Assembly (NCBI GenBank): GCA_043827405.1
Contig: JBDRPD010000007.1
Location: forward strand, 1-27,038
Reading direction: 5' to 3'
Length of the DNA: 27,038 nt
Origin: Elusimicrobiota bacterium
Lineage (GTDB): Bacteria > Elusimicrobiota > Elusimicrobia > UBA1565
Part shown: positions 1-27,038 of the stretch, piece after piece
Layout of the letters: each line of letters begins with the position of its first letter
Numbering within the stretch: the first letter of the stretch is position 1
The notes under the pieces: model-generated
The model's input: only the letters and a program-made list of their open reading frames with translations
Told to the model about the DNA's origin: nothing
Database searches by the model: none
Made by a program: the position numbers and the translations under genes

Positions 1-219
1 GGCGGGCTGCGCCGGCTGCGGCGCCGGGCGCTGCGGCTGCGCCGGCTGCTGCCCGGGAGGCTTCGCCGCCGGCGGCGCGCCGCCCATGACCTGCGCGATG
101 GCCTGCTCCAGCATAGCCGGCGGCACCTGCTGCTTAAGCAACTGCGCCTTAAGCGTCGGCAGCGGGTACTTGGCCTTATACTGTGTTAAATAAGCAATAA
201 CTTGCTGCAGTGTTGCCAT
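1..219 (-). CDS. Hypothetical protein, N-terminal part (runs off window), Pro/Gln/Ala-rich linker
   Basis: Not in the ORF track. ATG at 219 opens an uninterrupted frame MATLQQVIAYLTQYKAKYPLPTLKAQLLKQQVPPAMLEQAIAQVMGGAPPAAKPPGQQPAQPQRPAPQPAQPA to the window edge. A TTGCTT-17-TAAACT promoter-like sequence lies upstream. Confidence 0.7.
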   Translation of the reverse strand, partial: MATLQQVIAYLTQYKAKYPLPTLKAQLLKQQVPPAMLEQAIAQVMGGAPPAAKPPGQQPAQPQRPAPQPAQPA

Positions 220-298
220 TGGGACAAACCAAAAAAGACGCGTCTCGGCGGGCACCCCAGTTTAGACGGTACCCCGTAAAAAAGCAATATATAGATTG

Positions 299-1501
299 TT
301 ACGGAGCCTCAATAACCGCCGCCAGCCCTTGCCCGACACCGATGCATAGCGCGGCCAAACCGCGTCCCGCGCCCCGGCGCTTCATCTCATGCGCGAGCGT
401 CGTCACGAGGCGCGCGCCGCTGCATCCCAAAGGATGTCCCAAAGCGATCGCTCCGCCGCAGACATTCAGACGCGCGCGATCAATACCGAGCTCCCGCATG
501 CAGGCGAGCGTCTGCACCGCGAAAGCCTCGTTGATTTCAACCAAATCCATATCTCCGACCGTCAGACCGAGGCGGCGCATAAGCTTCTGTGCGGCATAAA
601 CCGGACCCAGCCCCATGATCCGCGGATCGACCCCCTCCGCCGCCGCGCCGGCCCAGATAGCGAGCGGCTCAAGCCCCAGGGCTTTCGCGCGCCCGGCCTC
701 CATCATGAGCAGGGCCGACGCCCCGTCATTGAGCGTTGAGCTGTTTCCGGCGGTCACGGTGCCGCTCGGGCGGAAAGCCGGTCGAAGTTTCGCCAGCGCT
801 TCCAGGCTGGTATCGGCGCGCGGCGTCTCATCCGCGTCGATGATTATGGGCGGACCCTTCCGCCGCGGGACCGCGATCGGGACAATCTCGCCGCGGAAAA
901 CCTCGCGCGCGGACACGGCGTTTTGATGGCTTTCCAGAGCGAAGGCATCCTGCTCCTCGCGCGATATCGGGAAGCGCTCGGCGATATTCTCCGCCGTCGC
1001 GCCCATGCTCTCGAGCGGGAAAAGCTTTTCCATTTCCGGGTTGGGGAACCGCCAGCCCAACGCGGTATCGTAGGCGGTGACATTGCCGAAGGGAAAAGCC
1101 TTGGGAGCTTTGGGCAGCGCCCACGGAGCGCGGCTCATGCTCTCGACCCCGCCCGCGATGTACGCCTCGCCCTCACCGGCCAGGATGCAGCGCGCGGCGG
1201 CGTTAACGGCTTCCAAGCCCGAGGCGCACAGCCGGTTAACCGTACAGCCCGGCACCCGCTGCGGGAGCCCGGCCAGCAGTGCGGCCATGCGCGCGACATT
1301 ACGGTTGTCTTCGCCCGCCTGATTCGCGCAGCCGAGGTAGACATCCGCGATCTCCTCATGGTCGAACTTCGGCACGCGCCGCAGCAGTCCCTCGATCGTC
1401 CGTGCCGCCAGATCGTCGGGACGGATGGGAGCCAAGGCGCCGCCGTGCCGTCCCATGGGCGTGCGAACGGCGGCGATGATCGCGGCCCGGCGCGCGGTCA
1501 T
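299..1501 (-). CDS. Acetyl-CoA C-acyltransferase (thiolase, PcaF/PaaJ-like)
   Basis: Motifs NRLCASG (catalytic Cys), [32 protein letters not shown] is typical of PcaF/PaaJ-type thiolases. Confidence 0.95.
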
Positions 1502-1884
1502 GCGCTCCCCCCGCCGGCTGTGGTATCGAGTTCTTCCGCGACCGCGACCGCCAGCGCCTTCAGCTCCAGGGGCTTGTAAAAAATCTGCGTGTCGGGGCGG
1601 AATTCCACCAGCCGCGCCTGCCGGTCCTTCCCTTGTCCGGTAATGAATATGATGGGGATGTTTTTGGTCTTCTCCGACGTGCGCAGCAGCGCCTGCGCCG
1701 TTCCGCCGCTCAGGCCCGGCATATCCAAGTCCGAAATGATAAGGTCCGGCATGACCCGGGGAGCCATCCGGTAGAGCTCCGCGCCATCGCGCGCGATATG
1801 GACCTCATAGCCCAAGTCCGTCAGCAGGTCCTGCAGCAGGCAGCAGCACTCCTTGTCGTCATCGGCCACGAGGATTTTTTTCAT
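1498..1884 (-). CDS. Single-domain response regulator (receiver)
   Basis: [20 protein letters not shown] (phospho-Asp), FITG, YKP. Start moved to ATG 1884, which overlaps the GNAT stop (ATGA). Confidence 0.9.
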
Positions 1885-2426
1885 TTTTTCCATTCCGTTC
1901 GCAGTAGGCCCCAGCATTCCTGATCGACCCAGCGCCCATTAAGCCGCTTATCGTCGCGCAGGCATCCTTCGTAACAAAAGCCTAGCTTTTTCAGCACCCG
2001 GCGAAACGCCCGATTGGCCGGCGCCAGCCGCACAAAAACCCGGTGGCAGCCAAGCCGCCGAAACGCGTATCCCAGCATCGCGCGACCCGCCTCGGTTGAA
2101 TAGCCCCGATCCTGCCGGTCGGCCCGAATCCATATTGCGAACCGCGCCTGTGCCCGGCTGTCCGCCGCCCCCCGGTCAAGGCTTGCGACCCCCGCCAAGC
2201 GTTCCGATTCCGCTTCAAAAATACCCCAGGTCACACGTCCGCCTTGGCGGCTCGCGGCGGCGATAAAGCGCCGCTCATCCTCAACCGAACCGGCCCCGCC
2301 GACCCAGCGCAGCCGCCGCCGCAGCACCGCGCGGGACTCGTCGACGGCCCGCCACAAAGCATCGGCGTCTTTCTCTCCCAAGGGGCGCAGCCTCAGCCGT
2401 CGGCATTTAAGTTCAACCATGGCCAT
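1881..2426 (-). CDS. GNAT N-acetyltransferase, RimJ/RimL family
   Basis: RLRLRPL N-terminus, QDRGYSTEA acetyl-CoA loop, N-x-A..RVLKKLGF..EG.LR. Confidence 0.9.
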   Translation of the reverse strand: MAMVELKCRRLRLRPLGEKDADALWRAVDESRAVLRRRLRWVGGAGSVEDERRFIAAASRQGGRVTWGIFEAESERLAGVASLDRGAADSRAQARFAIWIRADRQDRGYSTEAGRAMLGYAFRRLGCHRVFVRLAPANRAFRRVLKKLGFCYEGCLRDDKRLNGRWVDQECWGLLRTEWKK

Positions 2427-2829
2427 ACGTCCGGCGCCGACGCGTTTCCCGCAGCAGGCGGGCGAAGCGGCCGCGCGACATCACAACCTGCAGCGTGGAG
2501 CCTTCTCCGATTTTACGATTTTTATGATATACGGCCAATCGCGTGTAGACGCGCGGTCCGCTCACCTTCACGACTGTTCCGATGACGCGAATATGGGCGT
2601 TAATCCCTACCGGCTGCAGGTGCTTGACCAGAACGCTGGCGCCCATCGCCGCCTCGTTTTTCTCGAGGTGGGGCGCCAGGAGCAGCCGTGAAACCGTCTC
2701 CATGTGGTAGACCATCGCCCACGTAGCGTAAAGGCGCAGGCGCACGAGCCCTTCCAGCCGAGGCTTCATCCACGGCTCCACCCTGACGGGAAGCTCTATC
2801 TTCAGTCCGCGCTTGAGCTGGGGCTTCAT
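2413..2829 (-). CDS. Hotdog-fold thioesterase, FlK (fluoroacetyl-CoA thioesterase)-like
   Basis: YATWAMVYHME (Thr/Glu) and VKHLQPVGI (His) match the FlK triad; KIGEG near the C-terminus. Confidence 0.8.
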   Translation of the reverse strand: MKPQLKRGLKIELPVRVEPWMKPRLEGLVRLRLYATWAMVYHMETVSRLLLAPHLEKNEAAMGASVLVKHLQPVGINAHIRVIGTVVKVSGPRVYTRLAVYHKNRKIGEGSTLQVVMSRGRFARLLRETRRRRTYGHG

Positions 2830-4151
2830 GTCCGCACGCTCTCGGCCTCGTCGAGAAGACGCCGTGCCGAATCAGAAAACAACATCTTTGCCGACGCGGT
2901 CCGGGCGAGCTCGCCCATTCGCCGCAGCGCCGCCCCGTCGCTGAGCAGCTCCCGCAGCGCCGACGCCAGGTTGGCCGTCCGTCGACCGGCGCGGCGGTAT
3001 GATACCGTGCGGCTGTAAGCCGGGTCGAGGATCTCTTCGACGCCGTAATGGTCGCTCGCCAGCACCGGCAGCCCCGCCTGCATCGCCTCGACCAAAGTCA
3101 GGCCGTAGCTCTCATGGACCGAGGGCGAGATAAACAGATCCGCCAATTTCAAATAGGCCTGCTTGTGGAGCCCGGACAGGTAGCCGGGAAAGAAAATACG
3201 AAAGCGCTTGAACTTTTCCGCCGCCCGGCGAACGCGCCGTCCATACGCCTCGCCGCGCATAAAGGCCGTCTCGCCGCCGATAAACAGGCAAATCTCCCGC
3301 CCCGCGAAGGCCCCATCGTCCTCCAGGCGCAGCAGCGCCTCAAGCAGGTAATGAATGCCCTTCTCCGGCGAGATGCGGCTGAGCGTCATGCAGACCAGCG
3401 TATCCGGACGCAGCTGATAATGCTCCCGCAGCCGGCGCGCCTCGGCCTCGATCTCCGCGCCGGGATAGTCCTTGCGCCAGCCGCCCCAGGGGAGAATCAG
3501 CATGCGCGCACCCGCGCCGGGATAGCAGCGCCGTATCGTATCGGACATCTGCCGCGACGGCAGAACCAACAGCCGCGAACGGTGCACCGCTTGACGCTGC
3601 TTCTGAAAGACCAAGCGCAGAATATCCGGAAACAGCCGCGCGCCGAAATGATCCGCCGCCCAGGCATAGGCGGCCGTCAGCCGCTCCGGCGCCAGCAGTT
3701 CGCCCAAATAGATACGGTTAAAGAATTCGACCACATCGACATGCCATATTGAGATGATCGGATAACCCATGGCGGCTACCGCGTCCAGGTCAGGGCTTTC
3801 CGAAATATCATTAACGATGACCGTGGTGTGGCGGGGATCATGCTTCTCCCGTTCGCGCTTGAGGAACCGCGTCGTCTCCTCCTCGAACTCCCGGCAGAAG
3901 CGGGCATAGCCCAACTCGGATTTACGCACCAGGTCCGGTGACGCGCCCTTGGGCAGTTGCAGATAGCGGACTCCCGGGGCAGGAGGATGCGCGCCGGCGC
4001 CGACGACCGTAAGCCGCGGCGCGGCATCATTGCCGCTCCCCATGCGCGCCCAGTGGAGGACCAACTGCAGCCCGACCATGGCGCCTCCGCCTAGAGGCGT
4101 CCGGTCCATGGGATAGCCCAAATGGCTGCCGATAAACACAATCCGGCCCAT
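2826..4151 (-). CDS. Glycosyltransferase family 4
   Basis: GGGA glycine loop, SRISPEKG, ESYGLTLVEAMQAGLPVLASD. Start corrected to ATG 4151 (MGRIVFIG) because the track extension overlaps the divergent gene. Confidence 0.9.
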   Translation of the reverse strand: MGRIVFIGSHLGYPMDRTPLGGGAMVGLQLVLHWARMGSGNDAAPRLTVVGAGAHPPAPGVRYLQLPKGASPDLVRKSELGYARFCREFEEETTRFLKREREKHDPRHTTVIVNDISESPDLDAVAAMGYPIISIWHVDVVEFFNRIYLGELLAPERLTAAYAWAADHFGARLFPDILRLVFQKQRQAVHRSRLLVLPSRQMSDTIRRCYPGAGARMLILPWGGWRKDYPGAEIEAEARRLREHYQLRPDTLVCMTLSRISPEKGIHYLLEALLRLEDDGAFAGREICLFIGGETAFMRGEAYGRRVRRAAEKFKRFRIFFPGYLSGLHKQAYLKLADLFISPSVHESYGLTLVEAMQAGLPVLASDHYGVEEILDPAYSRTVSYRRAGRRTANLASALRELLSDGAALRRMGELARTASAKMLFSDSARRLLDEAESVRT

Positions 4152-4197
4152 AGGCGCATGATACAAATTCCCACCCCAACAGCACCGGGTACTTAAG

Positions 4198-4278
4198 GTC
4201 CCAATATCGCGGGGCCCAAAAAATGCCTTTATTTCACCCTTTTGACCCAAGTAAGCGGCCTTCGCCCATTGATACTCT
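4198..4278 (+). promoter_or_regulatory. Putative regulated promoter: GTCCCAA/GGCCCAA/GACCCA/GCCCATT array plus -10 (TACTCT)
   Basis: The motif array recurs with nearly identical spacing at 16114-16193. The -10-like hexamer 4273-4278 lies 7 nt before ATG 4286. Confidence 0.5.
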
Positions 4279-4285
4279 CTCAGTG

Positions 4286-6970
4286 ATGAAGCGAATCCTG
4301 GCTGCGAGTACGGCGCTGGCGGTAATGTTCGGCCCGGTGGCCGATCAAGCGCCCGCATACGCCGCTCGTTTTGTCGCGCCGGTCGGGCAGACGGGAAAGG
4401 CGCCGCGTATGCCCGTACCGCCCGCCGCTCTCACCGGGCGAACGGCGGCCGTCGAAAGCTTGCAGAATTTTAACGCCTTTACCCTGCAGTCGGCCCTCCC
4501 CGGCATAGATCCCGCCGGGACCAACGCGCCGGTCAAGCGGAGCATTAAGCCGCTCGCCATTTTGCCCCGAATACAAGTCATGTCCGCAAGCGGACAGCGA
4601 ATCGTCATACCCGCCCGGCAGCGGCAGGCGATGCAAAAGACGCTAAATAAAGTAAAGCAGGCCGCCGGCCGGCTGCCCGCCAAGGGAAAAGCCGCGAATA
4701 TGAGCGCCGCGGACGCCAAACTGCACGGCTCCAGACTTTTCGACGCCTTCCGCGGCGCGGCGGATGAGGCGGATATGCGCGGAGTCGACACCGCCGGCGG
4801 CACGGAGCGAACCGCTGCGCGCCGTTCCCGAATCGTCCGCCTGCTGACGGCGCCGCTGGGCCGCTTGTTTTCAACCGAGCGCCGTACCGGCGAAACCCGA
4901 GCCCCCCCGGTTCCCAGAGCCCGCACCCGTTTCGACCGCGATGCCTATGGTGGCCCGCGGCCGCTGAATCTGCGGGCCGCTAAAAAGTCCGGACGCTTCG
5001 CCGGGCTCCGCGGGTTGTTCGGCACAATGAGGAACTACGTTCTTTTCAGCGCCAAGTGGGCGCTGAACATGACCGGCATCGCGACCGTAATCGGCCTTAC
5101 GGTCAAACCCATCGCCGCGCTGCTTCCCTGGCAACTCCATGTATCCGACACGTTTTTAAACCTTACCGGGCGCATCGAACTGCTGACCGGCCTCGGCCAT
5201 CAAGGCGTCGTCGATGCGGTCTCGTCCGCGCCTGGAGCGTTTCTCTTCCGAGATATGCCGTATATGGTCGGCATGGAGGAGATCACCTACCGCCTCCTCG
5301 GCTTCGGCCTGACATTCCTGGCCCTCGCGGCGCTCAAACCCCTAATGACGCGCCTGCAGAGCTTCCTTAAGGACCTGCCGGACCTGTTCGGTCTCCCCAG
5401 CACGGGGATCCGGCTGGCGCGCCTGCTCGGCGCGCTGTCCGGCCTCGCCTTCCCGGCGGCGCTGCTGCTCTCTTCCTTCTCATTTGCCGCCGCGCATATC
5501 GCGGCTTGGGGCTTTGGCCCCGCAGTCTACGCCGTCCACTTGGTGCTCGGCATGGCCCTCGCCTATCTCGCCTACCGGACGCGCGGAATACTCGTACCGC
5601 TCCTGACCCACTTCCTATTCAACCTCGGCACGATCACGGTCGGGGTCCTCCTGCCCCTGGCGCTGCTGCCGGCAGCCTCATCGGTCTTGATGACGCTGAC
5701 CGGCGTCTTCAGCATAGCCTTCCTGTGGTACAACTACCGGCTGCACCGCAAAGCCAAGGCGGCGGCTCTCGCCGAGGCGCGCGGCCTCGCGCCCCCGGCC
5801 CGCGGGGCCCGGTGGCGCCGCGCCCTGACAGGACTTCTAATCATCCCCCTTATGCTCGGCGCTTTTTACGTATTTTCTCCGGGCAACGCCTCCCGCGCAA
5901 ATGCGATACGTCAGAGAAGCGCCTATATGGCCTCCGTTCAGCACCGAAATGGAATCAAGGACCTCCGCCAAGTCGGCCCGTTCATGCTTGAGGAGCTGCC
6001 GGAGCTGCTCAACGTCCACACCCCGAAAGCCGCCGGCGCCGCGGAGAGAAAGGACCTCAGCACCGTCGAGATCACCCAGCGCGCCAAACCCGCGATCGTC
6101 ATGGTGCGCACCGACAAGGGCATGGGGACCGGCTTCATCATCGACGCCGGCGGGCTGCTTGTCACCAACGCGCATGTGGTCTCGCTCGGCGTCGAGGCAG
6201 CGCAAAGCGGACCCAAAATCTCCCGCCGGCACGTCGACCGAGTCATGATCCTCTTCTCCAATGGACGCGAAATCCCGGGCCTCGTCGTCGGCTACAATGC
6301 GGATAAGGACATCGCGCTGGTCGCGCTGCCGCCGAATCCGCTCGGCTGGCCGACTGTTGAAATCGGCGACAGCTCCCTGCTGCAGGAAGGGGAGCGGATC
6401 GTCGCCATGGGACATCCGCGGGGCCTGCCGTTCTCCGTCTCGGAAGGCATCGTCAGCGGTCTCGATTTCCGCCACAACGGCTTCGTCGGCTTCATCCAGC
6501 ACGACGCGTCCGTCAACCCGGGCAACTCCGGCGGCCCGCTGTTCAACGCCCAAGGGGAGGTCGTCGGCATCAACTCGCTGATTATGTCTTCCGGCGGCGG
6601 CTTTGACGGCATCTCCTACGCGATTTCCGCGGCTGATCTGCAACAAGCCCTCGCGCAGTTCAAGAAAGTCCGCAATATCGATACCGGCTGGATGGGCGCG
6701 ATCTTCTATCCGGCCAGCCCGGACGCCCCCGGCTACGGCCTCTATGTGGACGCGGTCCGGCCGGGCTCCCCGGCGGCGCAGGCCGGCCTGCAAGCCGGCG
6801 ACATCGTCCTGGAGATCGACGGCCAGAAGCTGGCCAACAGCCCCCAGCACGCCGCCGCCCAGGTCGCCAAAACACTGCGCGAAAAAATACCGTCAGATGA
6901 GGCGGTGCTCGCGATCTCGCGCGGCGGCGATATCCAGACGCTGCGCATCAGCTTGGGCGCCCGCGACTAG
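4286..6970 (+). CDS. Fusion: signal peptide/leader + CPBP (Abi/CAAX-type II) intramembrane glutamic protease + HtrA/DegP-type trypsin-like serine protease + PDZ
   Basis: CPBP motifs MEEITYR, FAAAH, THFLFN among several TM helices; trypsin triad TNAHVV, DIALV, GNSGGP; PDZ GSPAAQAGLQAGDIVLEIDG. Start at ATG 4286 gives signal-like MKRILAASTALAVMFG..AYA. Confidence 0.85.
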   Translation: MKRILAASTALAVMFGPVADQAPAYAARFVAPVGQTGKAPRMPVPPAALTGRTAAVESLQNFNAFTLQSALPGIDPAGTNAPVKRSIKPLAILPRIQVMSASGQRIVIPARQRQAMQKTLNKVKQAAGRLPAKGKAANMSAADAKLHGSRLFDAFRGAADEADMRGVDTAGGTERTAARRSRIVRLLTAPLGRLFSTERRTGETRAPPVPRARTRFDRDAYGGPRPLNLRAAKKSGRFAGLRGLFGTMRNYVLFSAKWALNMTGIATVIGLTVKPIAALLPWQLHVSDTFLNLTGRIELLTGLGHQGVVDAVSSAPGAFLFRDMPYMVGMEEITYRLLGFGLTFLALAALKPLMTRLQSFLKDLPDLFGLPSTGIRLARLLGALSGLAFPAALLLSSFSFAAAHIAAWGFGPAVYAVHLVLGMALAYLAYRTRGILVPLLTHFLFNLGTITVGVLLPLALLPAASSVLMTLTGVFSIAFLWYNYRLHRKAKAAALAEARGLAPPARGARWRRALTGLLIIPLMLGAFYVFSPGNASRANAIRQRSAYMASVQHRNGIKDLRQVGPFMLEELPELLNVHTPKAAGAAERKDLSTVEITQRAKPAIVMVRTDKGMGTGFIIDAGGLLVTNAHVVSLGVEAAQSGPKISRRHVDRVMILFSNGREIPGLVVGYNADKDIALVALPPNPLGWPTVEIGDSSLLQEGERIVAMGHPRGLPFSVSEGIVSGLDFRHNGFVGFIQHDASVNPGNSGGPLFNAQGEVVGINSLIMSSGGGFDGISYAISAADLQQALAQFKKVRNIDTGWMGAIFYPASPDAPGYGLYVDAVRPGSPAAQAGLQAGDIVLEIDGQKLANSPQHAAAQVAKTLREKIPSDEAVLAISRGGDIQTLRISLGARD

Positions 6971-7042
6971 CCGCTATTCCTCGCCTTAACGCCGCGCAAA
7001 ATTCTATGATCTGGAAACCACCCTTTTCCCAGGAGAGACTCC

Positions 7043-8392
7043 ATGAAAGCACAGGATCAAAAGATTGTCATCTGCGGCGGCATGCGCACACCTATCGGCC
7101 ATTTCGCCCGCTCGCTCGCCAACTACTCGGCATCCGAACTGATGCGGCTGGCCGTCGAGTCCACCATTAAGAAGGTCGGCGTTAAGAAGGAGGATGTCGA
7201 CGGCCTGTTTGTCGGCTGGGTCGGGCAGGACTTCAACGCTCCGAACCTCGCGCGCGTCACGCTCCTCAACTCCGGACTGCCGGAAAAGGCGCAGGCCGCG
7301 ACGCTGCAGAACAACTGCATCTCCTCGATCGAGGCGGTCTCCATGGCGGCCCGCTGCATCCTCGCGGGCGAGGGCTCGCTATATATCGCGGGCGGCACCG
7401 AAGCGATGTCCCGGCTCCCATATTCCATCTCCGGCTCGCGCGCGGCCGACGAGCTGCGCTCCTTCGACGTAGTTAAGGAAAAATGGGGAGAACTCATCGG
7501 CAACGACAACGTCACCGTAGTCGACGCCATGGAGCAGGGGCTTACCGACCCGGTCAAGGGCATTAACATGGCGGCGACGGCCGAGGTCTGCGCCCAGCTG
7601 CGCGGCATCAGCCGCGAGGACCAGGACAACTTCGCCTACCAGAGCTTCAAGCGCTCGGTCGAAGGCTGGGAGGCCGGTTTCTATAACGACCACGTGGAAC
7701 CGATCAAAGACGGCGACACCGTCATTCTCGACAAAGACGAGTATCCGCACCTCCGCATCAACCTCGTCAAGAAACCTAAAATGTTCAGCAAGTCTCCTGC
7801 CCTCTTCGACAATTCGAAGTACCCGATCGCCGATTTCTTCCGCGACTTCGGCAAGTTCATGGACGGCAAGTCCAGCCCGAACGGGAACTGCGGGACGGTG
7901 ACCCTGTTCAACGCCTGCGGACGCTCCGACGGCGCCGCCGCTATCGTGGTAACGACCGAGGCGCGCGCCAAAGAGCTCGGCCTGCCGATCGCCGCCGAGC
8001 TCAAAAGCTGGGGCTACTACGGCAACGACCCGGCGCATATGGGCGTCTCGCCGGCCCTGGCGACCCCGGTGGCGCTCGAGCGGGCGGGAATCCAGTTCGC
8101 GGATCTCGACCAGATCGAGCTCCACGAGCCTTTCGCCGCGACCGTCCTCGGCATCTTCAAGGACGGCAAGGAGAAGTTCGGCCACGACTGGCAGGCGAAG
8201 TACGACAGCGGCGCCCTCAACCCGAACGGCGGCTCGATCTCGATCGGCCATCCGCTCGGCGCGACCGGCATCCGCCTCGTCCTCAACCTGCTGGAGTCGC
8301 TCAAGCGCAACGACAAAAGCCGGCTCGGACTGGCGGCGGCCTGCGCCGGCGGCGGCATGGGCGGCGCGCTCGTCGTTGAAAAGCTCGCGTAA
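7043..8392 (+). CDS. Thiolase family protein (HEPF variant)
   Basis: QNNCISS (catalytic Cys), HEPFA, GHPLGATG, CAGGGMG; AGGAG Shine-Dalgarno upstream. Confidence 0.92.
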   Translation: MKAQDQKIVICGGMRTPIGHFARSLANYSASELMRLAVESTIKKVGVKKEDVDGLFVGWVGQDFNAPNLARVTLLNSGLPEKAQAATLQNNCISSIEAVSMAARCILAGEGSLYIAGGTEAMSRLPYSISGSRAADELRSFDVVKEKWGELIGNDNVTVVDAMEQGLTDPVKGINMAATAEVCAQLRGISREDQDNFAYQSFKRSVEGWEAGFYNDHVEPIKDGDTVILDKDEYPHLRINLVKKPKMFSKSPALFDNSKYPIADFFRDFGKFMDGKSSPNGNCGTVTLFNACGRSDGAAAIVVTTEARAKELGLPIAAELKSWGYYGNDPAHMGVSPALATPVALERAGIQFADLDQIELHEPFAATVLGIFKDGKEKFGHDWQAKYDSGALNPNGGSISIGHPLGATGIRLVLNLLESLKRNDKSRLGLAAACAGGGMGGALVVEKLA

Positions 8393-8404
8393 TAGAACCT
8401 AAGT

Positions 8405-8444
8405 AAAACGCCGGCACCTATTTGCGGTGCCGGCGTTTTCTTTT
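8405..8444. terminator. Bidirectional rho-independent terminator
   Basis: AAAACGCCGGCACC-tatttgc-GGTGCCGGCGTTTT perfect hairpin followed by a T-run, between convergent genes. Confidence 0.9.
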
Positions 8445-8447
8445 GCG

Positions 8448-9041
8448 CTAGTGGCAGGCACCGAAAAAACCGGTGCCGAAGAAGCTCGTCCCCTCTTTAG
8501 TCTTCCCCATCTTGCGGTATTGGCCGATCAGGGCCTCGAAGGGATCCTTCGGCATCATGAAGTAGCGTTTGCGCTCCCGGTCCTTCTTTTTCTTCGGCTG
8601 CTGGTAGATCACGGTAAACGAGGTCTGCTCGATCAGTTCGCACTCGGTGCACTTGGTCTTCTTCATCAGCCACTGCGCCTCATCCTCGAACACCTCAAAG
8701 AATCCAATGCCCATCAGCAATCCGACATAGTCCTCCGTCTCCCGCTTTTGCTCGCACTCCAGGATGGGCTCAAGGCCGGCGCGCCGGATCGGCGGCCGCC
8801 TTTTCCCGTCCGCGGCCCGCCGCAGCGCGTCGAGCTCGTCCTGCCGGGCACGGCAGCGCGCGCGCAAGTGCCGCGGCAGCCTGCTCGCGTCGACCGCCAT
8901 GAACTTCGGGATCAGCTCGGCCGGCAGGGCCGGGGTCTCGACTTCAAGGAAGCGCTCGACGAAGGCGGCGAGGTCGGGCACGGCCTTCTCGGCGCGAAGC
9001 GGCGGCGCGAACAGCAGCAGGGCGATGAGCGCTAATGGCAT
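8448..9041 (-). CDS. Exported hypothetical protein, GACH-terminal paralog 2
   Basis: Start at ATG 9041 gives signal peptide MPLALIALLLFAPPLRA; aligns along its length with 9032-9691. Confidence 0.8.
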   Translation of the reverse strand: MPLALIALLLFAPPLRAEKAVPDLAAFVERFLEVETPALPAELIPKFMAVDASRLPRHLRARCRARQDELDALRRAADGKRRPPIRRAGLEPILECEQKRETEDYVGLLMGIGFFEVFEDEAQWLMKKTKCTECELIEQTSFTVIYQQPKKKKDRERKRYFMMPKDPFEALIGQYRKMGKTKEGTSFFGTGFFGACH

Positions 9042-9691
9042 GCCCCGTTGAACGAGCCGAAGAAGTTCGTGCCGCCCCCGCTGCCCGTATTCCGATATGC
9101 CGCGATGATCGCCATCCAGGGGTCGTTGGCGCTGAGAAAATTGTAGCGCACCAGCCCGTTCTTCTTGCCCGTCGGGACAAGCGTCACCTTCAGGGAAGAC
9201 TCGACCATCAGCTCGCATTCAGAACACCGCGTCCGCTGCATCAGATGGTTGAGCTCGTCGTCGCTAATCTCCTCAAAACCCATCTGCGTCATCATTTTCA
9301 CATACTGCAGCGTACCCTTCTCCGGCTCGCATTCGGCAGGGGACGGCGCCTCCTGGCCGGCGCGGCGGATAGGCGCCTTCCTCCTGTTGGCCGAAATCTT
9401 TCTCAGCGCCTCCAGCTCCGCCTTCTTCGCCCGGTGCTGAACCCGCAGCTTCAACGGCAAAGAGCCCGGATCGATCGCCATAAAGCGCGGGATCAGCGTC
9501 GGGTCAAGTTCGGAAGTGTCGGCTTTGATGAAGTACTCAACAAGCTTCACCGTGTCCTTGTCCGCGGCGGCTTTCGGGCTTGGGGCGGCGGGGCTCCCGC
9601 TTTTCTTCGCGCGCTTATTTCCGCCCTGCGCCGGCGCCGCGGACACGGCGACGACCAGGAGCAGCGCCGATATGCATGCCGGCCATCGCAT
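9032..9691 (-). CDS. Exported hypothetical protein, GACH-terminal paralog 1
   Basis: Signal peptide MRWPACISALLLVVAVSAAPA; shares LIPxFMAxD, PIRRAG, CxECEL and FFG..GACH with its neighbour. Confidence 0.8.
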   Translation of the reverse strand: MRWPACISALLLVVAVSAAPAQGGNKRAKKSGSPAAPSPKAAADKDTVKLVEYFIKADTSELDPTLIPRFMAIDPGSLPLKLRVQHRAKKAELEALRKISANRRKAPIRRAGQEAPSPAECEPEKGTLQYVKMMTQMGFEEISDDELNHLMQRTRCSECELMVESSLKVTLVPTGKKNGLVRYNFLSANDPWMAIIAAYRNTGSGGGTNFFGSFNGACH

Positions 9692-9742
9692 ACTTAGACT
9701 ATAACAGCCCGGGACGCCAAAAGCCATGGGAGCGGGCGGGGG

Positions 9743-10630
9743 CTATTTTCGCGGATGATGGCGCCGATGCGACTCTTTGAGCACCGACTTGTCGAGGTGG
9801 GTGTATATTTGAGTGGTGGACAAGTTGGCATGGCCCAGCATTTCCTGTACCGAACGCATATCCGCGCCGCCGCGCAGCAGATGCGACGCGAAAGTGTGCC
9901 GCACGAGATGGGGGTGCAGCGGCTGGCGCAGCTTCGCCCGCCGGCCCAGCTCCTTAAGGTCCCGCCACAGCTGAACGCGCGACAACACCTTCCCGGAGCG
10001 GCCGACAAAAACTTCCGGCGCGGTCGAGCGCTCGCCGAAATGCTGCTCACGCAGGCGCAGATAGCGCTCCAGCTGCTGCCGCGCCCGCTTATGGACCGGA
10101 ATCATGCGCTCTTTCGAACCCTTGCCGATCACCCGGATCCACCCCTCTTCGAGATTGACGAGCTCGGCGCGCAGCGAGAGCAGCTCCGAGGCGCGCATCC
10201 CGGTAGCGTAGAGCAGCTCGAGCATAGTCTTCGCGCGCACCAGGGGCAGGGAGTTCCCGTCCTCCAGCCGCAGCAGGTCATCCATCTCGTCAAGCGAAAG
10301 GAATTTCGGCAGCCGCTCAGGCAAGTGGGGCGCCTTAAAGCCGCGCGTCGGGTCCTCAGAGATGCGCTCTTCGGCGACCTGGAAGCGGTAGAAGGCGCGC
10401 AGCGCCTCCATTTTGCGAAAGATGGAGACGGCTTTAAGCTTACAGTCCGACTTCAAGTGCCAGACGTAGTCCTCCAGCAGGCGCGCGTCCGCCCGGTTCG
10501 GGTCGCGCCGCCCCAGCCACCGCAGATAGCCGGCCGTATCGGCGGCATACGCCGCGCAGGTATTATGCGCGAGCCCCCGCTCCAGGGCGAGATACTTCGC
10601 GAACTCGCCGAGAAGCGGGGACTCTGGCAC
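9743..10630 (-). CDS. xerD: Site-specific tyrosine recombinase XerD
   Basis: ERGLAHNT N-terminus, LELLYATGMRASEL, GKGSKER, HLVRHTFASHLL, VQEMLGHA, TTQIYTH, C-terminal HHPR. Confidence 0.88.
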   Translation of the reverse strand: MPESPLLGEFAKYLALERGLAHNTCAAYAADTAGYLRWLGRRDPNRADARLLEDYVWHLKSDCKLKAVSIFRKMEALRAFYRFQVAEERISEDPTRGFKAPHLPERLPKFLSLDEMDDLLRLEDGNSLPLVRAKTMLELLYATGMRASELLSLRAELVNLEEGWIRVIGKGSKERMIPVHKRARQQLERYLRLREQHFGERSTAPEVFVGRSGKVLSRVQLWRDLKELGRRAKLRQPLHPHLVRHTFASHLLRGGADMRSVQEMLGHANLSTTQIYTHLDKSVLKESHRRHHPRK

Positions 10631-10647
10631 GGGGACTTCCGGATGCG

Positions 10648-11787
10648 TCAGGCCTTCGCCGCTTTTTCCACGCGCGAAGCCTTGACCGCCTCTTTTTCCA
10701 CGAGCGGTGCCTTGGCCGCTTCTTTTTCCATAAGCTGGGCCTTGGCCGCATTTCTTTCCGCCGGCGAAGCCTTGGCCTGGTCGGCGGCGAGCTGAAACTT
10801 CTCACGCAGCTTCATCTCGATCTCCCGCGCGATTTTCGGCGAATCGCTCAAAAAGCCCTTGGCGTTCTCGCGGCCCTGTCCGAGCCGGTCGTCCTTATAA
10901 AGGAACCAGCTTCCGGATTGTTCTATAAGACCGGCCTCCACTCCCATCTCCAGGAGGCAGCCTTCATGCGAGATTCCATGGCCGTGGACCATATCAAAGA
11001 TCGCCTGGCGATAGGGCGGCGCAACCTTGTTCTTAACGACCTTCACGCGGCAGCGCGCGGCGACGACGACGTCGCCCTTCTTGATATTTTCGATGCGGCG
11101 GATATCCAAGCGCACCGAGGCGTAAAACTTCAACGCCATGCCGCCCGTTGTCGTTTCCGGGCTGCCGAACATGACGCCGATCTTATGACGCAGCTGGTTG
11201 ATGAAGATCAGACAGGTGTTGGAGCTGGAGATGGCGGACGTCAGCTTGCGCAGAGCCTGACTCATCAGACGCGCCTGCAGGCCCGGCAGGCTGTCGCCCA
11301 TCTCGCCCTCAATCTCCGCCCGCGGCACCAGCGCCGCGACCGAATCGACGACAATGACGTCGATCGCCCCCGAACGCACCAGCTTTTCCGTGATCTCGAG
11401 CGCCTGTTCGCCGGAATCGGGCTGCGAGACCAGCAGGTGTTCAGTGTCCACTCCCAGCGCCTTGGCGTAAGAGGGATCCATGGCGTGCTCGGCATCAACA
11501 AACGCCGCGGTACCGCCCGTCTTCTGCGCCTGCGCCACCACATGCAGCGCGAGAGTGGTCTTGCCGGAGGACTCCGGGCCGTATATTTCCACGATGCGGC
11601 CCCGGGGGAGACCGCCGACGCCCAACGCCATATCCAGCGAAAGCGCGCCGGTCGGAATTACATCAATCTTGGTCTTGGCGGCCTTGTCCCCCAACCGCAT
11701 GATCGATTCACGACCATACGCCTTCTCTATCTGCGCCAGCGCCAACGACAGCGCCTTGTTTTTTGCGTCCTGCGTGTTTGCCGCCAT
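10648..11787 (-). CDS. recA: Recombinase RecA
   Basis: GPESSGKTT Walker [40 protein letters not shown]. Confidence 0.99.
10661..10780. repeat. Four imperfect 30-bp tandem repeats in the recA 3' end
   Basis: Units start at 10661, 10691, 10721 and 10751 (consensus ~TCTTTTTCCAnnnnnnnnGCCTTGGCCGCn), encoding AKA...EKEA decamers. Confidence 0.85.
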
Positions 11788-11832
11788 ACAGTCTTCCCCC
11801 TGCCATCAATCTTTAAATTTTTCAGCACTTCA

Positions 11833-11861
11833 AGTTTACTGTACAAATGTACAGTTGTCAA
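11833..11861 (-). promoter_or_regulatory. recA sigma70 promoter with LexA (SOS) box in the spacer
   Basis: Minus strand TTGACA (11861-11856), 17 nt, TAAACT (11838-11833). The spacer holds CTGT-ACAAATGT-ACAG (11839-11854). Confidence 0.85.
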
Positions 11862-11864
11862 GCC

Positions 11865-12395
11865 CTATTTTTTAAACGGCCCAAAATAGCTCCTTTCCAT
11901 CAACTCCTGGCTGGTCCGCAGCTCCTGCCCCTTTTCCGTCTTAATCTCCGCCTTGGCGACCGCAAGCACCGTGCTGGAATCCCACCAGAAATAGCTCTCC
12001 CGATAGCGCCGCGGTTCGCCGTAGATCAGCGAAAGGTCCACCGCCAATTCCCCGAACGGCTTCTGCCGCGAATACTCCTTGTCGTATACCAGCCGTATAT
12101 GCACCAACCGTCCCCGCCGCATGCCCAAGAGCACCGTCTTGACCTTGGCGGGAAACCATTCCGAATCTTCCCGCTCAATACGGATACGAACGACCCCCCC
12201 TTTTGGTTCCTTCTGACGCTGCCACTTACGGGTGGGAGGATAGACCATTTCGATCTGCTTGATGCCGTCTCCCAGGCGCAGGCTGGCGAGATAACGCTGA
12301 ATGGAAGACTGTGCGGAGGCCGGGCGGGAGGCCGCCAGCAGCAGCACGGCAAGAGCCGCAGCGCCTGCGGCTAAAAATCGCGAGGCCGGATTCAT
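11865..12395 (-). CDS. Exported hypothetical protein
   Basis: Signal peptide (LAAGAAALAVLLLAASRPASA); packed tightly between neighbours; no recognised family. Confidence 0.75.
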   Translation of the reverse strand: MNPASRFLAAGAAALAVLLLAASRPASAQSSIQRYLASLRLGDGIKQIEMVYPPTRKWQRQKEPKGGVVRIRIEREDSEWFPAKVKTVLLGMRRGRLVHIRLVYDKEYSRQKPFGELAVDLSLIYGEPRRYRESYFWWDSSTVLAVAKAEIKTEKGQELRTSQELMERSYFGPFKK

Positions 12396-12400
12396 AAGCG

Positions 12401-13495
12401 TTAGGGAGCCGCGGTCCCGGATGATTCGCCGGGCGCTTTCGCGTACAGGCCAAGATCGCTTTGATAGTACTTGAACGTAATAACCCCCAGCTGCGAGATA
12501 AATTCCTTCGCTTCCCCGTAGCCGCGATTGCGGCCCGTCAAAACGGTAACGGCATAGTCGCCCTGCGGCGAGAAGATTACCCCCGAGTCGTGGCAGGCCC
12601 GGCGCAGCAGGCCGGTCTTGTGGGCGATGCTCCAGCCCGCCGGCAGCTTCTTGGCCAGCCGGTAACGGCGCGGATAGCGCCCTTTCAGGATTTCCAGCAT
12701 AAGCTCGCTGGCGAAGCGCGTCACCATTTGGCCCCGGTAGACCTTCTCCATAAGAAAGGTCATCTCGCGCGCGGTTGTGTAGTTTTCATAACGCACCCGT
12801 CCGCTCTGCAGGCTCAGCCCCTCGGGGTAGAGCTCGGTATAGACCAGCCCCATCCGGGGGAACTGGTTCTGCATATAACCGACCCCGACCTCATTGAGCA
12901 GTATCCGCATCGCCGTATTGTCGGAGTTGTGGATGAGCTTATCGAGGAGCGCGCGCACGGTAAAGCGCGTCCCGTCCCGCTTCCATTTGATCCGTCCCGA
13001 ACCGCCCATGCGGTTGCGGCGGCTAAGCTTAAGGCGGGAGTTGAGCGACAGCTCGCCGTTGTTGATCTTTTCCATCACGCCGATCATAATGGGGACCTTA
13101 ATCAGGCTCGCCGAAGGAAACAGATCGTCGGCATGATAGCTCCATTCATAGCCGCCGGATAAATCCTTAATATGAATCGCAACCTGGGCCGAAGTGCGGG
13201 CGACGTACTGCTGCGCCGCGTACTGCAGGTCTTCTGCCATGCGCGCAAAACGAATGCGCGCCGGATCGTCCTTGTCGTCGGGGATAACGACGGCCTCTTC
13301 TTCGTCGTCATCGTCGCGCACCAGATCGGCGCGGTCCTCCACGACATGCTGCGCGCTGGGAGACAGCCGGGACTCGGTATAGGTCAGGTAGACAACCGGA
13401 AGCAGCACCAGGATCACCGCAAACGGGATGCCCGCCCTTTCCGAAGGCACCCAGCTCAGCGTCGTGATGACGCGGTCTACGAGCTTACGACGCAT
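12401..13495 (-). CDS. Membrane-anchored serine hydrolase, class A beta-lactamase / PBP-A fold
   Basis: SxxK (ASLIK), SDN and KTG motifs; N-terminal TM helix and acidic linker. Confidence 0.88.
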   Translation of the reverse strand: MRRKLVDRVITTLSWVPSERAGIPFAVILVLLPVVYLTYTESRLSPSAQHVVEDRADLVRDDDDEEEAVVIPDDKDDPARIRFARMAEDLQYAAQQYVARTSAQVAIHIKDLSGGYEWSYHADDLFPSASLIKVPIMIGVMEKINNGELSLNSRLKLSRRNRMGGSGRIKWKRDGTRFTVRALLDKLIHNSDNTAMRILLNEVGVGYMQNQFPRMGLVYTELYPEGLSLQSGRVRYENYTTAREMTFLMEKVYRGQMVTRFASELMLEILKGRYPRRYRLAKKLPAGWSIAHKTGLLRRACHDSGVIFSPQGDYAVTVLTGRNRGYGEAKEFISQLGVITFKYYQSDLGLYAKAPGESSGTAAP

Positions 13496-13501
13496 GGGCT
13501 T

Positions 13502-15967
<2,466 letters not shown>

Positions 15968-16104
15968 ATTTTCCTCGCGCGCGGGAGCCGCTAAACGGTC
16001 TTACTAAGGAACAACTCTCCCACGTTATATTATGGTGCGACTATGTTACCAATTCAGACAGGGCAAAACCTCTATAAATACCTACGTTTACGCCAATTAT
16101 AAAT

Positions 16105-16193
16105 TTCCCGAGAGTCCCAAAACTGCCTGGGCCTAATAATTTTCTGGAAATTCCCGACAGACCCATAGCCATTTTGCGCGGCCATTATACAAT
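16105..16193 (+). promoter_or_regulatory. Putative regulated promoter with direct repeat TTCCCGA[GC]AG[TA]CCCA and -10 TACAAT
   Basis: 13/15-identical direct repeat at 16105 and 16151; motif array matches 4198-4278; TACAAT at 16188-16193. Confidence 0.55.
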
Positions 16194-16276
16194 GGTGCTG
16201 CCGTTCGGCCTTATGTTACGCAGGGAAGACTACGGGAAATCAGCGGAAAAGACGAATCCCGCGAGAGGATAGTCGC

Positions 16277-19200
16277 ATGAACCCAAACAAGTTCCTAGTC
16301 AGTCTCTTCACCCTTGGATTTTTCACCACCGCCGTACATCCGCCGCAAGGAAGCTGTACGGCGCTCCGCGCGGGAAGCGCGGGGCGCGCGGCACGGGGAG
16401 CTCCCGTCCGCGCCGTTCCCCCGCTGCTGCAAAACAACCTGAAACCCGTAACAAATCCCGCCTTCACCGGCGGGATCGGTTTTTCTGTGCTGCCGAAACT
16501 GGAAACGATTTCACCTTCTCTCGGCCTGCCCTCCACAGAAAACAACGTGACCGTCGCCCCCTTCGCGGCGAAGGTCTCGGTCGGCGGGCAAACGGTCGGC
16601 ATCGGCGGCGGTGTCGCCGTGCATGCGAACAAACAAAACAAGAAGGTCGGCGTCGCGGCTTCGGCGCGCGAGTTCGCCGGAAGCTTGAAAAAATCCGGCG
16701 TCAGCGCGGCCGGTAAAATCCGCGCCTTTTTCGACGGACACCTCAATGCCGATAATACCAACACCGCCGTCGGCGGCGACGGAGCCTCATTCGCTCCCGC
16801 TTCGCGCGGCCCCCTCAATGAAGTCGTCTTTCGCGCGCTAAAAGACGGCAGCGATATCCGCACCAACCTTCCGCGCACGTTGGTCATCAACGACGCCTAC
16901 ATTAAAGGCGCCCCCGCCGCGACCGTCAGCCGCCTGCAGACGCTTATTAATGAGGGAGTGCACCTCGTCATCCTCACCGACCGCGCGGACCGCGGCCCCG
17001 GATCGATCGATGAAATTCTGCTCTCCAAGCTGACGCCGTCCAAGTCCAACCCGATCACCGTCGCCAGTCACGCCGGCGCGCGTATTTCCTTCGTCGAGGC
17101 CGGCGCCAAATGGAAGGTCGCCAGCGAAGCCGGCGCCTTTGAGACCCGCGAGATCAGCCGCTTCAGCGAAATCGCCGCACGCGTAAACCGCGCCGCCAAG
17201 CTCAGAAACGTCCCCGCTCGCACCGAGTCCCCCGCAAGCGGCGATACGCTGTCGGTCACCTTCAGCCTAAAGGGCCGGGACCGCCAGGGCGACGTCGCAC
17301 GCAAGCGTCGGGCCTTCATGCTGAAGTTCAACCAGGCGATGAAAGCGGCGCGCCTTCCCTACCAGATGAAGGCGCATCCGAGCGATGAGAGCGCCGCCGT
17401 CATCCAGGCGATCACGCCCCGCCTCGCGCTCGGACGCATCGATCGCGAACTCGGCAAGCGCTTCGCGGACGAAAACCTTTCAGCCAAAGGCAATGAAACC
17501 ATGGTGCTGCTCGATGCCCGCGGCTCCGAGCCGCTCATGCGCACGATCACGGCCGATCCCGAATCGGTGCCCGGCCTGTTCCGCGGCGCCTCGGTAGTCG
17601 ACGCCGGCGACGCCGGCGCGCAGGCGACGGCGCTCGGCGCGGTAACTGAAGCCTCCGAGCTTAACCCGGTCGATGTTTCAATGAGCGATATGCGCCAGTA
17701 CCTCGACTTTTGGCGGCCCGTAGTTGGGCGCAGCGGCAAAACCCCGAAGCAGAGCGCCGGCACCTCGTCGGGCCGCTACGGGCTCTATACCTGGCAGGTG
17801 CTGCACGATCTGCTGACCGACTTCTACGTCGACGCGGCACGATCGGGCAAGAAGTACACCAACGTCAAGAAATTCCTGGACGCCCTGCGTATGCGCTGGG
17901 CCGGAAAAGCCAAGGACGCGTCGTTTGAGCGCTACCGCGGCACTCAGGGCGGCAAGGTCGCCGACGCCGCCTACCTGGGCCACGCCCTGCGCTTCGCCGG
18001 CAACTTCTGGCAGCGCGAGATCGGCAACTACAGCCTCGCCCAGCAGGAAATCCGCGAAGACCTCATGACCGAGGGCAAGGTCTATACCAAAGTCCCGCTG
18101 CGCTCGCCGTTTACCGGCCGCAAATACGCGCTCGGCGTATCCGTGGACCGCGTTATGAAGCTCGATACGGCCAATGGGCGCGAGCTCAACGCCACGGTCT
18201 ACCGCTTCGGTAAAGAGGGCGCCACGGACGGCGATGAGGCGCAGGCCCGCGCCGTGGCGCTGGCCACGCTGCGCGGCTACGGCCGCAAAGGGCTCGACCT
18301 TAAGTGGCACCAAGGCTCGGCGCAGGGGCCGGTCCTCTCCCGCATCACGGTGCAGATCGAGCATCTAAACCGCCACAATATGTACGACTTCACGCCGGAC
18401 GATCTGCTCAAGATCGAAGCCGACGGCTCGATCTCGCAGGGCTCGGCCGCGCTCAAGCTGGTCAACGAAATCGAATCCGCGCAGGCCGACTTCAAATACC
18501 TCGCCTCGCAGAAGAAAATGCGCCGGCTCGCCGGCCCGCAGGAATGGGACGGCGACGAGTGGACGCAAAAGGGCGACGCCGTGCGCGAGCTGTTCGGCTC
18601 CTACTTCCCCAACGCCCCGACCGCGGAGCGCCTGCGCCCGTTTTTGAGCGAGGCCGAAGCGCTGCGCCCGAAGACCGCGACCCCGCGCGACCCGGTCGAG
18701 GTCTTCTCCGCTCCGATAGCCTGGCCCCAAGGCAAGCCGCCGGCGCCGATCGACGAAGAAGGATCGCAGATCGAGGAAGATCTCGAAGCCTCGCACCGCG
18801 TAGTCTTTATTGAAGACATCTTCACAAATCCCGCTGCAGACGAAGTCGTCGACCGCATCCAGCGCCTGATCGACGCCGGCGCCCATGTCGTCTTCATGAC
18901 GGCGCGGCCGCATAAGGGCGAGAACTCGGCCGACACCGTGCTGCTCGCGCGCCTCAAGGCCGGCCGCGCCAACCCCATCATCGTCACCAGCTACAACGGC
19001 GGCCGCATCGCGCTGCATTCGCGGGCAAAAGACCCCAAAGCCTACATCCCCGACAGCCGCGCTTTTACCGCGGCCGCGATCAAAACCTTTGACGCGACGG
19101 CCGGCGAGCTGGCGGCCGAGTTCGACCTAGCGCTCGAAGCCGAGGCGGTGCCCTCCAAGGGCTCGCCGTTCCAGTACAACCTCTGGATTCCGCAGTCGGT

Positions 19201-20557
19201 CCCCGCCGCCGAGCTCGCGACGACCCGCACCCGGCTCATAAAGCGCTTTAATAAATCGCTGGCCGCTGAGGGGCTGGAGTACTCGATCCAGGCTCATCCG
19301 GGTCATCCGCGGCAGCTGTGGATCCGCTCGCAGCCGATGCGCCTCTCGCTCGACCGCGTCTTCCAGGCGCTCGATCAGCGCTTTAAAGGAGAGGACTTGC
19401 TCGCTCATCCCGACCAGTTTCTGGTCATCGGCAACTCCAAGCGCTCGCTTCACCTCTCGAAAGCCTGGCCCAAGCAGGCGACGTTCCGTGCCGCCCAAAA
19501 CGACACCGAGATCAGCAACCATCTGGGCGGCGTGCTCGGCAACCGCAAGCGGGACACCGTCGGCGTCAAGCTCGGCGAGATCCGCTCCTACGATGAGTTC
19601 TGGGAGCCGATGCTCGAGCGCCGCGCCGGTCACTTCGGCACGGAGGCCTCGCAGAGCCACCGGCTGAGCGAAGAGGACCGCCGCTACCACGGCCCGCTGG
19701 CAATGTTCACCGGCTCCATCATGTACCGGCTGATGCCCGAGCTCTTTGAAGCGATCTGGCGCGGCCAGGACCGCACGTCGACCAAGACGCAGGGCCTGCA
19801 GCGTATTCGTCAGATGTGGGCCTTCCCTGAACGCGAAGGCGTCTTCGTCAGCAAGCGACAGGCGTCGGTCATGAACGAGGAGGGATGGAAGAGCCGTTCG
19901 CGCGGCTACCTCGAGCGCGCGCTGACCTTCTTTAGCGAGATCTACGACCGCGCCTTCGAGAACTACAGCGAGGCGGCCCAGGACATCCTGCACAATATGG
20001 CCGGCCTCACCACCGACCGGCAAAGCCTGGTTACTTTGGTCTTTAAGGCCAGCGGCAAGCTCTACAAGGTGTTCACGCGCCTGCCGCGGCTGATGAAGCA
20101 CGATACCGAGGACGGCCGCGTCCTTTCAGTCATCGCCTACCGCACCGGCAAGGAGCCCTTCGAGGGCGACGGCGACGGGGTCTACGCCAAGACGCTGGCG
20201 ATGACCATGCTCGTCGGCTTCGCCCAGCCCGGCCCCGACCGCCGGTGGCATGACGGCTGGCCGCATGGCCCGAAGATCGCCAAGCTGCACGTGCGCCTGG
20301 AATACAAGCAGGGCGCGCGCGACCTCTACTTCGATCCCAACGACTTCTTCCGCATTCAGGCCAACGGCAAGTACCGGCAGGGCGTCGCGGTTCAGGAAAT
20401 CGCCAATATGATCGAGCGCATGCGCGCCGATGATGAGTTCCAGGAGCATTTCAAGGCCGAGAACGAACAGGCGACCGCCGAAGAAATCAAGGAAGCCAAG
20501 AAGAAAACAAAGGGGACCGGCAAGAAGCCGGTCGACAACCGGAGGGTAAAGAAATGA
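16277..20557 (+). CDS. Large signal-peptide-bearing protein with two tandem [degenerate HAD-IIB + inactive PD-(D/E)XK nuclease-like] modules
   Basis: 1426 aa with GAGAGGA SD. Internal duplication from ~aa 199 and ~aa 840 (e.g. GVHLVILTDR/GAHVVFMTAR, NPITVASHAGARI/NPIIVTSYNGGRI, VYRFGKE/AYRTGKE, WHQGSAQGP/WHDGWPHGP); homologous to the downstream gene. Confidence 0.7.
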   Translation: MNPNKFLVSLFTLGFFTTAVHPPQGSCTALRAGSAGRAARGAPVRAVPPLLQNNLKPVTNPAFTGGIGFSVLPKLETISPSLGLPSTENNVTVAPFAAKVSVGGQTVGIGGGVAVHANKQNKKVGVAASAREFAGSLKKSGVSAAGKIRAFFDGHLNADNTNTAVGGDGASFAPASRGPLNEVVFRALKDGSDIRTNLPRTLVINDAYIKGAPAATVSRLQTLINEGVHLVILTDRADRGPGSIDEILLSKLTPSKSNPITVASHAGARISFVEAGAKWKVASEAGAFETREISRFSEIAARVNRAAKLRNVPARTESPASGDTLSVTFSLKGRDRQGDVARKRRAFMLKFNQAMKAARLPYQMKAHPSDESAAVIQAITPRLALGRIDRELGKRFADENLSAKGNETMVLLDARGSEPLMRTITADPESVPGLFRGASVVDAGDAGAQATALGAVTEASELNPVDVSMSDMRQYLDFWRPVVGRSGKTPKQSAGTSSGRYGLYTWQVLHDLLTDFYVDAARSGKKYTNVKKFLDALRMRWAGKAKDASFERYRGTQGGKVADAAYLGHALRFAGNFWQREIGNYSLAQQEIREDLMTEGKVYTKVPLRSPFTGRKYALGVSVDRVMKLDTANGRELNATVYRFGKEGATDGDEAQARAVALATLRGYGRKGLDLKWHQGSAQGPVLSRITVQIEHLNRHNMYDFTPDDLLKIEADGSISQGSAALKLVNEIESAQADFKYLASQKKMRRLAGPQEWDGDEWTQKGDAVRELFGSYFPNAPTAERLRPFLSEAEALRPKTATPRDPVEVFSAPIAWPQGKPPAPIDEEGSQIEEDLEASHRVVFIEDIFTNPAADEVVDRIQRLIDAGAHVVFMTARPHKGENSADTVLLARLKAGRANPIIVTSYNGGRIALHSRAKDPKAYIPDSRAFTAAAIKTFDATAGELAAEFDLALEAEAVPSKGSPFQYNLWIPQSVPAAELATTRTRLIKRFNKSLAAEGLEYSIQAHPGHPRQLWIRSQPMRLSLDRVFQALDQRFKGEDLLAHPDQFLVIGNSKRSLHLSKAWPKQATFRAAQNDTEISNHLGGVLGNRKRDTVGVKLGEIRSYDEFWEPMLERRAGHFGTEASQSHRLSEEDRRYHGPLAMFTGSIMYRLMPELFEAIWRGQDRTSTKTQGLQRIRQMWAFPEREGVFVSKRQASVMNEEGWKSRSRGYLERALTFFSEIYDRAFENYSEAAQDILHNMAGLTTDRQSLVTLVFKASGKLYKVFTRLPRLMKHDTEDGRVLSVIAYRTGKEPFEGDGDGVYAKTLAMTMLVGFAQPGPDRRWHDGWPHGPKIAKLHVRLEYKQGARDLYFDPNDFFRIQANGKYRQGVAVQEIANMIERMRADDEFQEHFKAENEQATAEEIKEAKKKTKGTGKKPVDNRRVKK

Positions 20558-23235
20558 CGACAAATATCATGCTCCGGTCCCTGCTCGCAGTCGCCATCGC
20601 CGCCAACAGCATTTCGCCGGCCTGCGCCGCCGCCATGGTGGTGCCCAAGCTCGCTCCCGGCGTCTCGCCGTCGGTCGGCGCCGCGGGAGCGGCCGGCATC
20701 GCCGCCGGAGGCATGCGCCTGCATAATACAACGCTCAGCCCGTCGCTGAGCGCCTCGCTTCCGACGCTCGGCAATTCGCTGGCGCGGCCGCAGAACCTGA
20801 ACAGCGAAGTCGCCGTCAAGCCGCGGGCGCTACGGCACACCGCGGTGCAGGACGTTAACGGCCGCGTCGCCCCGTCCAAACACCAGGGCAGCCTGGGACA
20901 GGGGACCCCCTATAAGGCCGCCGCCGGCAAAAGCGAAACGGTACGCCACACCGTAGCCGCCGTGCATCAGGGCCGCGGCGGCAAAATAAATGCCGCCGCG
21001 CTGGGCAGCCTCTTCGAGCAGAGCGTCGGCCGGCGCGGCGTGGTCAACGCCGCCGACAATCTCGATGTCGACGCCGCCGGGGATGCCGTCTTTGCGGCCG
21101 AGGCCGCAGCCGATGTCGTCCCGACCGTCGAAGAAGACGCTCTTGACCTCTGGGTCGGCAAGACCGCGCAGAAGGGAATTTTCGACTCCAAGATCTCGGC
21201 GTCGATTCGCCCCATCAATAATACCCGCAGCGAGTGGTTTTGGGGACAGTATCAGAAAAAGCTGCCGATCCGCGTCGTTTCCGGCGGCCGCGTGCTGTTT
21301 ATCACCCGCATCGTCAAGGCCGGCACCAAGAAGATCAAGGCGTTGACCCTCGATGACTTCAGGGCCTACTACGGCGCCCGCTCCATCGCCAAGCGCGCCG
21401 GCGAGAACGACGCCAAGCAGCTGGCGCGCCTGCGCCGCAAGCTTCTCGAAGAGATCAAGTGGAAGTCCCAGCGCAAGATCAACGCGCCCAAGGTCATCAG
21501 CGAGGAAACCAAAGTCCGGGTGCTGAACTTCCTGCCCTACAACCAGGCTCGCGAACTGCCCGAAAACGGCATCGAGAAGACGCCCGAAATCCGCGCGCGC
21601 AAAGAGCTGGCCGTCCCCGCGGAGCTCAAGGACCTGCAGCGCATGCTGCCGCGCCTGGTGCTCTTCGATCTGCGCCTCTACGGGGATCGCATCCCCTTCG
21701 ACGTGCTTGAAGACATGGGCAAGCTGCAGAAGGCCGGCGTCACCTTCGTCTTCCTCTCCGACAAGACGCAGGATGAAGTCGAGAAGATGATCCGCCGCGA
21801 CACCCCGGCGCAGCAGCAAAACGAGATCACGCGCTGGAAGCTGCTGAGCCTCTCCAACGACGGCAACACCCTCTACGGCTTCTCCGGGTCCTTCGAGGAG
21901 CTCAAGGCCTCGCGCAAGTTCGCGGCCGACGAGCGGGAAATGCTGAAGTACGCGGCCCAGGCCGCCGCCCCCGAAGGCATTATCGTCGAAGACCGCGGCT
22001 ACGTCCTTTCGCTCCGGCCCAAGCGCGGCGTCGCCATCTCCGCGCTTAAAAAATCGATGCAGCGCCAGCTCGACCGCTTCGGCATGCCGGACGGCTCCTA
22101 CGCGCTGACCGTCGGAGAACATGAAGGCTCCCCGGTCGTGCGGGTCCGCCCGACCACGCTGAGCCGCTCGTTCGGCCGGCTGATCAAGGACCTGCAGGTT
22201 GAAGAAGGGCTTTACCTCAACGAGCAGAATATTCTAACCGTCTCGGATGACGCGGAGCTCCACGCCGCGCTCCCCAACGCCATGCACGCGGGCCCGGTCA
22301 TGCCGCAGGCCACGGCGCGCGAGGACTACATCGAAACCGCGCTGGCGGCGATGCTCGGCTCATACCGCCACAACCGGCAGGGCGATCTCGCGGCTTCGGC
22401 CTCGTCGATCAAATCCTTCAAGTTCAAGCGCTTCGGCGGCGGCGGCTTTGACTACCGCATCTACATGCTGATGGGCCACGTCGCCCACACCGCGCTCGAC
22501 TGGGCGATCATGAAATACAACCAGGCGGGCGAGCTGCCGCCCTACGAAGAGCTCATCGCCAAGTCGCGCGAGATTTGGGAGAAAGAGCAGATCGGCGTGA
22601 CGACGAACCTGCTTGAGAAATCGCGCGAACGCACGCTGGGCTACCGCGACTCGATGGAAGCGCGCATGTTCACGATGTATCAGGAGCTCGAGCGCACGCT
22701 CAAGATCTACCCCATCGCGCTGGGGACCGAGCTGCCCAACCTCATGGTCCTCGACCGCTACAACGCCTCCGGAGAGCAGACCCACCGCGACATCTTCCGC
22801 GGCCTCTACGATCTGGTTCTGGCGCGGAAGGTGGAGGGCGGGCTCGACGTCCTGGTCGCGGACTTCAAGTCGGGCCAAACCCCGGCGCTCCAGCATATGG
22901 CCAAGGACACGCAGGTACTGCTCTACGACTACTTCTCCAAGGTTATGTGGCCGACGATCACCGTGCCGTACTCGCTGGCGCACAAGCTGCAGAAGGTCGT
23001 AAGCCGCTACGTCGGCTTCCTGTATCCGCGCGGCATGCAGGGCGTGACGATCACCGAGTTTGACCGCCTGTTCTTCGAGAAGTTCCTCTTCAATATCATG
23101 AACCGGATGCGCAAGCACAAGCGCGTGCTGACCGAAGACATGATCGCGGCGGAGACCAAAAAGGCCGAGCGCGAGGCGCGCCAAGCCGCCAAACAGTCCG
23201 CAGCCGAAAAGAAGACTCCCGCGAAGAAGAAGTAG
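20554..23235 (+). CDS. Signal-peptide-bearing protein: ASCH-like + degenerate HAD-IIB + RecB/AddB-type PD-(D/E)XK nuclease
   Basis: ATGA-coupled to the upstream gene. Nuclease motifs SASSIKSF, MGHVAH, TELP, RGLYDLV, ADFKSG, QVLLY; HAD-like RLVLFD, GVTFVFLSDK, SNDGN, ILTVSDD; ASCH-like KISASIR...KALTLDD...VRVLNF. Confidence 0.75.
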   Translation: MTTNIMLRSLLAVAIAANSISPACAAAMVVPKLAPGVSPSVGAAGAAGIAAGGMRLHNTTLSPSLSASLPTLGNSLARPQNLNSEVAVKPRALRHTAVQDVNGRVAPSKHQGSLGQGTPYKAAAGKSETVRHTVAAVHQGRGGKINAAALGSLFEQSVGRRGVVNAADNLDVDAAGDAVFAAEAAADVVPTVEEDALDLWVGKTAQKGIFDSKISASIRPINNTRSEWFWGQYQKKLPIRVVSGGRVLFITRIVKAGTKKIKALTLDDFRAYYGARSIAKRAGENDAKQLARLRRKLLEEIKWKSQRKINAPKVISEETKVRVLNFLPYNQARELPENGIEKTPEIRARKELAVPAELKDLQRMLPRLVLFDLRLYGDRIPFDVLEDMGKLQKAGVTFVFLSDKTQDEVEKMIRRDTPAQQQNEITRWKLLSLSNDGNTLYGFSGSFEELKASRKFAADEREMLKYAAQAAAPEGIIVEDRGYVLSLRPKRGVAISALKKSMQRQLDRFGMPDGSYALTVGEHEGSPVVRVRPTTLSRSFGRLIKDLQVEEGLYLNEQNILTVSDDAELHAALPNAMHAGPVMPQATAREDYIETALAAMLGSYRHNRQGDLAASASSIKSFKFKRFGGGGFDYRIYMLMGHVAHTALDWAIMKYNQAGELPPYEELIAKSREIWEKEQIGVTTNLLEKSRERTLGYRDSMEARMFTMYQELERTLKIYPIALGTELPNLMVLDRYNASGEQTHRDIFRGLYDLVLARKVEGGLDVLVADFKSGQTPALQHMAKDTQVLLYDYFSKVMWPTITVPYSLAHKLQKVVSRYVGFLYPRGMQGVTITEFDRLFFEKFLFNIMNRMRKHKRVLTEDMIAAETKKAEREARQAAKQSAAEKKTPAKKK

Positions 23236-23253
23236 CGTTCGCGCTGCACTCTC

Positions 23254-23308
23254 TTGACAGCCCATGGTCTCCATGCTATATTAATGACTGTCGAGTCAGT
23301 CATTAATA
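23254..23308 (+). promoter_or_regulatory. Sigma70 promoter overlapped by a TetR operator
   Basis: TTGACA (23254), 17 nt, TATATT (23277). Perfect 12-bp inverted repeat TATTAATGACTG-N6-CAGTCATTAATA at 23279-23308. Confidence 0.9.
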
Positions 23309-23319
23309 CAGAGACGCCC

Positions 23320-23898
23320 ATGGCCCGCCCCAGAACCTACCCTCCCGAGATCCGCCGCGAAATGATCCTCAGCGCCGCCCGCCGGGCCATGGCCAAGCGC
23401 GGCTACCAAGGTCTCAAACTGGATGAGGTGGCCCGCCTCGCCGGTATCGCCAAAGGCACGCTCTACCTCTATTTTAAAGACAAGATGGACCTCCTGGCCG
23501 GCGTTTTCGCCGACCTGATCGCCCGCATCGACGCCCGCGTCGGCCGGGCCGACAGCCTGCGCGCCGCCGCCCGGGAATCGCTCGCTTTTATCGACGAGCA
23601 CCGCACCTTCCTGACGGTCTTCGTCGGCGGCCACCCCGACCTCAAGCGCACTCCGTCCGGCCGCCGGGCATACGAAATCTACGACCGGCATCTGCGGCGG
23701 ATGGGAACACTCATAAAACAAAACGTTAAGACCGCCGGCTGCCGCCGGCTCGATGCCGCCGCCCTCGGCCTCTACTGGGACTCGCTGCTGCGCTTCTTTA
23801 TCGAGCGGCAGGAGTACCAAGGCGCCTCCGCGAAGCTCGTGTCGCGCGAAAAAGAGTTCGTCGCGCTGCTGCTGCATGGGTTGGGAGCCGCCAAGTGA
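23320..23898 (+). CDS. TetR/AcrR family transcriptional regulator
   Basis: MARPR start; HTH KLDEVARLAGIAKGTLYLYFKDK. Start corrected to ATG 23320 because the track TTG is the -35 box. Confidence 0.95.
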   Translation: MARPRTYPPEIRREMILSAARRAMAKRGYQGLKLDEVARLAGIAKGTLYLYFKDKMDLLAGVFADLIARIDARVGRADSLRAAARESLAFIDEHRTFLTVFVGGHPDLKRTPSGRRAYEIYDRHLRRMGTLIKQNVKTAGCRRLDAAALGLYWDSLLRFFIERQEYQGASAKLVSREKEFVALLLHGLGAAK

Positions 23899-25199
23899 GA
23901 CTTATCCTGCTCCTCCTGCTGGCCGCGGCGCCCGCCCATGCGCAGCCGCTGGAGCTCACCCTCCCGCAGGCCGTCGCGCGCGCCGTTGAACACAGCGAGG
24001 ATGTCAAGATCCGCGGGGAAAAGAAGGACCGCCTAACGCACACCTATAAAAAAGTCCGGGCACAGGCCTACCCCCAAGTCTACGGCTCATTTAATTGGAG
24101 CCGCTACGTGGACAAGCCCGTGCAAATCGCGGACTTCGGCCTCGGCCCGCAAAAGCTTGAGATGGTCCGCGAATATGAGCTGCGGACGAGCGCCACCGCC
24201 ACCCAGGTGCTGTGGGCCTTCGGCAAGGTAAAAACCGCTATCGATATCGCCCATCAGGCCATCGGCATCGAAGGCCTGCTTCATAAGGCGACGGTAAATG
24301 AGATTATTTACGCCGCCAAGCAGGCCTATCTCACCATCCTGCTGGCGCAGGAAACCCTGCGCATCGCCGAGGAGTCGCACCGCAACGCCATCGAGAGCCA
24401 GCGCGCGCTGCAAATCCGCGTCGGGCAGGGCCGGGCCTCGCGGGTAGACAATATCAAGATGGCCGCCGACGTGGAGAGCCGCGTGCCGTCGAAGCTGGAG
24501 GCGCAGAGCCGCCTGGACTCGCTCAGCATCGGCTTCAAGCGCCTCATCGGCGCTCCCGCGGATGCCGAACTGCGGCTTGCGGACGCGCTGACCGAGGAGT
24601 TCCCGGAGCTTTCCCGCGACCAGCTCTACGGGAAAATGCTGGACCGGGAGCCGACGCTGCGCGCCGCCCGGAGAAACATCACTCTTAATGAGCGCATCCT
24701 GAGCCTGCGGCGCGCCGACTACCTGCCGACCCTGTCGGCCGTCGCCAACTACTCGTATTACGGCAACGGCCCCACCCGGATTCCGGAGCGCAAGTGGATG
24801 GACCCCTCGTTTCTCTGGGGACTCCAGCTCAGCGTACCGCTGTGGGGAGGCGGCGCCCGCCTCAACGCCTACCGCGAAGCCGAAAGCGACCGCCGGGTAG
24901 CGGATCTCGAATACCAGAAAAGACGGCTTGATTTTGCGGTCGCCCTTGATACCGCGCTCTCGGAATACCGCTCCTCGATCGGCGTGTACCGGGCGGAGCA
25001 GGCGGCCCGCGAACTCGCCGAGGAATCCTACCAGATCGTCCTCTCCAGCTTCCGCGCCGGTAAGGCCTCCCAGGCCCTGCTCAATGACGCCGAGCTCCAG
25101 CTGACCGCGGCCAAGGTCCGAACCACGCAGAGCCTCTTCGGCATAAATCTCATCAAAGCCCGGATCGAGAAGCTAACCACCGCGGAGAACGCCTCATGA
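23895..25199 (+). CDS. TolC family outer-membrane efflux protein
   Basis: Signal peptide, LTLPQAV, two OEP repeats (AQAYPQV, ADYLPTLS, GLQLSVPLW). Confidence 0.92.
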   Translation: MRLILLLLLAAAPAHAQPLELTLPQAVARAVEHSEDVKIRGEKKDRLTHTYKKVRAQAYPQVYGSFNWSRYVDKPVQIADFGLGPQKLEMVREYELRTSATATQVLWAFGKVKTAIDIAHQAIGIEGLLHKATVNEIIYAAKQAYLTILLAQETLRIAEESHRNAIESQRALQIRVGQGRASRVDNIKMAADVESRVPSKLEAQSRLDSLSIGFKRLIGAPADAELRLADALTEEFPELSRDQLYGKMLDREPTLRAARRNITLNERILSLRRADYLPTLSAVANYSYYGNGPTRIPERKWMDPSFLWGLQLSVPLWGGGARLNAYREAESDRRVADLEYQKRRLDFAVALDTALSEYRSSIGVYRAEQAARELAEESYQIVLSSFRAGKASQALLNDAELQLTAAKVRTTQSLFGINLIKARIEKLTTAENAS

Positions 25200-25855
25200 T
25201 CCGCCCGCTCGCCTACGCCGCGGCCGTCCTGGGATTCGCGGCGGCCGTCGTCTTCCGCGCCGGCGTCGCCGAGCAGGACGCGAAGAGAGAGGTCGTCAGC
25301 ATCGCGGGGGAGTGGACGAAGCACGGCAAGCCGGTGGATGTCCACACGATCGCGGCCGCCCCGCTGACGCAGACGACCAAGGTCTCGGGCGTCGTGCAAA
25401 ATAACGGGAAGATCGCCGCCTACGTAACGCCGACGATCGTGAAAAAAATTCATCCCGGACAATCGTTTGACGGCTGCGGCGCCCGCCCGCTCAGCGGCGA
25501 AATCGCGCAGGTTGCCGCCGCGCCCGACCTCGCGACCGGCCTGCACCAGGCGGTACTGACGGCGCACGAAGGCGCTTCCCTCCCCGGCGCGATCATTGTC
25601 GCCTGCGTCCGCTCCGCCGAATCCGGCAGCGTGCTGCTGATCCCCGGCACCGCCGTCCGCGACGAGAAAGACGACCGCTACGCCTGGCTCGTGCGCGACG
25701 GCCGCGCCGGCAAGCGAAAGCTTGAGCTCGGGGAGAGCAATGAACGCTACTTCCGGGTCCGCTCCGGCCTTGCGCGGGGCGACGTCGTGGTGATCGACGG
25801 CTGGCGGAACCTCGCCGCAGGCGACCCGGTTCGCATCCGGGAGGGCGCCCGATGA
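25196..25855 (+). CDS. RND periplasmic adaptor (membrane fusion protein), short form
   Basis: Sits between TolC and RND genes; N-terminal TM; LLIPGTAV and SGLARGDVVVIDG membrane-proximal motifs. Confidence 0.85.
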   Translation: MIRPLAYAAAVLGFAAAVVFRAGVAEQDAKREVVSIAGEWTKHGKPVDVHTIAAAPLTQTTKVSGVVQNNGKIAAYVTPTIVKKIHPGQSFDGCGARPLSGEIAQVAAAPDLATGLHQAVLTAHEGASLPGAIIVACVRSAESGSVLLIPGTAVRDEKDDRYAWLVRDGRAGKRKLELGESNERYFRVRSGLARGDVVVIDGWRNLAAGDPVRIREGAR

Positions 25856-27038
25856 TCGAGGCCTTTGTTAAGCGGGCCGCCATGACCACCATGTTCGTTT
25901 TGGTGTTTGTGGTCCTCGGAATAGTCTCTTACGGCAACCTTATTGTTGAGCGCTTTCCAAAAATCGAGTTTCCCGTTATCAGCATCCAGGCGGTCTACAG
26001 CGGCGCCTCTCCCGAAGAGCTCGAGTCGCAGATCATCAGGAAGGTCGAAGACGCTATCGCGGAAATATCGCAGATCAAGAAGGTGCAGTCCTTCGCATTC
26101 GAGAACTTCGGCCGCATCATGATCGAATTCGACGTCGATGCCGACGTCAACGTGAAATCCATCGAAGTTAAAGACAAGGTCGAGGCGATTCGCAACACTT
26201 TACCGGAGAGCGCCGAGGACCTCGTCATCAGCAAGTTCGACCCCACCGTCGAGCCGGTGATGGACCTGGTGCTCAGGAGCGGCAGCCATGACGACCGCCG
26301 CCTGTTCGAGTTCGCGGATAAAAAGCTCAAGAACCTTATCAGCGTAACCGAGGGGGTGGCGTCGGTAGACGTCTATGGCGGCAAGCGGCGGCAAATAAAC
26401 GCCTGGCTCAACCCGCTCATGCTGAAGAAGCACTTCAGCTCGATCCGCGACATCGTCGACGCGATCGGCGCTAAAAACGTGAATATCCCCGGCGGCGCGA
26501 TCGATAAAACCTCATCACGCGCCTCGGTCCGCATGCTCGGCGAGTTCGCCTCAGTCCGGGCACTGGCCGCCATGGGCCTGGTATCGGCCGAAGGAGAGAA
26601 GTTCCGCCTGTCCGATGTCGCGACCGTCAAAGACTCCCACAAAAAACCGGACACCTATACGCGCTTTAATGGAGAAAACGTCGTGGGGCTCTCCATCAAG
26701 AAGCTGTCGGACGGCGACGCCGTTTCCATCGCGCAGCGAATTCGCGAGCGGCTTCCCGACATCCGCCGCACGCTTCCCCCGGGAATGGAGCTCATCGTCG
26801 CATTCGACTCAAGCACCCGCATCCTGACCGACAACCAAATGACGGCGAAGAACATCGTATTCGGGATTATCCTTACCATCGGCATCCTCCTGATCTTTCT
26901 CGGCGACTGGCGAACAACGGTTGTCGCCGCGGTGGTGATTCCCACCTCGCTGGTCTCGACGCTCTTTCCCATGGACCTGTCGGGATACACGATCAATTTC
27001 ATGACGCTGCTGGCGGCGGCCACGGCGCTGGGCACCCT
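25852..27038 (+). CDS. RND efflux permease (AcrB/AcrD/AcrF family), partial
   Basis: Not in the track because it has no stop in the window. ATG 25852 gives MIEAFVKRAAMTTMFVLVFVVLGIVSYGNLIVERFPKIEFPVISIQAVYSGASPEELESQI; later FLGDWRTT..IPTSL..INFMTL. Confidence 0.95.
   Translation, partial: MIEAFVKRAAMTTMFVLVFVVLGIVSYGNLIVERFPKIEFPVISIQAVYSGASPEELESQIIRKVEDAIAEISQIKKVQSFAFENFGRIMIEFDVDADVNVKSIEVKDKVEAIRNTLPESAEDLVISKFDPTVEPVMDLVLRSGSHDDRRLFEFADKKLKNLISVTEGVASVDVYGGKRRQINAWLNPLMLKKHFSSIRDIVDAIGAKNVNIPGGAIDKTSSRASVRMLGEFASVRALAAMGLVSAEGEKFRLSDVATVKDSHKKPDTYTRFNGENVVGLSIKKLSDGDAVSIAQRIRERLPDIRRTLPPGMELIVAFDSSTRILTDNQMTAKNIVFGIILTIGILLIFLGDWRTTVVAAVVIPTSLVSTLFPMDLSGYTINFMTLLAAATALGT

Follow-up and report, generated by a model that had tools for sequence, protein, structure and literature searches.

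An N-terminal leader shared by unrelated, cysteine-depleted proteins in an order of Elusimicrobiota is a candidate post-Sec sorting signal

Three leader proteins in the window

The stretch of DNA analyzed here (the window, 27,038 nucleotides) is the initial 27 kb of contig C7 from the genome of an uncultured groundwater bacterium. The genome is 4.33 Mb in size and 98% complete, and the named homologues of the window proteins are from Elusimicrobiota. Genes were called with a simple hexamer model, giving 3421 genes in the genome, and signal peptides were assigned by n/h/c-region heuristics alone. A first-pass annotation had proposed that three proteins, starting at 4286, 16277 and 20554, share a leader of about 150 aa on otherwise different cargo. 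These reading frames are real, and all three are on the + strand.

Leader protein 1 (4286..6970, +, 894 aa) carries a signal peptide and leader (4286..4760, +) followed by an Rce1/CAAX-type membrane protease region and an HtrA protease with a PDZ domain. Its leader contains LPGI at 4496-4507 (aa 71) and LFD at 4736-4744 (aa 151). Arg/Lys-rich stretches precede both the first and the last helix, which suggests that the leader is inside and the HtrA domain outside. Leader protein 2 (16277..20557, +, 1426 aa) is preceded by GAGAGGA upstream of its start, and its signal peptide and leader (16277..16750, +) contain LPKL at 16490-16501 (aa 72) and FFD at 16727-16735 (aa 151). It is tandem-duplicated internally (27% over 580 aa, E 1.7e-61) and, judging from its sequence, probably consists of two HAD-like plus degenerate nuclease-like modules. 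Cys is absent beyond residue 45 in both proteins.

The start of leader protein 3 (20554..23235, +, 893 aa) overlaps the protein 2 stop, and homologues of the two proteins adjoin each other in 8/9 loci of other genomes. The signal peptide and leader of protein 3 (20554..21030, +) contain LPTL at 20758-20769 (aa 69) and LFE at 21010-21018 (aa 153), and residues 14-134 and 136-196 are modeled with pLDDT <50. Three domains follow: ASCH (aa 191-334, Z 9.8), a HAD-IIB fold (aa 359-601, Z 13.5) whose DxD motif lacks the second Asp, and an AdnA/AddB-type nuclease (aa 607-857, Z 14.9) in which D753, D770-F-K772, Q787 and Y791 are invariant across 18 sequences. A PDB sequence search with protein 3 returned nothing useful. 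The motif offsets of the first-pass annotation (LP at aa 71, 72 and 69; Phe at aa 152, 152 and 154) were reproduced, its domain calls for proteins 1 and 3 hold up, and none of the other exported proteins in the window matches the leader profile described below.

A leader family on unrelated proteins

An HMM was iterated from a seed of 14 other proteins with the three window proteins withheld, and it recovered these at E 2e-9, 2.4e-5 and 8e-5. Among the 3421 called genes the profile gave 69 matches at E<0.01, two of which are the halves of a single gene that a contig end interrupts; excluding both, the family has 67 members. Profile scores drop through 45, 36, 32, 22, 21, 20 and 17 and are then 13 or lower. 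In five-fold cross-validation on residues 26-190, which largely leaves out the signal, 62/67 held-out leaders scored at least 10 bits, with window proteins 1, 2 and 3 at 17.5, 12.9 and 25.0 bits. The same score was reached by 1/1340 composition shuffles and, among 467 other signal-peptide proteins scored in 5 folds, in 4/2335 scorings. The prediction that dozens of proteins with diverse cargo would carry the leader is thus borne out by 67 members in this genome, and the objection that its motifs might be no commoner than in shuffled N-termini does not stand.

The consensus order is a signal peptide (often ending PG..A.AA), G[A]AGAA, L...LP, a basic helix and FD[GN]; the GAAGA motif, which follows the signal peptide, had been overlooked in the first-pass annotation. 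Of the 67 members, 52 have an LP-type, 42 an FD-type and 37 a GAAGA-type motif (shuffle means 8.5, 4.5 and 2.5). Loosened forms of the two originally noticed motifs occur together in 32/67 members (shuffle mean 0.5, maximum 5 in 1000 shuffles), in 17/49 non-seed members and in 3/467 other exported proteins. Their offsets are loose, with LP at 65-84 and FD at 142-177 (10th-90th percentile), and the conserved motifs sit 40-130 residues past the hydrophobic segment. The leader is about 150 aa long and predicted to be disordered. Among 16 homologues of protein 3, leader identity is 16-37% and cargo identity 38-84%; the FD-type motif is kept in 15 and LP in 9. No Pfam row covered any leader, and matches in an ESM Atlas search with the leader were all below 0.9.

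The signal peptides themselves are ordinary by the measures used. Median n-region charge (+2) and h-region length (14) equal those of 467 exported controls, the N-in charge pattern of ordinary signals is present in 61/67, and an AxA-type site is found in 67/67, although the pattern used was loose. PG follows the h-region in 28/67 members vs 37/467 controls. A twin-arginine motif and a lipobox Cys were each found in 1/67, which does not indicate a Tat or lipoprotein signal across the 67 members. A second hydrophobic segment was detected in 3/67 at a KD threshold of 1.6 and in 0/67 at 1.9.

Cargo classes and second copies

Seventy proteins (69 plus one marginal match) were scanned against Pfam, and a family was found in 45. 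They include 14 proteases (S8, M50, M48, M3, M28, S41, Lon, Rce1 and HtrA), two Clp-type AAA proteins, MoxR and vWA, and transporters (seven MFS, plus SDF, ABC and MscS). Nucleic-acid enzymes are represented by Endonuclease I and RNase R, and nucleotide, phosphate and glycogen metabolism by PPK2, ADK, uridine kinase with cytidine deaminase, GlgA and two amylases. EEP, three HD proteins, PLD, Fic and one nucleotidyltransferase are also present. Cargo from other genomes (58 of 124 matches scanned) adds FtsH, rhomboid, RND, P-type ATPase and MutS-like proteins. Many cargos are thus integral membrane proteins, a point that the first-pass annotation had overlooked. The usual place of action of these enzymes and transporters is within a cell.

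A leaderless paralogue is encoded in the same genome for 26/69 proteins, including GlgA, ADK, PPK2, ClpC, RNase R and MoxR; several of the ATP-dependent cargos thus duplicate a housekeeping gene. Walker A or catalytic motifs are present in 8/12 cargos checked. Respiratory, ATP-synthase or biosynthetic cargo was absent from the 128 proteins scanned, and ankyrin, LRR, F-box and U-box families were absent from the best five Pfam rows per protein. The last 14 residues of 69 proteins appeared unrelated by inspection and no CTD family of type IX secretion was present in the Pfam rows shown, giving no sign of a shared C-terminal sorting domain.

Cysteine depletion of the cargo

The cargo contains 12 Cys in 48,530 residues (0.25 per 1000), and 60/67 cargos have none. 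In classes set by heuristics, the corresponding values are 12.7 per 1000 for cytoplasmic (869), 9.5 for membrane (239) and 5.4 for other exported proteins (467), so that the depletion is about 50-fold. Across 25 aligned pairs, leader cargo has 3 Cys vs 50 in the leaderless paralogues, and among proteins of at least 400 aa Cys is missing from 52/62 leader cargos vs 44/257 other exported proteins. An independent set from other genomes (n=98, at least 300 aa) gave 0.51 Cys per 1000, with none in 79/98. The remaining Cys include motif residues, such as those of GlgA EPCGL and deaminase PCGHC.

Met is undepleted in the cargo, at 1.33 times the cytoplasmic level, and sulfur sparing or general oxidation avoidance was rejected as the cause of the purge. 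DsbB was detected in 0/5 genomes and VKOR in 1/5, which argues against an origin of the purge in the producer's own disulfide system; Cys counts also have no even-number bias, and DsbA/B of the producer was rejected as well. If disulfide avoidance drives the purge, oxidizing conditions may be met in the medium or in the periplasm of a target cell.

Membrane topology of the MFS cargos

The N-termini of MFS proteins are cytoplasmic. In all seven MFS cargos the leader passes into the MFS domain with no intervening transmembrane segment (7/7), and the leader is therefore on a cytoplasm-type face in all of them. The leader side has a clear K+R excess in 4/7 (33:2, 27:2, 15:6 and 9:2), the counts in the other three being uninformative. 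A cleaved Sec signal cannot give this topology in the producer's own membrane. A cleaved N-in signal would place the leader in the producer's periplasm, with no second hydrophobic segment to return it. Hence the cargo either settles finally in a membrane other than the producer's inner one, or carries a signal that departs from the ordinary type.

Distribution across genomes

A search with an alignment of 50 leaders matched 11/12 genomes of the order, with several copies each. Outside the order, 3/189 genomes of the phylum gave one short match each, to the signal part only. Within it, the leader was detected at E<=1e-6 in 79/101 genomes, a lower bound since diverged leaders escape the profile. 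A search of 1.84 billion proteins returned 176 at E<=0.001, and all 150 among the matches listed align at the N-terminus; 7 of 20 clusters looked up had an organism name, six being Elusimicrobiota and one a putative member of Patescibacteria. Among the genomes searched, the leader is largely confined to one order. Clustering of leader genes is weak (6 adjacent pairs vs a random mean of 1.3 and maximum of 6), and no recurring non-leader neighbor in 57 short loci points to a receptor.

Search for a secretion machine

The type III export gate SctV/FlhA (PF00771; positive controls detected), the VirB4 ATPase of type IV secretion (PF03135) and the TssC/VipB sheath of type VI secretion (PF05943) were each found in 0/5 genomes. 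Genome G000 has a type II secretion/type IV pilus locus (C66:112-123 kb) with secretin, GspE/PilB ATPase, platform and pilins, as well as Tad loci (C83:127-135 kb and C1:70-72 kb) with RcpA secretin, CpaF ATPase and Tad pilin-like genes, where gene names beyond two Pfam searches were inferred from sequence. Loci of both types also occur in a leaderless genome, and the leaderless genome G082 has three secretins as well. Type II substrates are soluble and fold in the periplasm, whereas many of the cargos are polytopic or require ATP. Omp85-family matches numbered 7 in G000 and 4 in an out-of-order genome, and no Omp85 neighbor recurred in the 57 short loci. The leader is outside every secretion family tested.

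One leader protein is a Cys-free giant of 5435 aa. Its central part is predicted to combine a KdgM-like (porin-like) barrel with TolC-like repeats (pLDDT 73; Foldseek E 6e-6 to TolC), and a PDB sequence search with a giant segment returned nothing useful. The giant is present in 85/101 genomes of the order, 2/2 of a sister family and 0/187 others. In G288, which is 99% complete, the giant is missing at its locus though leader cargo is retained; this genome and four others weaken the idea of the giant as an obligatory translocon. The operon upstream of the giant encodes two Tad-type pilin-like proteins, an FtsH-like protein, several Gly-rich proteins that end in a hydrophobic hairpin, and proteins of 883, 1083 and 3018 aa with no assigned family. 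A marker of this Tad-linked hairpin operon was found in 93/101 genomes of the order and also in 12/13 genomes of a family without leader and core cargo, and the operon was rejected as a leader-specific machine on account of its occurrence in that family. The TolC-like giant and the Tad-linked operon are therefore candidate machine parts, neither of which strictly tracks the leader.

The leader and one core cargo seemed at first to have been lost together in 16 genomes (16/22 vs 13/79; Fisher p 1e-6, with kin not independent). Co-loss of leader and machine was considered and dropped, as 7/7 giants from such genomes keep a diverged leader-like N-terminus; these giants have 0-4 Cys each. Giant recovery in "leader-negative" genomes was incomplete, 9/27 loci being missed by the motif filter and one yielding a faulty sequence. 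Because the recovered giants still begin leader-like, most "leader-negative" calls reflect limited profile sensitivity. Genus g94 is the only genus in which leader, core cargo and giant are all absent (3/3 genomes).

Proposed function and alternatives

We lean, by a modest degree, towards the leader being a bipartite signal for sorting after Sec export, by which cargo is delivered unfolded to the cytoplasm and inner membrane of a contacted bacterial cell, as this reading accounts together for the signal, the Cys purge, the second copies, the ATP dependence and the topology. Judging from the n/h/c features, cargo would be exported by Sec and signal peptidase I would remove about 25-35 residues. 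The disordered remainder of about 130 aa, with GAAGA, LP and FD[GN], could then be read by a lineage-specific factor that holds the cargo unfolded and passes it to a contact-dependent machine, from which it would arrive in the cytoplasm or inner membrane of the contacted cell. There, proteases, nucleases, phosphohydrolases, kinases and glycogen/polyphosphate enzymes would degrade and redirect the contents, and inserted transporters would release the products to the attacker, a form of epibiotic predation or parasitism. Cys may have been purged because the unfolded chain crosses an oxidizing space, perhaps the periplasm of the target.

The first-pass annotation had likewise proposed a second-step sorting signal that delivers enzymes elsewhere. 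The shared post-signal leader on unrelated cargo upholds the first part, and the Cys purge, the second-copy ATP-dependent enzymes and the MFS topology favor transit to another cytoplasm; the dedicated pathway did not find its counterpart in a secretion machine tracking the leader, which counts against delivery. So does the anabolic nature of glycogen synthase. The literature searched yielded no account of this lineage as a predator, and we know of no precedent for Sec transit of 12-helix proteins without insertion.

Several alternatives account for part of these observations. It is unlikely, in our estimate, that the hydrophobic segment is an uncleaved re-entrant or inverted anchor which tethers second copies of enzymes and transporters to a special patch of the inner membrane of the producer, leaving the cargo on the cytoplasmic side of that same cell. 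Such an anchor would meet the ATP need and the MFS topology with no new machine, in line with the failure to find a dedicated translocon, and the PG after the h-region could form a hairpin turn. However, it leaves a roughly 50-fold, thiol-specific purge relative to cytoplasmic and membrane proteins unexplained, polytopic proteins require no additional anchor, the N-in charges are those of ordinary signals, and an anchor does not account for conserved motifs so far past the hydrophobic segment. Somewhat more doubtful is that the leader directs proteins to another compartment within the producing cell, one that contains ATP and has separate enzymes for proteostasis, transport and storage; an internal membrane body, an energized intermembrane space, or a daughter or resting cell could be such a compartment. 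It would be compatible with export, with the topology and with the second copies, and the cargo would make a coherent kit for it, including all bacterial membrane-protease classes, Clp/Lon/FtsH, transporters, ADK, PPK2 and GlgA. The cargo also includes destructive nucleases, Fic and PLD, however, and lacks respiratory, ATP-synthase and biosynthetic proteins among those scanned, while the genome encodes BamA-type proteins and secretins, as expected for an ordinary outer membrane.

A eukaryotic host such as a protist, with cargo acting in its cytosol or vacuole membrane by analogy to the glycogen enzymes of Chlamydia, is improbable. GlgA and amylases are among the cargo, and a UBA1565 genome was obtained from a non-axenic amoeba culture, but that culture contained other bacteria too (PMC9476967). 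The cargo is moreover bacterial inner-membrane machinery (RND, FtsH, MscS, HtpX- and S2P-type proteases), it lacks ankyrin, LRR, F-box and U-box families among the best five Pfam rows per protein, and most genomes are 3-5 Mb. Finally, the leader is disordered and fast-evolving, as expected if gene fusion had spread it as a low-complexity linker or propeptide that plays no part in sorting, the cargo simply being released to periplasm or medium. We consider this very improbable, given that the motifs persist although their flanks diverge to 16-37% identity, that shuffles fail the profile, and that ATP-dependent and polytopic cargo would be non-functional once released.

Delivery into a contacted bacterium can be extended to a more specific proposal, which is plausible but which we put forward tentatively: the order would have an unnumbered Sec-dependent delivery system that installs 12-helix transporters, RND/ABC/P-type pumps, all membrane-protease classes and ATP-driven machines in another bacterium, converting it into a feeding compartment that is perhaps drained via the TolC-like protein of 4000-5600 aa bearing the same tag. 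If cargo does reach another cell, the system would constitute a new class of secretion, and a way of life could be assigned to a widespread uncultured order whose members have so far been described as aerobic heterotrophs. It would also directly answer how epibiotic predators feed through the prey envelope, a matter treated as unsettled in PMC12428579. The weaker readings, too, imply an undescribed membrane-sorting route, and the tag combined with the absence of Cys provides a simple rule to list substrates.

Comparison with known systems

We know of no bacterial system in which soluble enzymes and polytopic membrane proteins alike are sorted by one N-terminal tag in a step after Sec. In the Elusimicrobiota literature, covered as titles and abstracts and thinly for subscription papers, no description of the tag was found. 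Secretion, pili and predation go unmentioned in a groundwater Elusimicrobia preprint (10.1101/765248), as do Elusimicrobiota in the parts covered of a 2025 predation review and PMC13755416. The present analysis adds the cross-validated statistics, the Cys comparison of paired paralogues, the argument from MFS topology, the TolC-like fold predicted for the giant and the negative results on candidate machines.

Eukaryotic bipartite leaders, such as the apicoplast signal and transit peptide, Plasmodium PEXEL and oomycete RXLR, similarly place a low-complexity segment with short motifs behind a signal peptide on many unrelated cargos; this is an analogy alone and implies neither homology nor common machinery. 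Among bacterial systems, two-partner secretion has large, cysteine-poor passengers, and CdiA is delivered in a contact-dependent manner. As described in PMC8047123, TpsA of two-partner secretion (T5bSS) has a signal peptide and an N-terminal TPS domain recognized by TpsB. The leader proteins resemble these in having a Sec signal, then an N-terminal second-step signal, and large Cys-poor passengers. They differ in that the leader is disordered (pLDDT <50 in protein 3) with no folded TPS domain or Pfam match, in that dozens of unrelated cargos, polytopic membrane proteins among them, carry one and the same tag, and in that no cognate TpsB was seen as a recurring neighbor of leader genes in the 57 short loci.

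Chlamydia secretes GlgA and phosphoglucomutase, according to PMC3722199 and 10.1101/2020.10.11.335026. Its type III-tagged glycogen enzymes likewise have an N-terminal tag on housekeeping-type enzymes acting outside the producer's cytoplasm, whereas the proteins described here have a Sec-type signal, SctV/FlhA is absent from the five genomes and the cargo suggests a bacterial-type target. The available text of PMC12428579 describes a Tad-like Kil system with a needle-less T3SS* in Myxococcus and epibiotic feeding by Bdellovibrio exovorus. A Tad locus, extra Tad-type pilin genes and a hydrolase-rich kit are also present here, but there is no T3SS*, and that text describes no common effector leader for Myxococcus or Bdellovibrio. 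In Omnitrophota, giant proteins lie beside T2SS-like loci and predation has been proposed (10.1101/2023.11.21.568195); the portion of that preprint available brings up Elusimicrobiota for gene size alone. Like the present system, Omnitrophota has giant multi-domain membrane proteins with hydrolase domains, but here the domains are on separate proteins under one common tag.

Giant leader proteins and their neighbours

The giant leader protein of the Elusimicrobiota genome G000 (L042; contig C22, 34432-50814) and its paralogue (L131; C99, 25740-37835) are Cys-free and 4000-5600 aa long, with a modelled architecture in which helices at the N-terminus accompany a small beta-barrel and repeats resembling TolC, the fold being predicted for residues 2750-3750 only. 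Directly upstream of the giant lies a gene for a tyrosine transposase of the IS200/REP type that carries a DnaA-like HTH (C22, 50879-51907); it is kept in three genomes of two families (also G017 L118 and G029 L113; 52-53% identity) and is possibly domesticated.

The S8/HEAT protease that bears the leader has, immediately upstream, a Cys-free barrel-like exported protein (G000 C83, 143198-144610; G026 L141), and this arrangement is kept in two families. Two neighbouring, similar signal-bearing proteins on the minus strand of the window (8448-9727) have 4-5 Cys and no Pfam family. Cys-rich exported proteins exist despite neither DsbB nor VKOR being found in G000, G001, G013 or G027. An ABC transporter with the leader (database record P0152) is labelled Patescibacteria, which may reflect mis-binning or transfer.

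The Tad-linked hairpin operon

The hairpin operon is conserved, with copies in G000 (L128, L129; C1, 70169-78650 and C22, 50879-73168), G017 (L137) and G288 (L208-L209). It is retained in G018 (L217, L218), where the giant contains 10 Cys, no leader can be recognised on it and the core M48 cargo is absent, a possible decay of the leader system. The operon encodes two Tad-type pilin-like proteins, an FtsH-like protease and 4-6 paralogous Gly-rich proteins (11 in G000, counted by motif) with EK..KKG N-termini and C-termini of TP[YW]Q plus a hydrophobic hairpin. Also encoded are a Cys-rich protein and proteins of 883, 1083 and 3018 aa; these last three have no Pfam family and resemble translocator pores in layout only.

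Follow-up and report, generated by a model that had tools for sequence, protein, structure and literature searches.

Genes A and B, which overlap in a 27,038-nucleotide stretch of an Elusimicrobiota genome (contig JBDRPD010000007.1; hereafter the window), encode paralogous, leader-tagged proteins, of which B is most likely a metal-dependent nuclease of the RecB/AdnA type, judging from its motifs and predicted structure. That B is active and A is a non-cutting partner seems quite probable from the residues at their nuclease sites. The fuller explanation, in which the two proteins make up an exported, helicase-free nuclease that likely serves nucleotide harvest, is one we favour tentatively, at a little under even chances. 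RecB-family nucleases are known from repair motors, CRISPR adaptation and phage recombination; a layout in which a crippled phosphatase fold replaces the helicase and an export tag is added would be new. No paper on the pair was found, in agreement with the first-pass annotation of this DNA, which knew of no such system, and the pair is apparently undescribed.

Organization of the gene pair

The two plus-strand open reading frames (Table 1) are real and, as annotated at first, translationally coupled: the stop codon of A and the start codon of B overlap as ATGA, and GGAGG lies at 20541-20545. An assembly artefact or shadow reading frame was rejected because the repeats of A are 27% identical and the genes are under purifying selection. 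All 11 motifs quoted in the first-pass annotation were found where it had placed them. Pfam assigned no family to A or B of the window itself and gave no helicase match. Comparison with the sequences of solved structures was equally uninformative, the best match being a ribosomal protein at E 0.004 that was put down to chance; as annotated, no helicase gene was called within the window.

Table 1. Features of the A-B locus, with the evidence or content of each.
Feature	Position	Strand	Basis or content
Gene A	16277..20557	+	1426 aa; leader, two pseudo-HAD plus pseudo-nuclease modules, basic tail
A leader	16277..16846	+	Signal-peptide-like N-terminus; low-complexity Ala/Pro/Gly/Ser; FFDG at residues 151-154
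Module 1 pseudo-HAD-IIB	16868..17662	+	Homology to module 2, intact-HAD profile match, alignment
Module 1 nuclease-like domain	17663..18526	+	Homology and alignment; fold inferred from module 2
Module 2 pseudo-HAD-IIB	18791..19549	+	Predicted model, pLDDT 90
Module 2 dead nuclease-like domain	19550..20461	+	Predicted model and alignment
A basic tail	20462-20554	+	Lys/Arg-rich C-terminus; K+R count
Gene B	20554..23235	+	893 aa; leader, ASCH, remodelled HAD, candidate live nuclease, basic tail
B leader	20554..21123	+	Signal-peptide-like N-terminus ending P-A-C-A, then low-complexity region
ASCH-fold domain of B	21136..21558	+	About residues 195-335; predicted-model fold match
Remodelled HAD-IIB of B	21643..22371	+	Predicted model and residue counts
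RecB-family PD-(D/E)XK nuclease of B	22375..23124	+	Predicted model, motifs, family Pfam
B basic tail	23125..23232	+	Lys/Arg-rich C-terminus; K+R count
Strong sigma-70-like promoter	23254..23282	+	TTGACA-17-TATATT, 11/12, with TG; 0.1 expected by chance

B is predicted to be a RecB-family nuclease

The RecB family is described as having motifs I, II and III (D-x-K) together with QxxxY (PMC2602864), and B carries all of these through H645, E726, D753, D770, K772, Q787 and Y791. K772 is kept in 55 of 56 distinct B sequences and the other six residues in all 56; this set is separate from the alignment behind the B fold, which had 44 rows including two intact HADs and one truncated row. The modelled C-terminal domain of B matches AdnA best among the matches listed (9np6_A; Z 15.9, rmsd 3.4, 209 aligned), bearing out the restriction-endonuclease-like fold annotated for this region. 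Further matches are Dna2 (Z 13.2), ACE1 (9iab; Z 13.0), AddB (Z 11.5) and RecB (5ld2_B; Z 9.3), and TM to PDDEXK_1 clusters in the Atlas is 0.72-0.74. By these models, the best matches, among those listed, are the channel-type domains of AdnA, Dna2, AddB and ACE1. PDDEXK_1 (PF12705) was found in 18 of 20 B-family members, the window's own B being unmatched. The B nuclease has no cysteines, and the four-cysteine 4Fe-4S signature (Cas4/iron-staple) is absent from the mature part of all 24 B sequences surveyed, which is Cys-free.

ASCH, HAD and nuclease folds make up the modelled regions of the pair throughout, and no SF1 helicase or helicase-like domain was found among them. For B, the first-pass annotation had the HAD and nuclease right but overlooked the ASCH domain, whose predicted model matches 3s9x_A (Z 11.0, rmsd 3.2, 126 aligned), YqfB (9kyf_A; Z 10.3) and 2z0t_A (Z 10.0). 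This domain has a net charge of +16 and no Pfam match at the sequence level.

The predicted HAD of B matches 4bnd_B (Z 14.5, rmsd 4.3, 213 aligned) and retains D372 and S/T402, while L536 replaces the motif III Lys and motif IV is degenerate. The statement that these HADs lack DxD is true for the window, whose B has R374, but not for the whole family, since the nucleophile Asp372 is kept in 55 of 56 B relatives and the full DxD in 16. At the motif III site, 51 of the 56 have L536 and none has Lys. The marks of an active HAD-IIB enzyme (DxD(x)T; motif III Lys with GDxxxD) are thus incomplete in the pair, although the Rossmann core and C2 cap are present in the models of B and A module 2; the neighbouring intact HADs of the lineage have DxD(x)T, the motif III Lys and motif IV.

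The nuclease-like domains of A are non-canonical and conserved

The two repeats of A are homologous, as annotated (about 27% identity; local alignment score 526, z = 78, where shuffled sequences average 41). Their homology to a third copy in B, also annotated, is weak pairwise (z = 1.6 and 5.1) but holds between family profiles (hhalign probability 99.5, E 1e-22, 455 columns). The predicted model of the module 2 pseudo-HAD matches 4bnd_B (Z 17.6, rmsd 3.6, 215 aligned), and that of its nuclease-like domain matches AdnA (9np6_A; Z 12.1, rmsd 6.2, 222 aligned), ACE1 (9iab_B; Z 11.0) and Dna2 (Z 10.0). With Z of 12-18 the models of copies 2 and 3 support the HAD-IIB and PD-(D/E)XK folds proposed for them; the nuclease fold of module 1 is assigned by homology. 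A profile built from local, intact HADs finds the module 1 pseudo-HAD at E 1.5e-7, and in the alignment this domain lacks the motif III Lys. No Asp stands at the HAD nucleophile position of A, module 1 included, in that alignment, and Hydrolase_3 was weakly matched in 9 of 19 A modules (best E 0.003).

At the positions of B's motifs, module 1 has S468-x-S470, H510, E599, D624 and Q656, with V641 and R643 at the D-x-K site. Module 2 has Y1150, D1247, P1270, A1287, R1289, Y1303 and L1307 at B's catalytic positions. The two "dead" copies therefore differ: none of the His/Glu/Asp/Gln metal-site residues of copy 1 is present in copy 2, except for an acid at the Glu position. Across 66 A modules, the position equivalent to D770 is never D or E and that equivalent to K772 is always Arg. 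Missing both the acid and the lysine of motif III, the A modules lack the active PD-(D/E)XK signature, and A, as judged by these residues, cannot cut by canonical chemistry. The division into one live and two dead copies made in the first-pass annotation is supported, as one apparently live and two non-canonical nuclease sites.

Despite the lost D-x-K, the A modules are under purifying selection. The nuclease-like domains of A are 74-78% identical to their counterparts in a related genome (G180), and for this one pair of genomes dN/dS is about 0.19 and 0.22, with 0.23 for B. That module 1 acquired its residues from B by gene conversion was rejected because module 1 scores lowest on the B nuclease profile and is nested in the A clade; both trees were quick trees without bootstrap. 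Module 1 offers a testable case of a pseudo-enzyme that has apparently regained active-site residues after duplication.

A and B occur together, normally one to one

A survey of the kind proposed in the first-pass annotation found both genes in 63 of 101 genomes of the order, A without B in none, B without A in one and neither in 37; the counts include related genomes and are not independent observations. The pair is single-copy, with A immediately upstream of B in 55 of the 63 genomes, and one genome (G351) has a natural A-B fusion behind a single leader. Since the B part of this fusion reads DYRTG (Lys to Arg), the fusion is possibly a decaying form. When relatives of P0095, the single-gene form, were sought, only P0095 itself came up. 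Strict co-occurrence, fixed order and fusion agree with the RecB/RecC-like pairing of an active and an inactive subunit suggested at first.

A could instead be an inhibitor or ligand-gated switch, with pseudo-HADs that set B free on sensing a phosphorylated ligand. The gene order, with A encoded first and overlapping B, suits such a switch, as do the invariant Asp and T/S-x-R retained in the HAD domains and the rarity of B without A (1 of 64 genomes with B, where B lies at a contig end). Orphan immunity genes, however, occur without their partner toxin, unlike A, which never stands without B (0 of 63). A also has its own leader and basic tail, and by alignment its invariant Arg faces the substrate pocket, which fits nucleic-acid binding. 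A switch is in our judgement distinctly unlikely.

The first-pass annotation further proposed a 2+1 pseudo-trimeric ring like lambda exonuclease, and three modules of shared fold are indeed encoded in this genome and six others. These seven assemblies, from three genera of one family, are the ones with a double-module A; the other 56 of the 63 genomes have one module, so that gene counts favour 1:1, and the G351 fusion fixes 1:1 in a single chain. By sequence, the double A is the product of one derived duplication; the three modules seen here reflect local duplication within a partnership that is normally one-to-one. The fusion also speaks against an A2B variant built from separate chains in one-module species. 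A ring seems very improbable. Lambda exonuclease was not among the best 50 matches listed in either fold search, a listing that a true likeness could fall outside. Complex predictions for B (HAD plus nuclease) with A module 2 scored 0.38, 0.00 and 0.00 in separate runs, against a mark of 0.32, a spread that bears on binding in neither direction.

Conserved neighbours of the pair are transporters, peptidases and ligases. A leader-tagged MFS/HAD family is present in 26 of 37 loci, an M28 peptidase in 16 and an intact DxDxT HAD in 16. The HAD-MFS family is linked to the pair only loosely: it occurs in 56 of the 64 genomes with B but also in 18 of the 37 without, and is not adjacent in the window's genome. 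Two other candidate links were dropped. clpC flanks the pair in only 6 of 37 loci, all of one family (f1), and TetR/efflux genes were found in none of the first 19 loci and have their own promoter in the window, which likely drives them and marks the end of the A-B unit.

Defence systems include both stand-alone PD-(D/E)XK nucleases and sensors of the ASCH/PUA type, and ACE1, a structural relative, is described as working in defence. An intracellular anti-phage or anti-plasmid role for A-B nevertheless seems most improbable, given that none of eight proteins matched PADLOC-DB 2.0.0 (2023 library) at E 0.1, that the neighbours are of the kinds just named, and that both chains have export-like leaders.

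Both proteins belong to a cysteine-free, leader-tagged class

Cysteine is nearly absent from the pair, with one among 37,852 residues of A and none among 16,800 of B, compared with 0.81% across the genome. A leader profile scored above 20 bits in 53 of 1173 large proteins of the genome, versus 7 in each of two controls. Of 41 leader proteins, 33 are Cys-free after residue 40, and cysteine makes up 0.04% of leader proteins versus 1.03% of soluble proteins without a signal. A and B belong to this class. In Sec substrates, cysteine exclusion and P-A-x-A are taken to fit export with cleavage. Sec/SPase I export was assessed by pattern and hydropathy checks, with cysteine exclusion as an indirect sign: the P-A-x-[A/G/S] pattern of the B leader recurs in most homologues, while the hydrophobic stretch of A is weak (best 19-residue mean 1.03) and a clear cleavage pattern is absent. 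The leader profile, cysteine and pattern checks are consistent with the export-like leaders first annotated on both chains, and we consider the pair somewhat more probably exported than retained.

The leader also heads MFS and ABC transporters, ClpB-type AAA, MoxR, ATP-grasp and starch synthase proteins. Plain secretion is doubtful because ATP-using enzymes and transporters need a cytoplasm-like compartment. The leader might thus be an anchor or sorting tag, with the pair facing its own cytoplasm or an internal compartment and processing incoming or damaged nucleic acid beside leader-tagged transporters. ATP-dependent and polytopic passengers, together with the weak hydrophobic stretch of A, are in keeping with an anchor; near-total cysteine exclusion and the conserved P-A-x-A pattern instead fit cleaved export. 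Repair is already served by a separate AddAB-like pair on contig C96 of the same genome, so the A-B nuclease would not be needed for it. We think an anchor rather unlikely.

Basic tails distinguish the pair within the class. The last 30 residues of the window's chains contain 10 and 11 K+R, and tails at or above the genome's 95th percentile (9 K+R) occur in 17 of 23 B and 23 of 29 A homologues, versus comparable tails in only 4 of 41 other leader proteins. Such tails could target the nucleoid or nucleus if the pair were an effector delivered into another cell, bacterial or protist, whose genome it disabled, and two loci match the TLC/NTT nucleotide-carrier family, as none of 14 control genomes did. 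The tails, however, equally fit plain nucleic-acid binding, and a single-copy pair under purifying selection is unlike fast-evolving toxins. No injection needle was identified, as neither TssC/VipB nor FliR/SctT was matched in this 98%-complete genome; three secretins are present. An effector of this kind is improbable.

Proposed mechanism and role

In the exported-nuclease explanation that we favour, A and B would be paralogous subunits of one helicase-free complex, normally 1:1, in which B would most likely thread and cut single-stranded nucleic acid while its basic ASCH domain and tail hold the substrate. Since its invariant Arg sits where B has the catalytic Lys, A likely holds on to the backbone of the opposite strand or passes substrate to B, in the way that the dead domain of RecC does for RecB. 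The HAD folds, descended from a local HAD family that is still active, would serve as scaffolds or bind phosphate. In this lineage A duplicated internally, the front copy then diverging and now carrying four metal-site residues.

A leader specific to the lineage would carry both chains across the inner membrane, and their target would be foreign nucleic acid. They would be part of a set with leader-tagged phosphatases, transporters and proteases, most likely used to harvest nucleotides. Elsewhere in the genome RNB, endonuclease I, EEP and nucleoside kinase/deaminase domains are leader-tagged as well. If the pair is exported, a nutritional role, host- or prey-directed uses included, has about an even chance. 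A bolder version, possible but unlikely, has the whole large, cysteine-free, leader-tagged set of nucleases, phosphatases, proteases, ATPases and transporters delivered into both the cytoplasm and the membrane of a different cell along a route not yet described, with A-B as its dedicated genome-digesting machine; to this it would add, with the same reserve, a helicase-free RecB/RecC-like enzyme on phosphatase scaffolds and a partly rebuilt metal site in module 1.

The pair would make it possible to examine biochemically, and directly, how a dead nuclease partner functions when there is no motor. It also offers a way into the lifestyle of an uncultured lineage that is common in groundwater: if the pair acts beyond the cytoplasm of its producer, other cells are probably what these bacteria feed on or live with.

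Comparison with known systems

Among the matches listed, the closest structural relative of the nuclease domains of B and A module 2 is AdnA, and B shares the complete motifs II, III and Q-x-x-x-Y of AdnAB/AddAB (9np6, 6ppu, 3u44). In those enzymes both subunits are described as cutting, a motor unwinds the DNA and many have a four-cysteine Fe-S cluster (PMC3321194), whereas the pair has one apparently dead subunit, no motor and no cysteine. ACE1 (9iab), similar in fold to B and A, is described as a helicase-free, Argonaute-associated ssDNA endonuclease of the Cas4 family, a channel-type D-DxK nuclease that works as half of a heterodimer and whose activity the partner alters (PMC12094033). It differs in its Fe-S cluster, Argonaute partner and defence role, where the pair has a dead paralogue and the window no Argonaute or Cas gene.

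The HADs of the pair share the Rossmann core and C2 cap (Z 14-18) with HAD-IIB enzymes (Cof, PMM, trehalose-6-phosphate phosphatase) and with the regulatory pseudo-phosphatase domain 5hus, but have a shorter flap after motif I, have lost the motif III Lys and are fused to a nuclease fold; their nearest sequence relatives are the intact leader-tagged HADs of the same lineage. Secreted nucleases of the predator Bdellovibrio, described as exported and degrading foreign DNA (PMC7925074), offer at most a functional analogy. RecB/RecC of RecBCD is likewise a pair of paralogues in which the RecB-family nuclease is live in one subunit and dead in the other, where it serves a non-catalytic purpose (PMC1185551). 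The pair departs from it in having no helicase, in its N-terminal HAD-IIB fold with an ASCH domain added in B, in its export-like leaders and in the invariant Arg that A carries at the Lys site.

Conservation and domain architecture of the A-B pair

The open reading frames of A and B overlap by ATGA, and a GGAGG site lies upstream of B. Every motif that the first-pass annotation had quoted for them was found where it had been placed, as were the proposed three homologous HAD-nuclease copies, two in A and one in B. Alignment of the two A repeats gave z = 78 (200 shuffles); the B copy resembled them only weakly in pairwise shuffle tests (z = 1.6 and 5.1), but a profile of A modules (19) aligned with a B profile (20 proteins) over 455 columns with a probability of 99.5.

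Features of the window and of related loci
Feature	Location	Strand	Description
A	within 16277-23235	+	long ORF, 1426 aa
B	within 16277-23235	+	long ORF, 893 aa
Protease fusion	4286-6970		HtrA/Do-type protease (trypsin + PDZ) behind a CAAX/Rce1 membrane protease domain; A/B-type leader, cysteine-free after residue 40
Tandem paralogues	8448-9727		two small proteins, about 42% identical, signal-like starts, C-x-x-C-x-x-C-E motif; no Pfam family; xerD and recA lie upstream
Beta-lactamase-like protein	12401-13495		membrane-anchored, class A (Beta-lactamase2, E 1e-49); clpC immediately upstream, a link recurring in 4 related loci
HAD-MFS fusion	L060 (G000:C13:81491-85291); L087:124-3909		leader-tagged intact HAD-IIB phosphatase (DxDxT, GD..D) fused to MFS transporter
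Giant ClpB-type AAA proteins	L083 (G000:C36:3498-10172); L085 (G000:C50:198922-207285)		leader-tagged, cysteine-free; intact HAD domain also in L083
A-B fusion, genome G351	L087:4904-9187		one 1427-aa protein, one leader, A module + full B

No Pfam family matched the window's own A and B proteins. Residues 191–870 of B were considered through an AlphaFold2 model (pLDDT 88), in which a fold search identified an ASCH domain (Z 11.0 to 3s9x_A), a HAD-IIB domain (Z 14.5 to 4bnd_B) and a RecB-family nuclease domain matching AdnA (Z 15.9, rmsd 3.4, 209 residues), Dna2 (Z 13.2), ACE1 (Z 13.0) and AddB (Z 11.5). For A module 2, the model (pLDDT 90) shows a HAD-IIB fold (Z 17.6) and a nuclease fold like that of B (Z 12.1 to AdnA), so the predicted structures bear out the nuclease assignment in B and in A module 2. 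Viral PD-(D/E)XK proteins also headed the Foldseek matches to the module 2 model.

B occurred in 20/301 genomes sampled across the phylum, 19 of them in the window's order, and A in 69/301 sampled from the class, with four matches outside the order, two of these weak. A profile search over 1.84 billion representatives gave 68 hits, and homologues bearing names all came from Elusimicrobia or Elusimicrobiota, apart from one labelled just 'bacterium'. With weak cross-hits excluded and only strong matches (E below about 1e-19) counted, the order's 101 genomes comprise 63 that encode both proteins, none with A alone, one with B alone and 37 with neither. In 55/63 A immediately precedes B; in the other eight the genes are on separate contigs, with the upstream end of B <300 bases from the contig end in seven. 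The A-B pair is real and conserved.

A two-module A was confined to 7/63 genomes, all from genera g1, g3 and g99 of family f1, and in the module tree, where the module-1 and module-2 clades are each supported, they trace to a single duplication. As the G351 fusion likewise joins one A module to B, the conserved unit at sequence level is one A module plus one B, and the 2+1 ring envisaged in the first-pass annotation is unlikely. The nuclease of this fusion has D-Y-R in place of D-x-K, the sole such case among 56 B sequences. The pair of G216 (L038), the only genome of family f11 and outside the order, nests among in-order sequences, and genus g8 sequences split over two distant clades; these placements hint at lateral transfer.

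Live, dead and possibly rebuilt sites

Across 56 distinct B sequences, H645, E726, D753, D770, Q787 and Y791 were invariant and K772 was kept in 55. None of 66 A modules, which include some taken from partial proteins, held an acid at the D770 position, and all had Arg at the K772 position. Since related enzymes that lose motif III residues cut poorly or not at all (PMC2602864 and PMC12094033), A is presumably non-cutting by analogy. Compared with the G180 orthologue, its nuclease-like domains show 74% and 78% identity, at least as well conserved as the live domain of B (70%), and their dN/dS in this one pairwise comparison is near 0.2; they therefore have a function.

One live and two dead copies had been claimed. 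The live site and the missing acid in A agree with this, but the two A copies are not alike. In module 1 of the window's lineage (11 sequences), His, Glu and Asp occupy B's motif positions in 11/11 and S-x-S/T in 10/11, with Gln or Asn at B's corresponding position; module 2 shares none of these residues, apart from an acidic one where B has the Glu. A quick tree of nuclease domains, including 6 of the 11 module-1-type sequences, nested this type within A on a long stem, sister to modules without most of its motif residues, which suggests regain after duplication, long-branch error being possible. A further reservation about this reading is that P0059, a protein with a single module, carries His, Asp and Asp as well.

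The HAD domains, described initially as lacking DxD, have no motif III Lys in either protein; B retains Asp372 in 55/56 and DxD in 16/56, so 'remodelled' suits its domain better than 'dead'. When intact leader-tagged HADs found at these loci were built into a profile, it matched A modules (E down to 1e-13), which points to such HADs as their origin. P0095, a lone leader-bearing protein with a HAD, a live RecB-type nuclease, a duplicated cap segment and no ASCH, may lie near the common ancestor of A and B; a search for its relatives found none. Two other proteins contain the C-terminal half of the dead nuclease domain of A: P0083, where it is fused to helical repeats, and P0060, where it is duplicated. 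The B homologues P0010 and P0022 share an extra C-terminal domain of ~100 residues with a K-K-I-E-Y-R-T motif, which, going by that motif, may be a second ASCH domain. In L089 (G350), the match to A module 2 is split into two segments (profile positions 8-99 and 191-582) although the frame is open throughout, which suggests that an inner stretch of the HAD domain has been deleted.

Leader-tagged proteins and genomic context

The B-leader profile scored >20 bits in 53/1173 large proteins of the genome, compared with seven each in C-terminal and shuffled controls. Among 41 leader proteins chosen by eye from the top 90 on their signal-like start, 33 lack cysteine after residue 40 (0.5 expected); the A and B families are nearly without cysteine. 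A Pfam scan of 40 gave matches in 30, comprising transport domains (MFS, ABC, symporter), proteases (M48/M50/S8/S41/CAAX), nucleic-acid, nucleotide and other domains (RNB, endonuclease I, EEP, HD, nucleoside kinase/deaminase), and AAA, MoxR, ATP-grasp, amylases and starch synthase.

Around the pair (37 loci), the commonest neighbours were a leader-tagged MFS/HAD family (26), a mixed ATP-grasp/M48/MFS cluster (22) and M28 peptidase (16), with an intact HAD in 16. The HAD-MFS fusion family, matched in 74/101 genomes of the order, occurs in 56/64 genomes with B and 18/37 without; in the window's genome it is on another contig than A-B, and its tie to the pair is loose. This genome also has three secretins, two TLC/NTT-like loci and, elsewhere, an AddAB-like pair; TssC and FliR/SctT were sought there and gave no match.

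Proposed mechanism and comparison with known systems

Beyond the residue patterns, the mechanism is conjectural throughout. B would most likely cleave single-stranded nucleic acid inside a channel, like ACE1 and AdnA (PMC12094033), and A would most likely hold or guide the substrate through an Arg-bearing pocket, much as RecC's dead domain guides a strand (PMC1185551). The package would probably act outside the producer's cytoplasm, where leader-tagged phosphatases and transporters would receive the nucleotides it releases. What chiefly complicates this picture is the presence of the same leader on transporters and on enzymes that use ATP, which means that its destination must be cytoplasm-like: either another cell or, as a sorting-tag explanation that draws on the same proteins would have it, an inner compartment of the producer itself.

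Searches by lineage and by domain combination, mostly outside subscription journals, found no published description of the pair, which is apparently undescribed. The main text of a groundwater Elusimicrobia survey (bioRxiv 10.1101/765248) contains neither 'nuclease' nor 'secret', and its supplements may list these families; a giant-gene preprint (10.1101/2023.11.21.568195), in its accessible text, mentions the phylum for giant proteins only. One free-living member from amoeba culture is a diderm that lives as an aerobic heterotroph and is auxotrophic for seven amino acids (PMC9476967). The new findings are that A and B co-occur 63/0/1, that they are naturally fused in one genome, that A was duplicated once, in one lineage, and that the module 1 site appears partly rebuilt. 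The A-B pair would work like RecB/RecC, but motor-free, and belongs to none of RecBCD, AddAB and Cas4.
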